Assembly: GCF_988242995.1 (NCBI RefSeq) | Contig: NZ_OZ547043.1 | Direction: 5' to 3' (one strand) | DNA: 64,000 nucleotides | Part shown: piece by piece, positions 1 through 64,000 of the stretch | Layout of the letters: each line of letters starts with the position of its first letter | Numbering within the stretch: the first letter of the stretch is position 1 | Program-made: the position numbers and the translations under genes | The notes under the pieces: generated by a model | The model's database searches: none | The model's input: the letters and a program-made list of their open reading frames with translations, nothing else | What the model was told of the DNA's origin: nothing

Positions 1-9078: not shown

Positions 9079-12000
9079 ATGAGCGGAAAACCGGCGGCGC
9101 GACAGGGCGATATGACCCGCAAGGGACTGGATATTGTGCAGGGTTCAGCGGGGGTGCTGATAGGTGCGCCGACGGGAGTGGCCTGCTCGGTGTGTCCCAA
9201 CAGCCCGGTGGAGGAGCAGAAGGGTAACCCGGTGAACCCGCTACTGGGTGCGAAGGTGCTGCCGGGCGAGACGGATCTTGCGCTGCCCGGCCCGTTGCCG
9301 TTTATTCTTTCCCGCGCCTACAGCAGCTACCGGACCAGGACACCCGCGCCGGTGGGGGTGTTTGGTCCCGGCTGGAAAGCGCCCTTCGATATCCGCTTAC
9401 AGGTTCATGAGCGGGAACTGATACTCAACGACAGTGGCGGCAGGAGCATTCACTTTGAGCCGCTGTTTCCCGGCGAGATAAGCTACAGCCGCAGCGAGTC
9501 GTTCTGGCTGGCAAGGGGCGGGGTGGCGGAGCAGCACAGTTCGCAGCCGCTAAGCGCGCTCTGGCAGGTGCTGCCGGAGAGTCTCCGCTTAAGCCCGCAT
9601 GTGTACCTGGCGACAAACAGCCTTCAGGGGCCGTGGTGGATACTCGGCTGGCCGGAGCGGGTACCGGAGGCGGACGAGGTGCTGCCGCCGGAGCCGCCCG
9701 CATACCGGGTGCTGACGGGCGTGGTGGACGGCTTCGGGCGGACGCTGGCCTTCCACCGGGCGGCAGAGGGGGAAGCGGCGGGCGCGGTGACGGGGGTGAC
9801 GGACGGCGCGGGCCGCCGTTTTCATCTGGCGCTGACCACACAGGCGCAGCGGGCGAAAGCCTTCCGTAAACAGCGCGAGTCTTCTTTATCTTCTCCGGCC
9901 AGTCCCCGTTCTGTTTCCTCTTCTCAGTTTTTCCCCGACACGCTGCCCACCGGTACAGAGTACGGTGCCGATAACGGTATCCGGCTGGAGGCGGTATGGC
10001 TGACACACGACCCGGCATACCCGGATGAACTGCCGACTGCGCCGCTGGCGCGCTACACGTACACGGCCAGCGGAGAACTGCGGGCGGTGTATGACCGCAG
10101 CGGTACGCAGGTGCGCGGGTTTACTTATGATGCGGAGCACGCCGGGCGGATGGTGGCGCACCATTATGCGGGGAGGCCGGAGAGCCGCTACCGGTATGAT
10201 GATACCGGTCGGGTGACGGAGCAGGTCAACCCGGAGGGGCTGGACTACCGCTTTGAGTACGGGCAGGACCGCGTGACCATCACGGACAGCCTGAACCGGC
10301 GGGAGGTGCTGTACACGGAGGGCGAGGGCGGCCTGAAGCGGGTGGTGAAGAAGGAGTATGGGGACGGGAGCATCACCCGCAGCGAGTATGATGAGGCGGG
10401 GAGGCTGAAGGCGCAGACGGATGCGGCGGGACGGCGGACGGAGTACCGGCTGCATATGGCGTCGGGAAAGCTGACTTCAGTGATACTGCCGGACGGCAGG
10501 ACGGTACGGTATGGTTACAACAACCAGTTGCAACTGACGTCAGTGACGTACCCGGACGGGCTGCGCCGCAGCCGGAAATATGACCGTCAGGGCAGGCTGG
10601 CGGAAGAGGTCTCGCGCAACGGTAACATTACGCGCTGGTTTTATGATTCTTCCCGCAGTGGCCTGCCCTGTGCGGTGGAAGACGGAACCGGGGTGAGGCG
10701 GAGAATAACGCGAAACCGGTACGGTCAGCTTCAGGCATTTACGGACTGTTCAGGGTACACGACGCGGTATGAATACGACCGGTACGGTCAGAGGACGGCG
10801 GTTCACCGGGAGGAAGGCATCAGCACTTACAGCAGTTATAACCCGCGTGGTCAACTGGTCAGTCAGAAGGATGCGCAGGGACGTGAAACCCGTTATGAGT
10901 ACAGCGCCGCAGGCGACCTCACCGCTATCATTGCCCCGAACGGCAGCCGGAGTGAGACACAGTATGATGCGTGGGGAAAGGCCGTCAGCACCACGCAGGG
11001 CGGACTGACGCGCAGCATGGAGTATGACGCCGCCGGGAGCATCACCGTGCTGACCAACGAGAACGGCAGCCAGTCCACGTTCCGGTATGACCCGGTGGAC
11101 AGGCTGACGGAGCAGCGCGGCTTTGACGGCAGGACACAGCGTTACCGGTACAGCGCCACAGGGCAGCTCATCCGCAGCGAGGATGAGGGGCAGGTCACGC
11201 AGTGGTACTACGATGACGCCGGGCGCATCACGCACCGGACGGTGAACGGCGACCCGGCGGAGCAGTGGCAGTATGACGACCACGGCTGGCTGACAGAAAT
11301 CAGCCACCTGAGCGAAGGCCACCGTGTGGCGGTCCACTACGGCTATGACGATAAAGGCCGCCTGACGGGCGAACGGCAGACGGTGGAGAACCAGGAGACG
11401 GGGGAGATGCTGTGGGAGCATGAGACGAGGCACGTCTACAGCGAACAGGGGCTGGCGACCCGTCAGGAGCCGGACGGTCTGCCGCCGGTGGAGTGGCTGA
11501 CGTATGGCAGCGGTTATCTTGCGGGGATGAAGCTGGGCGGAACGCCGCTGGTCGAGTACACGCGGGACCGGCTGCACCGTGAGACGGCCCGCAGCTTCGG
11601 CGGGGCGGGCAGTACAGCGGGGTACGAACAGGCCACGGCGTACACCCTCACAGGGCAGCTCCGGAGCAGGCACCTGAACCTTCCGCAGCTTGACCGTGAG
11701 TATACGTGGAACGATAACGGGCAACTGGTGCGCATCAGCGGCCCGCAGGAGAGCCGGAAGTACCGTTACAGCGACACGGGAAGACTGACGGGCGTTCACA
11801 CCACGGCGGCGAACCTGGATATCGATATCCCGTATGCGACGGACCCGGCAGGAAACCGGCTGCCGGACCCGGAACTGCACCCGGACAGCACCTTCACGGC
11901 GTGGCCGGATAACCGCATCACGGAAGATGCGCACTATGTCTACCGCTACGATGAATACGGCAGGCTGGCGGAGAAGACGGACCGTATCCCGGAAGGGGTG

Positions 12001-13290
12001 ATACGGATGCACGACGAGCGGACGCACCACTACCATTACGACAGCCAGCACCGCCTGGTGTTCTACACGCGGATACAGCACGGCGAGCCACAGGTGGAGA
12101 GCCGCTACCTCTATGACCCGCTGGGCCGCCGGACGGGGAAACGGGTGTGGCGGCGGGAGCGTGACCTGACGGGGTGGATGTCGCTGTCGCGTAAACCGGA
12201 GGAGACCTGGTACGGGTGGGACGGTGACAGGCTGACGACGGTACAGACCGGCACCACGCGTATCCAGACGGTATACCAGCCGGGGAGCTTCACGCCGCTC
12301 ATCAGAATCGAAACAGAGAATGGTGAACAGGCGAAGGCGCGGCACCGGAGTCTGGCGGAGGTGTTGCAGGAGGACACGGGGGTGACGCTACCGGCGGAGC
12401 TGTCGGTGATGCTGGGGAGGCTGGAGCGGGAACTGCGCGCGGGTGCGGTGAGTGCGGAGAGTGAGGCATGGCTTCAGCAGTGCGGGCTGACGGCGGAACA
12501 GATGAAAAACCAGATGGAGGCGGAATACATCCCGGAGAGGACACTTCATCTTTACCACTGCGACCACCGGGGGCTGCCGCAGGCGCTCATCAGCCCGGAA
12601 GGGGAAACGGCGTGGCAGGGGGAGTATGACGAGTGGGGAAACCTGCTGGGCGAAACCAGCGCGCAGCAACTGCAACAGCCGTACCGTCTGCCGGGGCAGC
12701 AGTATGATGAGGAGTCGGGGCTGTACTATAACCGCAACCGGTACTATGACCCGTTGCAGGGGCGGTATATCACCCAGGATCCCATTGGGCTAAGAGGTGC
12801 ATGGAACCTGTATCAGTATCCATTGAATCCAACTACTAAGATAGATCCGTTGGGTCTCTCCGGAGAAGATTCCATAGAGCAGTCAGGTCCATCTTGGTTG
12901 ATTGCTGACCCCATGGATAAATACAGACAACAGGCAGTGATGGGTTTAACAAAATTGTGGGATGATACCTTTAGTCAAGAGAAGACTAAATGTTTACCTA
13001 CGACACCTGAAAACATCAGGATGGTTGTGGCCAACAGTCCCTTGTTGACAGTACAACAAAAAGTCTCAGTACCCGTAGTAGCTCACTACGTACAAATGCT
13101 GGAAGATGGTAGTGGAGCACCACCGGTTGATATGGATGGGAATGTGATTGTTAATGGTAATCACAGGATGGTTGCGGGTCTGTTATGTGATAAACTTCCT
13201 CCTGAGCGGCCAGGTACGCGTCCATTATCGGCACCACTATATCCGTTTAGCCAAATTTTTCCGGAGTTAGATGATTGGGGGAATAGATGA
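9079..13290 (+). CDS. rhsE: Rhs-family protein: YD-repeat core with a variable C-terminal toxin domain
   Basis: 1403-aa ORF starting [13 protein letters not shown]…; many YD/RHS repeats (…[12 protein letters not shown]…, …YEYDRYGQ…); core ends with the canonical …[31 protein letters not shown] (DPLGL at 12844-12858), followed by ~143 aa of unrelated AT-rich sequence; RBS aagga upstream. Confidence 0.9.
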
Positions 13291-13772
13291 TAAGAATCGC
13301 GTTTTTAATAACCAATAAATTTCTTGATATAGATAGTACCACTCTTGCTGGATATGATTTTAGCGGGATGGATCTACATCGTGCCATCCTCAATGGTTAT
13401 TGTCTTGATGGGGCGAAATTTGAAAATTCCCATTTAAGAAATGTAATGATTCAACATACATCAACTAGAAATGCTGTCTTTCGCAATGCGGCTCTGATGA
13501 ACGCTATTCTTAATAACTCAGATTTCACTGGAAGTGACTTTAGTAATTCAAGGTCAATAGGTGCAAACTTTGAGGGTGCTATATTAACTAATTCAACCTT
13601 TTGCAATGCAGACGTTAAAGATTCAAATTTTTCTGGTGCTGACTTATGTGGCGCTAATTTATTATGTGATAGATATGGCGATATAAATATAACAGGTGCA
13701 TTATTCGATAAAAACACCTCATGGTTAGAAGGTTTTGATCCTATAGCTCATGGGGCTATATTAAAAATATGA
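13287..13772 (+). CDS. ydcD: Pentapeptide-repeat protein, probable Rhs immunity protein
   Basis: 161-aa ORF whose ATG overlaps the rhsE stop (ATGA at 13287-13290); tandem A(D/N)LXX-type repeats (…[64 protein letters not shown]…); AT-rich like the rhsE tip. Confidence 0.75.
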
Positions 13773-14100
13773 CAAGGATCATAACTCATTATTTTCTGTG
13801 TCAGTAACACTGATGTGGAAAGTAGACTTACTTGCAATAGCCACCGGGATCTGCTGTTGAAAGCCGATCCCAAACAACCCCGGTTGCTGTGGTAAAGAGT
13901 CATAGTAGCGAGCGCAGGGGGAGTGCTCAGATTATATGAGATACAGTGAAATGAATAAACCCGAACCTGTGTTGACGTGTCGTTAGTCCTAAGCGGCATC
14001 AGAACCGGAGGTTTCGTGATACCGCCGTGATAAATTTACGGGTGAATTCCGAATGCTACGTAAAGGGTGTCCGGCGTATAGCAGACATCAGGATAAAAGT

Positions 14101-15494
14101 ATGAAAGCCCACGCCCCACAAGGCTTTACCGGATGATGAGTTTTTAAACTACGACATTACTTTTACAGTAAAATCCATCATGTTGGTATTTTCTCTCGAA
14201 CAATTTGACGATCCACGGAAAGATCACGTAACGCTGCTTTTTTGTACTAGACAATTCGCATTTTATGTTTAACAATTGAGATATTCCTCATTACCTGAAG
14301 CTGTTTTTTATTGCGTATACATGATCAAATACTCCTTACATAATTAAGGAGAACAAAATGGAACTTAAAAAATTGATGGAACATATTTCTATTATCCCCG
14401 ATTACAGACAAGCCTGGAAAGTGGAACATAAATTTTCGGATATTCTACTGTTGACTATTTGTGCCGTTATTTCGGGTGCAGAAGGCTGGGAAGATATAGA
14501 GGATTTTGGGGAAACACATCTCGATTTTTTGAAGCAATATGGTGATTTTGATAATGGTATTCCTGTTCACGATACCATTGCCAGAGTTGTATCCTGTATC
14601 AGTCCTGCAAAATTTCACGAGTGCTTTATTAACTGGATGCGTGACTGCCATTCTTCAGATGATAAAGACGTCATCGCAATTGATGGAAAAACACTCCGGC
14701 ATTCTTATGACAAGAGTCGCCGCAAGGGAGCGATTCATGTCATTAGTGCGTTCTCAACAATGCACAGTCTGGTTATCGGACAGATCAGGACGGATGAGAA
14801 ATCCAATGAGATTACAGCTATTCCAGAACTTCTTAACATGCTGGATATTAAAGGAAAAATCATCACAACTGATGCGATGGGTTGCCAGAAAGATATTGCA
14901 GAGAAGATACAAAAACAGGGCGGTGATTATTTATTCGCTGTAAAAGGAAACCAGGGGCGGCTAAATAAAGCCTTCGAGGAAAAATTTCCGCTGAAAGAAT
15001 TAAATAATCCAGAGCATGACAGTTACGCAATTAGTGAAAAGAGTCACGGCAGAGAAGAAATCCGTCTTCACATTGTTTGCGATGTCCCTGATGAACTTAT
15101 TGATTTCACGTTTGAATGGAAAGGTCTGAAGAAATTATGCGTGGCAGTCTCCTTTCGGTCAATAATAGCAGAACAAAAGAAAGAGCCAGAAATGACGGTC
15201 AGATATTATATCAGTTCTGCTGATTTAACCGCAGAGAAGTTCGCCACAGCAATCCGAAACCACTGGCACGTGGAGAATAAGCTGCACTGGCGTCTGGACG
15301 TGGTAATGAATGAAGACGACTGCAAAATAAGAAGAGGAAATGCAGCAGAATTATTTTCAGGGATACGGCACATGGCTATTAATATTTTAACGAATGATAA
15401 GATATTTAAGGCAGGGTTAAGACGTAAGATGCGAAAAGCAGCCATGGACAGAAACTACCTGGCGTCAGTCCTTGCTGGGTGCGGGCTTTCGTAA
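14101..15494 (+). mobile_element. H-repeat (ISAs1-family) element, copy 2, approximate boundaries
   Basis: Leader 14101-14215 matches the copy-1 leader (atgaaagccc(g/a)cgccccacaag…cgacattacttttа-like block …caatttgac); the 3' end gcgggctttcg at 15481-15491 is inverted relative to the 5' end; contains an intact transposase ORF. Confidence 0.5.
14358..15494 (+). CDS. ydcC: H-repeat-associated protein (ISAs1-family DDE transposase), intact
   Basis: 378-aa ORF; DDE-type transposase features; paralogous to the interrupted ORF at 7521..8657; RBS aaggag upstream. Confidence 0.85.
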
Positions 15495-15539
15495 TCTTGC
15501 CCTGCGCCAAAGATTCCATATAATAATATTAAGGTTGTT

Positions 15540-16175
15540 ATGAATAAAGGTAATAGATTACAACAGTTAGAAGATGCGTGTCGTGATATTATTAAAATTA
15601 ACATGTGGTATGAACTCCCCGATTATGTATTTTTTTCAATATCTGACACCATCGATGGGACGAGTGATGAATTTGCAATAAATGTGTATAAAAATATCGA
15701 TAAAAGTCTTCTTGAAATATTATTGCATCCATCTGTTTTACTGTCAGTTGTTGAGTCCTTACAAAGTAATACTATAGCTGAGTATATCGTGAAATTGTCT
15801 GGAATAGAGATGAATTATGACGACTTGCTAATATCGGATGTTAAGTCATGTCTTTTTATCAACTATGGATTCAATAACAGTGAATCGGTTGCGCTATTTA
15901 ATAAGATTTGCCGCGAATTAAAAGACATTGTAAAATCATCAAGAGTACATATAGATCATGAGAAAGATATTTTTGATGGCCTTAATCAAATCTTGGCTTT
16001 TTCCGATAATAATAAACGTGAGTATTTTTTATATATAAAGGCATATTGGCTCAGTTTATACTTTTGTGAAATTTCACAGAACGTGAGAGAAAGAGATAAG
16101 TTGTCATTTTATTATAATGAATTTTCTGTCCGATTTCCTAATGTTGTCCTATATCCGTCATGCTACAAATTGTAA
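15540..16175 (+). CDS. Hypothetical protein (AT-rich orphan ORF next to the Rhs/H-rpt region)
   Basis: 211-aa ORF with an ATG start and aagg 5 nt upstream; very AT-rich; no family recognisable by eye; lies immediately 3' of the H-rpt element. Confidence 0.5.
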   Translation: MNKGNRLQQLEDACRDIIKINMWYELPDYVFFSISDTIDGTSDEFAINVYKNIDKSLLEILLHPSVLLSVVESLQSNTIAEYIVKLSGIEMNYDDLLISDVKSCLFINYGFNNSESVALFNKICRELKDIVKSSRVHIDHEKDIFDGLNQILAFSDNNKREYFLYIKAYWLSLYFCEISQNVRERDKLSFYYNEFSVRFPNVVLYPSCYKL

Positions 16176-16566
16176 GGCTTGGCACCTGAAATTCATTGTT
16201 AATTCGAGACGCTTGATTGTCCACTATATCAAAACAGTCATACCTCGGAATTTCTCACATTAGTCCATACGGTATTCAATTTTCGCAACTGTGCCCTGAA
16301 ATAAAAAACTGCAAAACTGCTTTTTCTTGACCTGTCCCAATCACGCAAGACTACTTTTAGTAGAGACCTCCAGCCATATCGATTTTAGTGCCGCCCGCGC
16401 ATTTTATACAAAACAGGGCTTTATCAATGAAGCTATAATACGCAATTACTATGATGTTGGTGAGGATAAATTAATCTTCACTAAAAATATGCAATCGTGA
16501 GATAAAATATGCTTTTAACTCATATTGAAACATTGCTTACGCAACTTCGTTGCTGCATATGATTCT

Positions 16567-17136
16567 TTAGCCAGCGGTAATACGCTTGCCGCTGGTAACA
16601 AACGTGCCAGCACCTAAATGATGCAACGTATTGAGTTTGTCATCATCAAACTGCCAGCGGCCTTCGACAAATACTCGTGCGTCTGCCGCTGCTGATACTA
16701 CCTCGCCAAACAGTGTGTCGTATTTTTCTTGCGCAGAAGTCGCAGGTAGCAGGCGACACTCCATCCACGCCAGACATTTTTCCTCGACCAGCGGCAAACC
16801 AAGCACCGGGCCTCTCACTACCGGAATGCCGTAGCAATTAAATTTATCTTCTTCACGCCCCGACACACTTCCCACCGCCCACGTCCAGTTAGTTGCTGCA
16901 ACACCCGGGATAACGATGCCAAACTTACCATTACGTTCAATCAACTCCCTGGTCCATGTCGATTTATCTACCACAATCGCCACGCGTGGCGGTTCAAACT
17001 CCACCGGCATTGACCAGGCTGCTGCCATAATGTTACGCCGCTGGGATTGCTCATCGAAACTGGTGATCATGACAGTTGGGCCATGATTTAACAGACGGCT
17101 GGCATGGTGTAATTCGACGGGAATGAATTGGCTCAC
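16567..17136 (-). CDS. yddH: Flavin reductase-like domain protein
   Basis: 189-aa ORF; apparent GTG start with gagg RBS; flavin-reductase-like fold features (…PTVMITSFDEQSQRRNIMAAAWSMPVEFEPPRVAIVVDK…). Confidence 0.7.
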   Translation of the reverse strand: MSQFIPVELHHASRLLNHGPTVMITSFDEQSQRRNIMAAAWSMPVEFEPPRVAIVVDKSTWTRELIERNGKFGIVIPGVAATNWTWAVGSVSGREEDKFNCYGIPVVRGPVLGLPLVEEKCLAWMECRLLPATSAQEKYDTLFGEVVSAAADARVFVEGRWQFDDDKLNTLHHLGAGTFVTSGKRITAG

Positions 17137-17310
17137 GATATCGCCTCGCTATGAAGGGTGTTTTAAAAGCGTAGCTCGTAACGCAATAAGTAACGAAATT
17201 AACGGGATTGGCGATTTGCGAACGTGATGCATGTCCGCGATCGCACAAAATAGCCGGTGCAGCGTCTATTCCAGGTTATAAGTTGAGAAAACCACTAAGG
17301 GAAACGCCTG

Positions 17311-18156
17311 ATGACGCCCATTCTGAATCACTATTTTGCCCGTATTAACTGGTTGGGAGCTGCTGCGGCCAATATTGATACGCTGCGTGCATTGCACCTG
17401 AAACACAATTGCACCATTCCATTTGAAAACCTCGACGTTTTGCTGCCAAGGGAAATACAGCTTGATGATCAATCGCTGGAAGAGAAACTGGTGACAGCCC
17501 GTCGTGGCGGTTACTGTTTTGAGCAGAATGGCGTGTTTGAGCGGGTGTTACGCGAGCTGGGGTTTAACGTTCGCAGCTTGTTAGGGCGCGTAGTGTTATC
17601 AAATCCGCCAGCATTACCGCCGCGCACCCATCGTTTGTTGTTGGTGGAACTGGAAGGGGAAAAATGGATTGCTGATGTCGGTTTCGGTGGACAGACGCTA
17701 ACCGCGCCGATTCGTTTAGTTCCCGATCTCGTGCAGATCACGCCACACGGAGAGTATCGGTTGTTACAGGAGGGTGATGATTGGGTGTTGCAGTTTAATC
17801 ATCATCAGCACTGGCAGTCGATGTACCGTTTTGATCTCTGCGAGCAGCAACAAAGCGATTATGTAATGGGCAATTTCTGGTCGGCGCACTGGCCGCAGTC
17901 GCATTTTCGCCATCATTTGCTGATGTGCCGCCATTTGCCGGACGGCGGCAAGCTGACACTGACCAATTTTCATTTTACCCATTATGAAAATGGGCACGCG
18001 GTGGAGCAGCGAAATCTACCAGATGTGGCGTCGTTATATGCCGTGATGCAGGAACAGTTTGGTCTGGGCGTGGATGATGTGAAACATGGCTTTACTGTGG
18101 ATGAGTTAGCGCTGGTGATGGCGGCGTTTGATACGCACCCGGAGGCGGGAAAATAA
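17311..18156 (+). CDS. nhoA: Arylamine N-acetyltransferase (N-hydroxyarylamine O-acetyltransferase)
   Basis: 281-aa ORF with the catalytic cysteine motif RGGYCFEQN and a conserved NAT fold; RBS aaggga. Confidence 0.9.
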   Translation: MTPILNHYFARINWLGAAAANIDTLRALHLKHNCTIPFENLDVLLPREIQLDDQSLEEKLVTARRGGYCFEQNGVFERVLRELGFNVRSLLGRVVLSNPPALPPRTHRLLLVELEGEKWIADVGFGGQTLTAPIRLVPDLVQITPHGEYRLLQEGDDWVLQFNHHQHWQSMYRFDLCEQQQSDYVMGNFWSAHWPQSHFRHHLLMCRHLPDGGKLTLTNFHFTHYENGHAVEQRNLPDVASLYAVMQEQFGLGVDDVKHGFTVDELALVMAAFDTHPEAGK

Positions 18157-18164
18157 TTTATGTC

Positions 18165-18236
18165 AGGTTGCCGGATGCGGCGTAAACGCCTTATCCGGCA
18201 TACATAGACCTGATAAGCGAAGCGCATCAGGCAACG
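18165..18236. repeat. REP/BIME-type extragenic palindromic repeats
   Basis: gccggatgcggcgtaaacgccttatccggc followed by ctgataagcgaagcgcatcagg, the classic REP palindromic-unit sequence, between convergent nhoA and yddE. Confidence 0.6.
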
Positions 18237-18239
18237 GTT

Positions 18240-19133
18240 TCAGAATTCAATTGCCCATTCGGCATGAAACAAAATCACCGCTGTGCCAGAAATGGTGACT
18301 TTCTCCGGTTGGTTATCGCGAATTGTCACCGTCACTTCAATCACGCCGTCACGCCCTAATGCGCGCCCCTGATGGCCTTTAACATGCAACACGTTGCCAT
18401 CGTGGGGCAATACGTTGTGATGTACCAACCATGCACCCATCGGGCCATTGGCATTGCCGGTCACCGGATCTTCCACAATACCAATGGCAGGCGAGAACAT
18501 ACGACCGTCGGTTTCGTTTTTGCCTGGGCGGATCTGGAACGGGAAGAAACCATTGCAGCCAATCTGTTTGCTGATAGCGGTCAGCGCAGCAAGATCAGGC
18601 GAAAGGGCGTCGATATCCACTTCTGGTTTCAGTGGGATCATCACTTTTGAGTGTCCTGTGGTTGCCACCTGAATTGGCAAGCCTGGCAGAATATCGTCTT
18701 CAGTGAGATGAAGCGCGTTGATAATTGCCGTGCGAGCTTCACCTTCCAGCGGTGGCTCAAAGCCCGGCGGACCTTGTTCCAGTGAAATACGATAATCATC
18801 ATTGTGATTTTCGATAGTCACGCGATGTTTTCCTGCCAGTGACGTTTGCCAGACCGTGCAATTTCCTAAACCTACCACCTTCGCACGTACATAGTGCGCA
18901 GCTACTGTCGCGTGACCGCAAATAGGCACTTCAACCGTTGGCGTAAAGTAGCGGATGCGCACATCGCTGTCGTCGCTGTGCAGCAGAAAAGCAGTTTCGG
19001 AATGACCTAATTCGCGGGCGATAAGCTGCATTTGCGCTTCACTGAGATTATCGGCGGGGAAAACAACACCGGCAGAATTGCCGCGAAACGGTTGTGAGGT
19101 AAAAGCATCGACGTGGTACACCTGCGGTTTCAT
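18240..19133 (-). CDS. yddE: PhzF-family isomerase-like protein
   Basis: 297-aa ORF; PhzF/DapF-like fold features; position matches synteny. Confidence 0.8.
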   Translation of the reverse strand: MKPQVYHVDAFTSQPFRGNSAGVVFPADNLSEAQMQLIARELGHSETAFLLHSDDSDVRIRYFTPTVEVPICGHATVAAHYVRAKVVGLGNCTVWQTSLAGKHRVTIENHNDDYRISLEQGPPGFEPPLEGEARTAIINALHLTEDDILPGLPIQVATTGHSKVMIPLKPEVDIDALSPDLAALTAISKQIGCNGFFPFQIRPGKNETDGRMFSPAIGIVEDPVTGNANGPMGAWLVHHNVLPHDGNVLHVKGHQGRALGRDGVIEVTVTIRDNQPEKVTISGTAVILFHAEWAIEF

Positions 19134-19211
19134 TAACGTTCTCCTGTGGCTGGAGAACTATCATAGCCTGCAAGTGGCCGGAGAGCGAAGGGCTATCCGG
19201 CCAGGGTGAAA

Positions 19212-19892
19212 TTATCGCCGCGAGCGCACAATCTGATACCGACGAGTAAAGTACTCAAACGGCGCGCTCCACACATGCACCAGTCGGGTGAACGGGAAGA
19301 GCAGGAAGATGGTCATTCCCAACACCAGATGCAGGCGGAAAACGAACGCTACGCCGTTAAGCATTTCTGACGATCCACCACGGAAAGTGACAATGCTTTG
19401 CGCCCAACCCACCAGCTTCATCATTTCGCTACCATCAGGATACTGTGCTGAAAACGGTATGGTACTTAGCCCCAGCAGACACTGAATCAGCAAAATGATC
19501 ATGATGATAATATCCGGCGTAGTGGAAGTGGCACGCACGCGCTGATTTGTCAGCCTGCGCCACAGCAGTCCTGCGCCGCCAATCAGCGTCAATACACCGC
19601 AAATACCACCGAGCACCATCGCCATCTGCTGTTTTACCGCCACCGGCAGAAACCACGCGTACATCCAGTGCGGCGTTAACATGCCGAACAGGTGCCCGAA
19701 GAAAATCCCCAAAATGCCGATATGGAACAGATTCGACCATATCACCATCCCGCGTTTATCGAGCATCTGACTCGAGGAGGCGCGCCAGGTATACTGCCCG
19801 TAGTCGTAGCGCAGCCAGCTGCCGAGGAAAAACACTGTCGCACAAATGTACGGGTAGATATCATAAAAAAAGACGTTCAGATACTGAATCAT
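19212..19892 (-). CDS. narV: Respiratory nitrate reductase Z, gamma (cytochrome b) subunit
   Basis: 226-aa membrane protein with conserved haem-ligand histidines; last gene of narZYWV. Confidence 0.9.
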
Positions 19893-30407: not shown

Positions 30408-31508
30408 TTAGAACTGATAGGTAATGCCCGTTGCGACGATGTTATCGGTGCGAATATCTACGGCACGGGTAAAGTCGCTTTCATCAATCAGGTTGATTTT
30501 ATAATCAACATAGGTCGACATATTTTTGTTGAAGAAATACGTCGCACCAACGTCGATATACTCAATCATGTCCTGGTCGCCGTAGCGGCCCAGATCTCTG
30601 CCTTTCGATTTCAGGTAAGCGAGTGATGGGCGCAAGCCGAAGTCGAATTGATATTGTGCCACTACTTCAAAACTTTGTGCTTTGTTAGAGATATAACCAT
30701 CGCCATAGGTGGTCATGTTTAATGTTTCAGCGTAATTAGCTGCAAAGTAGATGTTGTTGGCATCATATTTTATACCTGTAGCCCACAGTTCTGCATTCTT
30801 ACCGGAGGCATTGAGAGGATTAGCAGCGGCTCTTTCCTGCGCATTTGTCCGATCGGATTTGGTATACACCGCACCGATACCAAAGCCATCATAAACATAA
30901 GTTGAGGAGATACCGAAACCGTCACCATTGGCACGCGTGTAGTCAGCACCATAAAGATGACCATTGTCAGTGCGTTCATTTTTGCCTTGATATTGCGCGG
31001 CAAAGTTCAGACCTTCAATTAAGCCGAAGAAATCGTAGTTGCGATAGGTTGCCACACCGGTAGTACGGTATGTCATGAAGACATCTTTCTGACTCCAGGT
31101 ATCGCCACCAAATTCTGGCAACATATCGGTCCATGAACCAATGTCATAGCCGACACCGTAGTTACGACCATAGTCCAGAGAGCCAAATTCACTAATTTTT
31201 AAACCTGCATAGGCCAGACGGGTCTTGTTACCGCGCGAGCCGTTGGCTTCATCGTTATAGCCTTTAAAATCATATTCCCAGTGACCAAAACCAATCATTT
31301 GATCATTGATTTGCGTTTCTCCTTTAAAGCCGAGACGGGCATAAGTTTTATCACCATCGTCACGCTTATCATCAGTAAAATAACGTAGAGCGGTAACCTT
31401 GCCATAAAGGTCGAGTTTATTACCATCCTTGTTATAGACTTCGGCAGCGTGTGCTACGTTCGCAGCTAACAAACCAGTTACAACCACCGCAACTATTTTT
31501 AATTTCAT
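30408..31508 (-). CDS. yddL: General porin of the OmpC/OmpF/OmpN family, apparently intact
   Basis: 366-aa ORF with signal peptide [21 protein letters not shown], then [17 protein letters not shown]… and the C-terminal …GITYQF typical of enterobacterial 16-strand porins. Confidence 0.8.
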
Positions 31509-31766
31509 TTAACAGAATCCTTTTAATTATCGTTAAACGTATTTTCTAAACGAATTTTAAACGGCGTCATTTATAAATGACATACTGTTTTTAAAATAGA
31601 ATGGTGATTAAAAACAATGAGAAAAATAGATGAAATAATATTATTTATCGATATGTGATCGAAGTCGAAATGAGATATAAGGTGAACTACTGGTATTTGA
31701 AATTTATTTTTTTATATTGTCGGAATTTATCTGATTAACTGCCGGGCCGTAGACCCGACAATTATT

Positions 31767-32648
31767 TTAGCCACGACGTGTCGCCAGCCAGCAGAGCAGG
31801 GAACCGCCGCAGACCATTAGCGCGCCTTGCCAGAACGAGAACGACAGCGGGGCGCTGAGCAGCACGGCTGCAAGCGCTGAGGAAAGGACGGGCGTAAAAT
31901 ACGAACCTACCGCCATAATGGTGACGTTGCCATGTAATATACCGACGTTCCATGCAGCATAAGCAAATCCTAAGGTAAATGCCGCAGAGGTGAGTTTAAT
32001 CATGACGGGCGTGCTAAATACCATTTCTGGTTGTGGCGTGAGAAAATAGTAAACCCACAGACTTGCTCCCGTTAGTAGGACAAAAACGGTAATTCCGTTA
32101 AATCCGCGTGCGTATTTATTCGTTACTGTGCAATAGGCTGCCCAGATAAACGCACCAATAAACGCCAGGAAATAACTCAATGGGCTGGTGGTGATATTAT
32201 TGATGATTTCATCATAATGTAACCCATTGTCACCACCTAACACCCAGCAGACGCCAACCAGGGCTAATAATAATCCTGGTACAATCAGCCAGTTGGTTTT
32301 CTGACCATTAAACAGAATGGCAAAGAGAATTGTCAGGCTGGGCCACAGATAGTTCACCATACCCACTTCAATCGCCTGATGACGGGTCGCCGCATATCCT
32401 AAGGAAAGCGCCAGACAGATTTCATAGCTGACGAATAACAGACACCCGGCGAGTAAATAGCCTTTCGGGATCTGCCGAATACGCGGAAATCCAACCGTGA
32501 AGATTAACAGCAGCCCGCTTAATGAATAGATAGCAGCTGCACCGCCGACCGGGCCGAGCCCCTCACTGACACCGCGAATCAATCCTACCATCGTGCTCCA
32601 CAGGACGATCGCTATTAGCCCTATGAGCGTTGCTTTTTGTCGTGTCAT
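31767..32648 (-). CDS. yddG: Aromatic amino acid exporter (DMT/EamA family)
   Basis: 293-aa ORF with ten predicted transmembrane segments; divergent from fdnG. Confidence 0.85.
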   Translation of the reverse strand: MTRQKATLIGLIAIVLWSTMVGLIRGVSEGLGPVGGAAAIYSLSGLLLIFTVGFPRIRQIPKGYLLAGCLLFVSYEICLALSLGYAATRHQAIEVGMVNYLWPSLTILFAILFNGQKTNWLIVPGLLLALVGVCWVLGGDNGLHYDEIINNITTSPLSYFLAFIGAFIWAAYCTVTNKYARGFNGITVFVLLTGASLWVYYFLTPQPEMVFSTPVMIKLTSAAFTLGFAYAAWNVGILHGNVTIMAVGSYFTPVLSSALAAVLLSAPLSFSFWQGALMVCGGSLLCWLATRRG

Positions 32649-32719
32649 GCTCGCTGTTTTGTCTCTCTTGCCGTTAAAAATTAAGCTGAATTTTATAGCA
32701 TTTTTTTAACTGGCCTGTC

Positions 32720-32875
32720 AGGCAGTGGTGCGTTTTTCTACCGCTATTGAGGTAGGTCAATTTGCGCAGGCGGATTATTTTGTGGCAAACACGTGTTCTT
32801 TTTGATTTCGCGCAAAAAGATTCAGAATTTTACTGTTAGTTTCCTCGCGCAGTAATACCCCTGAAAAAAGAGGAA
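32720..32875 (+). promoter_or_regulatory. fdnG promoter region with candidate NarL heptamers and an FNR-like half-site
   Basis: TACCCCT and TACCGCT heptamers (NarL consensus TACYYMT) and TTGATttcgCGCAA resembling the FNR TTGAT-N4-ATCAA site upstream of the fdnG ATG; assignment rests on known fdnG regulation. Confidence 0.4.
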
Positions 32876-32879
32876 AGCA

Positions 32880-35800
32880 ATGGACGTCAGTCGCAGACAA
32901 TTTTTTAAAATCTGCGCGGGCGGTATGGCTGGAACAACGGTAGCGGCATTGGGCTTTGCCCCGAAGCAAGCACTGGCTCAGGCGCGAAACTATAAATTAT
33001 TACGCGCGAAAGAGATCCGTAACACCTGCACATACTGTTCCGTAGGTTGCGGGCTATTGATGTATAGCCTGGGTGATGGCGCGAAAAACGCCAGAGAAGC
33101 GATTTATCACATTGAAGGTGACCCGGATCATCCGGTAAGCCGTGGTGCGCTGTGCCCGAAAGGGGCCGGTTTGCTGGATTACGTCAACAGCGAAAACCGT
33201 CTGCGCTACCCGGAATATCGTGCGCCAGGTTCTGACAAATGGCAGCGCATTAGCTGGGATGAAGCATTCTCCCGTATTGCGAAGCTGATGAAAGCTGACC
33301 GTGACGCTAACTTTATTGAAAAGAACGAGCAGGGCGTAACGGTAAACCGTTGGCTTTCTACCGGTATGCTGTGTGCCTCCGGTGCCAGCAACGAAACCGG
33401 GATGCTGACTCAAAAATTTGCCCGCTCCCTCGGGATGCTGGCGGTAGACAACCAGGCGCGCGTCTGACACGGACCAACGGTAGCAAGTCTTGCTCCAACA
33501 TTTGGTCGCGGTGCGATGACCAACCACTGGGTGGATATCAAAAACGCTAACGTCGTAATGGTAATGGGCGGTAACGCTGCTGAAGCGCATCCCGTCGGTT
33601 TCCGCTGGGCGATGGAAGCGAAAAACAACAACGATGCAACCTTGATCGTTGTCGATCCCCGTTTTACGCGTACCGCTTCTGTAGCGGATATTTACGCACC
33701 TATTCGTTCCGGTACGGACATTACGTTCCTGTCTGGCGTTTTGCGCTACCTGATCGAAAACAACAAAATCAATGCCGAATACGTTAAGCATTACACCAAT
33801 GCCAGCCTGCTGGTGCGTGATGATTTTGCTTTCGAAGACGGTCTGTTCAGCGGCTACGACGCTGAAAAACGCCAGTACGATAAATCGTCCTGGAACTATC
33901 AGTTCGATGAAAACGGCTATGCGAAACGCGATGAAACACTGACTCATCCGCGCTGTGTGTGGAACTTGCTGAAAGAGCACGTTTCCCGCTACACGCCGGA
34001 CGTCGTTGAAAACATCTGCGGTACGCCAAAAGCAGACTTCCTGAAAGTGTGTGAAGTGCTGGCCTCCACCAGCGCGCCGGATCGCACAACCACCTTCCTG
34101 TACGCGCTGGGCTGGACGCAGCACACCGTGGGTGCGCAGAACATCCGCACCATGGCGATGATCCAATTGCTGCTCGGTAACATGGGTATGGCTGGTGGCG
34201 GCGTGAACGCATTGCGTGGTCACTCCAACATTCAGGGCCTGACCGACTTAGGTCTGCTCTCAACCAGCCTGCCGGGTTATCTGACGCTGCCGTCAGAAAA
34301 ACAGGTTGATTTGCAGTCGTATCTGGAAGCGAATACGCCGAAAGCGACGCTGGCTGATCAGGTGAACTACTGGAGCAACTATCCGAAGTTCTTCGTTAGC
34401 CTGATGAAATCTTTCTACGGTGATGCTGCACAGAAAGAGAACAACTGGGGCTATGACTGGCTGCCGAAGTGGGACCAGACCTACGACGTCATCAAGTATT
34501 TCAACATGATGGATGAAGGCAAAGTCACCGGTTATTTCTGCCAGGGCTTTAACCCGGTTGCGTCCTTCCCGGACAAAAACAAAGTGGTGAGCTGCCTGAG
34601 CAAGCTGAAGTACATGGTGGTTATCGATCCGCTGGTGACTGAAACCTCTACCTTCTGGCAGAACCACGGCGAGTCGAACGATGTCGATCCGGCGTCCATT
34701 CAGACTGAAGTATTCCGTCTGCCTTCGACCTGCTTTGCTGAAGAAGATGGTTCTATTGCTAACTCCGGTCGCTGGTTGCAGTGGCACTGGAAAGGTCAGG
34801 ACGCGCCGGGCGAAGCGCGTAACGACGGCGAAATTCTGGCGGGTATCTACCATCATCTGCGCGAGCTGTACCAGGCCGAAGGTGGTAAAGGCGTAGAACC
34901 GCTGATGAAGATGAGCTGGAACTACAAGCAGCCGCACGAACCGCAATCTGACGAAGTAGCTAAAGAGAACAACGGCTACGCGCTGGAAGATCTCTATGAT
35001 GCCAATGGCGTGCTGATTGCGAAGAAAGGTCAGTTGCTGAGTAGCTTTGCGCATCTGCGTGATGACGGTACAACCGCATCTTCTTGCTGGATCTACACCG
35101 GTAGCTGGACAGAGCAGGGCAACCAGATGGCTAACCGCGATAACTCCGACCCGTCCGGTCTGGGGAATACGCTGGGATGGGCCTGGGCGTGGCCGCTCAA
35201 CCGTCGCGTACTCTACAACCGTGCTTCGGCGGATATCAACGGTAAACCGTGGGATCCGAAACGGATGCTGATCCAGTGGAACGGCAGCAAGTGGACGGGT
35301 AACGATATTCCGGACTTCGGCAATGCCGCGCCAGGTACACCAACCGGACCGTTTATCATGCAGCCGGAAGGGATGGGACGCCTGTTTGCCATCAACAAAA
35401 TGGCGGAAGGTCCGTTCCCGGAACACTACGAGCCAATCGAAACGCCGCTGGGCACTAACCCGCTGCATCCGAACGTGGTGTCTAACCCGGTTGTTCGTCT
35501 GTATGAACAAGACGCGCTGCGGATGGGTAAAAAAGAGCAGTTCCCGTATGTGGGTACGACCTATCGTCTGACCGAGCACTTCCACACCTGGACCAAGCAC
35601 GCGTTGCTCAACGCAATTGCTCAGCCGGAACAGTTTGTGGAAATCAGCGAAACGCTGGCGGCGGCGAAAGGCATTAATAATGGCGATCGTGTCACTGTCT
35701 CAAGCAAGCGTGGCTTTATCCGCGCGGTGGCGGTGGTAACGCGCCGTCTGAAACCGCTGAATGTAAACGGTCAGCAGGTTGAAACGGTGGGTATTCCAAT

Positions 35801-35927
35801 CCACTGGGGCTTTGAGGGTGTCGCGCGTAAAGGTTATATCGCTAACACTCTGACGCCGAATGTCGGTGATGCAAACTCGCAAACGCCGGAATATAAAGCG
35901 TTCTTAGTCAACATCGAGAAGGCGTAA
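32880..35927 (+). CDS. fdnG: Formate dehydrogenase-N alpha subunit (selenocysteine-containing; Tat signal)
   Basis: ORFs 32880..33467 and 33516..35927 are one frame joined through TGA at 33465-33467 (…ARV-U-HGPTVASLAPTFGRGAMTNHW…); twin-arginine signal MDVSRRQFFKICAGG…; total 1015 codons. Confidence 0.9.
33468..33512 (+). other. Putative SECIS stem-loop directing selenocysteine insertion at the fdnG UGA
   Basis: Sequence immediately 3' of the UGA has complementary arms (accaa…ttggt) around a gcaagtcttgc hairpin; position fits a bacterial SECIS. Confidence 0.5.
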
Positions 35928-35939
35928 GGGGGCGAACAG

Positions 35940-36824
35940 ATGGCTATGGAAACGCAGGACATTATCAAAAGGTCCGCAACTAACTCCATCACGCCGCCTT
36001 CTCAGGTGCGTGATTACAAAGCAGAAGTCGCGAAACTTATCGACGTTTCCACCTGTATCGGCTGTAAAGCCTGTCAGGTGGCGTGTTCAGAGTGGAACGA
36101 CATCCGTGATGAAGTGGGGCACTGCGTCGGGGTTTACGATAACCCCGCCGATCTGAGCGCCAAGTCCTGGACGGTGATGCGCTTTAGCGAAACCGAACAG
36201 AACGGCAAGCTGGAGTGGCTGATCCGTAAAGACGGCTGTATGCACTGTGAAGATCCGGGCTGCCTGAAGGCGTGCCCGTCTGCTGGTGCAATCATTCAGT
36301 ACGCTAACGGGATTGTCGATTTCCAGTCGGAAAACTGCATCGGCTGTGGTTACTGCATTGCCGGGTGTCCGTTTAATATTCCGCGCCTCAACAAAGAGGA
36401 TAACCGGGTATATAAATGCACGCTCTGCGTCGATCGCGTCAGCGTCGGCCAGGAACCGGCTTGTGTGAAAACCTGTCCGACCGGGGCTATCCACTTCGGC
36501 ACCAAGAAGGAGATGCTGGAGCTGGCGGAACAGCGCGTGGCGAAACTGAAAGCGCGTGGTTACGAACATGCTGGCGTCTACAACCCGGAAGGGGTCGGTG
36601 GTACGCACGTTATGTACGTGCTGCATCACGCCGATCAGCCGGAGCTGTATCACGGTCTGCCGAAAGATCCGAAGATCGATACCTCGGTAAGCCTGTGGAA
36701 AGGCGCGTTGAAACCGCTGGCAGCGGCTGGCTTTATTGCCACTTTTGCCGGGTTGATTTTCCATTACATCGGTATTGGCCCGAATAAGGAAGTGGACGAT
36801 GACGAGGAGGATCATCATGAGTAA
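35940..36824 (+). CDS. fdnH: Formate dehydrogenase-N beta (Fe-S) subunit
   Basis: 294-aa ORF with four Cys clusters ([45 protein letters not shown]…CVKTCP) and a C-terminal transmembrane anchor. Confidence 0.9.
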
Positions 36825-37470
36825 GTCGAAAATGATTGTGCGCACCAAATTTATTGATCGCGCCTGTCACTGGACCGTGGTGATTTGCTTCTTTCTGGTG
36901 GCGCTGTCCGGGATTTCGTTCTTCTTCCCGACGCTGCAATGGCTGACGCAAACCTTCGGTACGCCGCAGATGGGGCGCATTTTGCACCCGTTCTTCGGCA
37001 TTGCGATTTTCGTCGCGCTGATGTTTATGTTTGTGCGTTTTGTGCATCACAACATCCCGGATAAGAAAGATATTCCGTGGCTGTTGAACATTGTCGAAGT
37101 ATTAAAAGGCAATGAGCACAAAGTGGCGGATGTTGGTAAGTACAACGCCGGGCAAAAGATGATGTTCTGGTCGATCATGAGCATGATTTTCGTGCTGCTG
37201 GTGACCGGGGTGATTATCTGGCGTCCGTACTTTGCGCAGTACTTCCCGATGCAGGTTGTTCGCTACAGCCTGCTGATTCACGCGGCTGCGGGTATCATCC
37301 TGATCCACGCCATCCTGATCCATATGTATATGGCATTCTGGGTGAAAGGATCGATTAAAGGGATGATCGAAGGGAAGGTGAGCCGTCGCTGGGCGAAGAA
37401 ACACCATCCACGCTGGTATCGTGAAATCGAGAAGGCAGAAGCGAAAAAAGAGAGTGAAGAAGGGATATAA
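36817..37470 (+). CDS. fdnI: Formate dehydrogenase-N gamma (cytochrome b556) subunit
   Basis: ATG at 36817 gives [22 protein letters not shown]… (217 aa); overlaps the fdnH stop by 8 nt; membrane protein with haem-ligand histidines. Confidence 0.9.
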
Positions 37471-37488
37471 TCTCTTTTGAACTTTAAG

Positions 37489-37525
37489 CTGAAAATGGCG
37501 CTTTAAGAAGCGCCATTTTTTTTAT
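37489..37525. terminator. Rho-independent terminator after fdnI, shared with convergent yddM
   Basis: Hairpin aaaatggcgc-tttaag-aagcgccatttt followed by a T-run (ttttttttatt). Confidence 0.65.
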
Positions 37526-37806
37526 TGCGTAACCAGACGGCGCAGTCGCGACACATCCACCGTTTTTTCTGCCTCTGCCAGACTCCAGGCGTTTTGCAGA
37601 TTCAGCCACATTTGCGGCGAACTGCCGATCACCACGGAAAGTTTAATCGCCATTTCTGGTGTCAAAGCTGCTTTTCCGGTCAGCAATCGGCTTGCCGTTG
37701 AGGGCGCAATTTCCATTGCTCTGGCAAACTCGCGCAGGCTGACATTAAGTTCGTCCAGTGATTCCTGAATAATGTCCCCCGGGCGGGGATGATTGGCCAT
37801 TTTCAT
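37522..37806 (-). CDS. yddM: HigA-like XRE-family helix-turn-helix protein (antitoxin-like, no adjacent toxin gene)
   Basis: ATG at 37804-37806 gives a 94-aa product [57 protein letters not shown]… with an HTH motif. Confidence 0.7.
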
Positions 37807-37951
37807 TAGTGTCTTTACTCTCAGTAGCGTTCCTTCTCTGGGAACACTATCATTATTGTTCCTTCCTACGCAACAATAATCCATTTAGCCATTTCGTGTT
37901 GGAGAGTGTGCGATGCTGCGACCCGAACATGGCAGTCGCAGCAAAGGATTC

Positions 37952-38962
37952 TTAGCGGCGGAAATCAATCACCATACGGCCACGGATTTTGCCTTCTTCC
38001 ATCTCAGTAAAGATGGTGTTGATGTCCGCTAACGGACGCAGGGCGACTTTCGGCACCACTTTGCCTTCGGCGGCAAACTGGAAGGCTTCGGTGAGATCCT
38101 GGCGCGTGCCGACCAGCGAACCGACCACTTCAATACCATCCAGCACAAGGCGTGGGATGTCCAGGCTCATAGACTCCGGCGGCAGACCGACAGCCACAAC
38201 ACGACCGCCTGCTCGTACAGCATCAACCGCCGAGTTAAACGCAGCTTTAGCTACCGCTGTCACCACCGCAGCGTGAGCGCCACCGGTTTTTTCCTGCACA
38301 ATTTTGGCGGCGTCTTCAGTGCGTGAGTTAATCGCTAAAACAGCGCCCATTTCGGTTGCCAGTTTTAACTGCTCATCATTGACATCAATGGCGATCACTT
38401 TCGCGTTAAAGACATTCTTCGCGTATTGCAGGGCGAGGTTACCCAGACCGCCAAGACCGTAGATAGCAATCCACTGCCCTGGACGAATTTTTGACAGCTT
38501 AACGGCTTTGTAGGTGGTGACCCCCGCACAGGTAATGCTGCTGGCCGCCGCCGAGTCCAGAGCATCTGGCACTTTTACCGCGTAATCGGCGACCACGATG
38601 CACTCTTCCGCCATCCCGCCATCAACGCTGTATCCGGCATTTTTAACAGAACGGCAGAGGGTTTCGTTACCACTATTACAGTATTCGCAATGACCGCATC
38701 CTTCGTAAAACCACGCCACGCTGGCACGATCGCCTGGTTTTAATGAGGTGACACCTGGGCCAACTTCTGCCACCACACCAATACCTTCATGGCCCAGAAT
38801 TACGCCGGTTTTGTCACCAAAATCGCCATTCTTAACATGAAGATCGGTATGACATACACCACAACACTCCATTTTTAGCAGGGCTTCGCCATGTTTCAGT
38901 GAGCGCAGTGTTTTATCCGTAACGTCAACATGATGATCCTTCGTAACAACTGCAGCCTTCAT
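37952..38962 (-). CDS. adhP: Zinc-dependent alcohol dehydrogenase (propanol-preferring)
   Basis: ATG at 38960-38962 gives [14 protein letters not shown]… (336 aa); zinc-ligand motif GHEGIGVV and structural-zinc cysteines ([10 protein letters not shown]…C); Rossmann GLGGLG. Confidence 0.9.
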
Positions 38963-39095
38963 AGTTCCTCCTTTTCGGATGATGTTCTGCATAGCAGGTG
39001 AGGCAAATGAGATTTATTCGCCACTACCCAGTATGGATGAGATCTGAAAAAGAGAGAGGAAAATTGCCCGGCAGCTTTCACCACCGGGCGCAGGC

Positions 39096-40793
39096 TTAGA
39101 TGGAGGTACGGCGGTAGTCGCGGTATTCGGCGTGCCAGAAATTATCATCAATGGCCTGTTGCAGAGCTTCGGCGGAGGTTTTCACCGCCACGCCTTGCTG
39201 CTGCGCCATTTTGCCAACCGCAAAGGCAATTGCGCGGGAGACTTTCTGAATATCTTTCAGTTCCGGTAGTACCAGACCTTCGCCGTTCAGGACCAGCGGC
39301 GAATACTGAGCAAGCGTTTCACTCGCCGACATCAGCATCTCATCGGTGATACGTGACGCGCCGGAAGCAATAACGCCCAGCCCGATGCCCGGGAAAATAA
39401 AGGCGTTGTTACACTGGGCGATAGGGTAGATTTTATCTTTCCATACCACTGGGTTAAACGGACTGCCAGTGGCGACCAGCGCGTTACCTTCGGTCCAGGC
39501 GATAATGTCCTGCGGTGTGGCTTCCACGCGTGACGTCGGGTTAGACAGCGGCATCACGATCGGACGCGGACAGTGTTTATGCATCTCACGGATGATCTCT
39601 TCCGTAAACAGCCCGGTCTGTCCTGAGACGCCAATCAGAATATCTGGTTTTACATTACGCACCACATCCAGCAGTGACAGCACATCGCTGTCGGTATCCC
39701 AGTCACTGAGGTTTTCGCGCTTCTGCACCAGTTTGGTCTGGAAAGGCAGCAGGTTCGGCATCTTGTCGGTCAGCAGGCCAAAGCGATCAACCATAAAGAC
39801 TTTCTGCCGCGCCGCTTCCTCGCTTAATCCTTCACGCTGAGTCTGGGCGATGATCATTTCGGCAATCCCGCACCCCGCAGAGCCTGCGCCGAGGAAGACA
39901 ATCTTTTTCTCGCTCAGTTGACCACCCGCCGCGCGGCTGGCTGCGATCAGTGTGCCGACCGTTACCGCCGCGGTGCCCTGAATGTCATCGTTAAAAGAAC
40001 AAATTTCATTGCGATAGCGGTTAAGTAACGGCATCGCATTTTTTTGTGCGAAGTCTTCAAACTGCAACAGTACGTCCGGCCAGCGTTGTTTCACAGCCTG
40101 GATAAATTCATCAACGAATTCATAGTATTCGTCGTCAGTGATACGCGGATTACGCCAGCCCATATACAGCGGATCGTTAAGCAGCTGTTGGTTGTTCGTC
40201 CCGACATCCAGCACCACCGGAAGGGTATACGCTGGGCTGATGCCGCCACAGGCAGTATAGAGTGACAGTTTACCGATAGGAATGCCCATCCCGCCGATGC
40301 CCTGGTCACCAAGCCCCAGAATACGTTCACCGTCAGTCACCACAATCACTTTAATATTATGGTTCGGCACGTTTTGCAGAATATCGTCCATATTGTGGCG
40401 GTTCTGGTAAGAGATAAACACGCCGCGTGAACGGCGGTAGATCTCAGAAAAACGCTCACAGGCTGCGCCGACGGTTGGGGTATAAATAACAGGCATCATC
40501 TCATCAAGATGATTGTTTACCAGACGGTAGAAGAGGGTTTCGTTAGTGTCCTGGATGTTACGCAGGTAAATGTGTTTGTCGATTTCGGTTTTGAATCCCT
40601 GATACTGGATCCATGCTCGTTCCGCTTGTTCTTCGATGGTTTCGACCACTTCCGGCAGTAACCCCAGCAGGTTGAAGTTACGGCGTTCTTCCATGCTGAA
40701 GGCACTGCCTTTATTCAACAACGGAAATTCCAGCAGTACAGGGCCAGCGTAAGGAATATAAAGCGAACGCTGTTTTTTTGTTTTTGGTTCCAT
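39096..40793 (-). CDS. maeA: NAD-dependent malic enzyme
   Basis: ATG at 40791-40793 gives [33 protein letters not shown]… (565 aa); malic-enzyme signature and NAD-binding GAGSAG motif. Confidence 0.9.
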
Positions 40794-40889
40794 GTCACTC
40801 ACTCTTTTTTGAATATCCATCCCTGGCACGCTTTTATCGTCTTTGCTTTACCGCCAGGGCGTCGGCCCCAAGTATAAAGCAGATAAAAA

Positions 40890-41598
40890 TAAATATCCTC
40901 CGGCATAGCCGGAGGTTTTTCAAATGCGCCTGTAAGGCTCTGTTACCAGCCGCGCCCTAACAGGCGCACACGATCTGACATTTGCATCCAACTTCGTTAC
41001 TTACGGCCCGTAAACGGGCTGCCCGGATAGGGAATCGATAACTGCTCTCCCATTTTATCCTCTTCAAGCTGGTGCTTTATGTAGTCCTGTATCTTCGCCG
41101 TGTTCTTACCCACCGTATCGACATAGTACCCTCGGCACCAGAACTCCCTGTTTCTGTATTTGAATTTCAAATCCCCAAACTGCTCGTAAAGCATCAGACT
41201 GCTTTTCCCTTTCAGATATCCCATAAAGCCGGATACGCTCATTTTGGGTGGGATTTCCACAAGCATATGGATATGATCTGCGCAGCACTCTGCTTCCAGA
41301 ATCCGTACGCTTTTCCACTCACACAGCTTTCTCAAAATACTGCCTATCGCCCTACGCTTCTCTCCGTAAAACGCCAGTCTTCGGTATTTCGGCGCAAAAA
41401 CTATGTGATATTTACAGTTCCAGCGGGTGTGCGCTAAGCTCTTTTCGTCCCCCATTGGGACCCCCTTTTGATTTCTTGTTTGACACTTGCAGTTGCCAGA
41501 CCGCAAGGTGTTTTAACAAATCAAAAGGGGTTTTAATAACTGGCTCAAAGCTGAAAGCTTTCCGGAACCCCCAGCCTAGCTGGGGGTTTTCTGTGCAC
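40890..41598 (-). mobile_element. IS200-family (IS200/IS605) insertion sequence, about 0.71 kb
   Basis: Single Y1 (HUH) transposase ORF flanked by subterminal GC-rich hairpins: cccccagc-cta-gctggggg (41566-41584) and cctccggc-ata-gccggagg (40897-40915), plus a long RBS-sequestering stem (cccccttttgattt…aaatcaaaaggggg) just upstream of tnpA. Boundaries are approximate. Confidence 0.65.
40997..41455 (-). CDS. tnpA: IS200-type transposase TnpA (Y1 HUH family)
   Basis: ATG at 41453-41455 gives a 152-aa product MGDEKSLAHTRWNCKYHIVFAPKYRR…ADHIHMLVEIPPK…; HUH motif (HIH) and catalytic Tyr region (…YIKHQ…). Confidence 0.8.
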   Translation of the reverse strand: MGDEKSLAHTRWNCKYHIVFAPKYRRLAFYGEKRRAIGSILRKLCEWKSVRILEAECCADHIHMLVEIPPKMSVSGFMGYLKGKSSLMLYEQFGDLKFKYRNREFWCRGYYVDTVGKNTAKIQDYIKHQLEEDKMGEQLSIPYPGSPFTGRK

Positions 41599-41602
41599 AA
41601 CA

Positions 41603-41635
41603 AAAACACCATTGCGCAGGCAATGGTGTTTAATC
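41603..41635 (-). terminator. Rho-independent terminator of sra, adjacent to the IS200 end
   Basis: On the minus strand: hairpin caccattgc-ctgc-gcaatggtg followed by tttttgttg, starting about 25 nt after the sra stop. Confidence 0.55.
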
Positions 41636-41660
41636 GTCATTGAGGACTGATGGTTATGAA

Positions 41661-41798
41661 TTACTTTTCAGAGGGGCGTTTTCTGCCGGTTGGGTTATTT
41701 ACCACGCTGGATTTGTCACCTTCGGTAACTATTTTGCGCTGGTTAGAAATTTTATGGTCCAGTCCAAGAATATGACGTGCCTGACGGTTCGATTTCAT
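41661..41798 (-). CDS. sra: Stationary-phase-induced ribosome-associated protein (small, 45 aa)
   Basis: Below the ORF-track threshold; minus-strand translation from the ATG at 41796-41798 gives [45 protein letters not shown]. Confidence 0.75.
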
Positions 41799-41899
41799 TT
41801 TAACTCCTCAATCCTGTTGCTAGTTTTAAGGACAACATCGCCGTAGCGAAGAAACACGTGCTAAACCCCTAAATTAGGTTGCCGATCAAGCATAGCACC

Positions 41900-42115
41900 T
41901 TAAAGCGTAGGGTGCTGGCCACTGACCACATAATTGATCGTTTGCTGGTAGATATCACTGAGGATGTCGTTATCAGAAGCTTCCACCCATTTGGTCAGCT
42001 CCATGAGAATGTCATCTTCAGTGACAACACCGTGCTCTGCCCGAAGGCCTTGCTCAATGGCATTAACCAGAGCGGGTTCTGCTGTTGAATTTTCTGCCTG
42101 ATAATAAGTAAACAT
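41900..42115 (-). CDS. bdm: Biofilm-dependent modulation protein
   Basis: ATG at 42113-42115 gives a 71-aa product MFTYYQAENSTAEPALVNAIEQGLRAEHGVVTEDDILMELTKWVEASDNDILSDIYQQTINYVVSGQHPTL; upstream of osmC, divergent. Confidence 0.8.
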   Translation of the reverse strand: MFTYYQAENSTAEPALVNAIEQGLRAEHGVVTEDDILMELTKWVEASDNDILSDIYQQTINYVVSGQHPTL

Positions 42116-42459
42116 AGCGATTCTCCGTGTCTGTGTATTTTTGGTGTCTGCTACGGATCGCAGATTTATAAAGCACATTCAGCATGGCAAATATTTGCCG
42201 CTTCGTTGTTAAGATTAGTCCTGGTTGATAATTTTTATATTATAACACCATGATATTCATAGGGATTGTAATTTGGGCGATCCGATTAATATTGATACAA
42301 TATCTTTTGGATTATATATTCCCCGTTATCTATTGTGGGAATTTAATTTAAGTACAGAGATAATGTTTTCGCCGGATTTTATTCGGAATATCCTGCTTAT
42401 CCTCGTGCGGTTTCTCACGTAGTCTATAATTTCCTTTTTAAGCCCACAGGAGAGCAACA

Positions 42460-42891
42460 ATGACAATCCATAAGAAAGGTCAGGCACACTGGGAAGGCGA
42501 TATCAAACGCGGGAAGGGAACTGTATCCACCGAGAGCGGCGTGCTGAACCAACAGCCGTATGGATTTAACACGCGTTTTGAAGGCGAAAAAGGAACCAAC
42601 CCTGAAGAACTGATTGGCGCAGCGCATGCCGCATGTTTCTCAATGGCGCTTTCATTAATGCTGGGGGAAGCGGGATTCACGCCAACATCGATTGATACCA
42701 CCGCAGATGTGTCGCTGGATAAAGTGGATGCCGGTTTTGCGATTACTAAAATCGCACTGAAGAGCGAAGTTGCGGTGCCGGGTATTGATGCCTCTACTTT
42801 TGACGGCATTATCCAGAAAGCAAAAGCAGGATGCCCGGTTTCTCAGGTACTGAAAGCTGAAATTACGCTTGATTACCAGTTGAAATCGTAA
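42460..42891 (+). CDS. osmC: Osmotically inducible peroxiredoxin (OsmC/Ohr family)
   Basis: 143-aa ORF with the two conserved cysteines of OsmC-family peroxidases (…AHAACFSM… and …KAGCPVSQ…). Confidence 0.9.
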   Translation: MTIHKKGQAHWEGDIKRGKGTVSTESGVLNQQPYGFNTRFEGEKGTNPEELIGAAHAACFSMALSLMLGEAGFTPTSIDTTADVSLDKVDAGFAITKIALKSEVAVPGIDASTFDGIIQKAKAGCPVSQVLKAEITLDYQLKS

Positions 42892-42946
42892 AGCGTTGCC
42901 GTATGACGCGTCAGGCGCGTGATTGCCTGATGCGTTGTTAGCATCT

Positions 42947-43873
42947 CTACAGCGCCCGCCAGCACCGGATCTCACGTCCGTCCTCCCTTATTGTTAATGA
43001 TTGCCGGACTTCACATCCGTCGGTTGCCAGAGGGCAGCGTTCGCGGAAAAAACAGCCTTGTGGCAACGTGCGGTTTCCTGGTAGATCCGTTTTACGTAAT
43101 GCCCATTCTTCCTCCAGCGGTTTATCAATGGCGGGGAGGGAATCCAGCAATAATCGGGTGTATGGATGTGCCGGAGCTGTCAGCACCTGTTGCGCGTCTC
43201 CTAGTTCCACAATCTGCCCGAGATACATCACCGCCACCCGATCGCTCATATGACGTATCACCGAGACATTGTGTGAAATCAGCACATAAGTCAGCTCGCG
43301 ATTTTCCTGTAGCGTTACCAGTAAATTGAGGATCTGCGCCTGCACGGAGATATCCAGCGCCGAGGTTGGTTCATCAAGCACAATCACGTCAGGCTGCGAA
43401 GAGAGTGCTCTGGCAATGGCGATACGTTGCCGCTGCCCGCCTGAGAACGCATAAGGCAAGCGGTCGAGATACTCCGGACGAATACCCACCTGCACAGCCA
43501 GCTCCTCTGCCAACGCTCGCCGCTGTTGTTCACTACTACGCTTAGCAATCCAGAGCGGTTCCGTGATGATGCGCCACACCGGTAAGCGCGGATTAAGCGA
43601 AGAGAGCGGGTCCTGAAACACCATCTGCATAATGCGTTGTGATCCTGAACGGATGTACTGCCCGTGGCTCGGTTGCAGCATACCCATTAAAAGCTGTGCG
43701 AGGGTGCTTTTGCCGCAGCCTGACTCACCGACGATCCCTAAGGTTTCGCCACGACGGATCTGTAAATCAATACCATTGATGGCATGAACATGTTCCGTAG
43801 TTTTACCAAGCCAGTTTTTTCGGCCCGGGAAATTGATATGGACGTCGCGTAACGTTAATAACGTGTCAGACAC
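42947..43873 (-). CDS. ddpF: D,D-dipeptide ABC transporter ATP-binding protein
   Basis: Likely GTG start at 43871-43873 (VSDTLLTLRDVHINF…), overlapping the ddpD stop; Walker A GESGCGKST, signature LSGGQRQR, Walker B VIVLDEPTSALD; 308 aa. Confidence 0.85.
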   Translation of the reverse strand: MSDTLLTLRDVHINFPGRKNWLGKTTEHVHAINGIDLQIRRGETLGIVGESGCGKSTLAQLLMGMLQPSHGQYIRSGSQRIMQMVFQDPLSSLNPRLPVWRIITEPLWIAKRSSEQQRRALAEELAVQVGIRPEYLDRLPYAFSGGQRQRIAIARALSSQPDVIVLDEPTSALDISVQAQILNLLVTLQENRELTYVLISHNVSVIRHMSDRVAVMYLGQIVELGDAQQVLTAPAHPYTRLLLDSLPAIDKPLEEEWALRKTDLPGNRTLPQGCFFRERCPLATDGCEVRQSLTIREDGREIRCWRAL

Positions 43874-44852
43874 TAATGACCTCCTGCTGAGGATACCAAC
43901 AGGCGCAGCGGTGGTTGTTGTCACTACACGCTGTCAGCGCCGGGACGTTTTCACACTGTGCACCTGCCGCATAGCAACGATCGCGAAAAGCGCAGCCGTC
44001 AGGCAAATGGGTGAGGTTTGGTACCGTCCCCGGAATAGCGGGTAATGGCTGGCGCGGTATTCCATGTTCCGGTGCGCATTGCAGCAAACCAATGGTATAC
44101 GGATGCCGGGGATGATGGATAACGTCTGCCGTCACGCCGCTCTCAATCACGCTTCCGGCATACATCACGTAAACGCTATCGCACAGTTGCGACACCACGG
44201 CCATATCATGGCTGATGAACAGTACCGCAGTTCCACTGGCGCGGGCTTTATGTTTAAGCAGACGCAGTACCTGCAACTGTACCGTGACGTCCAGCGCCGT
44301 AGTCGGTTCGTCGGCAATAATCAATTGCGGCTCGCAGGAGAATGCCAGCGCAATCATTACCCGTTGGCGCATACCACCTGAAAGCTCAAACGGATAGCGC
44401 GACATAACTTCCACGGCATCCGGGATTTGCATCTCTTCCAGCAGGGCAATCGCTTTAGCTCTGGCTTCCCGACGACTTATTGGTTGATGATGGCGGATCA
44501 CGTCCATCATCTGAAGACCTATTCGACGTGTCGGATTAAGGGCGGTCATCGGTTCCTGAAAGATCATCGCCACTCGTGCGCCGCGCCACTGACGAAGCTG
44601 CTTTTCCCGAGCGTTAAGAGCATCTTCTCCCAGCAGTGAAATATGTCCCCGATCTACGCAATAACTGCCCGTCGGTAGCAGACGCATAATCAACATTGCA
44701 GTGACTGATTTACCTGAGCCGGATTCTCCCACCAGACCGACAATTTCACCGCGGTTAATCTGCAAGGACACATTGTTGAGCGCGTGAACATCACCGTTAA
44801 AACCGGGGAAACTCAAATGCAGCTGTTGAATGTCCAGAACGGGTTGGGTCAT
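43866..44852 (-). CDS. ddpD: D,D-dipeptide ABC transporter ATP-binding protein
   Basis: 328-aa ORF; Walker A GESGSGKSV, signature LSGGMRQR, Walker B LIIADEPTTALD. Confidence 0.9.
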   Translation of the reverse strand: MTQPVLDIQQLHLSFPGFNGDVHALNNVSLQINRGEIVGLVGESGSGKSVTAMLIMRLLPTGSYCVDRGHISLLGEDALNAREKQLRQWRGARVAMIFQEPMTALNPTRRIGLQMMDVIRHHQPISRREARAKAIALLEEMQIPDAVEVMSRYPFELSGGMRQRVMIALAFSCEPQLIIADEPTTALDVTVQLQVLRLLKHKARASGTAVLFISHDMAVVSQLCDSVYVMYAGSVIESGVTADVIHHPRHPYTIGLLQCAPEHGIPRQPLPAIPGTVPNLTHLPDGCAFRDRCYAAGAQCENVPALTACSDNNHRCACWYPQQEVISV

Positions 44853-45745
44853 GACTGCTTTCCTCCTGCTTTCGGGTCAAGCAGATCGCGAATACCATCA
44901 CCAAAGAGATTAAACCCGACGGCGGTAAGCAAAATCGCTGCCCCCGGAAATGCGCAATACCACCATTGATCGAGCACATAGTTGCGACCATTCGCCACCA
45001 TCGCTCCCCATTCAGCACTCGGTTGTTGAGCACCCAGGCCAATAAATCCCAACGTGGCGGCCATTAAAATCGCGCTACCAATATCCAGCGATGCCTGCAC
45101 AATCAGCGGCGGCAGCGAGTTACGTAAAATATGCCAGTTGATCAGATGCCAGCGTGACGCACCAAAGGTTTTCGCCGCCTGAACGTAAGTGTACTGGCGG
45201 ACAACTAATGTTTGCCCCCGCGCCAGGCGCACATAAAAGGGAATTCGCACAATAGCAATCGCCAGCATGGCGTTAAACAAACTCGGCCCGAGAGCGGCTG
45301 CCAGTGCCATTGTCAGCACCAGCGAAGGAATCGACAGCATAATGTCCATGATGCGCATGATAATCGCGTCTGCGCGTCCGCCAAGCACACCGGATAGACA
45401 CCCGAGTAGCGACCCCATCATACCTGCAATGGCGACCACCACTAATCCGGCGAGAATTGATTGCTGACTGCCGACCAGTACGCGGCTAAACAGATCGCGT
45501 CCCACTTCATCGGTGCCAAACCAGTGCGCCGCAGAAGGCGGCAAAAGGCGGGCGGTTAAATCAATGGCGTTGGGATCATGCGTCGCCAGCCACGGTGAAA
45601 AAATCATCATCAGTAGCATTAATACAATGATGACTGCGCCGGTCACGGTAAGCGGGCTGCCTTTCAGCATCCATACCAGTTTTGCACCGTTAAATCGCGT
45701 TTGTTTTTGTGGGCGTACGGCGGACGTTTCCTCGCTTAGCATCAT
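44849..45745 (-). CDS. ddpC: D,D-dipeptide ABC transporter permease
   Basis: 298-aa membrane ORF; overlaps ddpD and ddpB by 4 nt each. Confidence 0.9.
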   Translation of the reverse strand: MMLSEETSAVRPQKQTRFNGAKLVWMLKGSPLTVTGAVIIVLMLLMMIFSPWLATHDPNAIDLTARLLPPSAAHWFGTDEVGRDLFSRVLVGSQQSILAGLVVVAIAGMMGSLLGCLSGVLGGRADAIIMRIMDIMLSIPSLVLTMALAAALGPSLFNAMLAIAIVRIPFYVRLARGQTLVVRQYTYVQAAKTFGASRWHLINWHILRNSLPPLIVQASLDIGSAILMAATLGFIGLGAQQPSAEWGAMVANGRNYVLDQWWYCAFPGAAILLTAVGFNLFGDGIRDLLDPKAGGKQS

Positions 45746-46764
45746 TCACCACCTCCACGTCCGATACGCGGATCAATCCACAAATAGAGCAAATCCACCA
45801 CCAGGTTCACCAGCACATAAGCAAACGAAACCACGACGGCAAATCCCATCACCGCAGGGAAGTCGAGCGCCTGTATTGATGTCACTACCCATGCCCCCAT
45901 TCCGGGCCAGGCAAAAACGGTTTCGGTGAGCACTGCGCCATACAACAAATCGCCCAGCGCCAGCCCCAATACGGTAATCGAGGGGATCAACGCATTCGGT
46001 AGCGCATAACATAAAACGATATACCAGCCGGGCAAGCCGCTGGCCCGGGCGGTACGAATGTAATCTTCACTCAATTGTTCCAGCATCGCTGAACGGATCT
46101 GGCGAGCGACAATTCCCAGGTGAACGAACGCCAGCGTTAATGCCGGTAAGATGAGATGTTGCAGCGCATTGAAGAAGACTTCACCGTTGCCTTCAAGCAG
46201 CGCATCGAGCAGATAAAAGCCGGTAACGTGCGTTGGTGGATCCAGCCAGTCATCAAGCCTTCCGCCGCCGGGAAGAATTTGCAGATGACCATAAAACAGC
46301 ACAATGACACCCAGCCCAAGCCAGAACGCAGGTGTGGAGATTCCGGTAATGGCCATTATTCGCACCAGATGATCCAGCCAGCGATTTCGCCAGACTGCAG
46401 AGAGTATGCCCAGCGGGATGCCAATCAGGAGTGCCAGCAGCAGGGCACAAAAAGCCAGTTCCAGCGTCGCCGGGAAAAATATGCGCAACTCTTCCAGCAC
46501 CGGACGCCCGGTACGAATGGATGTTCCCAGGTCACCCTGAAACAGGTCGCTGACGTAGCGGTAAAACTGTACATACAGTGGCTGGTCCAGTCCCAGTTGC
46601 TGGCGAATATTATCCACGATAGCATCGCTGGCGCGGTCACCCGCCAGTAACCGCGCCGGATCGCCGGGGATCAGGTGCGAGATAATAAACGTAATCACAC
46701 AGACGCCCGCCACCACGAGCACCAGCCCCCAGCAGCGTTGGCGTAAAATACTCCAGAAGGTCAC
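45742..46764 (-). CDS. ddpB: D,D-dipeptide ABC transporter permease
   Basis: 340-aa membrane ORF of the DppB/OppB type. Confidence 0.9.
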   Translation of the reverse strand: MTFWSILRQRCWGLVLVVAGVCVITFIISHLIPGDPARLLAGDRASDAIVDNIRQQLGLDQPLYVQFYRYVSDLFQGDLGTSIRTGRPVLEELRIFFPATLELAFCALLLALLIGIPLGILSAVWRNRWLDHLVRIMAITGISTPAFWLGLGVIVLFYGHLQILPGGGRLDDWLDPPTHVTGFYLLDALLEGNGEVFFNALQHLILPALTLAFVHLGIVARQIRSAMLEQLSEDYIRTARASGLPGWYIVLCYALPNALIPSITVLGLALGDLLYGAVLTETVFAWPGMGAWVVTSIQALDFPAVMGFAVVVSFAYVLVNLVVDLLYLWIDPRIGRGGGE

Positions 46765-46765
46765 G

Positions 46766-48316
46766 TTATTTACTCATGGTATTGATATTGAAGACCTGTT
46801 CCAGCATGGGATTGAACACAAAGCCTTTCACCTCTTTGTTCATCGCCAGTTGGTAGTTTTTCTGGAACAGGTACACATAAGCAGCGTCATCAATGACGAT
46901 TTTCTGTGCCTGCTGGTAGTCCCGGGTACGCTGCGTCTGGTCGGTGGTCGCTAGCGCATTGCGCAGTAACTTATCGACCTCACTGTTTTCATAGAACGAG
47001 CGGTTACCCGGCAGACCTTTTTTGTCTGACTCAAACCAGTAATTCATAAACATATACGGGTCGGCAAAATCCGGACTCCAGTTGCCAATCGCAATGTCGT
47101 AATCACCTTTACCCACTCTGTCGCGCATGGTGGCGTTCGCCAGTTTTTCCAGCTTCACATTGATGCCCAGCTTGTTGAGACTGGATTGTGTCGCCAGAGC
47201 GATCGGTTCCCAGTTCGGGTCGTTATCGGAGTAGAGAAACGTCAGGCTGGTGGGTTTGCTCGTCACTTTATCCCATTCGGCTTTGGCTTTCGTTTCGTCA
47301 TGGTTGTATTGCATTGCCGTCGCATCGTATCCCCACATGCCTTCCGGAATCGGGCCGCGCATTTGTTTTCCGTTACCACTCAGAATGCCGTTAACCATAC
47401 CCTGATAATCGGTAGACCAGGAAATGGCCCGACGCAGATCCGCCTGATTAAGCGGCGCTTTGCTGTTATTCAGATACAGATAGGTGACGCGTAGTGACGG
47501 ATACTCTGCCACGTTGACTTTGTTTTCCTGCTTCAGTGCGTTGAGTTGATCCACCGGCAGCGCATCGGCAATGTCAATGTCGCCACGGGAGAGTTGCAGG
47601 CGACGGGAGGCACTTTCACCGATAATTTTTACCGATACCCGTTTAAAGTTCGGTTTATTGCCAGGGTAATGCGGATTTGGCACCAGAACTAATTGCTGAC
47701 CTTTTTGCCAGCTTTTCAGCATAAACGGTCCGGAGCCAGCGGTATTTTGCGCGAGGAAACCACGGGCATCATCGGCCGCATGTTCCTTTAAGACCGCCGG
47801 ATTGATAATGGATGCACCGTCATTCGCCAGCGTATAGAGGAACGGTGCGAATGGCTGGCTAAGGGTAAACCTCACTGTATGTTCGTCGGGAGCATCAATC
47901 TTTAAATCTTTGGGAAATGCTTCTGCTGGCCCCTGGCCGATTTTTAGTAACCGCTCAAAAGAGAGTTTTACTGCTTCGGCAGTGACAGGTGTGCCATCGG
48001 CAAATTTAGCATTGTCCTTCAGGGTGAACGTCCACTCTTTTTGATCGTCAGACGCTTTCCAGCTACTCGCCAGATCGCCTTCAACGTCGGTTGAGCCTTT
48101 ATCACCGTCCGTTTTGTACTGAACCAGTCGCTGATAAGACGGGTAGGTCACTGTCCAGTCGTTATTATCAATTGTCACCGCTGGGTCGAGGGTTTGTGGG
48201 TCGGCAGCTTTACCGATCACCAGCATATCTTTCGGTACGGCGGCGTGCGCAACCGGCATTGTTGTGGCAAGGACGATCGCGAGCAATGTAGGACGAAACG
48301 AAATCGATCTCTTCAT
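46766..48316 (-). CDS. ddpA: D,D-dipeptide periplasmic substrate-binding protein
   Basis: ATG at 48314-48316 gives MKRSISFRPTLLAIVLATTMPVAHA… (516 aa) with a signal peptide; SBP family-5 fold. Confidence 0.9.
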   Translation of the reverse strand: MKRSISFRPTLLAIVLATTMPVAHAAVPKDMLVIGKAADPQTLDPAVTIDNNDWTVTYPSYQRLVQYKTDGDKGSTDVEGDLASSWKASDDQKEWTFTLKDNAKFADGTPVTAEAVKLSFERLLKIGQGPAEAFPKDLKIDAPDEHTVRFTLSQPFAPFLYTLANDGASIINPAVLKEHAADDARGFLAQNTAGSGPFMLKSWQKGQQLVLVPNPHYPGNKPNFKRVSVKIIGESASRRLQLSRGDIDIADALPVDQLNALKQENKVNVAEYPSLRVTYLYLNNSKAPLNQADLRRAISWSTDYQGMVNGILSGNGKQMRGPIPEGMWGYDATAMQYNHDETKAKAEWDKVTSKPTSLTFLYSDNDPNWEPIALATQSSLNKLGINVKLEKLANATMRDRVGKGDYDIAIGNWSPDFADPYMFMNYWFESDKKGLPGNRSFYENSEVDKLLRNALATTDQTQRTRDYQQAQKIVIDDAAYVYLFQKNYQLAMNKEVKGFVFNPMLEQVFNINTMSK

Positions 48317-48329
48317 GACAGTTTCCTGA

Positions 48330-48911
48330 TTAACTGGCGTGCTGTGTGCCAGGGGATATAAAACAGGTGAATTGATCAGCGAGTAGTGGGTAACTCGCTG
48401 CCTGGGGTAATTCGAAGTGCCACCATTCGCTCGGGATACCGACAAAGCCACCGCCAGTCATAATCGCATTCAGCAACAGCCGATTGCGCTGAGCGGCGGG
48501 CGGGACGGAAGGGTGATAAGCATGGGAACGTTCGTGCATTTCATCGAACTCTGCACCCATATCCAGTATGTTCCCGTGCTCATCACGAAGCGTCAGGTCG
48601 ATCGCCGTGCCACGGCTGTGATTAGAACCGACCGTCACATCAACAACATATTGCGGGTCTGGGCAGGCTTGCCACAACATCGCCTGTGCTTGTTGTGGGC
48701 GATACGCATCGTAAATCACCAGTTGTAAGCCTGACAGCTGGGCGATACTGATACTTTTCGCCAGCGCGGTAATCGCATCCTTGTGTAACAGACAACGCGC
48801 TTGCTGATAAATAGCTTTACCTGTGATGTTATCAGCGCAGGCGTATTTCAATTCGATCTCCAGATCAGGGAAGATCACGGCTAAATCAACCAGTTCGGTG
48901 GTATCCGACAT
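48330..48911 (-). CDS. ddpX: D-Ala-D-Ala dipeptidase (VanX homologue)
   Basis: 193-aa ORF; VanX-type zinc-ligand context (…SNHSRGTAIDLTL…, …SEWWHFE…); first gene of the ddp operon. Confidence 0.9.
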   Translation of the reverse strand: MSDTTELVDLAVIFPDLEIELKYACADNITGKAIYQQARCLLHKDAITALAKSISIAQLSGLQLVIYDAYRPQQAQAMLWQACPDPQYVVDVTVGSNHSRGTAIDLTLRDEHGNILDMGAEFDEMHERSHAYHPSVPPAAQRNRLLLNAIMTGGGFVGIPSEWWHFELPQAASYPLLADQFTCFISPGTQHAS

Positions 48912-49168
48912 AAACGGTTCCTGTATAAGACAAAAATTGCTGCGCTTTCCGCTTATGCAGATCTCATGCCATGCCGGGATAAGCGCCAGAATGCTGGCTT
49001 AAAGTTATATTTTTTAACTTTTGATCAACATTTGTGCAGCGTAGTGCAGTTTTGGTGCAAGAGGGGAAGTTAAGGAAGGAATCTCCCGGAATCGTAGCTG
49101 AAATCACAGTATTTAAGTGACAGTGTCACGTTAAAGGAAAACCCGCGAGTGCGGGCGAGAGGAATTTG

Positions 49169-51568
49169 TCAGATTTTCAGCGGTAACACGCTGCTCATCC
49201 AGCCTGGAATTTCTTCGGCGGGTAGGGGGCGGGAAAAGAAATATCCCTGAATAACGCGACAGTGGATCTTGCGTAGCATCTCAAATTGCTCTTTGGTTTC
49301 GACGCCTTCCGCCACGACGGTTAAATTAAGGCTTTGCCCAATGCTGGTAATGGCTTCAAGTAAGGCAAGGATGCGTTTTTCGGTCAGACAACGATCGACA
49401 AAACTTTTGTCAATTTTGATTTCCGTCACCGGAAGACTGACTAAGCGGGATAATCCGGAAAAGCCCGTGCCAAAATCATCTACCGATAAACCCACGCCCA
49501 TATCGCGCAGGATCTGAATGCGCTTAAAGATTTCGGTATCGTGTTCCATCATCATGCTTTCCGTGATTTCCACCGTCAGCTGGTGGCCGTCAATACCCCA
49601 GGCGTGCATTGCATCAGACACCTGATTAGGCAGTTGATTACTGCGAAAGTGCAGCGCCGACAAGTTAACGGATAACGCCGGGATATGAATATTCTGGCTA
49701 CGCCATTCTGCTAACTGACGACAAGCTTCCGCGATGACCCAGCGTCCAATATTTTCGATTTCACCGATCTCTTCTGCGAGAGGAATAAACCGTGAAGGGG
49801 GCACATGACCATGCAGGGGATCGTGCCAGCGAGCAAGGGCTTCGATGCCGTAGAGTTCACCCGTTTCTGCGAAGATTTGCGGCTGGTAAACCAGTTTTAG
49901 TTGGTTATTGCTAATCGCTTCTTTCAGCGCCGCGCCTAAAACCAAACGCTCTTTTACCATTTCGTTCATCGCCGGGCTGAAGAACTGCCAGCCGTTACCG
50001 CCATTCTTGCGAATATAATCCATTGCATTGTGAGCAGTGGAGAGCAGGTAATCGCGGTTTTTACCCACGTCGTAGCTGATGCCAATGCTCAAGGTGAGCG
50101 GGAATGGTTTATCGTCAATCATTATCGGCTTGCTGACCACATTCCGTAGCTCATCGGCGATTTGGGTTATGTTACTGACGTCGTTTTCCAGGCTCACGAG
50201 GACAAACTGCGTACCTTCGATACGACAGAGATACTGATCCGGTTTGAGTTTTTCACGAAAGCGATTGACCACTTCCAGCAATGCCTGATCGGCCCACGCA
50301 TAGCCAAGGCTATCAATCACATCCTGAATATGGTCAACACCGATGAGATACACCACCGGAGAGACGGCTTTGTCGACCAGGTCATCGAGGTAATTGTGCA
50401 GGTTATTGCGATTTGGCAGACCGGTCATCGGATCAAATTGGATGAGTTGTTCAATATGCTGACGGCTTTTTTCCTGTTCCAGCGCCAGCGCGGCCATATG
50501 CTGGCTGATATCTGCCACGCGTTCGATAAAGGCGCTGGTTTCTGCTCCTGACGAGGTTTTAATTTGCAGGATCCCCGCCGGCGCGCCATCACGCTGACGA
50601 ATGGTCGCTGACCAGCTTTGCGCATTTTGAACTTCTGTACCGTGCGAAGATGACGCCCAGTGTATCGGCATCCCGTTGCGCAGCGCGAACAGCGAAACAT
50701 GCGATTCGTTGAGTACAGATTCGATGTTACGACAAATGATTTCCCCCATTTCATGAAATGGCGGGCTGCTGCACATGGCGGCGAGAATATTGCCTTCAAG
50801 CTGGCGGATTTGCCGTTCTTCGGTGATATCCGAGAAAGTCATTACCAGGTTCTGCAGATGCGCGAGCACGTCATAAACCGGGCTGATAGAGGCTTTAATC
50901 CAGATTTTTTCACCGGTGCGCGTCAACAGCAGAAATTCATCCTGATCGCGGGCGGTTTTCCATAGCAACTGTTGTAAACGAATGCGGTTATCGGCAGGGA
51001 ATTCAGGAATGTTCAGGAGTGAATCGGGCTGCATACCGCTGGCTTCGCTAATGCAGTAACCAAACATTTCGGTAAATGCGCGATTGCACTGCACAATATG
51101 GCGTTCCGGATCGAGGACAATCACCGGTCGGTCGAGATGGTCAACGGCAATAATCAATTGTCGGGTCTGTTCTTTTTGCGCCATTTCTACGCTGGCATCC
51201 CGTACCAGCGCCAGGTAATAAACTTTCCCCTCGGCGCTCACTTTCGATAGCGCAAAACGGGTCCAGATTTTACTGCCGTCTTTTTTCTCCAGCTGCAGCT
51301 CCCGACTCATCCCCTCGACGCGCGCTTTACCGCCTTCACGGTTGTGACGGATGTATTCAGGATGCGCAGGACGCAAATCCCGCGGAATCAGCATATCAAT
51401 GTTATTGCCAATGACTTCTTCACGTTTGTACCCCCAGAGCTTCTCTGCGGCTGGGTTGAAAAACATCACTTCATCATTTTCGTTAATTAACACCGCGCCC
51501 ATCATATTTTGCTCAAGGGCGGGGAAAAAAATGCCATCGGCGGCATTATCCGCATCGGTTAGCTTCAT
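49169..51568 (-). CDS. dosP: Oxygen-sensing c-di-GMP phosphodiesterase (haem-PAS, GGDEF-like, EAL)
   Basis: ATG at 51566-51568 gives MKLTDADNAADGIFFPALEQNMMGAVL… (799 aa); PAS domains and a C-terminal EAL domain (…EALARW…, …DDFGTG…). Confidence 0.9.
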   Translation of the reverse strand: MKLTDADNAADGIFFPALEQNMMGAVLINENDEVMFFNPAAEKLWGYKREEVIGNNIDMLIPRDLRPAHPEYIRHNREGGKARVEGMSRELQLEKKDGSKIWTRFALSKVSAEGKVYYLALVRDASVEMAQKEQTRQLIIAVDHLDRPVIVLDPERHIVQCNRAFTEMFGYCISEASGMQPDSLLNIPEFPADNRIRLQQLLWKTARDQDEFLLLTRTGEKIWIKASISPVYDVLAHLQNLVMTFSDITEERQIRQLEGNILAAMCSSPPFHEMGEIICRNIESVLNESHVSLFALRNGMPIHWASSSHGTEVQNAQSWSATIRQRDGAPAGILQIKTSSGAETSAFIERVADISQHMAALALEQEKSRQHIEQLIQFDPMTGLPNRNNLHNYLDDLVDKAVSPVVYLIGVDHIQDVIDSLGYAWADQALLEVVNRFREKLKPDQYLCRIEGTQFVLVSLENDVSNITQIADELRNVVSKPIMIDDKPFPLTLSIGISYDVGKNRDYLLSTAHNAMDYIRKNGGNGWQFFSPAMNEMVKERLVLGAALKEAISNNQLKLVYQPQIFAETGELYGIEALARWHDPLHGHVPPSRFIPLAEEIGEIENIGRWVIAEACRQLAEWRSQNIHIPALSVNLSALHFRSNQLPNQVSDAMHAWGIDGHQLTVEITESMMMEHDTEIFKRIQILRDMGVGLSVDDFGTGFSGLSRLVSLPVTEIKIDKSFVDRCLTEKRILALLEAITSIGQSLNLTVVAEGVETKEQFEMLRKIHCRVIQGYFFSRPLPAEEIPGWMSSVLPLKI

Positions 51569-51592
51569 GATTACCTCTGCATCCTGGCGCAT

Positions 51593-52975
51593 CTAAAGAC
51601 TGGCTTTCCAGAGTTCAACACGGTTTCTACCTCGTCTTTTGGCGATATACAGAGCTTCATCGGCTATTTGAATGAGGCGCTCATAGTCAGGATGACCATT
51701 AAACATGGCGGCACCGATGGAAAGTGAGAGGGCAATATCTTCGCCGTTTGCGGCTTTCAGTTTGGTTTTCTCCACCCGACTGCGAATACGTTCTGCGGTA
51801 CGTAACGTTTCGTTTTCAGAAGCTTCAGTCAAAACAATGATAAATTCATCGCCCCCGTAGCGGAAAACATAATCACTACTGCGGACGTTGTCATAAAAGG
51901 CCTGAGAGACTTTACGCAGAATTTCATCGCCAGTGTTATGGCCCCACGTATCGTTGATCTCTTTGAATTTATCAACGTCAATAATCAGCACTGACAGCGG
52001 TGTACCGGTCCGGTTGGCATGGGCAATTTCGCGTTTGAAGATCGTCGGCAGGAAACGGCGGTTAAGTAATTTCGTCAGTACATCCATACCGACTTCGTGG
52101 CGCGATACTTCTTCAAACAATTCACGCAGCAAGGTAATAATTTGCGATACGGTATTTCTTATCTGTAATAAAAATTTCACCCGTAAACTTCTGTTATTCA
52201 AATTCCTGGTGTTACGCATGGTTTGATTGAAAATACCGTCAAAATCCTGAATCAGACGGGAGATATGGCCCACTTCGGCTATGCCGCTAAAATAATGTCG
52301 ACCTTTATGGTTAAACCACAGGCCAAAATCAGCCTGGCTTAAAGGCAAACTACTGCCTAAATCAGAATCCAGCAGGACTTTATAGATAATATCTATTTCC
52401 CATGAAAGTAATGAGGCTATTTGCCGCTCTTTTTCTTCTTCGGCATTTTCCAGTAACGAGAAGATACGATAGTTTTCATCTTCTTTTGAGGCACTACTGT
52501 CACTAAAGGTAAACGCGCGGGTCATCACTTCCATAGCGATATCAATACTGTTAATAGAGAAATGGTAGACCTGAAGTTTTTCTGCGGCGGAATAATCCGA
52601 AGAGAAGATGACCGGATAGAGGATTTTTTTCAGCACCCGAAACCCCATCTCGACAATTTCTACCGGAATTCCTATGCGGGCATGCACTTCCGCAACGGTA
52701 TGCTGGATTTGTATTAGCCTTTCGACATCGTCAACCTGGGCAGAAAGCACGTTAATAATCCAGCGTTCCATCGCACTTTTCAACTGCCGCTCAACTTGTT
52801 CATTACTCAAGAATTCTTCGGCATGCGGGTCGATACGGACAATTCGGTAAAACTCAATACTCAGATAATGGGCATGCGCAACGGCAATTTCCGCGGCTTT
52901 AGCACGAATGAGCGGATCTGCTTGTTCGACAAGCCCGGTCCACTCATCTTTCATTCTTTTAAAATACATCTCCAT
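51593..52975 (-). CDS. dosC: Oxygen-sensing diguanylate cyclase (globin-coupled sensor, GGDEF)
   Basis: 460-aa ORF; globin-like N-terminus and a C-terminal GGDEF domain (…RYGGDEFIIVL…); directly upstream of dosP on the same strand. Confidence 0.9.
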   Translation of the reverse strand: MEMYFKRMKDEWTGLVEQADPLIRAKAAEIAVAHAHYLSIEFYRIVRIDPHAEEFLSNEQVERQLKSAMERWIINVLSAQVDDVERLIQIQHTVAEVHARIGIPVEIVEMGFRVLKKILYPVIFSSDYSAAEKLQVYHFSINSIDIAMEVMTRAFTFSDSSASKEDENYRIFSLLENAEEEKERQIASLLSWEIDIIYKVLLDSDLGSSLPLSQADFGLWFNHKGRHYFSGIAEVGHISRLIQDFDGIFNQTMRNTRNLNNRSLRVKFLLQIRNTVSQIITLLRELFEEVSRHEVGMDVLTKLLNRRFLPTIFKREIAHANRTGTPLSVLIIDVDKFKEINDTWGHNTGDEILRKVSQAFYDNVRSSDYVFRYGGDEFIIVLTEASENETLRTAERIRSRVEKTKLKAANGEDIALSLSIGAAMFNGHPDYERLIQIADEALYIAKRRGRNRVELWKASL

Positions 52976-53350
52976 AATTCACACCCTTATAAGGCTGGGA
53001 AAGCAGACGGAATCAAAACGAAACGCAACGTGCGAGATCGACTAACTGCACCATATTCTCCTGAAATATGAAGATATACTGAAAAGAAATAAGCGACTTA
53101 GGACAGTTTCAATCTACGCTACTGTTCTTCAGAAGAGTATAGCCCATCGTAATTATTTTTCGGTGACAGCGAATATCGTATGTTTTTTCATATTCATACA
53201 TTTTTATTAGGGGATTTATGACTGTTTAACTAAGTGTGGTTAATTGCGTAGTTAATTTGACTTAAGTAAGCATGATTACTAGTGGGATATTTCAAGAGGG
53301 TAACAAGCCGGGGGGAAAGCACCGGCTTGTTACAAAGTAAGAATGGGAGT

Positions 53351-54670
53351 TTAACTGCCCCAACGACTTTGCAGATAGCTGACCGCTTGTTGAGTCTGTG
53401 GCTTATTCAGATAGTCCTCACGGAACAAGATTGTGCCGCTAATTTCTGGCACGGCATCGTTAAGATCGAGCTGCTTTTTCAGTTCCGGTACGCCGCCGTT
53501 AATCATCCAGTCTGGCTCTATCTTTGAAGGTTCACCCACTTTATAGAAGGCGATACCGATATACAGGCGGGTCCTGGTCGGTTTAACGACATCTGCCCAC
53601 CATTTTGCCAAAACGTCATAACGTGCGGCACTCCGTGAGAACGGCCAGTAAATTTGGGGAGCAATGTAATCCAGCAATCCTTGTTCCACCCATCGACGGG
53701 TGTCAGCGTAGGATTCGTCATAGGCTGCCGCGCCTCGGGTATCGGAACCGAGCGGATCGTGTGATCGGTTACGCCACACGCCTGCCGGGCTAACGCCAAA
53801 TTCGACTTCCGGCTTAATGCTTTTAATGGTGTGCGATACCTTCGCAATTAACTGCTGAGTATTGTTGCGCCGCCAGTCTGCTTTTGACGCAAATGCGCCT
53901 CCGTATTTGCGGTACGTTTCGTTATCATTTAGCCGTGAACCCGGTGACTCAGTATAGAAATAGTCGTCAAACTGCACGCCATCTACCGGATAGCGGGAAA
54001 CCACTTCCGCGACTATTGATGTGATCCAGTCCTGAACTTCAGGGATGCCCGGGTCGAGGACAAAGCGATCGCCGGACGTTCTGATCCAGTCGCGGTGTTG
54101 CACATAGACGCTCGCTGGTTGTTGAGCCAGAGTGCTATTCAGTTCCCTGATAGTACCGGGCTTCGTATTAACCGATACGCGATAGGGGTTAAACCAGGCG
54201 TGTACTTTCATCCCACGCTTGTGGGCTTCGTCGAGCATAAATTGCAGCGGATCGTAACCTGGATTTTCACCAATCTTTCCGGTCATAAGATCGGACCACG
54301 GCAAAATTTTTGATGGCCACAGGGCGGTACCGTCCGGCTTGACCTGGAAAAAGACCGTGTTGATGCCGAGACGTTGCAGATGATCCAGTTTGTCGACCAT
54401 CGCCTGTTGTTGTACACGGGCCCGGCTGGTGGGGTTACTAATGTTAACCGAGGAAACCGGTGGCCAGTCGAGGCGAGACACTGTGGCCAGCCAGATGCCA
54501 CGCATCGGTTGTGACGATTGTTGCGTCGTAGCTGGTGGCTTCGAACCTGTTGGTGGTGTCACCATTGACTCTGGAGGCGTGCTTTTGCAACTACACAGTA
54601 AAAGTGCCAGTGCAACCAGTACCGCTGGTCTTCTAATCGCTAATTTCTCGTTTCGGGAGCAGATATCCAT
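53351..54670 (-). CDS. yddW: Lipoprotein, glycoside-hydrolase-like
   Basis: 439-aa ORF with a lipoprotein signal (…LALLLCSCKS…). Confidence 0.8.
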   Translation of the reverse strand: MDICSRNEKLAIRRPAVLVALALLLCSCKSTPPESMVTPPTGSKPPATTQQSSQPMRGIWLATVSRLDWPPVSSVNISNPTSRARVQQQAMVDKLDHLQRLGINTVFFQVKPDGTALWPSKILPWSDLMTGKIGENPGYDPLQFMLDEAHKRGMKVHAWFNPYRVSVNTKPGTIRELNSTLAQQPASVYVQHRDWIRTSGDRFVLDPGIPEVQDWITSIVAEVVSRYPVDGVQFDDYFYTESPGSRLNDNETYRKYGGAFASKADWRRNNTQQLIAKVSHTIKSIKPEVEFGVSPAGVWRNRSHDPLGSDTRGAAAYDESYADTRRWVEQGLLDYIAPQIYWPFSRSAARYDVLAKWWADVVKPTRTRLYIGIAFYKVGEPSKIEPDWMINGGVPELKKQLDLNDAVPEISGTILFREDYLNKPQTQQAVSYLQSRWGS

Positions 54671-54800
54671 ATATGCTGGTTTCCGGTAAACAGATGTGCG
54701 CTCATTCTCGTACTTATCCCGGTTAAGTCAATACGACAGCGAGCACGAAAAAGGGAGCGATGAATTATCGCTCCCTTATCTTATAACCATTCATACATGG

Positions 54801-56336
54801 TTAGTGTTTCTTGTCATTCATCACAATATAGTGTGGTGAACGTGCACGCGGGTGCAGGAAGAAGTGACCTTTTGGTGCGTTCTGACTGTTGATTGGCTCC
54901 AGAGTGACGCCGGTATTCCCTTTGCCTTTACGATCATGAACAGCATAGAGAATAAAGGGCAGGGCAAGTACCACCAGGAAACTCACGACCAGTAATTCAA
55001 CATACATATCGGTAGAGTCACCCTGGATGTTATCCGGCGGCAGGAAGGAAACAATAAACGCCATAATTGAAGTCAGCAGACCGACAACAGCCACGACCAG
55101 TTTCACCCCTTTACCACCAGGGATATTAAATGTGCGTTTTAAGTCAGGATGTTTAAGAACCAACACAATGTAGCCAATAAACAGCATGAAATAAGCACAC
55201 AGATAAATCACCACCGTCAGCGCCAGTGCGATCAGGAAGGACATGTTGTTACCGCCACCGGTATTGGTGAGGATGATCAACGCGATAGAAGTAATCACCA
55301 ACTGCGAAATGACCAGCGTTACCGGTACGCCATTTTTGTTCATTTTAGCGAATGCTGCTGGCAGCAGGTTTTTCTGCGCTGTGACATACATCCCGCGAGA
55401 AGGACCAACAATCCAGGAGGCGATTTCCGCCAGAACACCCAGCAACAGCAGTGCGGAGATCACGCGAACCGTCCACTCAATTTCCGGTGCCACATGGGAC
55501 ATCAGAACGGTAAAGGTTTGCATTACCCCTGCGGAGAGGTTGATTTCATTACCCGGAATGACCATCGCAATAGACAAACCGCCAACAGAGCTTAAGCAGA
55601 TTGCCGCCACCATCAGCAGTAACATAGCCAGTGGATAGTCGCGCCCTGGATTGCTCATTTCATTGACGTGGGTTGCGGAAGCTTCAACGCCCATATAACT
55701 CAAAATGAAGGCAACAAATACAACCAGGGTGCCCACTTTAGAGAAGTCAGGGAAGAAGGTCTTCGAATCCATTTCGATAGCAACGGGGGCACCGGAGTGC
55801 AGATAAATAGCCGCTAATGCGATCAAAATAAATGCAGGTAACAGGATACCGGCGAAGAAGCCAACTTTAGCAATTCGCGCCGTGTATTTCGTGCCACCAA
55901 ACTGCGTTAATGCCAGCGCCCAAAGAATGATGAGTGCTGCAATAGTTTTGGTAATAGGGTCTTCATTCAGCGCTGGCCATTTCAGGATGTAGGAGAGTGC
56001 CCCTAACACGAAATAGAGCATCGGAATAAAACCAATGGCGATTTGCAGATAGCCAAATGAGATCGCTGCAAATCCCCATCTCGGCCCCAGAGTATTTGAT
56101 ACCCAGGCGAAGACACCACCTTCTTCCCAGCCGTCGACGGTAGCCATTTCCGCAGCACAAAGTCCCACGGGAATAAACCATAAAATCCCGCCTAATAGCA
56201 GGAAGAAGACTAATGAAAAGCCCGATGTTGCGAAGGTAGGGTATTCATAAACAGCCATTACCATCGATGCCGTTATGGCAAAAAATCCGAGTAATGTGAG
56301 CTGCTTAGCTTTACCTGTCTGTACTGATGTAGCCAT
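54801..56336 (-). CDS. gadC: Glutamate:GABA antiporter
   Basis: 511-aa APC-family transporter; immediately downstream of the glutamate decarboxylase gene. Confidence 0.9.
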
Positions 56337-56491
56337 ATTATCCCCCTAAAACGGTATTCCTGTCGGAACCGCACCTGTTTTGTTCTGTAGCGTATTCAGA
56401 ACAATATTTTCCGTTGCTAATGCCAGTGAACAGACTTTAGAAATTGTCCCGAAACGGGTGCGTTTCGGGACACCGTTACCGTTAAACGTTA

Positions 56492-57892
56492 TCAGGTATG
56501 TTTAAAGCTGTTCTGCTGGGCAATACCCTGCAGTTTCGGGTGATCGCTGAGATATTTCAGGGAGGCTTTGTAGTCTTCCAGCAACAGTTCAGCAAAGTCC
56601 ATTTCGAAGCCGCGACGACACATAATGCGCATCACCACGATGTCGGTGGCTTCACCGCCGAGAGTGAAGGCCGGAACCTGCCAGCCGCGCAGACGCAGAC
56701 GTTCAGAGAGGTCGTAGAGGGTGTATCCCGGGTCTTCACCATCTTTCAGTTTGAAGCAAACCGCCGGGATGCCTTCGTCCGGGCGACCGGTACAGATGAA
56801 CTCATACGGCCCCAGTTTGGCGATTTCATCCGCCAGATAAGCGGCAACCTGGTAAGAGGCGTTCTGTACTTTGGTATAGCCTTCACGACCGAGGCGCAGG
56901 AATTCATAGTACTGTGCAATTACCTGACCCGCCGGGCGGGAGAAGTTGATGGCGAAAGTACCAATCTGACCACCGAGATAGTCAACGTTGAACACCAGTT
57001 CCTGCGGCAGCGCTTCTTCATCACGCCAGATAACCCAGCCGCAGCCCAGCGGAGCCAGACCGAATTTATGGCCTGAAGCACTGATCGATTTCACACGCGG
57101 CAGGCGGAAGTCCCAGACGATATCCGGGGCGACGAACGGTGCCAGGAAGCCACCGCTGGCGGCGTCGATGTGCATGTCGATGTCGATACCGGTGTCGGCC
57201 TGGAATTTATCCAGCGCATCGTGCAGCGGTTGCGGGAACTCATAGTTACCGGTGTAGGTCACGCCGAAAGTCGGCACCACGCCGATGGTGTTTTCGTCGC
57301 AGGCTTCAATCATGCGTTTCGGGTCCATAAACAACTGACCGGGGCGCATAGGGATCTCACGCAGCTCCACATCCCAGTAGCGGGCGAATTTATGCCAGCA
57401 GATTTGCACCGGACCGCACACCAGGTTTGGTTTATCCGTTGGTTTGCCTGCAGCTTCCATACGCTTGCGCCAACGCCATTTCATCGCCATCCCGCCGAGC
57501 ATACAGGCCTCGGAAGAACCAATGGTGTTGGTGCCAACGGCCTGACCATTTTTCGGCGCAGGCGCATGCCACAGATCGGCAACCATGTTTACGCAACGCA
57601 GGTCGATTGCTGCAGATTGCGGATATTCTTCTTTGTCGATCCAGTTTTTGTTAATGGATAAATCCATCAACTTATGGACATTTTCGTCGTCCCAGGTCTG
57701 GCAGAAAGTGGCCAGGTTCTGACGAGCGTTGCCATCAAGATATAATTCGTCATTGATAATCTGGAATGCGACATCATCGCGCATTTCGTGCAGCGGAAAT
57801 CGTTTTGATTCTGCGATAGTGGAAATAGACTTCGCACCAAAACGTGAATCGAGTAGTTCCGACCTTAAATCCGTTACTTGCTTCTTATCCAT
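56492..57892 (-). CDS. gadB: Glutamate decarboxylase (PLP-dependent)
   Basis: ATG at 57890-57892 gives [37 protein letters not shown]… (466 aa); PLP-lysine motif …[15 protein letters not shown]…; called gadB rather than gadA because gadC follows. Confidence 0.9.
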
Positions 57893-57971
57893 TTTAAACT
57901 CCTTAAAATGATTGGATCGCATTAAAAAAGTAGGATTTATCGATAAAGTAAGCAAGTGCAAAGGACTCTGG

Positions 57972-57991
57972 TTTAAATAACAAAATCCTAA
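57972..57991 (-). promoter_or_regulatory. GAD box (GadE binding site) in the gadB promoter
   Basis: The minus strand reads TTAGGATTTTGTTATTTAAA, the 20-bp GAD-box consensus, about 80 nt upstream of the gadB ATG. Confidence 0.7.
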
Positions 57992-58253
57992 TGTTATTTA
58001 TCGTGAAATATTACGAGAATAATGTTTTTTCATTAAAAAACAATACAATAGAGAATTGCTTGGTGGTAGTAAGGTGTTTTATGTTGTTATTTTTATGCGC
58101 TTTCTATGTCTCCTGAATTATCGCGTAAAAATCAGACATTAAAATATCATTATTAGCACTCGACTATTATTTTGAACGCATTTATAAAATTATTACATAA
58201 AAATGTCGAATATTGCTAAAATCCCCGCCAACGAGGTGTTGACGGGGCTGTTA

Positions 58254-61049
58254 TTATTTTGGCAATAATACTCCGGTATAGGTATTCACCGGATGAGAAA
58301 GATATTGTTTAACGGCAGTGTTAACATTCTCTACCGTCATTTGTTTCAATAATTGCTCCTGCTCAGTCCATGCTGCAGGATCGTCATATTGAATAAGACT
58401 ATTTACAATGGTGTTCGCTAATTGTTGAACGCTACGCTGTTGGATATCGAGGCTGCGCTGAACGTTTTGCTGGTATTCGTTCAGTTCTTGCTCACTGATC
58501 CCTTTAGCCAGACGCTTAACCATCACTTCATTCGCTAACGTTAACAGTTCATCATGTCGTTCTGGTTGACAAGTAAAAGCCAGCAAATGACTGATATCTT
58601 TGGCCTGAGGATCAACCGAGAGGCGAGAAGAAACGCTGTATGCCCCAGAGGCCTGTTCACGAATATTAACGCGTAGATCTTTTGCCAGTGCGACGTTAAA
58701 AGCATCGAGCGCCATACGCGTCTCCAGATTTACAGGTGTCCGGGAATCATAACGCTTCCACTGTGAAACCTGTGCCACAGGTTCATTTTGTTCTTTTACA
58801 GTAACCGATGCGTTGTCCGTCGCGCGAGTTAATGGTTTACCTGCGGCTAATGGCGAATCAGAGTGTTTGATTGATCCTAAGTAACGCGTAATTAACGGCA
58901 GGAGTTTGTCTTCTGCGACATTACCGACAATGACAAACGTGATATCCGCTGGAGATGAAAACAACTGGCGATCGGCAGCCAGCGCATCTGCGGCAGTAAA
59001 CTGTGCAATCTGATTTTCTTGCAGTAATTTCGTGCGGTCATCAGCATAGCGCGTCTCATACATCTGCTGGGCGAATTTCTCCGCTGGACGCTGGTCGAGC
59101 GTTTTCAACGCCTGAATTTGAGCATTTTGTAGCGATGCCCAAATATTATCATTAATCGTGCTGTGAGTGATTCGCTGGTTAATCAACTGGAAACCAGGTT
59201 CAGGGTTATTAGTCCGCGCGCTAACAGAGAGCAATGTATTCATGCCACTGACTTTACTGCTCATGGTTACCGAGTTTTCCGCACTCCAGCGTTTCAGGCT
59301 GGAAGAGGAGAGTTCACCAACGCCGCTTCCGCTTACTGCTTTATTTGCCAGCGCGATAAGTGATTTTTGCTGCGCAGGGAAACTTAAATCGCCTTTATTA
59401 GATACGGCAGTAATTTGTAGCTTTTGCTCTTCACCCGCGGATTTTGCCAGAATAACCCTGGCACCATTGGAAAGTGTTAATGATGTCAGATTCTCAGCCA
59501 GCGTTTCTTTGCTGCTAATTTCCGCCTGTGGGTCAACGTCTACTGTTAACGATAAATTTCTGCCTGGGAAGATGTAAGCCGCCAGCTTTTTGTTGGCGTA
59601 CTCTTTTTCCAGCGCCAGGATAGCCGCAGGAGACAATGCTTTTTTGGCGGCAACCTCATTGTTTACCATTTGCTCCCAAAATGCGTCCTGGTTCTTTCTT
59701 AACTGCTGCCATTTTTCCGCCAGACTTTGCACGGTAATTTGCTGCCACAGACGTTTCGAAAGTTGATATGTCTCTTCCGGCGACAAGAACGGCGTATTAT
59801 TTAATGAGCTGGATGCCAGGCGACTGGTCAGCATACGTAAATCACGTTCAGCTTGCTGATCAACCGCATTTTTCAGCCAGGTGAGACGGGTAGATTTGAC
59901 ATCATCGAGTTCTTCAGCAGAAAAACCATGCTGATCAATAGTTGCCAACTCTGCCATTAATGCATTCGCAGCATCCTGCATATTATCGTCTCGTGCATTT
60001 ACACGGAAAAACAGCGATTGATAATCGGGTGCAATTCTAACGCTGCGCGCAGTGCCGCCAGAAATAGTCTTCAACTCGCCCGACTGTATACGTTCCTGCA
60101 GACGTTGATTGAACAGCTGAACTAACATGCTCCATTCAGCTTGTTCGATAAAGCTTTGCTCATCGCTCACTTGCACCATTGGCAGGCGATAATAGAGTGC
60201 GATGCCGTTCACCCGGTTTTCTTTATCATTAATGATATTAAAGCGCAGGTGGTTTTCGGCTTTTGTCGGCCAGACGCGATTTTCAGCTGCTTTGTTAGCC
60301 GGAAGCTTACTTAAATTGTCCTTTATCAGCGCCAGCGCTTCTTTACTGTCGATATCGCCGACCACGATAAAGGTCATATTATTTGGTTGATACCAGCGTT
60401 GATAAAATTGGCGCAATTGTGCCGGTGTGACCGTGGCGACAGTATCCATCAGGCCGATAGGTTCACGGTCTAAATTACGGGTATTTGCCAGCAGGAAAGG
60501 GCGGCGCGCCTGAGAGGTGCGCCATTTCACATCCTGATGGGCACGCCATTCCTCAGTAATTACGCCGCGTTCAGCGTCTACTTCGAGTTTATCAAAGGTC
60601 GCGGCATTACCCCATTCACTGAATATTGCCATCACTTGTTGCAGATTTTGTTTCTGCGTAGTCGGCAAACTTACCTGATACACCGTTTCGTCATAGCTGG
60701 TATAGGCATTAACATCGCGACCAAAGCGCAGACCCATCGACTCAAATGTTTCGATGACTTTATTACCCGGCCATGTTTTTGTGCCGTTAAACATCATATG
60801 TTCTACAAAATGAGCCACGCCGCGCTCATTGTCCTCTTCCTGCAATGAACCGGTATGAATTTGCAGCCATAAATTTACCTGATCCTTTGGTTGAGCATGC
60901 GGATAAATCATATATCGCAAGCCATTGTCCAGTTGCCCGGTAATTAACTTTTCATCCTGCGGTAAGGCGGCGGCAATCAGTCGCCCGGGGAGCAACAGAG
61001 TTACCACTAACGTCAGTAAGAAACAGAGGTTTCTCATAATTATCTCCAT
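58254..61049 (-). CDS. pqqL: Periplasmic M16-family zinc metallopeptidase
   Basis: ATG at 61047-61049 gives a 931-aa product with a signal peptide (…LLLPGRLIAAALP) and the inverted zinc-binding motif HFVEH; an alternative start at 61037 cannot be excluded. Confidence 0.85.
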   Translation of the reverse strand: MEIIMRNLCFLLTLVVTLLLPGRLIAAALPQDEKLITGQLDNGLRYMIYPHAQPKDQVNLWLQIHTGSLQEEDNERGVAHFVEHMMFNGTKTWPGNKVIETFESMGLRFGRDVNAYTSYDETVYQVSLPTTQKQNLQQVMAIFSEWGNAATFDKLEVDAERGVITEEWRAHQDVKWRTSQARRPFLLANTRNLDREPIGLMDTVATVTPAQLRQFYQRWYQPNNMTFIVVGDIDSKEALALIKDNLSKLPANKAAENRVWPTKAENHLRFNIINDKENRVNGIALYYRLPMVQVSDEQSFIEQAEWSMLVQLFNQRLQERIQSGELKTISGGTARSVRIAPDYQSLFFRVNARDDNMQDAANALMAELATIDQHGFSAEELDDVKSTRLTWLKNAVDQQAERDLRMLTSRLASSSLNNTPFLSPEETYQLSKRLWQQITVQSLAEKWQQLRKNQDAFWEQMVNNEVAAKKALSPAAILALEKEYANKKLAAYIFPGRNLSLTVDVDPQAEISSKETLAENLTSLTLSNGARVILAKSAGEEQKLQITAVSNKGDLSFPAQQKSLIALANKAVSGSGVGELSSSSLKRWSAENSVTMSSKVSGMNTLLSVSARTNNPEPGFQLINQRITHSTINDNIWASLQNAQIQALKTLDQRPAEKFAQQMYETRYADDRTKLLQENQIAQFTAADALAADRQLFSSPADITFVIVGNVAEDKLLPLITRYLGSIKHSDSPLAAGKPLTRATDNASVTVKEQNEPVAQVSQWKRYDSRTPVNLETRMALDAFNVALAKDLRVNIREQASGAYSVSSRLSVDPQAKDISHLLAFTCQPERHDELLTLANEVMVKRLAKGISEQELNEYQQNVQRSLDIQQRSVQQLANTIVNSLIQYDDPAAWTEQEQLLKQMTVENVNTAVKQYLSHPVNTYTGVLLPK

Positions 61050-61093
61050 GCGAAAACCGGGCAAATTTACCCGGTTAAGTAAAATCCGAACTA

Positions 61094-63466
61094 TTAAAAT
61101 TTCATGCTGACATCAAGCCAGAAAGTACGGCCACTGGCGTAGGTCGCCACACCGGTATTCGTTGTATCAACCGCGGTTTTGCTATCCAGTACATTGAGAA
61201 TATCGGCACTGATCGTCAGGTTTTGTTGTTTCAGAAATTGTGGCGTCCAGGACAAGCGGGTGTCCCAGGTCAGGCTGCTATCCAGTTTTTCGTCAACATA
61301 CTGCTTGTAATCTGAATATTCGCTGATGTATTGCGCATTCGTCTTACCCAGGATAATGCGAGCTTTACGCGCTTCTTGCCAGGCTAGCGTATTCGCCCAC
61401 ACCAACCCGCTCGGTTGATGCGTGAAATCCATGTTTAAGGAGATCTTTAATGGGTTATTAAAATCTGCCACTGGAACGCTATCGTAAGAGACCAGATTAC
61501 GGTTATAAACCACCTGGTTATCACCGGTATTGCTTTCCTCATAACCATTGTTTAACGACAAGTTGCCCTTGCTCTTGATATAGCTAAAGACAATTTGCGG
61601 GTTAATATCTACCTGGCTGATATGCAGGGGTTCGGCCAGTTCAAAACTGAGGTTGAACGAATGCGTTTTAGTTTTGCCGTCGTTGTTATATTCAGTAATG
61701 GTGGTTTTAGTCGCGCTGTCGGTACGACTGCTTTTACTGATTTGATCATGCGCTTCACGATAAACATAGTTTGCACGCGCAATAACGTTCTTACCGATTT
61801 TCTGCTGCAACCCCATTGCCAGTTCATCGTTATAAGGCGTTTTCAAATCCTGATAACGCGTCAGGGTTTTATTGCCTGATACCGATTCCGTCCAGCTATT
61901 GCGGATATCACGTAATCCCATATCAAGAATATTACCGCCATAGTAACGGTTATAACCTGCGGTAATCATTGAGGTTTGATCAGCAAAAATATCCCATTCC
62001 GTCATAAAGCGCGGGGAGATATTGTGGTTTGACAGATAGTTGTCATAGTCATACCGCACGCCGGGCATTAATGACACATTACGCCAGCTAATGCGATCCG
62101 CCATATACAGCGTGTAGTTGTCAATTCCCAGGCTGCCTTTACCTTTATGGTAAATGGTATGGTTAGTTTTCTTTCCGGCAGCATTAATCACATAGGATTC
62201 TGACTGGTTATGGCGTTCAGTCCATGCATCGGAATAGATGTATTCCGCGCCGAAGTAGGGTTGATGAGAAACATTACCCACGGTGAATTTTTGCCAGTCC
62301 AGGCGTGTTTTGAAGGTGTAATTATCTACAGCCTGGGAAATGTGTCCTAATCCGCCACGGGTGCAACGCCCTATAATATCACCATATGTACATGAAAGTT
62401 CGGTGTACCAGATGTCATGATCGTGACGGGTATAATCACTAATATGATCCCAACCAACGGTGGTACGTAGTTTGGCCCATGCGAGCTGCGTATCCATATC
62501 CCATGCCAGACCGTAGGATTTATTACCCATTTCACGATCAGACTGCGGGAAGGTGCTGGTATTATAATCACGACTGGAGCCGGTATATTTTAATGTTAAA
62601 TCGTGGGTAAAGCGGTCGCTGGCAAACCAGGTAAATTTGCTCACTGCGGTATCGATAACGTTTTTATACTGTGCCCGACCGGCGACAATGCCGTCATTCG
62701 AAACATAATCCGCGCGGGTGATATCAGACTGGCGGCGCGATAAACCGGCGGTAACGCCGAAGTTATCAGCGAGTTCCTGATTCAACGCCAAAGTATAAAA
62801 GTTCTTTTTAAAATCTGGAGAGTAATAAGTACTTCCTGAAGAACCTTGATTAAATGCGCTCTTGTTATTCTCATCGATATGCGATGTTAACCAGTCCGAA
62901 CGCGTAGTGCGATAACCCAGTTTCACGCTGCTATCATCAGCATTGAAGCGTTTGATCTTTGCATCAATTACCCCGCCATTGAAGCGACCAAATTCAACCG
63001 GCACAAAACTGTCATAAAGCGTCACATTGTCAAGTAAGCTGACATCTAGATAATACCCCTGTGACATCCCGCTAATATTGGTTGCACTACTGGCATCGGA
63101 CTCATTCGCTGGGTTCAGGTTATTAGTTGCACTAATACCATCAATCAAATAGGCATTCTGGTAGGGCGACGCACCGTGAATAGAGATTTTCTCCGGGCGA
63201 ATATCTCCCTGGTTCAACGAGGTACTTTGCGTTGAATCCATGCGCACAGCAGGGTTGGTTCTCAGCAGATCGCTGATATTGCCATTCCCGGTCGGTAAAC
63301 GCTCGATGCTTTCACTGGTGTAATGCGTGTTGCCGTTTACGGGTACAGGGACAGGAGCATAGACCGTCATCTCTTCAAAAACATGCATGTACATATTTTT
63401 GTCATCGACGGCCTGCGCCACATCAGCGCCACATAAAATGACGCCAGGAATAAGAACTCGCTTCAT
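61094..63466 (-). CDS. yddB: TonB-dependent-receptor-like outer membrane protein
   Basis: 790-aa ORF with signal peptide MKRVLIPGVILCGADVAQA, a beta-barrel and the C-terminal …DVSMKF. Confidence 0.85.
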   Translation of the reverse strand: MKRVLIPGVILCGADVAQAVDDKNMYMHVFEEMTVYAPVPVPVNGNTHYTSESIERLPTGNGNISDLLRTNPAVRMDSTQSTSLNQGDIRPEKISIHGASPYQNAYLIDGISATNNLNPANESDASSATNISGMSQGYYLDVSLLDNVTLYDSFVPVEFGRFNGGVIDAKIKRFNADDSSVKLGYRTTRSDWLTSHIDENNKSAFNQGSSGSTYYSPDFKKNFYTLALNQELADNFGVTAGLSRRQSDITRADYVSNDGIVAGRAQYKNVIDTAVSKFTWFASDRFTHDLTLKYTGSSRDYNTSTFPQSDREMGNKSYGLAWDMDTQLAWAKLRTTVGWDHISDYTRHDHDIWYTELSCTYGDIIGRCTRGGLGHISQAVDNYTFKTRLDWQKFTVGNVSHQPYFGAEYIYSDAWTERHNQSESYVINAAGKKTNHTIYHKGKGSLGIDNYTLYMADRISWRNVSLMPGVRYDYDNYLSNHNISPRFMTEWDIFADQTSMITAGYNRYYGGNILDMGLRDIRNSWTESVSGNKTLTRYQDLKTPYNDELAMGLQQKIGKNVIARANYVYREAHDQISKSSRTDSATKTTITEYNNDGKTKTHSFNLSFELAEPLHISQVDINPQIVFSYIKSKGNLSLNNGYEESNTGDNQVVYNRNLVSYDSVPVADFNNPLKISLNMDFTHQPSGLVWANTLAWQEARKARIILGKTNAQYISEYSDYKQYVDEKLDSSLTWDTRLSWTPQFLKQQNLTISADILNVLDSKTAVDTTNTGVATYASGRTFWLDVSMKF

Positions 63467-63503
63467 TTATTTTTATCTCCGTACAGCAGGGCTTTTATTG
63501 TTT

Positions 63504-64000: not shown

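Follow-up and report, generated by a model that had tools for sequence, protein, structure and literature searches.

A full-length Rhs toxin gene with a pentapeptide-repeat immunity partner at the rhsE site of Escherichia coli, parted from the usual upstream vgrG

Among the described systems closest to the locus considered here is Tse5 (PA2684, RhsP1) of Pseudomonas aeruginosa, a proven effector of the H1 type VI secretion system (H1-T6SS) that is carried on VgrG1c/VgrG4. Its gene adjoins its vgrG, which we take to be PA2685. Tse5 is a pore-forming toxin with a membrane immunity protein; it is cleaved near its N-terminus at K47|P48 (PVNPMLG), and residues 1-29 are disordered in the cryo-EM map (PMC10684867). 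Within Escherichia coli two loci invite comparison: the rhs gene 3′ of hcp–vgrG at aspV (position 1 of Jackson et al., 2009), and the canonical yncH–vgrG–rhs–ydcD unit at the rhsE site (yncG–pptA), which is locus 6 of the same survey. In K-12 MG1655 the rhsE gene (b1456) is annotated as a 2049-bp pseudogene, as the preliminary description of our sequence also had it. For the toxin itself, the nearest precedent is Tox-ParB, a group of toxins that have a ParB domain with a DGHHR motif and are borne on RHS/FilH carriers; it was described by Zhang, de Souza, Anantharaman, Iyer and Aravind (Zhang et al., 2012).

The window, by which we mean the whole 64-kb stretch of DNA analysed, carries at the rhsE site an uninterrupted open reading frame (ORF) at 9079..13290 (+), comprising 1403 codons and a stop, and the integrity first claimed for it is borne out by a full-length match to the RHS core. 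The NCBIfam model NF041261 (“RHS element core protein”) aligns end to end, residues 1-1260 with model positions 1-1261, at 2510 bits where the curated cut-off is 2000 bits, and an identical 1403-aa protein is held at NCBI under the same name. The chance of a stop-free run of 1403 codons at ~64% G+C is estimated at ~1e-16, so the ORF is not fortuitous; long antisense ORFs are a usual by-product of G+C-rich coding DNA, which explains those lying opposite rhs. The domain layout is that of an Rhs polymorphic toxin. An N-terminal DUF6531 plug (9223..9456, +; residues 49-126, Pfam PF20148, E 6e-18) is followed by a G+C-rich shell of YD/RHS repeats (9457..12624, +) with 11 RHS_repeat matches at E <= 0.001 and a TIGR01643 match at 2e-48, and then by the Rhs-associated core or C-terminal autoprotease plug (12625..12858, +), matched by TIGR03696 (residues 1183-1260, E 1.4e-22) and PF03527 (Pfam RHS, residues 1157-1191). 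This plug ends in a PxxxxDPxGL-type demarcation motif, read from the translation at residues 1248-1260 and including DPLGL, beyond which lies the variable tip. Composition and context agree with this layout: G+C content is 59-68% across the core and down to 34-44% from position 13000, in an AT-rich tip, with a small ORF downstream and ISAs1 elements close by on either side (7521-8657 and 14358-15494). Rhs paralogues are repetitive and often misassembled, and many database entries of the family are partial, so that one might think of a sequencing or assembly artefact, or of a silent pseudogene with its defect outside the ORF; we regard this as highly improbable, as the identical protein has been called on 22 independent contigs and 143 complete genomes carry the same gene.

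The name rhsE is appropriate to the gene by position and, judging from sequence comparison, not by descent of its core. The ansP gene and a yncG remnant lie upstream and yddH, nhoA, yddE and narVWYZ downstream, the flanks being 96% identical to K-12 on both sides, which places the gene between yncG and pptA/yddH as is b1456. It also shares with the canonical unit the RHS element core family and an ISAs1 element (H-repeat) downstream. K-12 rhsE is, however, 98.2% identical in nucleotide sequence to the full-length gene at the same site in T16R, whereas the core in the window is only 80.8-81.6% identical to b1456 (81% nucleotide, 73% amino-acid identity) and has 89.9% nucleotide identity over the 3.75-kb core to the T6SS-linked rhs at aspV. 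We therefore rejected the view that the gene is simply an intact K-12 rhsE: the two belong to different core lineages. The gene in the window further differs from the canonical unit in its N-terminal type, in its tip, in its immunity gene (ydcD in the canonical unit) and in lacking yncH and vgrG.

Intact copies at this site had been suspected to be strain-specific, which proved not to be so. In 5426 complete E. coli genomes, yncH–vgrG–rhs is found between yncG and pptA in 2717, or half, and strains W, B and Crooks have been reported to carry non-pseudogene rhs genes there (PMC3032704). Nor are all alleles intact, the K-12-type 5′ deletion being the minority state, seen in 505 of the genomes; K-12 rhsE itself arose by a deletion that took vgrG as well as the 5′ 2.2 kb of the vgrG–rhs unit still present in half of E. 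coli genomes. The gene at 9079..13290 and its immunity gene form an unremarkable E. coli Rhs toxin–immunity pair, already on record, at the rhsE site, and the finding as first put forward matters very little, given that most of the species has an intact copy there. What sets the pair apart is the loss of vgrG from its side, together with an uncharacterised ParB/sulfiredoxin-like tip and a pentapeptide-repeat immunity protein. The toxin tip and immunity gene are 100% identical in 143 of the 5426 genomes, and the full arrangement of the window is reproduced by no complete genome in the collection; this holds already for positions 12700-16700, and core-genome identity to the window reaches 98.7% at best. 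The by-products of the analysis, namely the origin of K-12 rhsE, a case of VgrG–Rhs pairing and a toxin family, are modestly useful.

The N-terminal 50 residues (9079..9228, +) form a predicted VgrG-docking fragment, in which a PAAR-like repeat at residues 2-29 is followed by a Cys-containing linker (CSVCP). Profile comparisons with the PDB place residues 2-29, consistently but at marginal scores, on the last PAAR repeat of SalCis10 (9rce_c, 71-98 of 99, E 5e-4), VCA0105 (4jiv_D, 67-93 of 93, E 0.25), Tas1 (E 0.87), Tre23 (E 2.5) and, as a sub-threshold stretch, RhsA (7q97); the last PAAR repeat is thus matched in five PAAR-containing chains, by a similarity that is short and ranges from E 5e-4 to 2.5. 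There is no match to the Pfam PAAR model (PF05488) in residues 1-1200 even at E <= 10, and neither a model match nor the three-repeat cone of PAAR domains (Shneider et al., 2013) is found. The ~48 residues before the DUF6531 plug leave room for one PAAR repeat, and a single repeat cannot alone form the three-repeat cone. The N-terminus therefore reads, at the level of profile similarity, as a single-repeat PAAR remnant of ~28 residues that resembles the last PAAR repeat only, and the “PAAR-like N-terminus” of the preliminary description holds for these residues but not for a full domain. To cap a VgrG trimer, such a repeat might have to form a homotrimer or to combine with a second partial PAAR.

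A similar arrangement is seen in Tse5, where a short N-terminal fragment of ~47-50 residues, also called PAAR-like, directly precedes a PVNP(L/M)LG(A/S)K motif and DUF6531 plug; a YD shell, a site of C-terminal autocleavage and a small toxin come after these. A profile of our N-terminal region aligns with the shell chain of Tse5 (8cp6_B), starting at residue 1 of that chain, at E 1.4e-13, and on sequence comparison the start of the plug corresponds to the position at which Tse5 is cleaved near its N-terminus. The two differ in that the literal letters P-A-A-R occur in the window protein and are missing in Tse5, that the window protein has a soluble ParB/sulfiredoxin-fold tip and a pentapeptide-repeat immunity protein in place of a pore-former and its membrane partner, and that no vgrG lies nearby.

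The Rhs proteins of K-12 were at one time suggested to function at the surface or in binding carbohydrates, and a T6SS-independent role of this kind, or another export route, might be considered here as well. K-12 keeps four annotated non-pseudogene rhs genes, presumably in a strain with no T6SS at all, and, if so, an intact rhs is no proof of T6SS use. Against this, direct reading of the translation reveals no signal peptide-like N-terminus in the window Rhs, and its PAAR-like fragment, DUF6531 plug, shell, DPLGL motif, tip and overlapping immunity gene all match T6SS Rhs effectors such as Tse5; moreover, its nearest paralogue is physically linked to hcp–vgrG. We consider a T6SS-independent role quite unlikely.

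The absence of vgrG, hcp and tss genes from the window, as stated in the preliminary description, was upheld by tblastn: 15 T6SS-cluster proteins from an E. coli cluster gave no match at E <= 1e-3 across the 64 kb, and Hcp and VgrG gave chance matches only (E >= 0.6). The rhs gene thus has no genetic linkage to the secretion machinery within 64 kb, and any delivery must therefore rely on a distant locus. Both carrier genomes sampled, CFSAN061763 and XJ6.1, have a complete T6SS at aspV, ~1.3 Mb from the allele, and the two clusters have the VgrG WP_001550647.1 in common. The cluster's own rhs is frameshifted in CFSAN061763, so that the copy at the rhsE site is the intact one there; the same cluster has no annotated PAAR gene, nor a Pfam PAAR match in its two hypothetical proteins. 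Of the first 40 residues of the window Rhs, 39 are identical in the product of the rhs that adjoins vgrG at aspV, and the two also resemble each other in core, N-terminal type and downstream ISAs1; the aspV gene differs in its chromosomal site, in being adjacent to hcp–vgrG, and in its C-terminal tip, its immunity gene and the linker that joins the PAAR-like repeat to the plug. When the aspV unit is compared with the rhsE-site unit, the C-terminal tail of VgrG and the N-terminal type of Rhs are seen to differ together. These similarities suggest that delivery of the window Rhs by the distant T6SS is likely: the ~50-residue N-terminal fragment with its single PAAR-like repeat would dock on the VgrG spike of the aspV cluster, and the VgrG used would be the one serving the paralogous aspV rhs, whose N-terminus is almost identical. 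The locus would then be a natural case of an Rhs effector parted from its spike gene while keeping the docking segment of a T6SS-linked paralogue, and such a separated Rhs is a convenient system for the determinants of VgrG–Rhs pairing.

The preliminary description had registered the lack of vgrG but had missed that a vgrG usually lies 5′ of rhs at the rhsE site and is replaced here by an insertion element. In place of yncH and vgrG, an ISAs1-family transposase pseudogene (7521..8657, +; NF033564, E 2.6e-87) with an in-frame stop at 7797-7799 precedes the gene. It is 100% identical to its homologue in NZ_CP042899, which is annotated “ISAs1 family transposase, internal stop,” while the chromosomal flanks of the two are ~98% identical. 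Between the pseudogene and rhs lies an AT-rich leader of 421 bp (8658..9078, +; GC 33%), as against a gap of 66 bp from vgrG to rhs in the canonical arrangement; it is covered by 143 genomes only, all of them with the window allele, and other rhs loci match the window only from ~10 bp 5′ of the ATG. A vgrG remnant was sought upstream of rhs and none was found, nor does the leader resemble any of three vgrG–rhs junctions compared with it (L005, L008 and L009). Downstream, an intact ISAs1-family transposase gene (H-repeat, ydcC-like; 14358..15494, +; NF033564, E 5e-125) is 96.8% identical to K-12 ydcC, and its start is the right limit of the conserved rhs module, at which identity to NZ_CP042899 falls from 99.8% to 91.7%. 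A recent composite transposon formed by the two flanking ISAs1 elements was rejected, as visual comparison of the translations shows the copies to be different members of the family; moreover, identity between the upstream copy and ISEc1 in L005 is only 67-70%, which likewise argues against it.

Loss of the linked vgrG raises the question of whether the module is simply stranded, the Rhs no longer being exported and the locus being kept as immunity against same-toxin neighbours, as a reservoir of tips and immunity genes for other rhs loci, or as an intracellular toxin–antitoxin (TA)-like pair. A consensus scan of the 421-bp leader saw no sigma-70-like site on the + strand, which, with the lack of a linked vgrG, favours this view; expression of the gene is presumed. 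Degraded copies of the same immunity gene occur in orphan tip/immunity arrays at the rhsA site of 132 other genomes, indicating that immunity genes of this family circulate alone; tip exchange between rhs loci has been described (Jackson et al., 2009), and Salmonella Rhs elements have been reported to act as type II TA-like modules (PMC7043789). However, conservation extends well beyond the immunity gene: the 4.2-kb rhs ORF is uninterrupted along its whole length and, with a single amino-acid change, 99.93% conserved, and the 6.8-kb module has 5 nucleotide differences, between lineages with ~2% flank divergence. Retention of a docking segment that matches the T6SS-linked paralogue, and the T6SS in both sampled carriers, also speak against a stranded module, which is in our judgement a real but less likely possibility. 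A functional-looking T6SS-type Rhs toxin–immunity module, uncoupled from its usual upstream vgrG, is the reading that we consider probable.

The variable C-terminal tip (12859..13287, +; residues 1261-1403) consists of a 40-residue linker and a ~100-residue domain of the ParB/sulfiredoxin fold (12979-13287). Its motif NGNHR, with invariant G1360, H1362 and R1363, reads NGNHRM in the window protein and DGNHRY in the family consensus, where G, H and R are invariant; it aligns with GCHRY of sulfiredoxin, and a further invariant Thr and Gln lie upstream of it. An exhaustive search of representative proteins recovered at least 329 homologues of the tip (counted as cluster representatives), always C-terminal, on Rhs and CdiA-like carriers. 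A word-indexed protein search with the tip returned two short fragments only, because Rhs proteins cluster by their cores, hiding the tips. At E <= 0.001 neither the tip nor any of 36 members of its family has a match in Pfam, ParBc included, and PADLOC defence models match neither the tip, the immunity protein, a 211-aa ORF nor the N-terminal 50 residues. The family shares with Tox-ParB the C-terminal position of the toxin, the RHS and filamentous-haemagglutinin carriers, the ParB/sulfiredoxin fold and a D-G-[NH]-H-R motif equivalent to DGHHR; it differs in escaping recognition by ParB sequence models, in its extra invariant Thr and Gln and in its partner. These toxins make up an uncurated family of the ParB/sulfiredoxin fold whose immunity partner, a pentapeptide-repeat protein, is conserved.

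That partner is encoded by the immunity gene at 13287..13772 (+), which begins within rhs, its start codon and the rhs stop codon sharing the 4 nt ATGA. The 161-aa product is recorded in RefSeq as “pentapeptide repeat-containing protein” (WP_000618048.1); sixteen NCBIfam families match it, mostly pentapeptide-repeat families, at E 2e-14 to 1e-3 and all below the family-specific cut-offs, and it qualifies as a pentapeptide-repeat protein. The Tox-ParB partners Imm20, Imm27 and Imm-SuFu are not found here, a pentapeptide-repeat protein standing in their place in the window as well as at each of three further loci compared; the word “pentapeptide” is absent from the text of Zhang et al. (2012), and published work on pentapeptide-repeat proteins at T6SS loci deals with the accessory proteins TagA/TagB and TseG and not with immunity against toxins of the ParB fold.

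With export by the distant T6SS as the preferred reading, the C-terminal toxin would be enclosed by the YD-repeat shell until autoproteolysis after DPLGL, and probably also before P51, frees the fragments. Once in the target cell, the ~100-residue ParB/sulfiredoxin-fold domain would act by way of its G-x-H-R phosphate-binding motif, its most likely substrate being DNA or a nucleotide, while the co-translated pentapeptide-repeat protein would block the toxin in the producer. We know of no demonstration of nuclease activity for a ParB-fold toxin. The pentapeptide-repeat fold is known for DNA mimicry, and we tentatively put forward the tip and its partner as a possible first case in which an interbacterial toxin of the ParB/sulfiredoxin fold is countered by a pentapeptide-repeat protein that is dedicated to it and mimics DNA; the toxin might attack DNA by the NTP-dependent phosphotransfer typical of the superfamily and not by plain hydrolysis. 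The suspected DNA mimicry by the immunity protein is directly examinable.

Homologues of the immunity protein, at 38-45% identity, are encoded 3′ of three divergent toxins of the same family, with the 4-nt overlap in each case, and the toxin–immunity pair could be a conserved feature of both Rhs (T6SS) and CdiA-like (T5SS) carriers. The homologue in locus L012 has matches to Pfam PF13599 and PF00805.

The rhs gene at 9079..13290 (+) is uninterrupted and encodes 1403 residues starting [23 protein letters not shown]; together with a full-length match of residues 1-1260 to the NCBIfam equivalog for RHS element core proteins (2510 bits; the cut-off is 2000), this confirms the preliminary description of the gene as intact. 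The protein has YD repeats and an Rhs-associated core domain (NCBIfam search), and its Pfam matches comprise DUF6531 (residues 49-126), a run of RHS repeats and PF03527 (residues 1157-1191). G+C content drops from 59-68% over the core to 34-44% in the tip and downstream, the classical profile of an Rhs element. NCBI lists an identical protein, seen on 22 contigs, under the name "RHS element core protein [Escherichia coli]".

The flanks align with K-12 MG1655 at ~96% identity (upstream pqqU, yncE, ansP and a remnant of yncG; downstream yddH, nhoA, yddE and narVWYZ), which places the gene at the rhsE position (locus 6 in Jackson et al. 2009, PMC2935791). K-12 rhsE (b1456) is annotated as a 2049-bp pseudogene followed by ydcD, so the preliminary description was correct in calling it defective; the suggestion that an intact copy would be strain-specific was not. 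Strains T16R and ERL05-1306 have at this site the order yncG–yncH–(0.8 kb)–vgrG (702 aa)–rhs (1400-1407 aa)–immunity–ISAs1–pptA, and a query of site-specific intergenic DNA, vgrG and the 5' end of rhs (coverage at least 80%) finds the vgrG–rhs arrangement at the site in 2717 of 5426 complete E. coli genomes; the K-12-type deletion junction is present in 505. Given this count, and the non-pseudogene rhs genes at the rhsE site of strains W, B and Crooks in published comparisons (PMC3032704), an intact Rhs is the common state here rather than a strain peculiarity. Because b1456 matches the last 2 kb of the T16R gene at 98.2% identity, K-12 must have lost vgrG along with the first 2.2 kb of rhs. 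The 752-bp intergenic DNA 3' of yncH (9154-9905 of L002, the K-12 locus) is conserved, with homologous DNA in two loci with vgrG–rhs junctions (L008, L009); it precedes vgrG in most genomes and joins mid-rhsE directly in K-12, a junction that pinpoints the deletion.

The window itself lacks yncH and vgrG at this site, and upstream of its rhs lie a pseudogene of ISAs1 at 7521-8657 and an AT-rich leader of 421 bp, which is found in 143 complete genomes, as are the toxin tip and immunity gene. Also absent is pptA, which abuts yddH in K-12; in its place lies an AT-rich segment (15505-16566) holding a 211-aa ORF (15540-16175, +) named "aminopeptidase" by NCBI, with no match among NCBIfam or PADLOC models. 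The order ydcC–ORF–yddH is shared with a few complete genomes (WL297, 2013C-4282, EC42405).

Equating the gene with K-12 rhsE is wrong on sequence grounds. Nucleotide identity is 80.8% to K-12 rhsE, 76.7% to rhsD and 72.1% to rhsA, against 89.9% to the rhs 3' of hcp–vgrG in the aspV type VI secretion (T6SS) cluster of both CFSAN061763 and XJ6.1, placing the core in a lineage other than that of K-12 rhsE. Among the first 40 residues, 39 are identical to the aspV-linked Rhs (type [16 protein letters not shown]); the canonical rhsE-site Rhs, K-12 RhsA and RhsD begin MTQYGG(P/S)IVQGSAGVR. From the ISAs1 pseudogene through rhs to the immunity gene (7521-14357), the window is 99.93% identical to CFSAN061763 (NZ_CP042899), whereas the chromosomal flanks are only 97.7-98.25% identical on both sides and the downstream ISAs1 falls to 91.7%. 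Since 5 nt differ in 6.8 kb against ~2% in the flanks, this ISAs1-bounded module appears to have been exchanged horizontally between lineages in recent times.

The PAAR-like N-terminus survives as a label, which precedent makes defensible, but not as membership of the PAAR domain family: the Pfam PAAR model finds nothing at a threshold as loose as E ≤ 10. When residues 1-130 and their homologues were made into a profile and compared with PDB sequences, two signals emerged. Residues 48-146 match the Pseudomonas Tse5 shell from its first residue (8cp6_B, E 1.4e-13), as well as P. protegens RhsA. The second signal pairs residues 2-29 with the third and last PAAR repeat of SalCis10 (E 5e-4), VCA0105 (E 0.25), Tas1 and Tre23, with a sub-threshold stretch in that of RhsA. 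In each alignment of residues 2-29 it is the C-terminal end of a PAAR domain that is covered, so that one repeat appears to be retained, followed by a Cys-containing linker and the motif [16 protein letters not shown]. The Tse5 counterpart of this motif, PVNPMLG, is where N-terminal autocleavage takes place (K47|P48).

Searches by tblastn with 15 proteins of an E. coli T6SS cluster found no match in the 64-kb window (E ≤ 1e-3), and Hcp and VgrG gave chance matches only (E ≥ 0.6); the absence of T6SS genes was therefore rightly noted, as was the dependence of any delivery on a distant locus. Both inspected genomes with the window allele, CFSAN061763 and XJ6.1, carry, ~1.3 Mb away, a complete T6SS cluster at aspV; its VgrG is the same in the two (WP_001550647.1), and the rhs after it has an N-terminus matching that of the window gene. 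This rhs is frameshifted in CFSAN061763 (11232-15732 of its cluster locus, L005), leaving the rhsE-site copy as the intact one there, and intact in XJ6.1 (1499 aa; L013, 29861-34360); some carriers of the allele thus have two Rhs of the same N-terminal docking type, and others the rhsE-site copy only. No PAAR gene is annotated in the CFSAN061763 cluster, and Pfam finds no PAAR domain in either of the two hypothetical proteins encoded there. The C-terminal tails of VgrG differ between the aspV and rhsE-site units in step with the Rhs N-terminal type, which, with two types compared, hints at specific VgrG–Rhs pairing. Most likely, this is a T6SS Rhs effector module derived from the aspV-cluster lineage, which would have reached the rhsE site by relocation or recombination, without vgrG, and which the aspV T6SS would serve. 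The main rival explanation is that the module is stranded, and persists for the immunity it confers or as a stock for recombination.

The tip (residues 1261-1403) matched no Pfam family and no PDB sequence, but 329 homologues (E ≤ 1e-3) came to light when 1.84 billion cluster representatives were searched exhaustively. The match always lies at the very C-terminus of the protein that carries it; among these carriers are Rhs/YD proteins of several phyla and CdiA-like filamentous haemagglutinins. The conserved domain of ~100 residues has the consensus ...VS.P.VQ.YV..IE.G...PPIKVDGN.IVDGNHRY.AGLLC...DWGNR, with invariant T, Q, G, H and R (T1309, Q1326, G1360, H1362 and R1363 in the window protein). 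Zhang et al. 2012 (PMC3482391) predicted a class of toxins, carried by RHS and haemagglutinin proteins, with a ParB domain and a DGHHR motif, and gave Imm20, Imm27 and Imm-SuFu as immunity partners; within the set of papers searched, the term Tox-ParB appears in that one only. The tip differs in having a pentapeptide-repeat partner.

This 161-aa protein starts in overlap with the rhs stop. Homologues with 38-45% identity to it (E 1e-30 to 1e-44) lie directly after three divergent members of the toxin family, with the same 4-nt overlap. Members of the pentapeptide-repeat family, MfpA and Qnr among them, are established DNA mimics; by analogy, the toxin would most likely be DNA-directed. Together, this ParB/sulfiredoxin-fold toxin and its partner are a small, testable lead.

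At the rhsA site of SCU-102 (L003, 12117-12401), degraded fragments of the same immunity gene (~95% over 320 bp) sit among the orphan Rhs tips and immunity genes arrayed 3' of rhsA; such fragments occur without the toxin in 132 complete genomes, and most of the 143 toxin-carrying genomes have a second place matching the tip and immunity query. Elsewhere in the window, two tandem leucine-rich-repeat proteins of 417 and 420 aa (27660-31508, −), with weak SlrP/internalin matches (E 1e-9 to 1e-10), adjoin an OmpC-family porin (365 aa); these genes, apparently intact, sit between narU and yddG in what we take to be the yddK/yddL region.

Follow-up and report, generated by a model that had tools for sequence, protein, structure and literature searches.

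A predicted ParB/sulfiredoxin-fold Rhs toxin tip and its pentapeptide-repeat partner at the rhsE locus of Escherichia coli

The rhsE locus in a 64,000-nucleotide stretch of contig NZ_OZ547043.1 (hereafter the window) encodes an Rhs protein whose last 143 codons are followed by an overlapping gene for a pentapeptide-repeat protein (PRP). This arrangement raises the question of which kind of toxin the tip might be, and whether and how the PRP would neutralise it. The end of the Rhs core, the 143-codon tip, the ATGA overlap and the 161-amino-acid (aa) PRP frame had all been placed correctly in a first-pass annotation, as judged from the sequence and its open reading frames (Table 1).

Layout and distribution of the cassette

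The Rhs core has a GC content of ∼0.64, against ∼0.42–0.46 for the tip and ∼0.34 for the PRP gene; the drop after the core is the discontinuity classically seen between Rhs cores and tips. The core closes with a PxxxxDPxGL motif, which we take to be the site of autoproteolysis as in Rhs and Tc proteins. At the other end of the tip, the ATG of the PRP gene overlaps the TGA of the Rhs frame as ATGA, and this overlap, together with the Shine-Dalgarno-like run at the junction, points to translational coupling of the two genes. The same 4-nt overlap of toxin and PRP genes (offset −3) was seen again in many related loci. The PRP gene is the only small open reading frame that separates the tip from the ISAs1 element. 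Scans for promoters and terminators around the cassette gave site numbers no higher than in shuffled sequence.

The cassette is present at the rhsE locus, at an identity of at least 99%, in 143 of 5,426 complete E. coli genomes (about 2.6%), and is thus no artefact of the 64-kb window. In the matching genomes the two genes are annotated by PGAP as 'RHS element core protein' and 'pentapeptide repeat-containing protein'.

Table 1. Features of the rhsE cassette and its surroundings (positions in the window)
Feature	Position	Strand	Basis
Rhs open reading frame at the rhsE locus, intact, 1403 aa	9079–13290	+	ORF and translation
Rhs delivery part (N-terminus, YD-repeat shell, RHS-associated core domain; ends in DPIGL, then PxxxxDPxGL)	9079–12858	+	ORF and translation; PGAP name on identical gene; GC ∼0.64
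PxxxxDPxGL motif, 10 residues; core/tip boundary and expected autoproteolysis site	12829–12858	+	Read in sequence
Tip, 143 codons	12859–13287 (stop 13288–13290)	+	Sequence
Tip linker, tip residues 1–37, unconserved in the toxin family	12859–12969	+	Family matches start at about tip residue 40–48
ParB/sulfiredoxin-fold toxin domain (predicted), tip residues 38–143	12970–13287	+	Predicted fold
NGNHR, putative phosphate-binding motif of Box II / GxxR type	13153–13167	+	Conservation; hhalign to sulfiredoxin GGCHR; faint ParB matches
GGGGGA Shine-Dalgarno-like run 4 nt 5' of ATG, plus ATGA stop/start overlap	13277–13290	+	Sequence
PRP gene, 161 aa, presumed cognate immunity	13287–13772	+	Pfam Pentapeptide; conserved pairing
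ISAs1 (H-repeat) transposase gene, truncated, upstream of rhs	7800–8657	+	Translation; ISAs1 pseudogene in matching genome
ISAs1 (H-repeat, ydcC-type) transposase gene closing the Rhs element	14358–15494	+	Translation; annotated 'ydcC: ISAs1 family transposase'

A toxin domain of predicted ParB/sulfiredoxin fold

The E. coli tip alone had no match in Pfam at E≤10, no match in NCBIfam or PADLOC and nothing significant in PHROGs, and neither phmmer with the tip nor hmmsearch with the family profile returned anything significant from the PDB. A word-indexed protein search recovered two fragments only, probably because full-length Rhs proteins cluster under representatives with other tips, and tblastn of plasmids with the toxin gave a single Pseudomonas match. 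The last ∼100 residues of the tip belong to a C-terminal domain family of 329 clusters at 50% identity, carried by Rhs, SpvB/TcdB, CdiA-like, HINT and VgrG proteins and by short orphans; where the E. coli tip has its linker, relatives have glycine-rich hydrophobic segments instead. Within the family consensus VDG[N/H]HRY.AG the glycine that precedes the N/H position (G100 of the tip) is invariant, and H102 and R103 are conserved at 96% or more. The first histidine of a DGHHR motif is mostly asparagine in this family, and a Ser-x-Pro upstream of the motif is invariant.

The family of the tip had at first been called unknown. Profile and structure methods now assign it to the ParB/sulfiredoxin (Srx) fold with a DG[N/H]HR motif. 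A single-sequence AlphaFold prediction of the tip was uninformative (pLDDT 37.6) and an alignment-based run was required, in which the toxin domain adopted a ParB/Srx fold with a pLDDT of 94. When Pfam was searched with the family alignment, the best match was ddrB-ParB at only E 0.36, and PHROG 1033 (ParB) matched the family at E values of 0.007–0.29, both on the NGNHR stretch; PF02195 (ParBc) matched neither the tip sequence nor the family alignment. A comparison by hhalign with one sulfiredoxin sequence aligned the motif to GGCHR of the human protein (probability 5.9%, pairwise E 0.0064), which is supportive of the fold, not decisive. Sulfiredoxin, SerK and SbnI are ATP-dependent phosphotransferases of ParB/Srx fold with housekeeping functions and are not toxins; their sequence identity to the toxin is only 9–19%, and the catalytic cysteine of sulfiredoxin corresponds to asparagine or histidine in the toxin family. 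We consider it very likely that the modelled ParB/Srx fold is that of the toxin domain. A reading of NGNHR as an HNH/His-Me nuclease motif was rejected, since the model and all structural matches are ParB/Srx and none has a beta-beta-alpha-metal fold.

The toxin domain belongs in the Tox-ParB class listed in 2012 by Zhang, de Souza, Anantharaman, Iyer and Aravind (PMC3482391), although Pfam and NCBIfam models miss it. Compared by description rather than by alignment, and within the part of that catalogue consulted, both are ParB-fold toxins at the C-termini of RHS- or filamentous-haemagglutinin-type carriers, have a DGHHR-type motif and span a broad phyletic range with T5SS, T6SS and other delivery routes. 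The present family differs in its DG[N/H]HR motif, which mostly has N, and in the invariant Ser-x-Pro upstream of it, and no ParB sequence model detects it.

Killing by a ParB-fold toxin has been addressed experimentally only for ToxB of the ToxB/iToxB pair, a CdiA-CT ATPase toxin of ParB-CTPase fold with its immunity protein (bioRxiv 10.64898/2026.05.05.722872). ToxB binds and hydrolyses ATP, nucleoid collapse follows, the Box II arginine is essential and DNA is not bound. As in ToxB, the E. coli tip would be the ParB-fold warhead of a polymorphic toxin whose small immunity gene lies downstream. In contrast, ToxB was found with PF02195, which misses the present tip, and ToxB follows the VENN motif of CdiA and is described as rare (52 species), whereas the present family is found on Rhs in E. 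coli and is far more widespread, with some of its members on CdiA-like proteins. The two toxins are set apart here by description, and iToxB is not described as a PRP.

The pentapeptide-repeat protein as presumed immunity

Pfam confirmed the 161-aa product of the downstream frame as a PRP (PF00805, E 1.8e-8; PF13599, E 1.8e-6; also PF13576). It comprises ∼25 pentads in a single unbroken register from residue 16, or ∼6 coils, and shares 38% of its residues, end to end, with the PRP encoded behind a distant Rhs that bears the same toxin. Of 68 toxin loci from about ten phyla, 56 have a gene for an orthologous PRP of ∼160 aa directly after the toxin. As a specificity control, the ∼2,270 other reading frames of these loci yielded only two further PRP matches, one beside a second toxin copy and the other from a second frame lying across a partial PRP that was in the count already. 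The immunity PRPs are diverse, with a mean identity of 34%, and co-diverge with their toxins (Mantel r 0.68). Within rhsA orphan-immunity arrays there is, moreover, a fossil of the toxin/PRP junction. The architecture of a polymorphic toxin/immunity cassette, suggested from the start, is thus upheld by a tip domain found on many unrelated carriers and by its co-inherited neighbour. We regard this assignment as highly probable, and the PRP, to judge from its sequence and genomic pairing, is very probably the cognate immunity protein of the tip.

The first-pass annotation had considered PRP immunity unusual for Rhs, which now appears less so. In Stenotrophomonas rhizophila, Tse6/Tsi6a pairs an Rhs C-terminal toxin of unassigned function with a pentapeptide-repeat-like immunity protein (bioRxiv 10.64898/2026.07.13.738213), and PRP genes adjoin GH-E Rhs nucleases (PMC5714182). 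Orthologues of Tse6 are reported from Actinomycetes, Proteobacteria and Planctomycetes, with PAAR, Rhs, HINT and TPS proteins as carriers; its authors could recognise no fold in it and tentatively classed it as a nuclease. The likeness to the present pair is one of description, and the named matches of our toxin family included no Stenotrophomonas, Mycobacterium or Clavibacter proteins. The partners of Tox-ParB given in the consulted part of the 2012 catalogue (PMC3482391) are Imm20, Imm27 and Imm-SuFu, in contrast to the PRP found here, and pentapeptide repeats go unmentioned over its first 300,000 characters (of 357,715). No account of a ParB-fold toxin paired with PRP immunity emerged from the literature searched, which included the supplement of that catalogue.

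The PRP resembles Qnr, MfpA and AlbG in its tandem A(D/N)LXX repeat, its predicted right-handed quadrilateral beta-helix and its overall acidic, though only mildly acidic, character (net charge −5 in E. coli; family median −6.4). In contrast to these proteins, which act on topoisomerases, its predicted partner is a secreted toxin. It is also shorter, and its scores lie an order of magnitude below the NCBIfam family cut-offs (MfpA, 37.2 bits against 360; Qnr, 32.3 against 240; QnrB, 33.5 against 460). Outside the repeat, conservation falls on basic residues (H31, R32 and R51, stacked 20 residues apart), and the family has its own conserved C-terminal cap, TxWPxGFxP.

Proposed mechanism, alternatives and implications

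From the cassette architecture, fold, motif and conserved co-inherited pairing described above, we infer toxicity, catalytic activity and a mode of neutralisation as follows. The Rhs shell would presumably enclose the 143-aa tip, which would be freed by self-cleavage after DPLGL and, as Rhs biology suggests, delivered into neighbouring bacteria. By correspondence, Ser-x-Pro and DG[N/H]HR would form the nucleotide-phosphate-binding site of the ParB/Srx superfamily, and the toxin may poison the cytoplasm through nucleotide-dependent phosphate chemistry. ToxB offers a model for one version of this, NTP hydrolysis; sulfiredoxin, SerK and SbnI offer one for the other, in which phosphate would be passed to a cellular substrate. 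The PRP, coupled to the toxin in translation, would bind the toxin directly and occlude its active site. We put the probability of this overall reading, an Rhs-delivered, nucleotide-dependent ParB/Srx-fold toxin neutralised by a bound PRP, at about 0.6; an NTP-dependent, non-nuclease activity, taken separately, has at best even odds.

In some sister toxin lineages HAD-like proteins take the place of the PRP: those in Bacteroidota have an HAD_SAK_2 protein, and those in Mitsuaria, Paucibacter and Roseateles have a small DUF705-like HAD. The pairing of related toxins with HAD phosphatases hints at phosphotransfer as the toxin chemistry. The small DUF705-like family is not generally linked to toxins, as members in Deinococcus and at one other locus stand without a toxin remnant; only one branch of it has therefore been recruited.

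Were the tip instead a ParB-like DNase, the PRP could be a DNA mimic filling its DNA-binding cleft. Among testable readings this comes nearest to the proposal of the first-pass annotation, in which a DNA-mimic PRP pointed to a toxin that may act on a DNA-handling enzyme or bind where DNA would. MfpA and Qnr are established DNA-mimic PRPs, the immunity PRPs are consistently acidic, and the GH-E toxins whose genes adjoin PRP genes are nucleases (PMC5714182). A DNA-binding toxin would be expected to be basic, however, and the toxin core is about neutral (family median +0.5; E. coli −2). DNA mimicry likewise sits poorly with a PRP of ∼6 coils that is shorter than MfpA and Qnr, scores far below their cut-offs and has basic residues and a TxWPxGFxP cap, in place of an acidic stripe, as its conserved features outside the repeat. 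Furthermore, ToxB, the sole ParB-fold polymorphic toxin studied, is an ATPase without DNA binding, and the HAD phosphatases of the sister lineages could not reverse DNA cleavage. On balance we judge a DNase unlikely.

A bolder form of the phosphotransfer option makes the toxin a ParB/Srx-fold kinase or phosphotransferase that places a phosphate from ATP onto an essential nucleic-acid end, nucleotide or protein. Two antidotes would then have evolved, a PRP plugging the substrate or nucleotide site in E. coli and most lineages, and, in the sister lineages, a catalytically intact phosphatase of the HAD type taking the phosphate off again; HAD_SAK_2 is an RNA-repair-type phosphatase domain. We offer this version as a speculation, somewhat less probable still than the DNase. 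If true, it would add a new toxic activity to those of polymorphic toxins and a role for PRPs other than DNA mimicry.

The direct binding of toxin by PRP proposed above can also be set against a PRP that shields the cellular target, a topoisomerase or other DNA-handling enzyme, without touching the toxin, in the manner of Qnr and MfpA on gyrase. Qnr, MfpA and AlbG provide the precedent, and MfpA and Qnr are among the best, albeit weak, NCBIfam matches of the PRP. One would expect the shield of a highly conserved target to be conserved itself, whereas the immunity PRPs are divergent and follow the divergence of their toxins. The cassette moreover crosses phyla on carriers of T5SS, T6SS and other types, and some lineages exchange the PRP for an unrelated HAD, a pattern that fits toxin-specific antidotes. 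Orphan PRP fossils also lie among arrays of toxin-binding immunity genes. Target shielding is accordingly improbable. An accessory or chaperone role with immunity elsewhere or unneeded, modelled on the pentapeptide proteins encoded by the T6SS accessory genes tagAB and tagB (PMC3942780), is the least probable of all, since the PRP follows the toxin domain on any carrier, including CdiA-like and HINT proteins and short orphan modules without T6SS context, appears coupled in translation to the toxin stop codon, is the only small frame before the ISAs1 element and has left a fossil in an orphan-immunity array.

Warheads of ParB/Srx fold have been known from computational cataloguing since 2012, and experiments on them are limited to ToxB (2026 preprint). 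The present family is much commoner than ToxB and is minimal, at ∼100 aa. None of the Pfam, NCBIfam, PADLOC and PHROGs models tried recognises it, so that the records seen say only 'RHS element core protein' or 'hypothetical'; profiles built from the toxin and PRP alignments would let both genes be named. Through the HAD-phosphatase partners of the sister lineages the toxin chemistry can be approached directly by experiment, and dozens of natural toxin-antidote pairs are available for studies of specificity. For the PRPs, a mostly function-less class, the near-obligate pairing of one orthologous group with this toxin suggests a concrete role, as the predicted antidote to a nucleotide-binding toxin.

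The Rhs tip and its neighbour at rhsE

The first-pass annotation had described an Rhs tip overlapped by an ORF for a pentapeptide-repeat protein (PRP), and on re-reading of the sequence both its coordinates and its description of the pair proved correct. A GGGGGA run precedes the PRP ATG by 4 nt. Pfam places the ORF product among the pentapeptide-repeat proteins (PF00805, E 1.8e-8; PF13599, E 1.8e-6), with ~25 pentads from residue 16 in a single uninterrupted register. The GC content is ~0.64 in the Rhs core, 0.42–0.46 in the tip and lower still, ~0.34, in the PRP gene; such a drop classically marks a displaced Rhs tip. Of 5426 complete E. coli genomes, 143 carry the 914-bp cassette at an identity of 99% or more, on the chromosome in every case. 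In the one genome inspected for gene order it sits at the rhsE locus (yncG, ISAs1, rhs, PRP, ISAs1), and PGAP names the two genes 'RHS element core protein' and 'pentapeptide repeat-containing protein'.

Features of the cassette (window coordinates) and of loci carrying HAD proteins in place of the PRP (coordinates of the named locus)
Feature	Position	Strand	Remarks
Intact Rhs gene	9079-13290	+	1403 aa
PxxxxDPxGL motif, end of Rhs core	12829-12858	+	read from sequence
Rhs tip	12859-13287	+	143 codons
PRP ORF	13287-13772	+	161 aa; ATG overlaps Rhs TGA as ATGA
Toxin-relative/HAD locus, L056	6345-6809		Bacteroidota
Toxin-relative/HAD locus, L064	6344-6808		Bacteroidota
Toxin-relative/HAD locus, L065	6339-6815		Bacteroidota
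Toxin-relative/HAD locus, L070	6332-6769		Bacteroidota
Toxin/HAD locus, L010	1173-1529		Sphaerotilaceae
Toxin/HAD locus, L033	435-704		Sphaerotilaceae
Toxin/HAD locus, L074	3001-3414		Sphaerotilaceae

Long antisense ORFs within the Rhs core (9425-12345, minus strand), for example 10750-12345 (531 aa) and 9425-10018 (197 aa), were rejected as genes; their Arg/Pro/Ala-rich translations are the usual artefacts of 64% GC coding sequence. Directly after ISAs1 lies an AT-rich ORF of 211 aa (15540-16175, plus strand), which annotations of related genomes call 'hypothetical protein' or 'aminopeptidase'. Identity to complete E. coli genomes is only ~96% over 13773-17500, as against 100% for the toxin/PRP cassette. 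At least one E. coli genome has a frameshifted copy of the tip (P0001, 80 aa), identical through ...DKLPPERP and continuing in another frame, so that some strains have a toxin in decay.

A C-terminal toxin family and its predicted fold

As a direct sequence query, the 143-residue tip had no match in Pfam, NCBIfam, PADLOC or the PDB. When 1.84 billion cluster representatives were searched exhaustively with HMMER, 329 proteins matched at E<=1e-3, 117 of them at E<=1e-10. The matched part was always tip residues ~40-143 (numbered from the residue after DPLGL), and in 133 of the best 151 matches it ended at most 5 residues from the protein C-terminus. Carriers range from ~100 to 2388 aa and include DUF6531-Rhs and SpvB/TcdB/Rhs proteins and one 477-aa non-Rhs protein, to which the AlphaFold database added CdiA-like (DUF637, filamentous haemagglutinin), HINT and VgrG proteins. 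Such C-terminal spread over diverse carriers is the usual pattern for polymorphic-toxin warheads. The family has the consensus Q..VS.P.V.RY...L..G..APPIKVDG.VIVDGNHRY.AG....P...PGT...........I..D..DWGN, in which S70 and G100 are invariant and Q66, P72, Y77, G84, P88, H102, R103, A106 and D139 nearly so; the E. coli tip keeps all of these residues.

The segment between DPLGL and the toxin core (12859-12999) is not conserved in comparison with two related proteins (P0004 and P0007). In E. coli it is a 45-residue polar linker, possibly helical; close relatives have in its position glycine-rich hydrophobic segments that are membrane-inserting in look (for example GAGALVGGGTVATTATVGTL) and might matter for target-cell entry. 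A Candidatus Thiomargarita nelsonii locus (L031; 3553-3822 and 3816-4304, plus 5950-6240) has two copies of the toxin domain, with a PRP gene after the first; the second is truncated and lacks one, an arrangement that looks like an orphan-module array.

The tip had been annotated as being of unknown family. AlphaFold2 predicted it with a pLDDT of 37.6 from the single sequence, and with a pLDDT of 94.1 and a pTM of 0.87 from an alignment of 93 family members. Foldseek searches of AFDB50 returned family members, many of which UniProt labels 'ParB/Sulfiredoxin domain-containing protein'. The DG[N/H]HR motif gave a weak Pfam match to ddrB-ParB (E 0.36) and, in seven of eight family members, matches to PHROG 1033, 'ParB-like partition protein' (E 0.007-0.29). 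In hhalign, VQrYV..Le.G..aPPIkV...IVDGNHRYiAG pairs with KVQSLVDTIREDPDSVPPIDV...FGGCHRYAAY of human sulfiredoxin (pairwise E 0.0064), whose sequence was checked against PDB 1yzs. Foldseek with the tip model found no significant match in the PDB, and no ParB sequence model reached threshold for the tip family. Together the alignment-based model, Foldseek labels, motif matches and hhalign pairing point to a ParB/sulfiredoxin fold, to which we assign a probability of about 0.85, in place of an unknown family.

Tox-ParB domains with a DGHHR motif are described on RHS and filamentous-haemagglutinin carriers in the Zhang et al. 2012 catalogue (PMC3482391), and a 2025 survey reports Pectobacterium and Dickeya Rhs tips with a ParB motif, presumed to be DNases. 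The toxin class is therefore already known, and the tip's own family lies outside current models. One AFDB match was a Pectobacterium parmentieri Rhs fragment.

The pentapeptide-repeat partner

At three distant loci reached through the protein index, a PRP of 150-163 aa starting MIRI, MITI or MLIR directly follows the toxin stop, in most with a 4-nt overlap; these PRPs are 32-38% identical to that of E. coli over nearly their full length, non-repeat ends included. Scanning one genome per species for the toxin motif added 65 loci, although the single peptide pattern used, [VI][DE]G[NH]HR[YMF][VIA]A, under-samples variants. They come from Neisseria, Aggregatibacter, Snodgrassella, Pseudomonas, Achromobacter, Pantoea, Budvicia, Sinorhizobium, Sorangium, Chryseobacterium, Flavobacterium, Mucilaginibacter, Cytobacillus, Hungatella, Patulibacter and Pirellula, and from Verrucomicrobia, Acidobacteriota, Gemmatimonadota and Fusobacteriales MAGs. 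The next ORF was matched by an HMM built from four PRPs in 56 of the 68 loci, mostly at >100 bits; in 65 of these loci the sequence runs on for at least 400 nt past the toxin. As a control, all 2,330 stop-to-stop frames of at least 80 aa in 605 kb of loci were scored with the same HMM. This gave 58 matches: the 56 toxin-adjacent genes, one beside a second toxin copy in L031 and one in an alternate frame over an already counted partial PRP (L028).

Toxin and PRP distances were correlated across 36 complete pairs (Mantel r 0.68, reached by 0 of 2000 permutations), a co-divergence that for adjacent genes reflects joint inheritance and is no proof of contact. A 320-bp fossil of the toxin/PRP junction, with 36 nt from the toxin's 3' end and 285 nt from the start of the PRP gene, lies downstream of rhsA in E. 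coli (9001-9320 of L002, strain SW4848; query bases 394-713, window 13252-13571; ~95% identity). Its neighbours in the rhsA orphan-immunity array include immunity genes of the NTF2-fold, Imm57 and HEAT-repeat types, with DUF6258 and yibA named among the flanking genes, and it occurs in 275 complete E. coli genomes, which are full-cassette carriers and 132 without the full cassette. Adjacency, control, co-divergence and fossil together make the toxin/immunity reading, as originally proposed, about as secure as possible short of experiment.

A Sinorhizobium sp. 6-70 locus (L014, 6330 onward) has a complete toxin domain ending in DWGNR on a carrier of >2100 aa. No small ORF follows; the next, of 1958 aa, starts 123 nt on, so that the locus would be a tandem of toxin genes or else a cassette lacking an immunity gene beside it.

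The first-pass annotation had raised the possibility of a DNA-mimic PRP, with a toxin that acts on a DNA-handling enzyme or binds where DNA would; we somewhat disfavour it. The PRPs are acidic (median -6.4), yet the toxin core is about neutral, and the PRP falls short of the Qnr and MfpA cut-offs by an order of magnitude. Non-repeat residues conserved through the PRP family are LHRA (30-33), LR.A (50-53) and a C-terminal T.WP.GF.P...G cap. With four pentapeptides per coil, the spacing of exactly 20 residues between LHRA and LR.A puts both at the same corner of adjacent coils.

Such a mechanism had also been called unusual for Rhs immunity. For PRP immunity itself there are scattered precedents: Tsi6a of Stenotrophomonas (bioRxiv 10.64898/2026.07.13.738213) and PRP genes adjoining GH-E Rhs nucleases (PMC5714182). 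Tse6, the toxin paired with Tsi6a, might belong to the same family as the tip. In contrast to the family studied here, the Tox-ParB immunity list in the part of the 2012 catalogue searched (Imm20, Imm27, Imm-SuFu) is without a PRP, and a pairing of ParB-fold toxin with PRP immunity was not found in the literature searched.

HAD partners and a putative nucleotide-dependent mechanism

At four Bacteroidota loci (L056, L064, L065 and L070) standalone toxin-domain relatives of 128-153 aa are followed by a ~150-aa HAD phosphatase-like protein and no PRP. The L056 protein matches HAD_SAK_2 (PF18143, 'HAD domain in Swiss Army Knife RNA repair proteins', E 1.5e-22) over its full length, with the DxDxV, TTSHK and DDD catalytic motifs intact. 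The toxin modules of the Sphaerotilaceae Mitsuaria (L010), Paucibacter (L033) and Roseateles (L074), 44-45% identical to the E. coli tip, precede a HAD-like protein of ~115 aa that has DVDDT, SSGG and IDDQ motifs and whose relatives various sources name 'HAD superfamily phosphohydrolase' or DUF705. The Mitsuaria and Roseateles toxin copies are frameshifted or interrupted; those of Mitsuaria and Paucibacter, the two examined for this, end early without the DWGN tail. As a rule the small DUF705-like family is not linked to toxins: members in Deinococcus and one other genome had no toxin remnant adjoining, so recruitment concerns a single branch. The presence beside one toxin family of two HAD proteins that are unrelated and keep their catalytic motifs, albeit beside divergent or degraded copies, hints at a phosphoester as the toxic product, for which a kinase or phosphotransferase would fit better than a nuclease; we regard this as unlikely.

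Proteins of the ParB/sulfiredoxin superfamily bind and hydrolyse CTP or ATP (ParB, KorB, PadC, ToxB), act as ATP-dependent phosphotransferases (sulfiredoxin, SerK, SbnI) and, on less secure grounds, cleave DNA. We take DG[N/H]HR to correspond to the GxxR 'Box II' of ParB and to H100/R101 of sulfiredoxin. By analogy with these known elements, Ser-x-Pro and DG[N/H]HR may form a nucleotide-phosphate site. ToxB, a CdiA toxin and the only ParB-fold polymorphic toxin studied to date, both binds ATP and hydrolyses it, lacks DNA binding and needs the Box II arginine, and its immunity protein supplies residues to the nucleotide pocket (bioRxiv 10.64898/2026.05.05.722872). Superfamily activities and the ToxB precedent suggest, as our preferred explanation, that the toxin would act in the cytoplasm in a nucleotide-dependent manner and that the PRP would block it through direct binding.

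In architecture the cassette is an ordinary Rhs polymorphic-toxin module, and its toxin is of a catalogued fold class. What appears to be new is this large ParB/sulfiredoxin family without a model, which ~2.6% of complete E. coli genomes carry at rhsE, together with its almost obligate association with a single orthologous PRP group and its alternative HAD partners.

Follow-up and report, generated by a model that had tools for sequence, protein, structure and literature searches.

Background

What does an abrupt fall in GC content near the 3′ end of an rhs gene mark, and where exactly does it lie relative to the end of the conserved part of the protein? The question is raised by a 64,000-nt stretch of E. 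coli DNA (hereafter the window), in which an rhs gene turns from GC-rich to AT-rich shortly before its end. A composition step at the core/tip junction of rhs genes is textbook knowledge and has been described since the 1990s. Jackson et al. 2009 (PMC2935791) presented both the division into a G+C-rich core and an A+T-rich core-extension and the C-terminal displacement model, and a structural study of Rhs reported that Rhs-CT and shell have different GC content and codon bias (PMC8636562). The step at the present locus is correct but already known; what is added here is the finding that the DNA break lies upstream of the conserved motif end in the window gene and in 6 of the 8 compared loci, and it is only the toxin/immunity pair that is still unexplored. 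Our best explanation, to which we assign a probability of about 0.85, is that the step is the junction between a conserved GC-rich core and an exchangeable AT-rich toxin/immunity cassette in an E. coli Rhs element. Genome counts refer to a reference set of 5426 complete E. coli genomes, and the locus was aligned with seven other rhs loci, three from the T6SS-1 cluster (beside vgrG), three from the rhsE position and one from elsewhere.

Results and discussion

Layout of the Rhs element

The window covers the rhsE map position: as in K-12, the neighbours are ansP and a yncG pseudogene at one end and pptA, yddH, and nhoA at the opposite end. Leftmost in the Rhs element is an ISAs1-family (H-repeat) transposase pseudogene (7521..8657, + strand) split into two ORFs (7521-7799 and 7800-8657), the second of which matches Pfam DDE_Tnp_1; at the identical locus in CFSAN061763 the annotation is that of an ISAs1 family transposase interrupted by an internal stop. 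The Rhs ORF follows on the same strand (9079-13290, 1403 codons). Its N-terminal domain and GC-rich YD-repeat core (9079..12858, +) end in PxxxxDPLGL and are recognized by Pfam RHS_repeat (245 bits, E = 1.7e-74, 10 stretches), RHS (PF03527), and DUF6531, and are followed by a variable C-terminal tip of 143 aa (12859..13290, +; residues 1261-1403 of the full-length protein), of which tip residues 45-140 form a predicted ParB/sulfiredoxin-like toxin domain. The putative immunity gene (13287..13772, +) encodes a 161-aa pentapeptide-repeat protein, and its start overlaps the toxin stop (ATGA). In a promoter and terminator scan of 12600-14400, sites were no more numerous than in shuffled sequence, and no internal promoter for the immunity gene can therefore be claimed.

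A group II intron fragment (13840..13948, +; Rfam RF01999, 48 bits against a gathering score of 36, E = 2e-7) lies between the immunity gene and the downstream H-repeat. The same fragment precedes the H-repeat in two of the aligned loci (L005 and L006), and the window has about 300 extra nt (13925-14215) after it. The downstream ISAs1/H-repeat element (14087..15494, +) contains an intact, ydcC-like ORF of 378 aa (14358-15494; Pfam DDE_Tnp_1_assoc and DDE_Tnp_1) and is 96.8% identical to K-12 ydcC; the stretch 14087-14213 is 83% identical to 7348-7474, on the other side of the rhs gene. Further downstream, a 211-aa ORF (15540-16175, +) with approximately 31% GC has no Pfam or NCBIfam match, and in the few genomes sharing it the annotation is hypothetical protein or, once, aminopeptidase. 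The region 14909-16566 holds an intact ISAs1 ORF and then the 211-aa ORF, in place of which the three module-carrying genomes examined have a truncated ISAs1, a GGDEF protein, and a sulfatase. As one piece, 13773-16330 was covered by no complete genome.

The element has several features of E. coli RhsA-H (Hill and co-workers) and of the loci treated by Jackson et al. 2009 (PMC2935791): a G+C-rich core of about 1260 codons that terminates in PxxxxDPxGL, an A+T-rich variable core-extension (143 codons here) followed by a small downstream ORF, flanking H-repeat (ISAs1) copies, the rhsE map position, and tips common to different loci. It departs from RhsA-H and the displacement model (PMC2935791) in having neither a dissociated tip nor an adjacent vgrG, in a core that belongs to a T6SS-1-linked subfamily, and in a composition break about 30 codons before the conserved motif end. 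Neither vgrG nor hcp lies next to the rhs gene, which has the ISAs1 pseudogene upstream instead, whereas vgrG adjoins rhs in relatives at the T6SS-1 locus and in REL606. The name rhsE, used in the earlier note, fits the map position, but in sequence the core has just 80.8% identity to K-12 rhsE, as against 90-92% to rhs cores linked to T6SS-1, so that the name denotes a position and not a subfamily. With Photorhabdus Rhs1, a T6SS PAAR-Rhs effector with autoproteolytic release (PMC8636562), the protein has in common the YD-repeat shell, two DPxGL-type motifs spaced by 17 residues ahead of the toxin, a Rhs-CT set apart from the shell by its GC content and codon bias, and a putative immunity gene directly downstream. 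Unlike such PAAR-Rhs effectors (PMC8636562), the window protein has no Pfam-detectable PAAR (none in the Rhs ORF at an E-value of 0.01 or better), and no gene for an EagR-type chaperone is evident in the ORF list of the window.

The composition step and its causes

The GC content falls from 0.639 in the Rhs core (9079-12858) to 0.450 in the tip (12859-13287) and 0.346 in the immunity gene (13287-13772), the mean of the 64-kb window being 0.493. A likelihood scan placed a single change-point at 12766 (LR 192, 2-lnL support interval 12722..12817), and when the codons of the two ORFs were shuffled 1000 times, the LR averaged 6.1 and never exceeded 20.8; chance is thus ruled out as the cause by a wide margin, and the step is real. 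A second, weaker step (LR 11.4) at approximately 13282 coincides with the toxin/immunity boundary, and AT-rich DNA continues as far as ~13800, so that, as in the model of Jackson et al. 2009 (PMC2935791), the drop at the core/tip junction reaches past the rhs gene. The GC-rich core and the AT-richness through the immunity gene that the earlier note had read from the sequence were both borne out, and a GC profile does show the step near 12.85 kb. The switch that it had placed within a few codons of DPLGL is equally real, but its onset lies about 90 nt upstream, at DPIGL. Two more GC steps of about 0.2 between adjacent 400-nt windows, at ~31741 and ~57730-57825, are unrelated to the rhs element. 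The GC-rich core also contains an antisense ORF of 531 codons (10750-12345, - strand) and several others of 190-200 codons, which are the usual by-product of high GC and not evidence for genes.

A difference in amino-acid composition or codon selection between a repeat shell and a small enzyme could, in principle, produce such a step without recombination. The residues G, R, D, A, and T abound in the YD repeats, and the GC content at codon positions 1/2 also differs (0.65/0.49 in the core vs. 0.55/0.42 in the tip), but the biggest shift is at the synonymous third positions, where GC3 drops from 0.78 in the core to 0.38 in the tip and 0.24 in the immunity gene. These GC3 data contradict amino-acid composition as the cause, and we regard this explanation, against which the conserved protease segment and the lack of homology among tips also speak (see below), as very improbable.

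A more serious reading is that the core itself is the anomaly, a GC-rich island, of foreign origin or held at high GC by exchange among its many paralogues, amid ordinary AT-rich accessory DNA, in which case the step would say little about the foreignness of the tip. The core lies 14 points over the window mean and the tip only 4 points under it, the 419 nt preceding the rhs start codon have 30.8% GC, and all 8 cores compared have 64-65% GC independently of the tip that they carry. Moreover, in the twelve top-scoring 4.7-kb tiles of the window the change-point always fell at 12766/12791 or at 9091, i.e., at the edges of the rhs core, and no other change-point in the 64 kb is as strong. Roughly half of the step is due to the unusually GC-rich core, and we consider this reading to have only slightly less than an even chance. 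It is a complement to the core/cassette junction rather than a substitute for it: the exchange of tips and their lack of homology remain demonstrable, the immunity gene (34.6% GC, GC3 0.24) is far under the E. coli norm, and the codons of the conserved protease segment change together with the tip.

Exact position of the junction

The protein carries the aspartyl-protease signature DPIGL-(17 residues)-DPLGL (12778..12858, +), with DPIGL at 12778-12792 and DPLGL at 12844-12858, and the first codon after DPLGL is 12859. The end of the core runs through 28 residues (not shown) and the junction into SGED, and its PxxxxDPxGL motif occurs only once in the window. A two-motif protease signature with motifs 17 residues apart has been described for Rhs (PMC8636562). 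The protein segment between the two motifs is conserved in all 8 loci, whereas its DNA is AT-richer and co-varies with the tip: over the last 69 nt of the core, GC tracks the GC content of the gene's own tip with r = 0.87 (n = 8 loci). Codons that follow the attached tip while the encoded protein stays the same are a further argument against an amino-acid effect.

DNA homology to other rhs cores fades from 12783-12832 and stops exactly at 12858. By bins, the identity to the window is 73-90% at 12769-12798, 56-86% at 12799-12828, and 40-56% at 12829-12858, and it is at chance level past 12859. The jump in divergence from the nearest cores was located by max-chi-square breakpoints at 12783 (L005, L006) and at 12825-12832 (L003, L004, L008); the maximum-likelihood change-point in composition is about 30 codons upstream of 12859. 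The change-point falls 54-93 nt upstream of the DPxGL end in 6 of the 8 loci, so that composition alone would misplace the protein boundary. Since the GC drop starts at DPIGL, ~90 nt before 12859, DPLGL is encoded in AT-richer DNA.

The DNA junction thus lies 30-90 nt upstream of the DPLGL end, between the two DPxGL protease motifs, so that the DNA encoding the second motif moves together with the tip. The boundary at about 12,859 set by the earlier note holds as the end of DNA homology to other cores (12858) and as the first codon past DPLGL, but the composition and divergence boundary is at 12766-12832; in other words, 12859 is the boundary of protein and homology, and ~12766-12832 that of recombination and composition. 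Exchange may break between the protease motifs, so that each toxin brings its own copy of the motif with the catalytic aspartate.

Exchange of cassettes among E. coli genomes

Homologous cores (76-92% identity) were found in 3811 of the 5426 genomes, and the full tip and immunity DNA in 143. In a megablast of 12300-13800, with matches in 3805 genomes, the tip was likewise covered in only 143, and the matches without the tip ended at window positions 12789, 12821-12830, or 12848-12860 (30 rows sampled across the ranking). In the 8-locus alignment, homology extended to DPxGL, was absent from the tip and immunity gene, and resumed at the ISAs1/H-repeat element in all 8 loci. Relatives do not all carry the tip, and an AT-rich tip contiguous with the core is not found in all of them. 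Judged from these sequence comparisons, the cassette is non-homologous between homologous rhs genes, with the core as its left limit and the ISAs1/H-repeat as its right limit; related cores carrying tips without any homology are also not what amino-acid composition would lead one to expect.

The alignments likewise show the same cassettes on different cores and at different loci. L005 (rhsE position) and L006 (T6SS-1 locus, beside vgrG) carry almost identical tips on mutually mosaic cores, and another pair, L003 and L007, share toxin and immunity gene, again on mosaic cores and with one copy at the rhsE position and the other beside vgrG in the T6SS-1 cluster. For the window cassette itself, the tip and immunity gene were at the same locus and on the same core allele in the 3 sampled genomes. 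A part of it, 13252-13571 (320 nt; the last 13 toxin codons and the first 95 immunity codons), occurs at ~95% identity in about 133 other genomes, within an array of orphan tips and immunity genes downstream of rhsA. The rhsA locus of strain TUM14759 (L002, 2614-12063) has a degraded tip/immunity array downstream of a frameshifted rhsA, with NTF2-fold, DUF6258, Imm57, and HEAT-repeat genes as well as the 320-nt fragment of the window module.

The number of records at least 99% identical to the core (143) equals that of full-tip carriers, one record has 95-99% core identity, and the next among the matches listed has 91.7%. No genome in the sampled rows combined the core allele of the window with a different tip, and a swap onto this core is therefore inferred from the more distant comparisons (77-92% core identity). 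As for the proposal that a foreign toxin/immunity module recombined onto a conserved core, the contrast between tips in 143 and cores in 3811 genomes and the cassettes shared across loci speak for it, as do the module fragment at rhsA and the presence of the same toxin/immunity pair on unrelated delivery proteins of other bacteria, but the displaced tip that the displacement model adds is absent from this locus.

History of the element at this locus

The region 7000-14450, which spans the upstream ISAs1 pseudogene, rhs, the immunity gene, and the beginning of the second ISAs1 copy, shows about 7 differences in 7.4 kb to CFSAN061763, compared with 1-18 differences per 500 nt (0.2-3.6%) in the flanking chromosomal genes, and past 14500 the ISAs1 ORF diverges sharply. 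With so few differences against those in the flanks, core and tip would have arrived together as one element, which suggests that the whole 7.4-kb element, bounded by ISAs1 copies, was recently transferred as a unit. The last detectable event here would then be a whole-element transfer and not a fresh tip swap, the joining of this tip to this core being probably older. Neither the direction nor the age of the transfer is readable from composition alone.

A recent C-terminal displacement in situ, in which a new tip was inserted and the old one pushed downstream, would follow the general model of PMC2935791, and a fragment of the window module is found as displaced debris at rhsA in other strains. 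At the present locus, however, no displaced orphan tip, second DPxGL motif signature, or core fragment lies downstream in the 64-kb window, so that strict displacement is seen solely at the rhsA locus of other strains; according to Jackson et al. (PMC2935791), dissociated tips are missing from most E. coli clade I loci, and the near identity of the whole element to that of CFSAN061763 also argues against displacement in place. We consider such an event here unlikely.

The tip as a predicted ParB/sulfiredoxin-like toxin

Pfam and NCBIfam assigned the tip to no family, Pfam gave only scattered chance matches on 40 family members, a PDB sequence-profile search for the tip family found nothing below E = 0.39, and Foldseek against the PDB returned no match to the tip at an E-value of 0.001 or better. 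A word-indexed protein search recovered two short fragments only, whereas an exhaustive search revealed a family of 329 cluster representatives. In most of the best 150 of these 329, the toxin domain is at the extreme C-terminus, and its carriers include DUF6531-Rhs, DUF6443-Rhs, and SpvB/TcdB-type Rhs proteins and one DUF637/haemagglutinin-repeat (CdiA-like) protein. The conserved residues are Q66, S70, G84, P88, and the motif G100-N-H102-R103, with Q66, G100, and H102 invariant in 40 aligned rows, at least 90% of which also have R103; in a wider alignment of 125 rows, R103 reaches 96%. An AlphaFold2 model built with 40 sequences has a pLDDT of 95-98 over tip residues 45-140, and 15 of the 40 family members gave weak matches to a PHROG ParB-like family. 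On these grounds we predict that the tip is a toxin domain of the ParB/sulfiredoxin-like type, so far uncharacterised.

The survey of Zhang et al. 2012 (PMC3482391) includes toxins with a ParB fold on RHS and haemagglutinin scaffolds, and the tip resembles the Tox-ParB and Tox-ParBL1 domains in its predicted ParB/Srx fold, the conserved arginine in G-N-H-R, and the C-terminal position on RHS/filamentous-haemagglutinin scaffolds. The putative immunity protein of the window, with its pentapeptide repeats, is none of Imm20, Imm27, Imm-SuFu, SUKH, and Imm44, and the word "pentapeptide" is absent from the survey text as available to us (PMC3482391).

The putative immunity protein

The 161-aa ORF scores 69.8 bits against Pfam Pentapeptide (PF00805; cut-off 20.2), with tandem A(D/N)LXX repeats, and Pentapeptide_4 and Pentapeptide_3 are also above their own cut-offs. 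Homologous pentapeptide-repeat ORFs (~160 aa, 38-45% identity) lie directly downstream of the toxin in 3 of 4 distant loci, a 4-nt toxin/immunity overlap is present in 3 of the 4, including the CdiA-like one, and the GC content of the module in the distant loci is below that of the delivery body. This gene order points to the ORF as the putative cognate immunity protein that would inhibit the toxin. MfpA and Qnr are pentapeptide-repeat DNA mimics. Sub-threshold NCBIfam matches to them cover most of the immunity protein, which is shorter (161 aa) than either; since all NCBIfam scores are far under the family cut-offs, a Qnr or MfpA orthologue is ruled out. A Stenotrophomonas PAAR-Rhs tip of unknown function, with an immunity protein resembling a pentapeptide-repeat protein, has been described in a 2026 preprint (bioRxiv 10.64898/2026.07.13.738213) and, likened by description alone, may belong to the same toxin family.

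It is possible, at odds that we would place clearly below even, that the tip belongs to a widespread uncharacterised ParB/sulfiredoxin-like toxin family (motif Q..S.P...Y....G...PPI.VDG..IVDGNHR) whose dedicated inhibitor is a DNA-mimicking pentapeptide-repeat protein.

A model for the exchange and action of the cassette

In the core/cassette explanation, the left side of the step is conserved GC-rich DNA for the N-terminal domain and the YD-repeat shell, and the right side would be an exchangeable AT-rich cassette of a C-terminal toxin and its cognate immunity protein, the gene of which overlaps the toxin stop codon. Cassettes would be swapped by homologous recombination, the conserved core 3′ end providing the left arm and, probably, the H-repeat the right arm, and would retain the AT-richer composition of their donors. 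By analogy with the family literature, the Rhs protein would be delivered by a type VI secretion system, and the shell would enclose the tip until autoproteolysis after DPLGL, between L1260 and S1261, frees the 143-residue toxin. To judge from fold and motif, the toxin may be a ParB/sulfiredoxin-like nucleotide- or DNA-directed enzyme, which the pentapeptide-repeat immunity protein, possibly of a DNA-mimic type, would block.

Conclusions

For rhs genes in general, the composition step is a reliable and cheap marker for the start of the exchangeable toxin cassette. The unstudied pair of a ParB-like fold and a pentapeptide-repeat protein occurs on Rhs, Tc-like, and CdiA-like carriers. If the assignment proposed above is true, it would represent a toxin/immunity pairing outside the 2012 polymorphic-toxin survey, as far as the available part of that survey extends (PMC3482391), and would suggest a nucleotide-dependent, DNA-directed activity rather than that of a simple nuclease.

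Follow-up and report, generated by a model that had tools for sequence, protein, structure and literature searches.

A probable orphan immunity gene for EndoU RNase toxins at the edge of an Escherichia coli T6SS/Rhs island

We report an analysis of an AT-rich open reading frame (ORF) of 211 amino acids, located at positions 15540-16175 (+ strand) of a 64,000-nucleotide stretch of DNA that we refer to as the window, and we conclude, at a probability of about 0.78, that it is an orphan immunity gene from a family cognate to one subfamily of PF14436 EndoU RNases; that the protein is expressed, binds and neutralises such a toxin and protects the cell is what we infer. The immunity reading follows from the synteny of the homologues with EndoU domains, from a series of loci in which the toxin gene decays, from the faster divergence of the partner proteins, from their charge and cytosolic features and from the purifying selection acting on them. 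An earlier note on this DNA had suggested either an orphan immunity protein or another defence-related gene. The former proposal is supported by homologues that directly follow PF14436 domains in seven lineages and by the absence of the toxin from the window, and the latter, for which there is no PADLOC match, is unsupported.

The open reading frame, its family and its island

The ORF runs from an ATG start to a TAA stop, and a Shine-Dalgarno-like AAGG (15530-15533, +) lies six bases 5' of the ATG, in a column that is invariant in an alignment of six toxin-immunity junction loci. Upstream, with 45 nt between its stop codon and the start of the ORF, is an ISAs1-family (H-rpt, ydcC-like) transposase gene of 378 aa (14358-15494, +), which we regard as an intact H-rpt/ydcC-type gene because the NCBIfam ISAs1 transposase model (NF033564, E 4.9e-125) covers it end to end. 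The GC content of the 211-aa ORF is 0.308 (30.8%) and its GC3 0.288, compared with a GC content of 0.51-0.52 for the flanking genes yddH, nhoA and yddE and a GC3 of 0.56 for nhoA. The description given in the earlier note, of a reading frame with an ATG start and a spaced aagg, placed directly 3' of an intact H-rpt transposase and more AT-rich than the flanking housekeeping genes, is thus borne out.

At 31% GC, arithmetic gives ~7.8% of random codons as stops, and the probability that 211 codons would be free of stops by chance is therefore ~4e-8. Searches of 5.8 billion and 1.8 billion proteins returned a family of ~25 clusters at 90% identity, confined to Enterobacterales, with members in E. 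coli, Shigella flexneri, E. albertii, Pseudocitrobacter faecalis, Superficieibacter, Morganella, Xenorhabdus, Proteus and metagenomes; identities within it drop to 26% and the alignment spans the whole protein. A scan of contigs by a narrow peptide pattern added just three further loci. Seven positions (C14, D39, Y50, L61, E72, Q75 and S76, the VESLQS motif included) are invariant across the family. Nei-Gojobori dN/dS ratios lie between 0.12 and 0.36 in all 15 pairs among six loci, which implies that the 211-aa protein is under purifying selection. The full-length homologues, these ratios and the low chance probability together indicate, from the sequence, that the ORF is a real gene and not a chance feature. 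The label of 'orphan ORF' that had been attached to it is apt as far as curated families are concerned, but the gene is not a true ORFan, being a member of this small Enterobacterales family.

The window covers the E. coli rhsE/ydcC region. Its genes are, in order, an mcbR/yncC-like GntR regulator, pqqU (yncD), yncE, ansP, a short GST fragment and a truncated ISAs1 gene, followed by a 1403-aa Rhs protein, an overlapping pentapeptide-repeat ORF, the intact ISAs1, the 211-aa ORF, yddH, nhoA, yddE and narV; the nhoA-yddE segment is 99% identical to E. coli chromosomes. A variable T6SS/Rhs island occupies the interval from yncG to yddH; it contains PAAR, VgrG, M35 peptidase and hypothetical genes in E. 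coli 042 and a VgrG together with a frameshifted Rhs in EC42405. The 211-aa ORF is the final island gene before yddH in the window, in E. coli 042 and in EC42405.

Other features of the island were also recorded. Its left border (6510-6923) bears a GST-like ORF of 137 aa in the place taken by the 205-aa yncG in E. coli 042, and the truncated ISAs1 transposase, at 7800-8657, is an ORF of 285 aa without the N-terminal 65 profile positions; with this copy on the left and the intact one on the right, the island is bracketed by ISAs1 copies. In the 1403-aa Rhs protein, the C-terminal tip that follows DPLGL (12860-13290) has no Pfam match at E values up to 10, and it holds a short motif that may resemble a ParB/Srx nuclease motif. 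The pentapeptide-repeat ORF that overlaps this tip (161 aa, Qnr/MfpA-like, 34.6% GC; 13287-13772) presumably encodes its immunity protein, and an immunity protein that mimics DNA would fit a toxin directed at DNA. To the right of the 211-aa ORF, a 57-codon ORF (16327-16500) is similar to the C-terminal end only of a GNAT/RimI-type acetyltransferase (NCBIfam TIGR01575, E 3e-4, profile positions 101-129 of 132) and is probably a gene remnant inside the 390-bp spacer before yddH. E. coli 042 has, with an ISAs1 fragment on one side and the orphan immunity gene on the other, a 186-aa hypothetical ORF, WP_000748591.1 (locus L001, 8116-8676), which gave no NCBIfam match and has no counterpart in the window; this ORF may itself be a second orphan immunity gene.

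EndoU toxin domains beside the homologues

In seven independent lineages the stop codon of a PF14436 (EndoU_bacteria) domain is followed, 3-16 nt later and on the same strand, by the start of a homologue of the 211-aa protein (26-62% identity), and the slot directly after a toxin domain is the position of an immunity gene. The delivery modules that carry the EndoU domain are of three kinds, namely T6SS PAAR-like effectors, VgrG-linked effectors with a Pyocin_S linker and Rhs tips.

The PAAR-like arrangement is found in Pseudocitrobacter faecalis (loci L003-L005), where the homologue (62% identity) lies 16 nt after the PF14436 ORF, with DUF2169 and a Tox-PAAR-like gene upstream. A Logan contig (L017) has the same layout with an intact effector of 388 aa, in which the Pfam EndoU domain occupies residues 272-384 (E 1.2e-14), and carries an ISAs1 transposase gene 3' of the homologue. 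In P. faecalis L003 (3217-4400) the effector is split into overlapping ORFs of 278 and 135 aa; the near-identical effector of L017 (3382-4548) is a single ORF of 388 aa, and the copy of the P. faecalis type strain therefore looks frameshifted.

In Morganella morganii (loci L012-L015) the homologue (33% identity) lies behind a 214-aa Pyocin_S-linker/EndoU ORF. VgrG, DUF4123 and a deaminase effector come first at this locus and are followed by an array of orphan toxin-immunity pairs to which these two ORFs belong; the pair after them consists of Colicin_D and Colicin_immun, a known toxin-immunity order. The array itself is long in M. morganii GCA_040560315.1 (L012, 3400-11100), where each of the orphan toxin tips, which comprise EndoU, Colicin_D and two of unknown family, bears a Pyocin_S-like linker and is followed by a small ORF, and for several of these presumed immunity ORFs Pfam gave no match.

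Rhs sequences accompany the homologue at other loci. In metagenome loci L009-L011 (26% identity) the order is an EndoU ORF, the homologue and then RHS-repeat fragments. In Xenorhabdus beddingii (L021; 32% identity) an orphan Rhs-CT tip of 175 aa, which starts with the Rhs core-end motif NPTGWVDPFGL (NPxxWVDPFGL) and ends in EndoU, precedes the homologue, and this locus answers in the affirmative the question, raised in the earlier note, of whether homologues elsewhere sit next to rhs-CT fragments. A further contig (L018) opens with the last 37 codons of the same EndoU toxin, after which comes the homologue, and in Shigella flexneri (L008; 52% identity) the homologue stands behind a VgrG fragment and an 88-aa EndoU C-terminal remnant that corresponds to toxin residues 50-135 (71% identity, tblastn E 1.4e-38).

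All cases have in common the toxin C-terminus GGTMTSG.Y.GVFIRV..D..G.GSIFP.N..QP-stop. Among 10 toxin-partner pairs, the toxin domains are 57-73% identical and the partner proteins 28-58%, and the divergence of the two is correlated (r = 0.67 over the 10 pairs, which are non-independent). A partner that diverges faster than its toxin is typical of immunity proteins.

Toxin loss and the condition of the window copy

No toxin came up in the window or at the E. coli loci when EndoU domains were used as tblastn queries, which makes the window copy an orphan. A blastn search with the Shigella EndoU remnant likewise found nothing in 5426 complete E. coli genomes, and any selective benefit of the gene would therefore hinge on foreign attackers. 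The loci can be arranged by stage of decay, from effector plus immunity gene, through toxin remnant plus immunity gene and immunity gene alone, to truncated immunity gene. A frameshifted remnant of the 3' end of the toxin, still alignable at the nucleotide level, precedes the homologue in E. albertii; what is left of the toxin-immunity junction in E. coli 042, EC42405 and the window is no more than its final 25-35 nt, the AAGG included; and Superficieibacter has a lone copy that is shortened at its C-terminus. In the window the junction is represented by a conserved upstream stretch (15505-15539, +), common to E. coli 042 and EC42405 and homologous to the junction of toxin stop and immunity start, which can hold no more than a few codons of the toxin gene that was lost.

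The gene is carried by 237 of the 5426 complete E. coli genomes, always as a single chromosomal copy at a fixed site beside yddH, and a search of plasmids had as its sole match a chromosome filed as a plasmid. It is of full length in 193 of the 237 carriers, mostly ~99% identical to the window copy, and truncated in 44. The truncated carriers retain, at the same locus, only bases 388-636 (or 441-636), that is the 3' 39%, and this fragment is unannotated.

The end of the IS is at ~15504, which places it 35 nt from the ATG of the ORF. In EC42405 (L002, 9091-9306) and in E. coli 042, the ISAs1 end is separated from the ORF by ~167 bp of AT-rich DNA that the window lacks (at 15495-15510); the missing segment begins exactly at the ISAs1 end, which identifies the event as an IS-adjacent deletion. 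Three residues set the window allele apart from the common E. coli allele; two of these, Y124C and H160R, are private changes at family-conserved positions. In view of the 167-bp upstream loss and these two substitutions, the window copy may be less well expressed or partly impaired. A promoter-like sequence, TTGCCC-16-TATAAT (15497-15524, +; 10 of 12 matches), spans the IS junction and is a weak lead as a candidate hybrid promoter, given that a promoter scan of the region gave 7 sites against 5.7 expected from shuffles, which is not significant, and no significant terminator. The idea that the gene is a passenger of ISAs1 was considered and rejected, E. coli 042 having the gene with no complete IS adjacent to it and the identity of the window to E. 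coli 042 starting at 15505.

These observations bear on the best surviving alternative, a non-functional relic, by which the gene would descend from an immunity gene but would here be unexpressed or bind nothing and be drifting to loss. We consider this plausible for the window copy, though less likely than not, and it would leave the identity of the gene unchanged. The absent toxin, the 44 E. coli carriers that hold a 3' fragment only, the private Y124C and H160R and the loss of 167 bp beside the IS are all compatible with drift towards loss, as is the outcome of the promoter and terminator scans. However, the ORF is intact, which argues against long-standing pseudogenisation of the window copy; dN/dS within E. 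coli is 0.24-0.36, a range resting on just 6-10 differences; the gene persists at full length in the 193 genomes noted above; and either read-through from the IS transposase or the promoter-like site at the junction could drive expression.

The protein, its proposed action and known systems

The N-terminus of the protein, MNKGNRLQQLEDACRD, is polar and charged; neither the sequence nor the model points to a signal peptide or a transmembrane segment. An AlphaFold2 model, built from a 17-row alignment, predicts a soluble, all-helical bundle of 12 helices (mean pLDDT 88.2, pTM 0.84). The lack of export or membrane features and the soluble predicted structure would fit an RNase target in the cytosol. 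The window protein has a pI of 4.94, and acidity is a feature of the whole family (pI 4.7-5.1, net charge -8 to -15); the partner EndoU domains mostly have a basic pI, of 8-10. When the L017 toxin and immunity protein were modelled by AlphaFold2 as a fusion, toxin-(GGGGS)6-immunity, from a 12-row paired alignment and scored on pLDDT and pTM only, the pTM was 0.51 and the toxin half had a pLDDT <50, so that the model lends no weight to an interface between the two.

That an all-helical protein which always accompanies the same toxin subfamily might be a T6SS accessory protein, an adaptor or chaperone for EndoU effectors, is conceivable since all-helical proteins can be chaperones, but we consider it very improbable. 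In those loci known adaptor genes (DUF4123, DUF2169, PAAR-like) already stand 5' of the effector, and the gene follows the toxin domain whichever delivery module (PAAR-like, Pyocin_S linker or Rhs) is used. Furthermore, it outlives the toxin alone in E. coli, E. albertii and Superficieibacter, and in Morganella the homologue fills the slot that is held by Colicin_immun in the neighbouring pair.

Searches of curated libraries with the 211-aa protein were blank, in agreement with the earlier note, which recognised no family: there was no match in Pfam (E up to 10) or NCBIfam even at permissive cut-offs, and none to any PADLOC family at E up to 1. Matches to PHROGs were marginal only, to families without known function, the best having an E value of 0.002 over 60 residues. 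An anti-phage defence gene or unrelated island cargo, which the AT-richness, the island-edge position and the patchy distribution might bring to mind, is a reading to which we give even less credence than to an accessory role, on account of these PADLOC and PHROG results and of a consistent partner that is an interbacterial toxin, not a phage-sensing module. Searches of PDB sequences, by single sequence and by profile, returned nothing meaningful, and Foldseek with the model against AFDB50 found only members of the protein's own family, with no match of the fold to a known immunity protein; the sensitive homology and structure searches that had been proposed have thus yielded homologues, and fold relatives only among these. 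The name 'aminopeptidase', given to some family members in RefSeq and UniRef, is the sole support for such an activity and we dismiss it almost entirely, there being no Pfam or NCBIfam match, no HExxH motif and no peptidase among the PDB sequence or fold matches, while the two Foldseek rows so named lie outside the family with E values above 3. The naming is itself inconsistent, WP_105288505.1 and others being called 'aminopeptidase' and near-identical alleles 'hypothetical protein'. A literature search by the RefSeq and UniProt accessions of the family found no paper, and the family is undescribed, without a Pfam model and without a structural relative.

Returning to the immunity reading, we propose the following mode of action. 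In other Enterobacterales the EndoU domain forms the C-terminus of effectors encoded behind DUF2169/PAAR-like genes, of effectors behind VgrG/DUF4123 with a Pyocin_S-type linker, or of Rhs tips, and the immunity gene 3-16 nt downstream would allow producer cells to neutralise their own toxin. By analogy with characterised RNase toxin-immunity pairs, the acidic, all-helical protein would bind the toxin 1:1 in the cytoplasm, and tight binding would presumably block the basic RNA-binding face or the active-site face of the EndoU domain. In E. coli the toxin gene has been lost and the immunity gene kept at the right-hand edge of the yncG-yddH T6SS/Rhs island, where the orphan could protect the cell from EndoU effectors injected by other Enterobacterales; in the window, with ISAs1 and the ~167-bp deletion now abutting the gene, the copy may be weakly expressed or decaying. 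We suggest more tentatively, as something we would not rate the likelier outcome, that the family has a new all-helical immunity fold and that in the ~4% of E. coli that keep the gene without the toxin it still protects against EndoU-armed neighbours in the gut, for instance Pseudocitrobacter, Morganella, Proteus or Xenorhabdus-like attackers.

Immunity to EndoU toxins has precedents. CdiI(STECO31) is the immunity protein of an EndoU-fold CdiA-CT tRNase from E. coli STEC_O31 (PDB 5HKQ), an alpha/beta protein that neutralises a cytosolic RNase by direct binding (PMC9086364). The genes of the present family likewise directly follow a PF14436 EndoU domain at the homologue loci but, in contrast to the alpha/beta CdiI(STECO31), the 211-aa protein is predicted to be all-helical, and no similarity of sequence or fold to CdiI(STECO31) was found. 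The immunity families encoded beside Tox-EndoU include MafI, Imm28, SUKH/SMI1_KNR4 and Imm-SuFu (PMC3482391), and in Salmonella MafI is the partner of a PAAR-Rhs-EndoU effector (PMC10469887). The present family has the same genomic role, downstream of Tox-EndoU in polymorphic toxin loci; it lies outside MafI, Imm28, SUKH and Imm-SuFu, given the lack of any Pfam match at E up to 10, and it appears to be a further, undescribed EndoU partner family restricted to Enterobacterales.

Orphan immunity proteins have been reported to protect against non-self effectors (PMC10539506, PMC5361080, PMC12247911). The window gene resembles the orphan immunity genes and rhs orphan modules found in T6SS loci of E. 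coli, Salmonella, Serratia and Vibrio in being without an effector at the distal end of an island, AT-rich, flanked by an IS and patchy in distribution. However, a typical rhs orphan module keeps an rhs-CT fragment upstream, whereas in the window there is no toxin coding sequence beyond the junction and no PxxxxDPxGL motif, rhs core or CT upstream of the ORF, the IS end being 35 nt from the ATG; moreover, rhs orphan modules lie between the main rhs gene and the H-rpt element, and the window gene lies beyond that element. The combination of an rhs-CT and a toxin tip is present at the Xenorhabdus homologue locus (L021).

A review of 2023 lists four experimentally verified antibacterial EndoU toxins, none of them delivered by a T6SS (PMC9990079); if our reading is true, the toxin-immunity pair would be the first tractable T6SS EndoU system. 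It would also define a new immunity family for EndoU RNase toxins, give a function to a gene that RefSeq names 'hypothetical protein' or, baselessly, 'aminopeptidase', and provide, in the decay series, an illustration of T6SS/Rhs islands shedding toxins while keeping the antidotes. The result would improve annotation and predict which E. coli strains resist EndoU-armed competitors. The family is new but the kind of element is well known, and no new principle is revealed.

Two further sequences came to light in the family searches. A 401-aa relative (P0024; L016, 7001-8206), 34% identical over residues 73-255 and with extra N- and C-terminal regions, is encoded directly behind flgN in a flagellar cluster where no toxin is close by, which is a divergent context for the family. 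A 2.5-kb contig labelled 'MAG: Collinsella sp.' (L019, JAIJJM010000490.1) carries a copy of the E. coli gene at 99% identity and is most likely a binning contaminant.

Follow-up and report, generated by a model that had tools for sequence, protein, structure and literature searches.

In the stretch of Escherichia coli DNA analysed here (64,000 nucleotides of contig NZ_OZ547043.1, RefSeq assembly GCF_988242995.1; referred to as the window), a full-length porin gene is located at a position where the K-12 genome has only a fragment. This raises the question of which porin the gene encodes, whether it is ancestral or acquired, and how it was lost from K-12 and other strains. The porin repertoire governs the permeability of the outer membrane to nutrients and antibiotics, and with it the set of phage and colicin receptors and of antibody targets. 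From the results below, the gene is with high probability an intact, vertically inherited gene for a general-diffusion porin, namely the Escherichia orthologue of ompD of Salmonella and Enterobacter, just downstream of yddG. The features of the locus are as follows.

30408..31508, minus strand: gene of an OmpD-type general porin, ATG at 31508, 366 codons plus stop (open reading frame call and Pfam Porin_1)
31446..31508, minus strand: signal peptide, codons 1–21 (solved porin chains and alignment with K-12 porins)
30363..30396, minus strand: intrinsic terminator with a GC-rich stem of 9 bp, GACCAGCCC...GGGCTGGTT, and a T-run behind it (terminator scan)
31767..32648, minus strand: yddG, aromatic amino acid DMT exporter (NCBIfam equivalog NF008676, 470 bits)
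27535..30300, minus strand: low-GC segment, apparently inserted, with two LRR genes (GC contrast; E. coli only)
27660–28916, minus strand: the EspR1-like LRR gene A, proximal to narU, whose product shares 91% identity with the O157 protein annotated as T3SS effector EspR1
28979–30244, minus strand: LRR gene B, adjoining the porin gene

The open reading frame is uninterrupted from 31508 to 30408. Its product covers the Pfam profile Porin_1 (PF00267) completely (positions 1–337 of 337, E 2e-134), as well as the full length of the NCBIfam models for OmpC, OmpF and PhoE. Mature chains of solved OmpC, OmpK36, OmpF and PhoE pair with residues 22–366 (E about 1e-127 to 1e-112), and neither the reading frame nor the Pfam and solved-structure alignments contain an internal stop or frameshift. 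Since the mature chains of the solved porins begin at residue 22, cleavage of the Sec signal peptide is placed after AHA21. The mature N-terminus carries the motif AE[VI]YNKDGNK, and the protein ends on an aromatic beta-signal (...GITYQF). The terminator begins 12 nt past the stop codon. The original prediction of an intact 366-aa porin with signal peptide and C-terminal aromatic residue, encoded between LRR genes and yddG, was therefore correct.

Alignment with the K-12 porins showed that all pore residues of the OmpF type are kept, i.e. K16, R42, R82, R132, D113 and E117 in OmpF numbering, which correspond to K37, R58, R97, R148, D128 and E132 of the precursor; the L3 motif PEFGGD spans P131–D136. 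Y102 and Y106 as well as the trimer latch pair E71/R100 are also conserved. An AlphaFold2 model, computed from a shallow alignment of 22 sequences and hence of moderate confidence (pLDDT 69, pTM 0.69), has the strand pattern expected of a 16-stranded beta-barrel. Foldseek aligned it to OmpC (2j1n) over 355 columns with TM values of 0.80/0.85. The protein may form a trimer with general-diffusion channel activity. By homology with OmpC, OmpF and OmpD, the precursor would be exported by Sec, cut after Ala21 and inserted by BAM via the C-terminal ...YQF signal to assemble into a trimer of 16-stranded barrels. Loop L3, with D128 and E132, would narrow the pore opposite a basic ladder of K37, R58, R97 and R148, and small hydrophilic solutes, beta-lactams included, could diffuse through it.

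Among the K-12 porins, NmpC is the closest to the window porin (67% identity), followed by OmpC (60%), OmpN (59%), OmpF (57%) and PhoE (56%). These values of 56–67% identify it as a distinct paralogue. Outside of E. coli, the identity is 78% to the porin of Citrobacter koseri, 72–75% to those of other Citrobacter and Enterobacteriaceae and 72% to the Salmonella protein annotated as porin OmpD. In a neighbour-joining tree with bootstrap, the window porin clusters within an OmpD/NmpC clade that is separated from OmpC, OmpN, PhoE and OmpF with 100/100 support. Its sister within this clade is the C. koseri porin (66%), and its own branch is long and Escherichia-specific; the split from the subclade of prophage NmpC/Lc is weak (51–53% bootstrap). 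Salmonella OmpD itself is closer to NmpC (78%) than to the window porin (72%); a protein listed by NCBI as OmpD shares 98% identity with the yddG-linked S. diarizonae porin. Placement in the OmpC/OmpF family, as originally proposed, thus holds at the family level, but the specific identity is that of an OmpD-type porin.

The reading that the gene is a second copy or an allele of ompC, or else a chromosomal copy of the prophage porin gene nmpC/lc, is hardly credible in the light of these data. With the NCBIfam subfamily model 'porin OmpC', the protein reaches 495 bits, just above the cut-off of 484, and RefSeq genomes accordingly carry the gene symbol ompC (NCBI PGAP label 'porin OmpC'). Family and fold are indeed shared with OmpC and OmpK36 of E. 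coli and Klebsiella, which are the best matches among solved structures (E about 1e-127, TM 0.80–0.86). However, OmpC identity is ruled out by the identity of only about 60%, by the different locus (the true ompC lies beside micF and rcsD) and by the position outside the OmpC/OmpN branch with 100% bootstrap. As the closest K-12 paralogue, NmpC belongs to the same OmpD/NmpC clade together with Lc of phage PA-2, but it is prophage-borne (inside DLP12 in K-12, where it is disrupted by IS5), has another locus and another signal peptide and is not syntenic with yddG. The window porin is surrounded by the core genes yddG, fdnGHI and narU, no prophage genes were found among its neighbours, and yddG-linked porins of other genera are closer to it (72–78%) than NmpC is. 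A prophage origin is ruled out by this context, and NmpC is best regarded, from identity and position, as a paralogue (or xenologue) of the window porin rather than its positional orthologue.

The position of the gene supports the assignment as an OmpD-type porin. It lies directly downstream of yddG, co-oriented with it and opposite to fdnGHI, which is the position of ompD. When yddG loci from one genome per species were searched with the window proteins, the order fdnG (divergent), yddG, porin was found in about 35 loci of Citrobacter, Salmonella (arizonae and diarizonae), Enterobacter, Lelliottia and other Enterobacteriaceae. The porins of these loci are co-oriented with yddG and 68–75% identical to the window porin, and narU is often located within a few kb. 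In C. koseri, the order is yddG – porin – GFA – MFS – TetR – narU – narZ. For Enterobacter hormaechei, the adjacency of ompD and yddG has been reported (PMC11874173). Conserved blocks extend across genera through approximately 170 nt upstream of the porin start codon, as expected for a homologous promoter and 5' UTR.

Salmonella OmpD (STM1572, once also called nmpC) and the OmpD proteins of E. hormaechei and Citrobacter share position, orientation, clade and pore residues with the window porin. The latter differs in Escherichia-specific residues such as Tyr147, which occupies the position of K125 in PhoE and G131 in OmpF. The intergenic region between yddG and the porin gene is also shorter, with about 260 bp in E. 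coli compared to 530–630 bp in the OmpD genera, and the downstream neighbours are LRR genes in E. coli, whereas GFA, smvA and smvR follow ompD elsewhere.

LRR genes were detected neither in the about 35 yddG loci of other genera nor at the locus of Escherichia albertii. In this species, the same porin gene (about 91% amino acid identity) follows yddG, split by IS1 near codons 77–84, and its 3' flank joins directly to a sequence homologous to window positions 27366–27534, beside narU. At the nucleotide level, the E. coli and E. albertii sequences agree by 82% in both the porin gene and the yddG segment, and by 85% in narU. Within the window, the G + C content of the porin gene is 42–47%, compared to 31–38% for the LRR genes. 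Based on the synteny with yddG across genera, the homologous upstream region, a divergence from E. albertii that roughly matches that of the flanking genes and the contrast in G + C content, we consider it very likely that the porin gene was inherited vertically and is the positional orthologue of ompD. Both LRR genes appear to have come in by a later, separate and E. coli-specific insertion that formed no part of the ancestral porin locus.

A different history was proposed by Okeke et al. (2011), who described the whole locus as a recently acquired island with a G + C content of 33–36% (PMC3079680). If so, the porin gene would have arrived together with the LRR genes as O-island 62, the K-12 copy being disrupted later. 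The absence of the segment 27535–31689 as a block from about 21% of the genomes and the long branch of the E. coli porin in the tree would fit such an origin, which we nevertheless regard as very unlikely for the porin gene. The low G + C content is limited to the LRR genes, and in five other genera a porin gene with homologous upstream DNA follows yddG at the same place and in the same orientation. In E. albertii, the gene lies beside yddG in the absence of LRR genes and has diverged to about the same degree as the flanking core genes. Furthermore, among the intact E. coli alleles compared (from the window, O157:H7, goat strain R32 and baboon strain A30), the dS of the porin gene (0.03–0.18) follows that of yddG (0.05–0.24), albeit at somewhat lower values. 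Hence, G + C content, cross-genus synteny and E. albertii speak against a horizontal origin as part of O-island 62, which we reject for the porin gene and keep for the LRR pair.

The porin gene can be traced in K-12, where comparison with the MG1655 genome divides the region into the following parts.

31232..31508, minus strand: part retained in K-12 as yddL, codons 1–93 (blastn against MG1655; YddL 100% identical over 93 aa)
29687..31231, no strand: segment deleted in K-12-type genomes, ends approximate (blastn against MG1655)

The gene order in MG1655 is narU – yddJ (pseudogene) – yddK – yddL – yddG – fdnGHI. YddL (b1472, 96 aa) is identical to residues 1–93 of the window porin and then continues with KNL and a stop codon. 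As the upstream region is identical as well, yddL and the window porin gene are the same gene, but the 96-aa stub is unable to form a barrel. Two window segments are absent from K-12 according to blastn, at about 28719–29365 and about 29687–31231. Short microhomologies are found at the deletion junctions, TCAAT and CCG, the latter at the junction of the porin stub. Through the microhomology-mediated deletion of approximately 1.5 kb, the porin gene lost its 3' two-thirds along with the terminator and the intergenic region behind it, and LRR gene B lost its 5' part. The deletion at about 28719–29365, likewise microhomology-mediated, joined the two LRR genes. Residues 1–96 of K-12 YddK correspond to residues 200–295 of the LRR gene B product (96%), residues 93–317 to residues 67–291 of the LRR gene A product (91%), and yddJ is the tail of LRR gene A. 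K-12 yddK is thus a deletion-made chimera of two EspR1-like LRR genes. Okeke et al. (2011) had described the locus as O-island 62 (z2239–z2242), traced yddL to the 5' end of z2239 and yddJ to the 3' end of z2242, and considered the locus disrupted in K-12 'by insertion of yddK' (PMC3079680). Such an insertion is ruled out as the cause, as YddK is a chimera of both LRR genes.

The reference gene is therefore not equally intact, since K-12 lacks the 3' two-thirds of it. The original statement that it is a truncated pseudogene in K-12 was right with regard to the truncation; the pseudogene label applies to EcoGene (PMC9976479) and not to RefSeq. In RefSeq, yddL is listed as a CDS ('putative uncharacterized protein'). 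Tan et al. (2023) handle yddL as an uncharacterised, 'dark' gene of K-12 (PMC9976479).

A search with the porin CDS against 5,426 complete E. coli genomes yielded three states.

Full gene (at least 80% of the CDS): 1,111 genomes (20%)
5' stub only, annotated 'yddL: porin': about 3,156 genomes (58%)
No match to the CDS: 1,159 genomes (21%)

The intactness of the 1,111 full-coverage copies is based on a sample in which 24 of 24 entries were annotated as intact CDS. Among the strains with the full gene are O157:H7, O145:H28 and EAEC of phylogroup D. In genomes without a match, of which strain MS 200-1 is an example, yddG abuts narU and window positions 27535–31689 are lacking, whereas strain JSWP006 has a separate deletion of window positions 29460–30576. 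Within E. coli, no fewer than three distinct deletions have removed the gene. In K-12 and the majority of strains, it was destroyed by the deletion that left yddL as a 5' stub, and other lineages lost it by a different deletion or together with the entire porin-LRR segment. In E. albertii, the gene was lost by insertion of IS1. With approximately 80% of the genomes lacking the full gene, the porin is dispensable. Loss of ompD is also found in lineages of other genera, namely S. Typhi and clinical isolates of E. hormaechei.

Dispensability leads to the question of whether the intact gene is used at all. It could be effectively silent, quiescent like ompN or nmpC, and merely undegraded so far in this lineage. 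Apart from the loss in about 80% of the genomes via at least three different deletions, the weak -35 equivalent and the AT-rich DNA upstream of the gene (see below) point in this direction. The surface loops are almost invariant among alleles (1–4 amino acid differences), a pattern not typical of a major porin at the cell surface and possibly a sign of low exposure, and no functional study of the E. coli porin was found in the searched literature. In contrast, differences among the intact alleles are almost exclusively synonymous, e.g. 35 synonymous compared to 1 nonsynonymous in one pair. The resulting dN/dS values of 0.007–0.12, obtained at dS values of up to 0.18, indicate strong purifying selection on the intact alleles and argue against a silent gene drifting to loss; neutral drift of a gene that is not expressed would not produce them. 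Neither the Shine-Dalgarno sequence nor the terminator nor any functional residue has been lost, and in Salmonella and Enterobacter the orthologous genes encode major porins of phenotypic importance (PMC4215857, PMC11874173). Silence of the gene thus appears improbable to us. Given the purifying selection in the lineages that keep the gene, the porin is probably expressed under some condition. Together with the yddG-porin synteny in Salmonella, Citrobacter, Enterobacter, Lelliottia and E. albertii, this selection bears out the original suggestion that the window shows the ancestral intact state.

Expression of the maintained porin would start from an upstream region in which the following elements were located.

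31509..31680, minus strand: promoter and 5' UTR, with homology to the ompD upstream sequences of Salmonella, Citrobacter, Enterobacter and Lelliottia (cross-genus alignment)
31518–31522, minus strand: AAGGA Shine-Dalgarno sequence (cross-genus alignment)
31588–31593, minus strand: TAAAAA, a -10-like box (inferred from the 69-nt 5' UTR of Salmonella ompD)

The length of the Salmonella 5' UTR is taken from PMC3333887. The position of the promoter is based on the Salmonella alignment and not on a promoter scan, as the latter only gave matches to 9 of 12 consensus positions, which are about as frequent in shuffled sequences. The -35 equivalent has diverged in the E. coli gene (TTGTTT compared to TTGAAC/A in other genera). 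A conserved GATCACA box in this region could possibly be a CRP half-site; traits of OmpD in Salmonella, Enterobacter and Citrobacter include high abundance and control by cAMP-CRP, anaerobiosis and pH. The DNA upstream of the gene has a G + C content of about 31%, and such AT-rich DNA could invite silencing of the porin gene by H-NS.

In Salmonella, the ompD mRNA is repressed by the small RNAs MicC (codons 23–26), RybB, SdsR and InvR, which bind within the coding sequence (PMC3333887). The corresponding sites were assessed in silico by RNA-duplex prediction, which recovered the sites of MicC and RybB in both Salmonella and C. koseri. The predicted duplex energies (kcal/mol) are as follows.

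MicC: -15.8 in Salmonella, at +66..+79, and -15.8 in C. koseri; at best -7.7 in E. coli alleles, at an unrelated site, the site itself reading GAAGTCTATAAC
RybB: -18.3 in Salmonella and -17.4 in C. koseri, at +17/18..+27; -13.7 in E. coli, with wobble pairs
SdsR: -33.9 in Salmonella; -24.2 in E. coli

By these predictions, the coding-sequence sites mapped in Salmonella for MicC, RybB and SdsR are lost or weakened in the E. coli porin gene. The 12-bp MicC site at codons 23–26 is broken, and the RybB seed site reads TGCGGTGGTT in E. coli compared to TGCAGTGGCA in Salmonella. The MicC site is also missing in Enterobacter ompD, which indicates that it is a trait of Salmonella and Citrobacter and not of the whole family. 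With the MicC site lost and the pairing of RybB and SdsR weakened, the regulatory circuit of Salmonella should not be presumed for the E. coli porin. Taking the different -35 element into account as well, the control of the gene has probably moved away from that known in Salmonella.

The gene itself has been noticed before. The window porin corresponds to Z2239 of EDL933 and to Ec042-1601 of EAEC 042 (names from PMC3079680 and PMC2808357). Chaudhuri et al. (2010) called Ec042-1601 'an apparently functional ompD', but matched it with the nmpC pseudogene of K-12 and remarked on the unusual divergence (PMC2808357). Since they and Okeke et al. (2011) described the gene and the stub, the presence/absence polymorphism was already published in 2010–2011. 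The E. coli gene usually matched with ompD is nmpC (PMC3333887, PMC2808357), and Fröhlich et al. (2012) equate the two (PMC3333887). New in this study are the identification of yddL, and not nmpC, as the K-12 counterpart of the E. coli 'ompD', the separation of an ancestral porin gene from the inserted LRR pair, the recognition of yddK as a deletion-made chimera, the frequencies of the three states, the evidence for selection and the finding that the sRNA sites are weakened.

What the E. coli porin does can be approached through its orthologues. OmpD of S. Typhimurium eases the entry of H2O2 and is a target of protective antibodies, while S. Typhi lacks OmpD (PMC4215857). In E. hormaechei, natural deletions of yddG-ompD combined with ompC frameshifts lead to carbapenem resistance at a cost in virulence (PMC11874173). 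A more far-reaching proposal, which we put forward only tentatively and consider doubtful, is that the yddG-linked yddL gene, and not nmpC, is the real E. coli orthologue of ompD and encodes a sixth porin, selectively maintained in roughly 20% of strains, which has evolved away from the Salmonella circuit and has an Escherichia-specific Tyr at the constriction position that governs ion selectivity in PhoE, and that its repeated independent loss (K-12-type, whole-segment and JSWP006-type deletions, and IS1 in E. albertii) was adaptive. If so, the loss might have provided an escape from phages, colicins, antibodies or the influx of antibiotics, similar to the loss of ompD in S. Typhi and in carbapenem-resistant Enterobacter.

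Taken together, the gene belongs to a well-known family, in which it is nothing out of the ordinary, and leaves the understanding of porins unchanged; the gain lies in corrections of orthology and annotation. The 'dark' K-12 gene yddL turns out to be a mere deletion stump. As automated annotation names the gene ompC, counts of 'ompC' in pangenome and resistance studies may be wrong. About one-fifth of the E. coli genomes, including major pathogen lineages, carry an additional OmpD-type porin that is ignored by models based on K-12. Consequences for the permeability of E. coli and for its phage and colicin receptors are a reasonable expectation, and effects like those of the orthologues are plausible.

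The two low-GC leucine-rich repeat genes that lie beside the window porin, LRR_A and LRR_B, were compared with the corresponding part of the K-12 locus (L001):

window 27660-28916, LRR_A
window 28979-30244, LRR_B
L001 4385-5715, K-12 counterpart of the LRR pair

When aligned, the sequences show YddK of K-12 to be an in-frame chimera joining LRR_A and LRR_B. The fusion was produced by a deletion of approximately 650 bp with TCAAT microhomology (K-12 versus window), and the tail of LRR_A corresponds to yddJ in K-12. In an earlier study on O-island 62, the K-12 arrangement was read as an insertion of yddK (Okeke et al. 2011, PMC3079680). LRR_A is 91% identical to an O157 protein annotated as the type III secretion system effector EspR1. 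Among the loci compared, which included other genera and E. albertii, the LRR pair was found only in E. coli.

Inactivation or loss was also observed for the porin itself. The E. albertii orthologue (locus L096, CP034213.1, 6137-8014) is split by IS1 near codons 77-84, which is a further independent inactivation of the same porin gene; a second IS1 fragment precedes narU in this locus. Where the whole porin-LRR segment is lost (locus L003), the junction is not clean (5990-6001 versus window positions 27535 and 31689), with about 9-10 additional bases (AATGACTTT) between the flanks. In the window, an AACTA repeat flanks both sides of the segment.

An apparent disruption of fdnG in the window is not a real one. 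The gene appears as two ORFs separated by an in-frame TGA:

window 32880-33467, first fdnG ORF
window 33516-35927, second fdnG ORF
window 32880-35927, whole fdnG

This TGA encodes selenocysteine, as is known for formate dehydrogenase-N.

Codon 147 of the porin (window 31066-31068) encodes Tyr at a constriction-zone position. The equivalent residue is Gly131 in OmpF and Lys125 in PhoE, the latter being the determinant of anion selectivity; OmpC and OmpD carry either Gln or Gly there. Tyr147 is present in every E. coli allele examined and in E. albertii, and is absent from other genera.

The sRNA sites mapped in the coding sequence of Salmonella ompD are eroded in the porin mRNA (codons 6-26, window 31430-31491). 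The MicC site is disrupted in most E. coli alleles and in E. albertii, with a 9-bp remnant in the allele of strain R32, while only a wobble-containing duplex is predicted for the RybB seed site in the window porin.

P0001, a 365-aa porin from an ENA metagenome contig of 2.1 kb, looks OmpC-like over its first ~115 residues and is almost identical to the window porin over the rest. This protein arose either by natural recombination or as a chimera of the assembly.

PGAP (NCBI) names the window porin gene ompC, with the product 'porin OmpC' (RefSeq matches H1-H8 and H41-H56), because the protein narrowly passes the cut-off of the subfamily model (495 versus 484 bits). Carrier genomes therefore contain two ompC-named genes each, a duplicate naming that could mislead porin-loss or pangenome surveys.

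Follow-up and report, generated by a model that had tools for sequence, protein, structure and literature searches.

The closest described counterparts of the locus analysed here are the formate dehydrogenase genes fdnG (b1474), fdoG (formate dehydrogenase-O alpha) and fdhF (formate dehydrogenase-H) of Escherichia coli K-12. The selenocysteine site of E. coli fdnG was reportedly described in 1991 and is said to have been seen in a crystal structure in 2002, and we take the fdhF SECIS to be the experimentally dissected reference element. Our account of the published criteria is based on two reviews (PMC13188914, PMC8659212) and one primary paper (PMC4513850). In the bacterial SECIS model, the apical loop has 3-9 nt and the upper stem 4-16 bp, loop position 1 or 2 is a G, with G or U as the usual next base, a spacer of 16-37 nt lies between UGA and loop, and the minimum free energy (MFE) is -7.5 kcal/mol or lower (PMC13188914). 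The fdhF paradigm is a 17-18-nt upper stem-loop that starts 11 nt past the UGA, in which U17 bulges out and the loop includes G23 and U24; all three bases have been reported as SelB determinants of this element (PMC8659212). Throughout, hairpin positions are counted from the U of UGA, which is position 1.

The window, by which we mean the whole 64-kb stretch of DNA that we analysed, comes from an E. coli-like genome and contains its operon fdnGHI. The gene for the alpha subunit of formate dehydrogenase-N (FDH-N) is followed by those for the beta (FdnH) and gamma (FdnI) subunits, and K-12 shares the gene order yddG / fdnG-fdnH-fdnI / yddM. The features of the operon are as follows.

32880..35927, + strand: fdnG, FDH-N alpha subunit (catalytic, molybdopterin and Fe4S4); 1015 codons plus TAA, with a UGA at codon 196
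32880..32978, + strand: Tat signal peptide region of FdnG, MDVSRRQFFKICAGG...ALA, recognized by the SRRQFFK motif in the translation and ending at what we take to be the cleavage position
33465..33467, + strand: UGA codon 196, selenocysteine, the FDH-N active-site residue; aligns with X196 of 1kqf_A
35940..36824, + strand: fdnH, iron-sulfur beta subunit (TIGR01582 at 482 bits, cut-off 334.7; RefSeq synteny)
36817..37470, + strand: fdnI, cytochrome b gamma subunit (NF007558 at 486.5 bits, cut-off 339)
37491..37520, + strand: intrinsic-terminator-like hairpin (13 pairs, then a T run) found by a consensus scan 21 nt past the fdnI stop, probably the end of the operon

The fdnI ORF opens at 36775, but the match to NF007558 runs from residue 15, which places the start at 36817 and gives a length of 654 nt, the same as in RefSeq. 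Among complete genomes, the best matches reach 99.7% for fdnG and about 99% across 25 kb.

The fdnG reading frame and codon 196

The fdnG frame, from the ATG at 32880 to the TAA at 35925-35927, contains an in-frame TGA at 33465-33467. It is preceded by (33465-32880)/3 = 195 codons and is thus codon 196, and the read-through product has 1015 aa. A preceding sequence-only reading of this DNA had stated that this TGA splits fdnG into ORFs of 195 aa and 803 aa, and the ORF listing agrees, with ORFs at 32880..33467 and 33516..35927. The frame is open from 33468 on, and the 803-aa ORF begins at 33516 because this is merely the first ATG past the TGA. Two antisense ORFs within fdnG, 33054-34223 (389 aa) and 34293-35600 (435 aa), have no Pfam match, and we set them aside as by-products of the coding strand.

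The translation around the TGA reads ...DNQARV*HGPTVASLAPT.... Chain A of PDB 1kqf, the solved structure of E. coli FdnG, aligns with the product over residues 1-1015 (E = 0) and has an X (selenocysteine) at residue 196. The NCBIfam profile TIGR01553 is matched on both sides of the UGA: the N-terminal part corresponds to profile positions 1-194 (280.7 bits), and the C-terminal part alone corresponds to positions 196-1009 with 1319.4 bits, above the cut-off of 814.2. The UGA coincides with the sole absent profile position, 195. It also interrupts the Pfam domain Molybdopterin (PF00384), of which profile positions 1-68 are found before it and 99-300 after it. The product is a full-length FDH-N alpha subunit, above 814.2 bits and with the active-site position aligned. 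These comparisons establish the identity of the gene and the position of the codon, and they bear out the earlier assignment of the TGA to the known selenocysteine position of FDH-N.

The further warning that automated calling will mis-annotate fdnG holds for naive ORF finders, but not for the RefSeq records that we inspected, which carry a single 3048-nt CDS with no pseudogene flag. In 5425 of 5426 E. coli genomes, the homologous locus carries the name fdnG in RefSeq. In annotation, the two ORFs of 195 and 803 aa are to be joined as one 1015-aa selenoprotein gene and not treated as a pseudogene, and current RefSeq annotation already joins them.

The SECIS element and its homologues

The region downstream of the UGA was compared with the Rfam families SECIS_3 (RF01989, fdnG/fdoG type; gathering score 63 bits) and SECIS_2 (RF01988, fdhF type; gathering score 70 bits). 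SECIS_3 has a single match in the 64-kb window, and SECIS_2 has no match in the window at its gathering threshold. The window element is of the fdnG/fdoG type rather than the fdhF type, and consists of the following parts.

33462..33520, + strand: SECIS, Rfam SECIS_3 (84.3 bits, E 1.4e-18, model positions 1-59 of 59)
33470..33510, + strand: complete SECIS hairpin, comprising the lower helix and the upper stem-loop, from the MFE structure
33479..33496, + strand: upper stem-loop, the presumed SelB-binding minihelix, from the covariance model and the MFE fold

Pairing in the hairpin stops at 33510, and the Rfam model reaches 33520. The upper stem consists of the pairs G15-C32, G16-C31, A18-U30, G19-C29, C20-G28, A21-U27 and A22-U26, with the bulged U17 (33481) between G16-C31 and A18-U30, and is capped by the apical loop G23 U24 C25 (33487-33489). 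These dimensions lie within the published ranges: the loop GUC has 3 nt, or 5 nt with A22-U26 unpaired, and begins with G23-U24 (33487-33488), the stem has 7 pairs and one bulge, and 19 nt (positions 4-22, 33468-33486) separate the UGA from the loop. As in the fdhF paradigm, 11 nt (positions 4-14) separate the minihelix (positions 15-32) from the UGA, its U17 bulges out, and its loop contains G23 and U24.

For the window sequence, we describe the lower helix in the MFE register, and only tentatively. In this register, 8/8 pairs form (C6-G46, G7-C45, G8-C43, A9-U42, C10-G41, C11-G40, A12-U39 and A13-U38, with G44 bulged), whereas the Rfam register includes two pairs, A5-C45 and A9-G41, that are non-standard in the window sequence. 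Relatives with C9/C42 form 9/9 pairs in the Rfam register, and both registers give 86% pairing of the lower helix among 69 homologous sequences. It seems that this helix is kept by switching between the two pairing registers, and not by simple compensatory changes.

The foldability of the hairpin, which the sequence-only reading had pointed out, proved to be of little use. The segment 33465-33512 does fold into a hairpin, and its MFE of -13.8 kcal/mol is below the published limit. However, this limit is a poor discriminator here, since shuffled versions average -10.35, and an equal or lower energy is reached by 21 of 200 dinucleotide-preserving shuffles. We dropped thermodynamic stability as evidence, as the z-scores are -1.44 for these 48 nt and +0.29 for a 111-nt context, neither of them significant. 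Foldability alone does not exceed chance, and the absence of a stable hairpin is therefore a weak test for refuting a SECIS. What does exceed chance is the match to the covariance model and the covariation across species.

The interpretation of the hairpin as a SECIS was nevertheless upheld by the comparison with the K-12 elements. K-12 fdnG has the same length (3048 nt) and the same UGA codon (196) as the window gene, the two agree at all 63 nt from -3 to +60, and both score 84.3 bits with SECIS_3; the recoding signal has zero differences from that of K-12 fdnG. The element of K-12 fdoG also scores 84.3 bits with SECIS_3, and its UGA is likewise codon 196, in the same context (ARV-U-HGPTVASLAPT). 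This gene is a paralogue at another locus, outside the window, with 76.8% amino-acid and 74.7% nucleotide identity overall. The longest identical run between fdnG and K-12 fdoG in the whole gene, 71 nt, is found precisely at 33462-33532, from 3 nt before the UGA, and the degenerate codons among codons 197-215 are identical in 18/18 cases, against a background of 57.7%. Gene conversion between the paralogues could be a partial source of this 71-nt identity.

The aligned fdhF element, in contrast, belongs to a different family but shares the positions of the SelB determinants. It scores 87.1 bits with SECIS_2 and merely 35.8 bits with SECIS_3, below the gathering score of 63. In common with the window element, it has a hairpin directly after the UGA, the motif RV-U-HGP and the presumed SelB mechanism, and its G15-G16, bulged U17, G19-C20-A21 and loop G23-U24-C25 are at equal distances from the UGA. 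On the other hand, fdhF-type elements show 25-29 differences per 70 nt. The fdhF loop is GGUC, closed by A21-U26, whereas the window loop is GUC (or AGUCU), with one extra pair; the lower helix also differs, as does the encoded peptide (SVAGLHQS versus TVASLAPT).

Even if the UGA is read through, the hairpin could in principle be a mere by-product of the conserved peptide HGPTVASLAPTFGRG, and thus a non-functional RNA. The peptide past the selenocysteine is indeed highly conserved, the first and second codon positions fix most of the paired positions, and the stability of the hairpin, as noted, is not above chance. Third codon positions, however, tell against this reading. We gathered homologues by a protein-motif pattern and obtained 69 distinct fdnG-type elements from Entero-, Pseudomonas- and Burkholderia-type and other genomes. 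The pattern fixed the UGA, G7-G8, C10-C11, G16-U17 and G19-C20, so that the invariance of those bases is not evidence. All of the 120 pattern-matching stretches, which come from homologues in many genera, translate as V*HGP, but as the pattern required TGA, they are uninformative on how frequently the TGA is conserved.

In the 69 distinct homologues, 99.6% of cells in the upper helix are paired, and two of its pairs are compensatory at synonymous sites. The third positions 21 and 27 co-vary perfectly (AU 47, CG 18, GC 4, unpaired 0), and positions 18 and 30 do likewise (GC 53, AU 10, GU 6). The observed covariation score was reached by 0/500 shuffles, a count that is not a probability, as homologous sequences are related. 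When the partners are slid out of register, pairing falls to 26-58%. Moreover, G15, U17, G23 and U24 are invariant in 69/69 (U17 being fixed by the search pattern). G15 (Thr ACN, four-fold degenerate) and U24 (Ser AGY or Gly GGN) are third-codon positions, whereas the third positions 9, 12, 33, 36, 48 and 51 vary freely. The agreement of fdnG and fdoG at degenerate codons and the score of the structure-aware model also argue against a by-product of the peptide, which we consider very improbable. Pairing is shown by these data to be evolutionarily maintained at synonymous sites, and they provide a clean example of a coding-region RNA structure that is kept via synonymous positions.

Decoding of the UGA

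We now return to the reading that the UGA at 33465-33467 is decoded as selenocysteine via SECIS and SelB and is not a stop, to which we assign a probability of about 97%. If the TGA were instead a genuine nonsense mutation, fdnG would be a pseudogene or a pair of genes encoding 195 aa and 803 aa, as the mechanical list of ORFs and the meaning of UGA in the standard code would have it. However, the same TGA is found in K-12 fdnG, E. coli 042 fdnG and K-12 fdoG (in K-12 fdhF, a TGA is present at the equivalent codon, 140), and 5406 E. coli records show 99% identity or more to the 101 nt that surround it. The 819 codons past the UGA contain no further stop and only 2 amino-acid differences from K-12, and the whole protein is identical to K-12 FdnG at 1012/1015 residues (the changes from K-12 to the window being E127D, L342F and S666A). 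At the nucleotide level, there are 59 scattered substitutions (1.9%), none of them in gene nt 560-660. With 59 nucleotide changes but 3 amino-acid changes, both halves of fdnG are therefore under purifying selection. In addition, one Pfam domain and one NCBIfam profile span the UGA, a residue is present at 196 in the solved structure, and RefSeq has no pseudogene flag. We consider a nonsense mutation even less probable than a by-product hairpin. The recoding site is already known and is ordinary described biology, not a broken gene; the discovery value is accordingly small, as this is the textbook E. coli fdnG site with a curated Rfam family.

The machinery for selenocysteine insertion was considered at the level of the species. 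Among complete E. coli genomes, which serve here as a species-wide proxy, 5425/5426 have selAB and selD, and 5424/5426 have selC (tRNA-Sec). Within the 64-kb window, there is no blastn match to the K-12 copies of selA, selB, selC or selD, and no tRNA genes were found.

Decoding of the UGA outside the SelB pathway, e.g. by near-cognate Trp or Cys to give a Cys- or Trp-containing FdnG, is the least probable alternative: low-level SelB-independent misreading of UGA does exist in E. coli and the window itself is silent on which tRNA reads the codon, but every reported SelB determinant is at its canonical position, the identical K-12 sequence is a classical selenoprotein gene (Berg et al. 1991, cited in PMC13188914), a non-standard residue is present at 196 in the crystal structure, and essentially every E. 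coli genome has the selenocysteine machinery. On the evidence against each, we rejected the pseudogene, the amino-acid by-product and the non-selenocysteine read-through.

From the 100% identity to the K-12 fdnG and fdoG elements, we infer that SelB would bind the window element and that read-through would depend on SelB and on selenium. By analogy with the established E. coli system, the decoding of the UGA as selenocysteine would proceed as follows. The mRNA directly 3′ of the UGA would fold into the SECIS hairpin (33470-33510), whose minihelix (33479-33496) would display the bulged U17 and the loop G-U at positions 23-24. SelB, carrying GTP and Sec-tRNA(Sec), would bind the minihelix, and the ribosome would melt the lower helix as the UGA enters the A site. 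From its tethered position, SelB would then hand over Sec-tRNA(Sec) in competition with, and ahead of, termination by RF2, so that selenocysteine is inserted and translation goes on for 819 codons to the TAA at 35925.

The recoding signal of enterobacterial fdnG and fdoG might also be longer than the modelled SECIS, for example by a 3′ extension that affects the approach of the ribosome or refolding, although we regard this as unlikely. In 20 distinct enterobacterial fdnG/fdoG segments, a single codon is used at each position from the UGA to +21 (33465-33530), except at +2 and +11. This stretch extends about 20 nt beyond the base of the helix, and the identity to fdoG reaches 33532. The apparent switching of the lower helix between two registers would fit the same reading. 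Codon bias or gene conversion between fdnG and fdoG could be an alternative source of the extended codon uniformity.

The in-frame UGA codon of fdnG

In the window, fdnG, the gene encoding the alpha subunit of formate dehydrogenase-N, carries an in-frame TGA at 33465-33467, with exactly 195 codons between the ATG at 32880 and this TGA. On translation, the same frame is open from 33468 to a TAA at 35925-35927. A mechanical ORF list recovers a 195-aa ORF (32880..33467) and an 803-aa ORF (33516..35927), as the sequence-only reading had reported; the second begins at 33516 because this is the first ATG 3′ of the TGA. The further claim that automated calling mis-annotates fdnG is true of such a naive list, but not of RefSeq, which already handles the recoding: fdnG is a single 3048-nt CDS, without a pseudogene flag, in E. 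coli 042, K-12 and strain HCP5S3_I2. The gene and its downstream neighbours are located as follows.

32880..35927, + strand: fdnG (translation, 1kqf, TIGR01553)
35940-36824: fdnH, directly after fdnG
36817-37470: fdnI, after fdnH
37491-37520: terminator-like hairpin 3′ of fdnI (consensus scan)

The read-through product has 1015 residues, and matches PDB 1kqf chain A, the major subunit of the E. coli nitrate-inducible formate dehydrogenase, over 1-1015. The peptide context of the codon is ...MLAVDNQARV-UGA-HGPTVASLAPTFGRG... The deposited chain has an X (non-standard residue) at 196, and the UGA in the window aligns with it, which supports the earlier selenocysteine (Sec) interpretation. The NCBIfam profile TIGR01553 (formate dehydrogenase-N alpha) aligns over 1-194 with the part upstream of the UGA and over 196-1009 with the part downstream, and the UGA therefore falls on the single missing profile column. 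The UGA also interrupts the Pfam Molybdopterin domain.

The SECIS element and inferred selenocysteine insertion

The Rfam family SECIS_3 (RF01989) matches 33462-33520 (+ strand) over the full model length with 84.3 bits (gathering score 63; E 1.4e-18), and this is the sole SECIS match within the 64-kb window. The fold is given below, with the U of the UGA as position 1, such that the window coordinate is 33464 plus the hairpin position.

Lower helix: C6-G46, G7-C45, G8-C43, A9-U42, C10-G41, C11-G40, A12-U39, A13-U38
Upper stem-loop: G15-C32, G16-C31, bulged U17, A18-U30, G19-C29, C20-G28, A21-U27, A22-U26
Apical loop: G23-U24-C25

The fold and the family match together bear out the proposal that the 45 nt after the TGA can form a SECIS hairpin, and the hairpin agrees with a published bacterial SECIS model on four of four criteria (PMC13188914). 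Folding had also been suggested as a check. The hairpin does form, at -13.8 kcal/mol, but stability is a weak test, as shuffled sequences average -10.35 +/- 2.39 kcal/mol (z -1.44; 21 of 200 as good or better) and a 111-nt context fold gives a z of +0.29. Stability alone is not above chance; the support for the hairpin is comparative.

Alignment to known elements had been suggested too. The elements of K-12 fdnG and of its formate dehydrogenase-O paralogue, fdoG, have the same SECIS_3 score as that in the window and are identical to it over at least 63 nt. In contrast, the element of K-12 fdhF (formate dehydrogenase-H) belongs to a separate family, with 87.1 bits on SECIS_2 and merely 35.8 bits on SECIS_3; it has G15 G16 U17, G19 C20 A21 and G23 U24 C25 at the offsets seen in the window. 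U17, G23 and U24 are the essential positions reported for the fdhF element (PMC8659212), and the window shares these as well as a minihelix start 11 nt past the UGA (PMC8659212). The recoding signal is thus identical to that of K-12 fdnG/fdoG and a member of SECIS_3, distinct from the fdhF-type SECIS_2. It is the known fdnG Sec196 codon with its SECIS, and nothing new; the original finding of UGA-encoded selenocysteine in fdnG is credited to Berg et al. 1991, as cited in PMC13188914.

By analogy with the mechanism established in E. coli, the upper minihelix would be bound by SelB carrying GTP and Sec-tRNA(Sec), and the lower helix would be unwound by the ribosome as the UGA enters the A site; SelB would then deliver Sec-tRNA(Sec), and the SECIS would refold for the next ribosome (PMC13188914). 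In vivo, the fdhF element is recoded with an efficiency of about 30-40%; termination by RF2 takes place mainly on ribosomes where Sec delivery has failed (PMC4513850). Within the 64-kb window there is no tRNA gene and no match to K-12 selA, selB, selC or selD; as a species-level proxy, among 5426 complete E. coli genomes, K-12 selA-selB and selD each have a match in 5425 and selC has one in 5424. Reading of the UGA by a tRNA other than Sec-tRNA finds no support, given that every SelB determinant is present in the element and that the element is identical to that of the classical selenoprotein gene.

Constraint on the RNA

The window's fdnG and K-12 fdoG share 74.7% nucleotide identity, and degenerate codons for identical amino acids are the same in only 57.7% of cases. 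The longest identical run in the gene is the 71 nt at 33462-33532, which begins 3 nt 5′ of the UGA, and in codons 197-215 all 18 of 18 degenerate codons are identical. A scan across species, each represented by a single genome, used a pattern based solely on the peptide A-R-V-UGA-H-G-P-x-V-A (which fixes the UGA and several 5′-arm bases). It yielded at least 120 loci and, from these, a gap-free alignment of 69 distinct fdnG-type 59-mers.

In these 69 elements, 99.6% of upper-helix cells are paired. Pair 21-27 is A-U in 47, C-G in 18 and G-C in 4, and is never unpaired; pair 18-30 is G-C in 53, A-U in 10 and G-U in 6. Both lie at third-codon positions (GCN with CUN or UUG, and GUN with GCN, respectively), so compensatory changes leave no trace in the protein. 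The observed covariation score is reached by 0 of 500 shuffles, a count that is not a probability since the sequences are related. When the 3′ partners are shifted by 1-3 columns, pairing falls from 92% to 26-58%. Two third-codon bases, G15 in Thr ACN and U24 in Ser AGY or Gly GGN, are each invariant (69/69), and third positions 9, 12, 33, 36, 48 and 51 vary freely. The idea that the hairpin is a mere by-product of peptide conservation is contradicted by these compensatory and invariant synonymous positions.

Of 5426 complete E. coli genomes, megablast finds the locus in 5425, with the annotation yddG / fdnG / fdnH, and a 101-nt stretch around the UGA has an identity of 99% or more in 5406 records. 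Relative to K-12 fdnG, the window has 59 nucleotide differences, which change only 3 amino acids, and the roughly 40 nt to either side of the UGA contain none of them. A nonsense mutation or fdnG pseudogene is excluded for practical purposes, as the TGA is conserved, the downstream frame is intact and under selective constraint, and domains span the codon.

The lower helix (33468-33477 with 33502-33510) is less sharply defined than the upper one, and its pairing reaches 86% in each of two registers (n=69). A9/U42 sequences (the window, Enterobacterales) form 8/8 pairs in the MFE register, with G44 bulged, and C9/C42 sequences (Pseudomonas and Burkholderia types) form 9/9 pairs in the Rfam register, where C11 is bulged. 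The lower helix seems to be maintained in these two registers, which fits its reported tolerance: unpaired bases there cost only about a quarter of the read-through (PMC8659212).

The fdoG identity extends about 20 nt beyond the hairpin base at 33510. In 20 distinct enterobacterial fdnG/fdoG segments, a single-codon freeze extends from codon 0 through codon +21, as far as 33530; because the core up to +56 was used to choose this subset, only +57 to +66 constitute independent evidence. Codons +16 to +20 are variable in a broader set of 104 sequences. Partial circularity of the enterobacterial set, codon bias and fdnG/fdoG gene conversion could account for the freeze, and an extended signal is also possible. 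This freeze and the two-register helix are the only points left mildly unexplained.

The operon and other features of the window

The window is an E. coli-like chromosome segment (narZYWV-narU ... ompC-like porin, yddG, fdnGHI, yddM, adhP, maeA, sra, bdm, osmC, ddp, dosCP). Upstream of fdnG, TTGAT-TTCG-CGCAA at 32802-32815 (+), about 65-78 nt before the start codon, resembles an FNR half-palindrome, TTGAT-N4-ATCAA, and is a candidate site. Expression of fdnGHI is anaerobic and nitrate-induced, which an FNR-like site would fit. A sigma-70 consensus scan gave no promoter-like site on the + strand around 32802-32815. Antisense to fdnG are two long ORFs, at 33054-34223 (-, 389 aa) and 34293-35600 (-, 435 aa); neither has a Pfam match, and they are probably by-products of coding-strand composition. 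Further features are as follows.

13840-13948, + strand: group-II-D1D4-2 (RF01999), Rfam 48 bits (gathering score 36; E 1.2e-06)
37522-37884, - strand: yddM-like HTH (HigA-family antitoxin) ORF, 120 aa as listed
41465-41588, - strand: STnc490 (RF01405), an Hfq-binding sRNA, full-length match, 146.4 bits

The RF01999 match sits in non-coding sequence flanked by a pentapeptide-repeat ORF (13287-13772), itself directly after a 1403-aa Rhs-like ORF (9079-13290), and by an ISAs1-type DDE transposase (14358-15494). The match has no adjoining reverse-transcriptase ORF and may represent either a fragment of an intron or a marginal false positive. Between narU and the porin gene are two adjoining leucine-rich-repeat (LRR) ORFs (418 and 421 aa; 27660-30244, -). 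The closest complete genomes have one LRR protein and a fragment there, one of them also an IS200 transposase, and this differing annotation indicates that the spot is variable between strains. The yddM-like gene is 285 nt in the annotation of related genomes, and in E. coli 042 a RelE/ParE toxin gene adjoins it. By synteny, the STnc490 match lies in the bdm-osmC intergenic region. Outside the window, six tandem naRNA4 (CssrE, REP-like) matches lie downstream of K-12 fdhF, between gltP and yjcO, spanning 304-932 of the K-12 fdhF-region extract.

Follow-up and report, generated by a model that had tools for sequence, protein, structure and literature searches.

An open reading frame of 94 codons, ending in ...RRLVTQ, occupies positions 37522-37806 of the minus strand of the stretch of DNA analysed here (64 kb, referred to throughout as the window), with its ATG at 37806-37804 and its TAA stop at 37524-37522. 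The frame is open further in the 5′ direction, up to an ATG at 37884 that would allow a product of 120 amino acids; the start used here is the one that agrees with the construct deposited in the PDB, with the RefSeq annotation, where the gene bears the name yddM, and with the TGATG overlap between toxin and antitoxin genes in the strains that carry both. The first-pass annotation had described this gene as a lone XRE-family member of the HigA type between fdnI and adhP, and this description is borne out by the reading frame itself and by a score of 93.7 bits (cutoff 47.7) against TIGR02607, "HigA family addiction module antitoxin", the NCBIfam equivalog for HigA antitoxins, with a match that spans positions 1-80 of the 81 in the profile. 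The product also contains a Pfam HTH_3 domain (PF01381, E 7.6e-10, residues 14-65), and over its 94 residues it is 100% identical to the "antitoxin HigA" of PDB entries 2ICP and 2ICT, that is, the HigA of E. coli CFT073, whose structure has been described as that of a HigA dimer homologue (PMC6987408). By the Pfam match and by this identity, YddM has the N-terminal XRE/Cro-type helix-turn-helix and the compact dimeric fold of its family. Judged from these comparisons, the gene is E. coli yddM, the antitoxin half of a HigB-HigA pair.

On one side, fdnI runs on the plus strand and ends at 37470, 51 nt from yddM and convergent with it; between the two there is a hairpin terminator common to both genes (37491-37520), with a 13-bp stem followed by a T-run on the plus strand, which on the minus strand comes straight after the yddM stop and is the only feature found downstream of it. 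On the other side lies adhP, also on the minus strand, which ends with a stop codon at 37952-37954, and from there 145 nt lead to the yddM start; it had been noted previously that adhP begins about 150 nt away, but what lies there is its 3′ end, since adhP is co-oriented with yddM and upstream of it. Directly after the adhP stop there is a second hairpin (37914-37943, minus strand, TGCTGCGAC-N12-GTCGCAGCA, 9-bp stem), which is kept in all the alleles aligned; it has no T-run, and for this reason read-through from adhP into yddM is possible. In comparison with yddM of K-12 (b1477), the protein is identical, the location between fdnI and adhP is shared, and the locus is devoid of a toxin gene, as it is in K-12 and HS; the window differs at 6 synonymous sites and does not have the two 178-bp REP-containing repeats that K-12 has between fdnI and yddM. 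These repeats vary in number: K-12-type strains (L003, 700-1075) have two tandem units of ~178 bp, each with REP-like palindromes and the terminator hairpin in a further copy, G3/10 has a single unit, and the corresponding interval of the window (37471-37521) has none.

The toxin gene is missing from the window. With the orthologous 92-aa toxin as query, tblastn at permissive settings over the whole 64 kb returned a best E value of 0.33, which is the level of chance, and nothing meaningful appeared in the interval 37400-38000, where degraded RelE or HigB remnants were sought; the five small reading frames near yddM, the 26-codon N-terminal extension up to 37884 among them, had no Pfam match at E<=1. 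The earlier statement that no HigB/RelE-like reading frame stands on either side of the gene is therefore upheld, and neither of these searches revealed an intact small toxin gene overlapping yddM.

The other half of the pair is found when the locus is followed through other genomes. A megablast search with positions 37300-38200 of the window against 5426 complete E. coli genomes reveals a length polymorphism: in a subset of the strains, a gene annotated as "RelE/ParE family toxin" separates adhP from yddM. Of the 5426 genomes, 1331 have toxin DNA, always as one copy, which adjoins yddM in the records inspected; in the intact loci the gene takes the position of the 145-nt spacer of the window. 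In strain CH4796 it measures 279 nt (92 aa, WP_000605676.1) and lies directly upstream of yddM, the TGA of the toxin overlapping the ATG of the antitoxin as TGATG. The E. coli toxin belongs to the HigB-like family PF05015 (64.4 bits), aligns end-to-end with HigB of Proteus vulgaris Rts1 (4MCT_B, E 8e-32), and keeps the catalytic His54 and the C-terminal Asp-Tyr-His (DYH) of the latter; the substitution H54A inactivates P. vulgaris HigB (PMC12266136). Not all of these copies are whole. A frameshift of 1 nt gives a 278-nt version, which is characteristic of ST131 strains and in AVS0662 bears the annotation of a pseudogene; it occurs in 16 of 40 rows sampled at even intervals along the ranking of toxin-bearing genomes, and one bat isolate has a toxin gene with an in-frame deletion of 9 nt.

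For the comparison across species, one genome per species was scanned with YddM as query, which gave 41 loci, and in these the toxin, AdhP and FdnI were then located by tblastn. The order toxin-yddM-fdnI is intact in E. albertii, in Escherichia sp. MOD1-EC7003, in eleven Citrobacter genomes, in Pluralibacter, in an Enterobacter and in "Enterobacteriaceae bacterium 89"; the E. albertii toxin is 100% identical in amino acids to that of E. coli, those of the eleven Citrobacter genomes are 82-89% identical, and adhP stands upstream of the pair in the Escherichia loci and in two from Citrobacter. As this order is intact in E. albertii, in Escherichia sp. MOD1-EC7003, in Citrobacter and in others, the pair beside fdnI is the ancestral state, and the loss of the toxin is derived. 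In other loci the toxin has decayed and the antitoxin has been kept: the toxin gene is internally deleted in Citrobacter sp. FP75, frameshifted in C. portucalensis and in one Xenorhabdus, and reduced to a C-terminal fragment in another Xenorhabdus, and Chimaeribacter californicus has an antitoxin with no toxin at all. The comparison of these loci thus shows that toxin decay with retention of the antitoxin has occurred independently in several lineages.

From the sequences of these orthologous loci it is essentially certain that yddM derives from a toxin-antitoxin pair, as had been proposed at first reading with the term "relic"; the toxin gene is there in the 1331 E. coli genomes, in E. albertii, in Citrobacter and in other genera. 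The arrangement that characterizes antitoxins of the HigA type, directly downstream of a HigB toxin gene in one operon, is absent from the window and present at the orthologous locus of those E. coli genomes and of the outgroup genera, and since the orthologous loci have the HigB toxin upstream, YddM is a member of the HigA family by descent. A complete HigBA module comprises functional genes for both toxin and antitoxin; here the toxin gene is absent, which means that this genome has no toxin-antitoxin system at the locus. For annotation purposes, yddM is to be treated as an orphan antitoxin or regulator of the HigA family, and not as a sign that such a system operates here. Both the gene and its orphan state are already known: the pair has been listed as ParE-2/HigA-2 in the AIEC strain NRG857c, with genes of 279 and 285 nt, and HS and K-12 have been reported to possess the antitoxin partner alone at that locus (Bustamante and Vidal, PMC7232551).

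The region upstream of yddM, which on the minus strand reads TTGTTGCGTAGGAAGGAACAATAATGATAGTGTTCCCAGAGAAGGAAC, contains two symmetric sites that could serve as operators. The proximal one, O2 (37829..37845), has the form GTTCC-N7-GGAAC, and the distal one, O1 (37858..37874), the form GTTGC-N7-GGAAC on the minus strand; each is a putative binding site for a YddM dimer, and they stand 12 nt apart. The 17-mer GTTSC-N7-GSAAC has only these two matches in the 64-kb window, both upstream of yddM, where 0.26 would be expected, and two or more such sites occurred in none of 100 shuffles. Between them, the 12-nt spacer (37846..37857, AATAATGATAGT on the minus strand) holds the sole -10-like hexamers, AATAAT and GATAGT, and is a putative promoter core. 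A scan for consensus sigma-70 promoters upstream of yddM gave no site at the 9/12 threshold, and the position of the promoter is accordingly a matter of inference; the spacer is proposed as its core by the layout of the P. vulgaris hig promoter, whose operators O1 and O2 overlap the -35 and the -10 (PMC12266136), and by the entry for the RpoD holoenzyme that genomic SELEX lists in the yddM/adhP region of K-12 (PMC3946193).

The pattern of conservation points in the same direction. In the 20 upstream regions that were aligned, from Escherichia, Citrobacter, Pluralibacter, Enterobacter and one Enterobacteriaceae isolate, the half-sites are invariant and the N7 spacers variable, to the extent that the columns without variation coincide almost exactly with the four half-sites (GTT.C, G.AACA, GTTCC and GA.GGAAC); this would be the footprint expected of a pair of operators for a helix-turn-helix dimer. 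The two sites are statistically unexpected and conserved, and they are candidate operators through which YddM may repress its own promoter. An alternative geometry is offered by a 22-bp palindrome (37841..37862, GGAACAATA-ATGA-TAGTGTTCC) formed by the inner half-sites of O1 and O2, which is the sole intergenic part that matches the toxin-bearing alleles by blastn (21/22, E 4e-6); the dimer site might then be this N10 palindrome instead of the N7-spaced pairs of half-sites.

With three junction probes, nearly all of the 5426 genomes can be assigned to an allele class. Besides the 1331 with toxin DNA, the toxin-less junction of the window, shared with K-12 and O157:H7, is found in 2811 genomes at a coverage of at least 80%, and in 2993 with any match; a second toxin-less haplotype, of the JL05 type and including O111 strains, accounts for 1289 genomes. 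Both retain the operator half-sites. In the JL05 haplotype (L009, 601-716), O1 is the exact reverse complement of that of the window (GTTCCTTCCTACGCAAC versus GTTGCGTAGGAAGGAAC), that is to say, a 17-bp inversion bounded by the half-sites has kept these and flipped the spacer, an outcome suggestive of template switching at a quasi-palindrome. In a less common variant, SJC33 (L008, around 600-630), a deletion of 29 bp, which is exactly the period from one operator to the next, fuses the left part of O1 to the right part of O2 and removes the -10-like core, so that yddM may be promoterless in that strain. At the same locus of SJC33, an IS200/IS605 tnpA stands between yddM and fdnI.

The short segment at 37807..37828 (minus strand), which separates the proximal operator from the start of yddM, comprises the deletion scar and the leader, at the site where other strains have the 279-nt higB. 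The junction in the window reads ...GGAACGCTACTGAGAGTAAAGACACTAATGAAAATGG, while in intact alleles it reads ...GGAACAAGGATGAAGAGATGATAATGAATTTC...[toxin]...GACTATCACTGATGAAAATGG. The breakpoints are ambiguous, as neither of two alignments is clearly better: one has the deletion extend between the ATGAA repeats at the starts of toxin and antitoxin, a microhomology, and the other leaves the last codons of the toxin, CAC-T(G/A)A, in place as CAC-TGA. One further deletion type, apparently independent, was seen in the O157:H7 strain TR01 and set aside as a singleton among the 5426 genomes, the other O157:H7 strains having the junction of the window. The TR01 allele (L005, 620-750) is a mosaic, with a left flank of the toxin-bearing type, an O1 of the toxin-less type and, joined at AAT, the final 47 nt of higB; either genuine recombination or an error of assembly could account for it.

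The remainder of the promoter region does not readily fit a simple excision. Outside the operators, the toxin-less segment (37807-37915) agrees with the toxin-bearing Escherichia alleles (L002, L011-L016) at the level of random sequence, about 35% identity, with 13-16 of 40 positions upstream and 10 of 21 downstream, in divergent segments of 41 nt upstream and 22 nt downstream that flank the operator block. In contrast, the sequences bordering this divergent spacer, namely adhP, its hairpin and yddM, are 97-100% identical between the two kinds of allele, and the hairpin at 37914-37943 marks the left edge of the region in which they differ. In the non-operator spacer, the toxin-less alleles are less similar to the toxin-bearing alleles of E. 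coli than those of Citrobacter are, and the operator half-sites are the sole sequence that toxin-less and toxin-bearing E. coli promoters have in common. Given a spacer at the random level between flanks that are 97-100% identical, either this was not a simple clean deletion or an unusual local change took place afterwards. A donor of the divergent promoter was found neither in plasmids, where the matches were chromosomal DNA or fragments captured by IS26, nor among the 41 related loci of other species. The possible origins include a complex replacement, a polymorphism of long standing whose flanks have recombined, and a turnover driven by the quasi-palindrome. That the toxin-less and toxin-bearing states have long coexisted as a polymorphism, instead of being separated by one simple and recent deletion, is a tentative idea which we hold to be distinctly the less likely course, with some real chance of being correct. 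If it were true, the orphan would stand behind a rebuilt or imported promoter, in which operators turn over through quasi-palindrome inversions such as the flip of O1, and the locus would constitute a worked case of domestication, in which an antitoxin has become an independent regulator with a regulon of its own.

The antitoxin itself has been preserved with or without its partner. The gene was found in 5412 of the 5426 complete E. coli genomes, at full length (at least 80% coverage) in 5408, of which about 4080 have no toxin, and the protein accession is the same, WP_000781370.1, in every E. coli locus inspected from this set, toxin-bearing or not. Among six toxin-less yddM alleles, 8 of the 8 segregating sites are synonymous, as are all 11 differences between the window and E. 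albertii. About three quarters of the sites in a coding sequence are nonsynonymous, and the fact that all the changes are nevertheless synonymous indicates strong purifying selection on yddM. Several polymorphisms are common to toxin-bearing and toxin-less alleles, and hence part of this synonymous-only signal may predate the loss of the toxin or reflect recombination. Thus, in the word "relic", the idea of a former toxin-antitoxin pair holds, and that of a gene in decay does not, for it is being kept by purifying selection. Moreover, because the protein is identical to that of the toxin-bearing strains, where it stands beside an intact toxin, YddM should still neutralise that HigB if the latter were re-acquired.

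What a toxin-less HigA could do is suggested by its closest characterised relative. The HigB-HigA system of P. vulgaris Rts1 (PDB 4MCX/4MCT, 6CHV, 9CHL) is a toxin-first operon, like the ancestral yddM pair; its HigA is a fully folded XRE helix-turn-helix dimer with which residues 7-87 of YddM align at E 1e-18, and its promoter has two symmetric operators, as the yddM promoter appears to have. In contrast, the Rts1 system is borne on a plasmid and complete, whereas the yddM locus is chromosomal and without a toxin; the operators are unlike in sequence, those of E. coli hig are not bound by the Proteus complex (PMC12266136), and the centre-to-centre distance is about 29 bp in yddM and, as deduced from contact positions, about 22 bp in Proteus (PMC12266136). 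Repression of Phig by P. vulgaris HigA reaches about 211-fold without HigB and is no stronger with it (PMC12266136), from which it follows that a HigA devoid of its toxin can be a fully competent autorepressor.

A second likeness lies within K-12. YbaQ (PDB 2EBY; 113 aa) is another orphan of the HigA family, with a HigA-type helix-turn-helix that matches YddM at E 5.6e-9, although it is encoded at another locus and is a distant paralogue; its toxin partner, "ParE-1", is present in AIEC and absent from K-12 (PMC7232551), and it too is a DNA binder confirmed by ChIP-exo (Gao et al., PMC6237786). The HigB-HigA system of K-12 that bears the name, YgjN-YgjM, is alike in this name and in its toxin-first order, but it belongs to a different family. 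The toxin of that system is not known to be of the PF05015 type. The helix-turn-helix is C-terminal in K-12 HigA and N-terminal in YddM and CFT073 HigA (PMC6987408).

For YddM itself, the evidence of activity comes from K-12, which is toxin-less. In the work of Gao et al. (PMC6237786), the tagged protein is one of ten candidates with ChIP-exo peaks, and a DNA motif was derived from these; an HTH_3 domain and reported DNA binding in vivo for the identical protein thus coincide, as in other members of the XRE family. This lends partial support to the suggestion, made in the first-pass annotation, of a transcription factor acting in trans. A CRISPRi screen has described expression changes consistent with YddM binding sites (2025 preprint, bioRxiv 10.64898/2025.12.20.695731), a genetic-interaction map ties yddM to stress regulators, and the Keio yddM mutant is hypersensitive to epetraborole, a phenotype that was not complemented (PMC12457515).

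Taken together, these data are best accommodated as follows. The ancestor that Escherichia and Citrobacter share would have had, on its chromosome, a toxin-first type II HigB-HigA operon flanked by adhP and fdnI. The 279-nt higB would then have been deleted in the lineage to which the window belongs, along with K-12, O157:H7 and about three quarters of the sequenced E. coli, leaving the antitoxin gene directly behind the old hig promoter. One YddM dimer would sit on each of the GTTSC-N7-GSAAC operators flanking the -10-like core and, as P. vulgaris HigA does, YddM would repress its own transcription with no need for the toxin. With no toxin to restrain, it would have become a small, self-regulated XRE repressor, active also on a few other chromosomal sites. 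In other words, yddM is quite probably an orphaned and domesticated HigA whose toxin was deleted, and which has been kept behind a two-operator promoter as a repressor of itself and of a few other targets; within this reading, we infer the operator assignment and the autorepression from the sequence pattern and from the analogy with Proteus.

Other explanations have to be set against this one. The gene could be a neutral remnant, the functionless leftover of a dead module whose decay has yet to come. Toxin-antitoxin modules usually erode with the toxin lost first and the antitoxin lingering, and exactly such toxin-first decay is seen repeatedly here, in the ST131-type frameshift, in the deletion of Citrobacter sp. 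FP75 and in the frameshift of C. portucalensis; nor has a clear phenotype been established, the epetraborole sensitivity being uncomplemented (PMC12457515). A functionless gene, however, is hard to reconcile with a full-length yddM in nearly all the genomes, some 4080 of them toxin-less, with a protein free of amino acid changes in the E. coli loci inspected from the complete-genome set and only synonymous variation among the toxin-less alleles, with half-sites retained in both toxin-less haplotypes, and with the binding to DNA in vivo reported for K-12 (PMC6237786), so that we regard neutrality as improbable. The notion that the toxin partner of YddM is encoded elsewhere in the genome fares worse still, and would seem very unlikely indeed. 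Room for it is left by the 64 kb over which this genome was inspected, and by megablast being blind to paralogues below about 85% DNA identity; but no HigB-like sequence is present in the window, no genome has more than one copy of the toxin DNA, which is confined to the 1331 genomes where it stands beside yddM, and the published survey has the antitoxin alone at the locus in K-12 and HS (PMC7232551).

A role in anti-addiction or immunity, whereby the orphan YddM would neutralise HigB arriving with plasmids, phages or recombined DNA and thus prevent post-segregational killing, is just as improbable as neutrality. It has in its favour that YddM is identical in toxin-bearing and toxin-less strains, and should for that reason neutralise the chromosomal HigB of E. 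coli, that 539 plasmid records, including plasmids of Providencia, E. coli and Salmonella, match HigB, and that such a role has been proposed for orphan antitoxins in reviews, although in the words of one of them it "remains to be demonstrated" (PMC7354431). Yet the plasmid homologues are at most 56% identical to the lost toxin, with the exception of three matches at 90% or more, of which at least one, the sole one listed (a record of 4.9 Mb), is a chromosome filed as a plasmid. At toxin identities of 56% or less, toxin-antitoxin pairs are usually specific for their own partners. The domesticated, self-regulated repressor is the reading we favour.

Beyond a correct annotation, the importance of the locus is small. 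It does provide a clean natural series for the erosion of a toxin-first system, with an antitoxin that would persist as an ordinary repressor: the intact pair, the frameshifted toxin, the deleted toxin with two promoter haplotypes, and a haplotype in which the two operators are fused into one. The idea of anti-addiction could also be examined there, with a protein of solved structure.

Two observations concern copies of this region in other records. In the 65-kb plasmid p1585m1_D (L010, 235-2600), a fragment bounded by IS26 contains a truncated maeA, the whole of adhP and about 80% of the adhP-yddM spacer, namely its first ~89 nt, with both operators; it is a chromosomal adhP captured by IS26. 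Lastly, a contig of 214 nt labelled as Clostridium sp. CMCC3677 (L041) is 98% identical to the promoter and start of yddM in the window, and is almost certainly a contamination of that assembly with E. coli.

Follow-up and report, generated by a model that had tools for sequence, protein, structure and literature searches.

The sra-maeA locus and the extent of the element

In the window, i.e., the whole stretch of 64,000 nucleotides that was analyzed, four genes reside on the minus strand within positions 39096-42200, namely maeA (39096-40793, with the annotated ATG start at 40791-40793), a tnpA ORF of 152 aa (40997-41455, stop codon included), sra (41661-41798), and bdm, and the next gene, osmC, is located on the plus strand. 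The gene names were taken from the RefSeq annotation of the matching locus of E. coli GN25. The tnpA ORF lies within a complete IS200-group insertion sequence of 711 bp, which spans 40888-41598 on the minus strand, reads 5'-GTGCACAG...GGATATTTATT-3' on this strand, and shares its orientation with sra and maeA. This position and orientation agree with an earlier note on this DNA, prepared from the letters alone, in which the element was placed between the sra terminator hairpin and maeA in the same direction as both genes. The insertion point is 62 nt past the stop codon of sra and 94 nt 5' of the maeA ATG. The 94 nt between the element right end and the ATG (40794-40887, minus strand) is native DNA, in which a -10-like hexamer, TATACT (40871-40876, minus strand), was read from the sequence 11 nt from the element right end. 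On the other side, the intrinsic terminator of sra with its retained T-tract was assigned to 41599-41631 on the minus strand (hairpin 41604-41631; fold z = -5.05) by a terminator scan and the empty-site alignment described below, and the latter also identified the target pentanucleotide TTGTT (41599-41603, minus strand), which abuts the element left end. The junction sequence of the occupied allele is GCAATGGTGTTTTTGTTGTGCACAGAAAACC. Elsewhere in the window, an Rfam group II intron match was observed at 13840-13948, and a search around it for an intron-encoded protein or further intron domains found none.

To define the ends, the filled site was compared with the empty site of GN25, as the earlier note had advised. 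The flanks of the two sites were 99.9% identical, and the difference was exactly 711 bp, with TTGTT as the target. The GN25 alignment alone left a 2-nt boundary ambiguity within the T-run. The left boundary was set by eight distinct E. coli sites, in all of which the element starts with GTGCACAG straight after ...TT, and the right boundary was set by copies having C or G as the first right-flank base, which placed the element end at ...GGATATTTATT. From the empty site and these other copies, the extent originally proposed, 40890-41598 (709 bp), was revealed to be 2 nt short at the right, where the true end is 40888. The right-end terminal pentanucleotide TTATT (40888-40892, minus strand), whose position likewise follows from the right boundary of the other copies, is the putative right cleavage site. 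The empty site, written on the strand of the element, is GCAATGGTG-TTTTTGTT^TTTATCTGC, where ^ denotes the insertion point, which is located within the T-tract of the sra terminator (GGTG-TTTTTGTT^), 8 nt past the last G-C pair of the stem. The suggestion that the element sits just past the sra terminator was therefore right as to its position next to the terminator hairpin, but the empty-site alignment put the insertion actually inside the T-tract. No target-site duplication was present, the empty site having five T and the filled site having TT, the element, and TTT, and terminal inverted repeats were also absent, with the ends GTGCACAG and ...ATATTTATT being non-complementary. The tnpA gene was the sole gene of the element, as no second ORF with a family match was found within the 711 bp.

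It is highly improbable that a repeat copy was misplaced between sra and maeA during assembly. While many E. coli genomes contain several copies of IS200 and the present allele occurs in no other complete genome, the junctions were base-precise, with flank sequence neither lost nor gained, and they coincided exactly with the canonical target, TTGTT following a terminator hairpin, with the element in its canonical orientation, which a random misjoin would not reproduce.

Transposase and RNA features

The TnpA protein matched the Pfam family Y1_Tnp (E 9e-37) and the NCBIfam equivalog transpos_IS200 (IS200/IS605 family transposase; 144 bits against a curated cutoff of 55), and it aligned along its length with the solved IS200-family transposases 2ec2, 2f4f, 2a6m, and 2vhg, including ISHp608 TnpA. 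The catalytic residues were identified as the HUH motif H61-I-H63, Y125, and the polar Q129 located four positions on. In Salmonella IS200 TnpA, the catalytic Tyr is Y125, and the Y125F substitution inactivates the enzyme (PMC4513863). These family matches, together with the HUH motif and Y125, confirmed the 152-aa HUH/Y1 transposase ORF recognized previously, and no sign was found of a disabled tnpA, as HUH (61-63), Y125, and Q129 were all intact. A RAYT/REPtron or IS605-type identity was rejected as having next to no probability: the weak NCBIfam similarity to REP_Tyr_transpos, from which such a reading could be drawn, reached only 30 bits against a cutoff of 80, compared with the 144 bits of the IS200 equivalog, and the element has no tnpB and no flanking REP/BIME arrays, and is multicopy and polymorphic in position.

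DNA/RNA folding identified a left-end subterminal hairpin, AACCCCCAGC-TAG-GCTGGGGGTT (41566-41588, minus strand), whose core CCCCCAGC-TAG-GCTGGGGG at 41568-41586 (element nt 13-31) showed a folding energy of -11.7 kcal/mol as DNA (z -3.3), and a right-end subterminal hairpin, CCTCCGGC-TAT-GCCGGAGG, at 40897-40915 on the minus strand (element nt 684-702; -10 kcal/mol, z -3.5). Both have a 3-nt loop and are far more stable than shuffled sequences, in good agreement with the two GC-rich subterminal hairpins that had been pointed out from the letters. The left-end tip outside the hairpin, GTGCACAGAAAA (41587-41598, minus strand), was delimited by the boundary derived from the other copies. The right-end hairpin has AAAAA on its 5' side and ATATTTATT on its 3' side, and was flagged as terminator-like on both strands by the terminator scan.

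Downstream of the left-end hairpin, a long 5'-UTR stem-loop (41462-41530, minus strand; element nt 69-137), supported by both the MFE and the centroid structures, sequesters the tnpA Shine-Dalgarno sequence AAGGGGGU (41460-41467, minus strand), which is paired by the stem in the predicted fold, consistent with the proposal that a long stem can occlude the tnpA ribosome-binding site. The 161-nt left end as RNA gave -64 kcal/mol (z = -4.99). Furthermore, the Rfam family RF01405 (STnc490, Hfq-binding RNA of IS200), the model of which was built from the IS200 left end, matched 41465-41588 on the minus strand over its full length (model positions 1-124 of 124) with 146.4 bits against a gathering score of 56. 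Inspection of the sequence also pointed to a candidate gene for the art200 antisense RNA at 41411-41536 on the plus strand, with a predicted start at approximately 41447 and a length of approximately 90 nt. Its promoter-like motif, composed of TTTACA (41411-41416), an 18-nt spacer, and TAAGCT (41435-41440), scored below the promoter-scan threshold, and judging from the published description, it appears to occupy the place expected for the art200 promoter, with the start opposite tnpA codon 3.

The architecture described above was nearly the same as that of IS200 of Salmonella enterica, an element of approximately 0.7 kb with a single 152-aa Y1 transposase carrying Y125, a terminator hairpin at nt 12-34, a Shine-Dalgarno-sequestering stem at nt 69-138 with the same Shine-Dalgarno sequence (PMC4513863), and a full-length STnc490, without inverted repeats or target duplication. 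The two differ in length, as the Salmonella element is 707 bp (to bp 710 in a second paper) and the present one 711 bp (PMC4513863, PMC12594629). The present element is the E. coli lineage of IS200. The left-end hairpin of Salmonella IS200 acts as a bidirectional Rho-independent terminator against read-in transcription (PMC4513863, PMC5435999) and stops approximately 85% of upstream transcripts (PMC5435999). Given that the present element retains the corresponding sequences, its left-end hairpin would be expected to stop read-in from sra, and the long 5'-UTR stem to mask the ribosome-binding site, as has been demonstrated in Salmonella IS200, and an art200 antisense RNA is probably transcribed from the opposite strand by analogy with the same element.

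Protein families, catalytic residues, hairpins, STnc490, and ends were all as expected of the IS200 family, and the identity given in the earlier note was hence correct in every respect that could be tested. All these features together indicated that the locus almost certainly carries an intact, autonomous IS200-group element, of the E. coli IS200/IS605-family or IS200C-like type, inserted at the sra terminator.

Distribution and consequences for sra and maeA

The occupancy of the site was assessed with a query of 1,709 bp, in which the element was flanked by 500 bp at either end, and a site was regarded as occupied when a single match covered at least 80% of the query. The sra-maeA locus was matched in 5,415 of the 5,426 complete E. 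coli genomes. No single match reached 80% of the query, and the element is thus absent from this site in all 5,426 genomes; the sampled locus matches were all the contiguous 998-bp empty site. These empty sites ruled out that the approximately 0.7 kb is ancestral sequence, an outcome that would have spoken against an insertion. By contrast with the vacancy of this locus, a full copy of the element (at least 80% of the query) was present elsewhere in 2,063 of the 5,426 genomes, and element matches were found at 10,721 places over 3,093 genomes, with up to 35 places per genome.

Strains TUM1886 and Ch1 carry, at other loci, annotated copies with 100% identity to positions 40890-41598 (709 nt), one of which lies right after the terminator of the dsrA sRNA and the other beside add as a head-to-tail tandem pair, and many further E. 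coli copies were 99.7% identical. The identical copies are labeled in RefSeq as tnpA, "IS200/IS605 family transposase" (E. coli TnpA, WP_000502112.1). The annotated E. coli IS200 copies share both the sequence and the target rule described below with the present one, and differ in the insertion site alone. Accordingly, the 711-bp element is known and annotated, its insertion here is specific to this lineage, and only the occupied site is new. Among more distant relatives, a plasmid copy of E. albertii annotated as IS200C family was 97% identical to the element, and IS1541A of Y. pestis showed 86.8% nucleotide identity over the full length. An exact scan for the left-end hairpin 23-mer, using one genome per species, retrieved at least 120 loci. 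The hosts among the matches listed were Yersinia pestis, Vibrio, Brenneria, Dickeya, Edwardsiella, Pluralibacter, and Budvicia, as well as metagenome-assembled genomes labeled Oxalobacter, Mailhella, Bacillota, Peptococcaceae, Saccharibacteria, and Elusimicrobiaceae.

The occurrence of identical copies at unrelated loci and the uniqueness of the occupied sra-maeA site to this lineage argue for recent movement of the element in nature and for its continued mobility in natural E. coli. IS200 is regarded as essentially immobile in the Salmonella literature (PMC12594629), and such laboratory descriptions (PMC4513863, PMC12594629) would be compatible with an immobile relic, i.e., a structurally intact copy brought in by recombination of the flanking segment rather than by transposition at this site. 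In the same direction, the surrounding 24 kb is mosaic and only 98.3-98.9% identical to the best complete genomes. We nevertheless consider such a relic improbable, because the flanks are 99.9% identical to those of the empty-site strain with the element as the exact difference, copies identical over 709 nt occur at unrelated loci of other strains, and the insertion fits the same hairpin-plus-TTNTT rule as 124 of 126 other flanks. Besides, recombination merely shifts the question to the donor lineage.

As for the neighboring genes, the insertion left the initial 8 nt of the sra U-tract (UUUUUGUU) unaltered, and sra termination should therefore persist. Residual read-through from sra would now meet the left-end hairpin, followed by the right-end hairpin and its U-rich run, and maeA would thus be set apart from sra by two extra terminator-like hairpins while keeping its 94 nt of native upstream DNA. 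The hexamer at -35 spacing from TATACT is GGTGTT in the empty site and AGGATA in the filled site; if TATACT serves as a -10 element, its -35 region has been replaced. A consensus scan of 40700-41900 detected no promoter-like site over the threshold on either strand, and no mapped transcription start of maeA was found in the literature searched. Neither search thus bore out the position upstream of the maeA promoter that the earlier note had assigned to the element.

It is conceivable from these changes that the insertion is functionally important to the host, rewiring maeA via the replaced region upstream of the -10 hexamer, blocked sra read-through, or read-out from the element. The distance from the right end to TATACT downstream of it is only 11 nt and that to the maeA ATG 94 nt, the hexamer at the -35 position is altered, the left-end hairpin is reported to stop approximately 85% of incoming transcripts (PMC5435999), and higher maeA dosage can be strongly beneficial in some conditions (PMC7299349), although this citrate study in eLife deals with maeA amplification only. 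On the other hand, no promoter-like site passed the scan, the empty allele already has the sra terminator between the two genes, the right-end hairpin with its U-rich run is terminator-like and weak read-out is thus expected, and the allele is missing from all 5,426 complete genomes, giving no sign of spread. Taken together, we regard a rewiring of maeA as unlikely, and the insertion is probably close to neutral, which is the outcome expected from terminator targeting.

Terminator hairpins at the target sites and a possible recognition mechanism

The statement in the earlier note that IS200-family elements insert beside terminator-like palindromes was strongly supported by comparison of their flanks. 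A stable hairpin precedes the element at all eight distinct E. coli sites, and a hairpin with an MFE of -10 kcal/mol or lower was present in the 45 nt before the element in 124 of 126 unique flanks (98%) from many species, with a median of -18 kcal/mol. By the same measure, hairpins were present at 23% of other T4 sites and 32% of random positions (Mann-Whitney p 6e-65), and at 16.5% of TTNTT sites when only ORF-free DNA was considered. A strict perfect-stem detector gave 81% for the real flanks as against 11.7% for the controls.

The target sequence was tallied with 65 flanks in which the element start was fixed independently by GTGC[AC]CAG. Flank positions -5 to -1 showed T in 64/65, T in 54/65, any nucleotide, T in 64/65, and T in 65/65, respectively, i.e., TTNTT. 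The commonest pentamers were TTTTT (29), TTATT (17), and TTGTT (7), the last being that of the sra case, and TTATT, which is also the right-end pentamer of the element itself, ranked second (17/65). The distance from hairpin to insertion point was taken from the last G-C pair, which is cleaner than the foot of the full MFE stem, as A-U and G-U pairs extend the latter into the T-tract and blur the measurement. Most target hairpins had their last G-C pair 5-10 nt ahead of the insertion point, the distance peaking at 6 and 8-9 nt, and the corresponding distance from the last G-C pair to the end is 9 nt at the right end of the element itself. In head-to-tail tandem copies, as in E. coli Ch1, the right end of one copy serves as the target of the next, and the same head-to-tail dimers were found at four Y. 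pestis loci (L069, L116, L070, and L072). The number of A within the 5 nt before the hairpin was 2.86 at targets and 1.77 at unoccupied terminator-like hairpins, a significant difference against a control set that is imperfect in mixing real terminators with chance hairpins, and enrichment of an A-run 5' of target hairpins is hence regarded as suggestive.

Several of these properties are shared with known systems. IS1541 of Y. pestis has the identical left-end 23-mer, the hairpin-plus-TTNTT target, and tandem right-end/left-end dimers, while it differs in its left tip (GTGCCCAG as opposed to GTGCACAG), its length of approximately 710 bp, and its far higher copy number in Y. pestis. Shared with IS608 and ISDra2 are an alignable HUH/Y1 TnpA protein, subterminal hairpins, and insertion 3' of a short specific sequence resembling the right-end tip, and short purine runs on the 5' side of the two hairpins occupy the place of the guide sequences. 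Unlike these, the present element has no tnpB, and its target is the T-rich TTNTT, almost always preceded by a hairpin; the TTAC target model of IS608 is not known to require an upstream hairpin. The closest functional analogs are the group IIC introns (bacterial class C), which insert after the stem-loops of intrinsic terminators or attC, recognized as structured ssDNA (PMC7923331), and likewise occupy a "safe haven" downstream of genes, but these are retroelements that employ RNA-DNA pairing and a reverse transcriptase, and are non-homologous to the HUH DNA transposon. Our full-text literature search, with older primary papers and family reviews outside its range, found no published account of target choice by IS200/IS1541, and the terminator rule may already have been described, at least qualitatively.

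Members of the IS200/IS605 family transpose by the single-strand "peel-and-paste" mechanism. In IS608, a short guide (tetranucleotide) directly 5' of the foot of each subterminal hairpin recognizes the cleavage site by base pairing, and the target is similar in sequence to the element ends. Considering this family mechanism, the element would have entered the T-tract of the sra terminator by peel-and-paste, directly 3' of TTGTT and without target duplication. The candidate guides in the present element are both A-runs (GAAAA preceding the left hairpin, AAAAA preceding the right), and its two cleavage sites are rich in T. By analogy with IS608, the A-run just 5' of the left hairpin would be the guide that pairs with the T-rich cleavage/target site. 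Such A-run guides and T-rich cleavage sites account for the preference for TTNTT, but leave the preference for a hairpin unexplained.

We tentatively propose that IS200/IS1541-type elements may be structure-specific for intrinsic terminators, which the transposase might read in single-stranded DNA as a mimic of the right end. The right end consists of AAAAA, the hairpin, and ATATTTATT, i.e., TTATT 9 nt past the hairpin, and an intrinsic terminator with a frequent A-run, a GC hairpin, and TTNTT approximately 6-9 nt past the stem could be taken by the transposase for its own right end. This mimicry, suggested by the geometry, fits the head-to-tail dimers and the enrichment of A before target hairpins. 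Part of the hairpin association could come from the survival of harmless insertions rather than from active choice, but survivorship alone cannot plausibly lift 16.5% to 98% within intergenic DNA. As for the strand, if the chromosome is oriented as in K-12, the element would have entered the template for leading-strand synthesis, whereas characterized members of the family favor the other strand. The GC skew across the window was dominated by an Rhs-like ORF.

The locus itself, a long-known annotated insertion sequence at a new, probably harmless site, matters little. The natural mobility proposed for the element in E. coli contrasts with the reputation of IS200 for immobility, and the placement at terminators (98% of 126 flanks, with dsrA included) provides a simple target rule that could aid the annotation of insertion sequences and the prediction of polar effects. 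The only lead of wider interest is this terminator-targeting rule together with the right-end mimicry. Recognition of the hairpin, if true, would widen the target-recognition model of IS608 to a structure-plus-sequence target, and the mimicry, if true, would explain why nearly all copies, across many phyla, are found exactly at the ends of the terminator T-tracts of genes or sRNAs, why they form tandem dimers, and why these elements are harmless and long-lived.

Strand of the STnc490 match and spread of the left-end hairpin

Although the STnc490/art200 RNA has been described as antisense to the tnpA 5'UTR (PMC4513863), the Rfam STnc490 family (RF01405) matched window 41465-41588 (-), that is, the tnpA-sense strand, with the left-end terminator hairpin included. 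Both the strand and the extent of the family seem to fit the sense 5' tnpA region rather than art200.

The 23-nt left-end hairpin was found exactly kept in very distant lineages among the matches listed (loci L004-L064), on contigs assigned to Bacillota, Peptococcaceae, Saccharibacteria, Elusimicrobiaceae, Mailhella/Desulfovibrio and Oxalobacter MAGs, and also to Vibrio. Among these same matches, the 10-nt left-end tip differed lineage by lineage, and many of the contigs carrying the 23-mer ended within the element. Such exact conservation reflects either a very wide horizontal spread or else contamination during binning.

Mosaic surroundings and accessory DNA

Among complete E. coli genomes, the best matches to the 24 kb round the element (window 29000-53000) were only 98.3-98.9% identical, and a single record reached 99%, while the 1-kb flanks of the element were 99.9% identical to those of strain GN25, whose sra-maeA site is empty. 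The region is mosaic, and its source strain lies outside the complete-genome set.

The low GC content of window 24001-32000 (0.435) and the strongly positive GC skew of 8001-16000 (0.149), the latter coinciding with an Rhs-like ORF of 1,403 aa (9079-13290), probably mark accessory DNA. This ORF and a small ORF (13287-13772) lie just upstream of an isolated Rfam group-II-D1D4-2 match at 13840-13948 (+), which scored 48 bits against a gathering score of 36, and an ISAs1/H-repeat-type DDE transposase (14358-15494; Pfam DDE_Tnp_1_assoc and DDE_Tnp_1) lies downstream. Neither an intron-encoded protein nor further intron domains were found round 13840-13948, and the match may represent either a piece of an intron or sequence conserved in H-repeats. 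The SECIS element at 33462-33520 (+) (Rfam SECIS_3, 84 bits) falls within fdnG, encoding the formate dehydrogenase-N alpha subunit, as expected for a gene whose product is a selenoprotein.

Tandem copies and insertions at other loci

Head-to-tail tandem copies were observed in E. coli Ch1, adjoining add (L124), and at the loci L069, L116, L070 and L072 (Y. pestis NCTC5923), with a spacing of 710-711 bp and a junction that sets the right end against the left end (ATATTTATT followed directly by GTGC...). It seems that the right end of one copy serves as a target for another, or that dimers arise from circle junctions.

In some genomes, such as E. coli HCP5S3_I2 (L003:1476-1934), a copy is situated about 9 kb from maeA, where it adjoins an ompC/ompN-like porin gene and is again preceded by a terminator hairpin. 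With copies so close by, the fdn-adhP-maeA segment could recombine or be amplified. The maeA-sra-bdm locus that holds the element in the window carries, in E. coli PI6 (NZ_CP074042.1), an IS3-family transposase that interrupts bdm, and this neighbourhood has therefore been independently struck by another IS.

One copy in E. coli TUM1886, which matches window 40890-41598 with 100% identity, has its left end at L001:3709, immediately past the terminator of dsrA, an sRNA gene (L001:3714-3800 (-); Rfam DsrA, 102 bits). Because this copy directly follows the dsrA terminator, sRNA terminators are also targeted, and insertion at such sites could change the T-tail required by Hfq-binding sRNAs.
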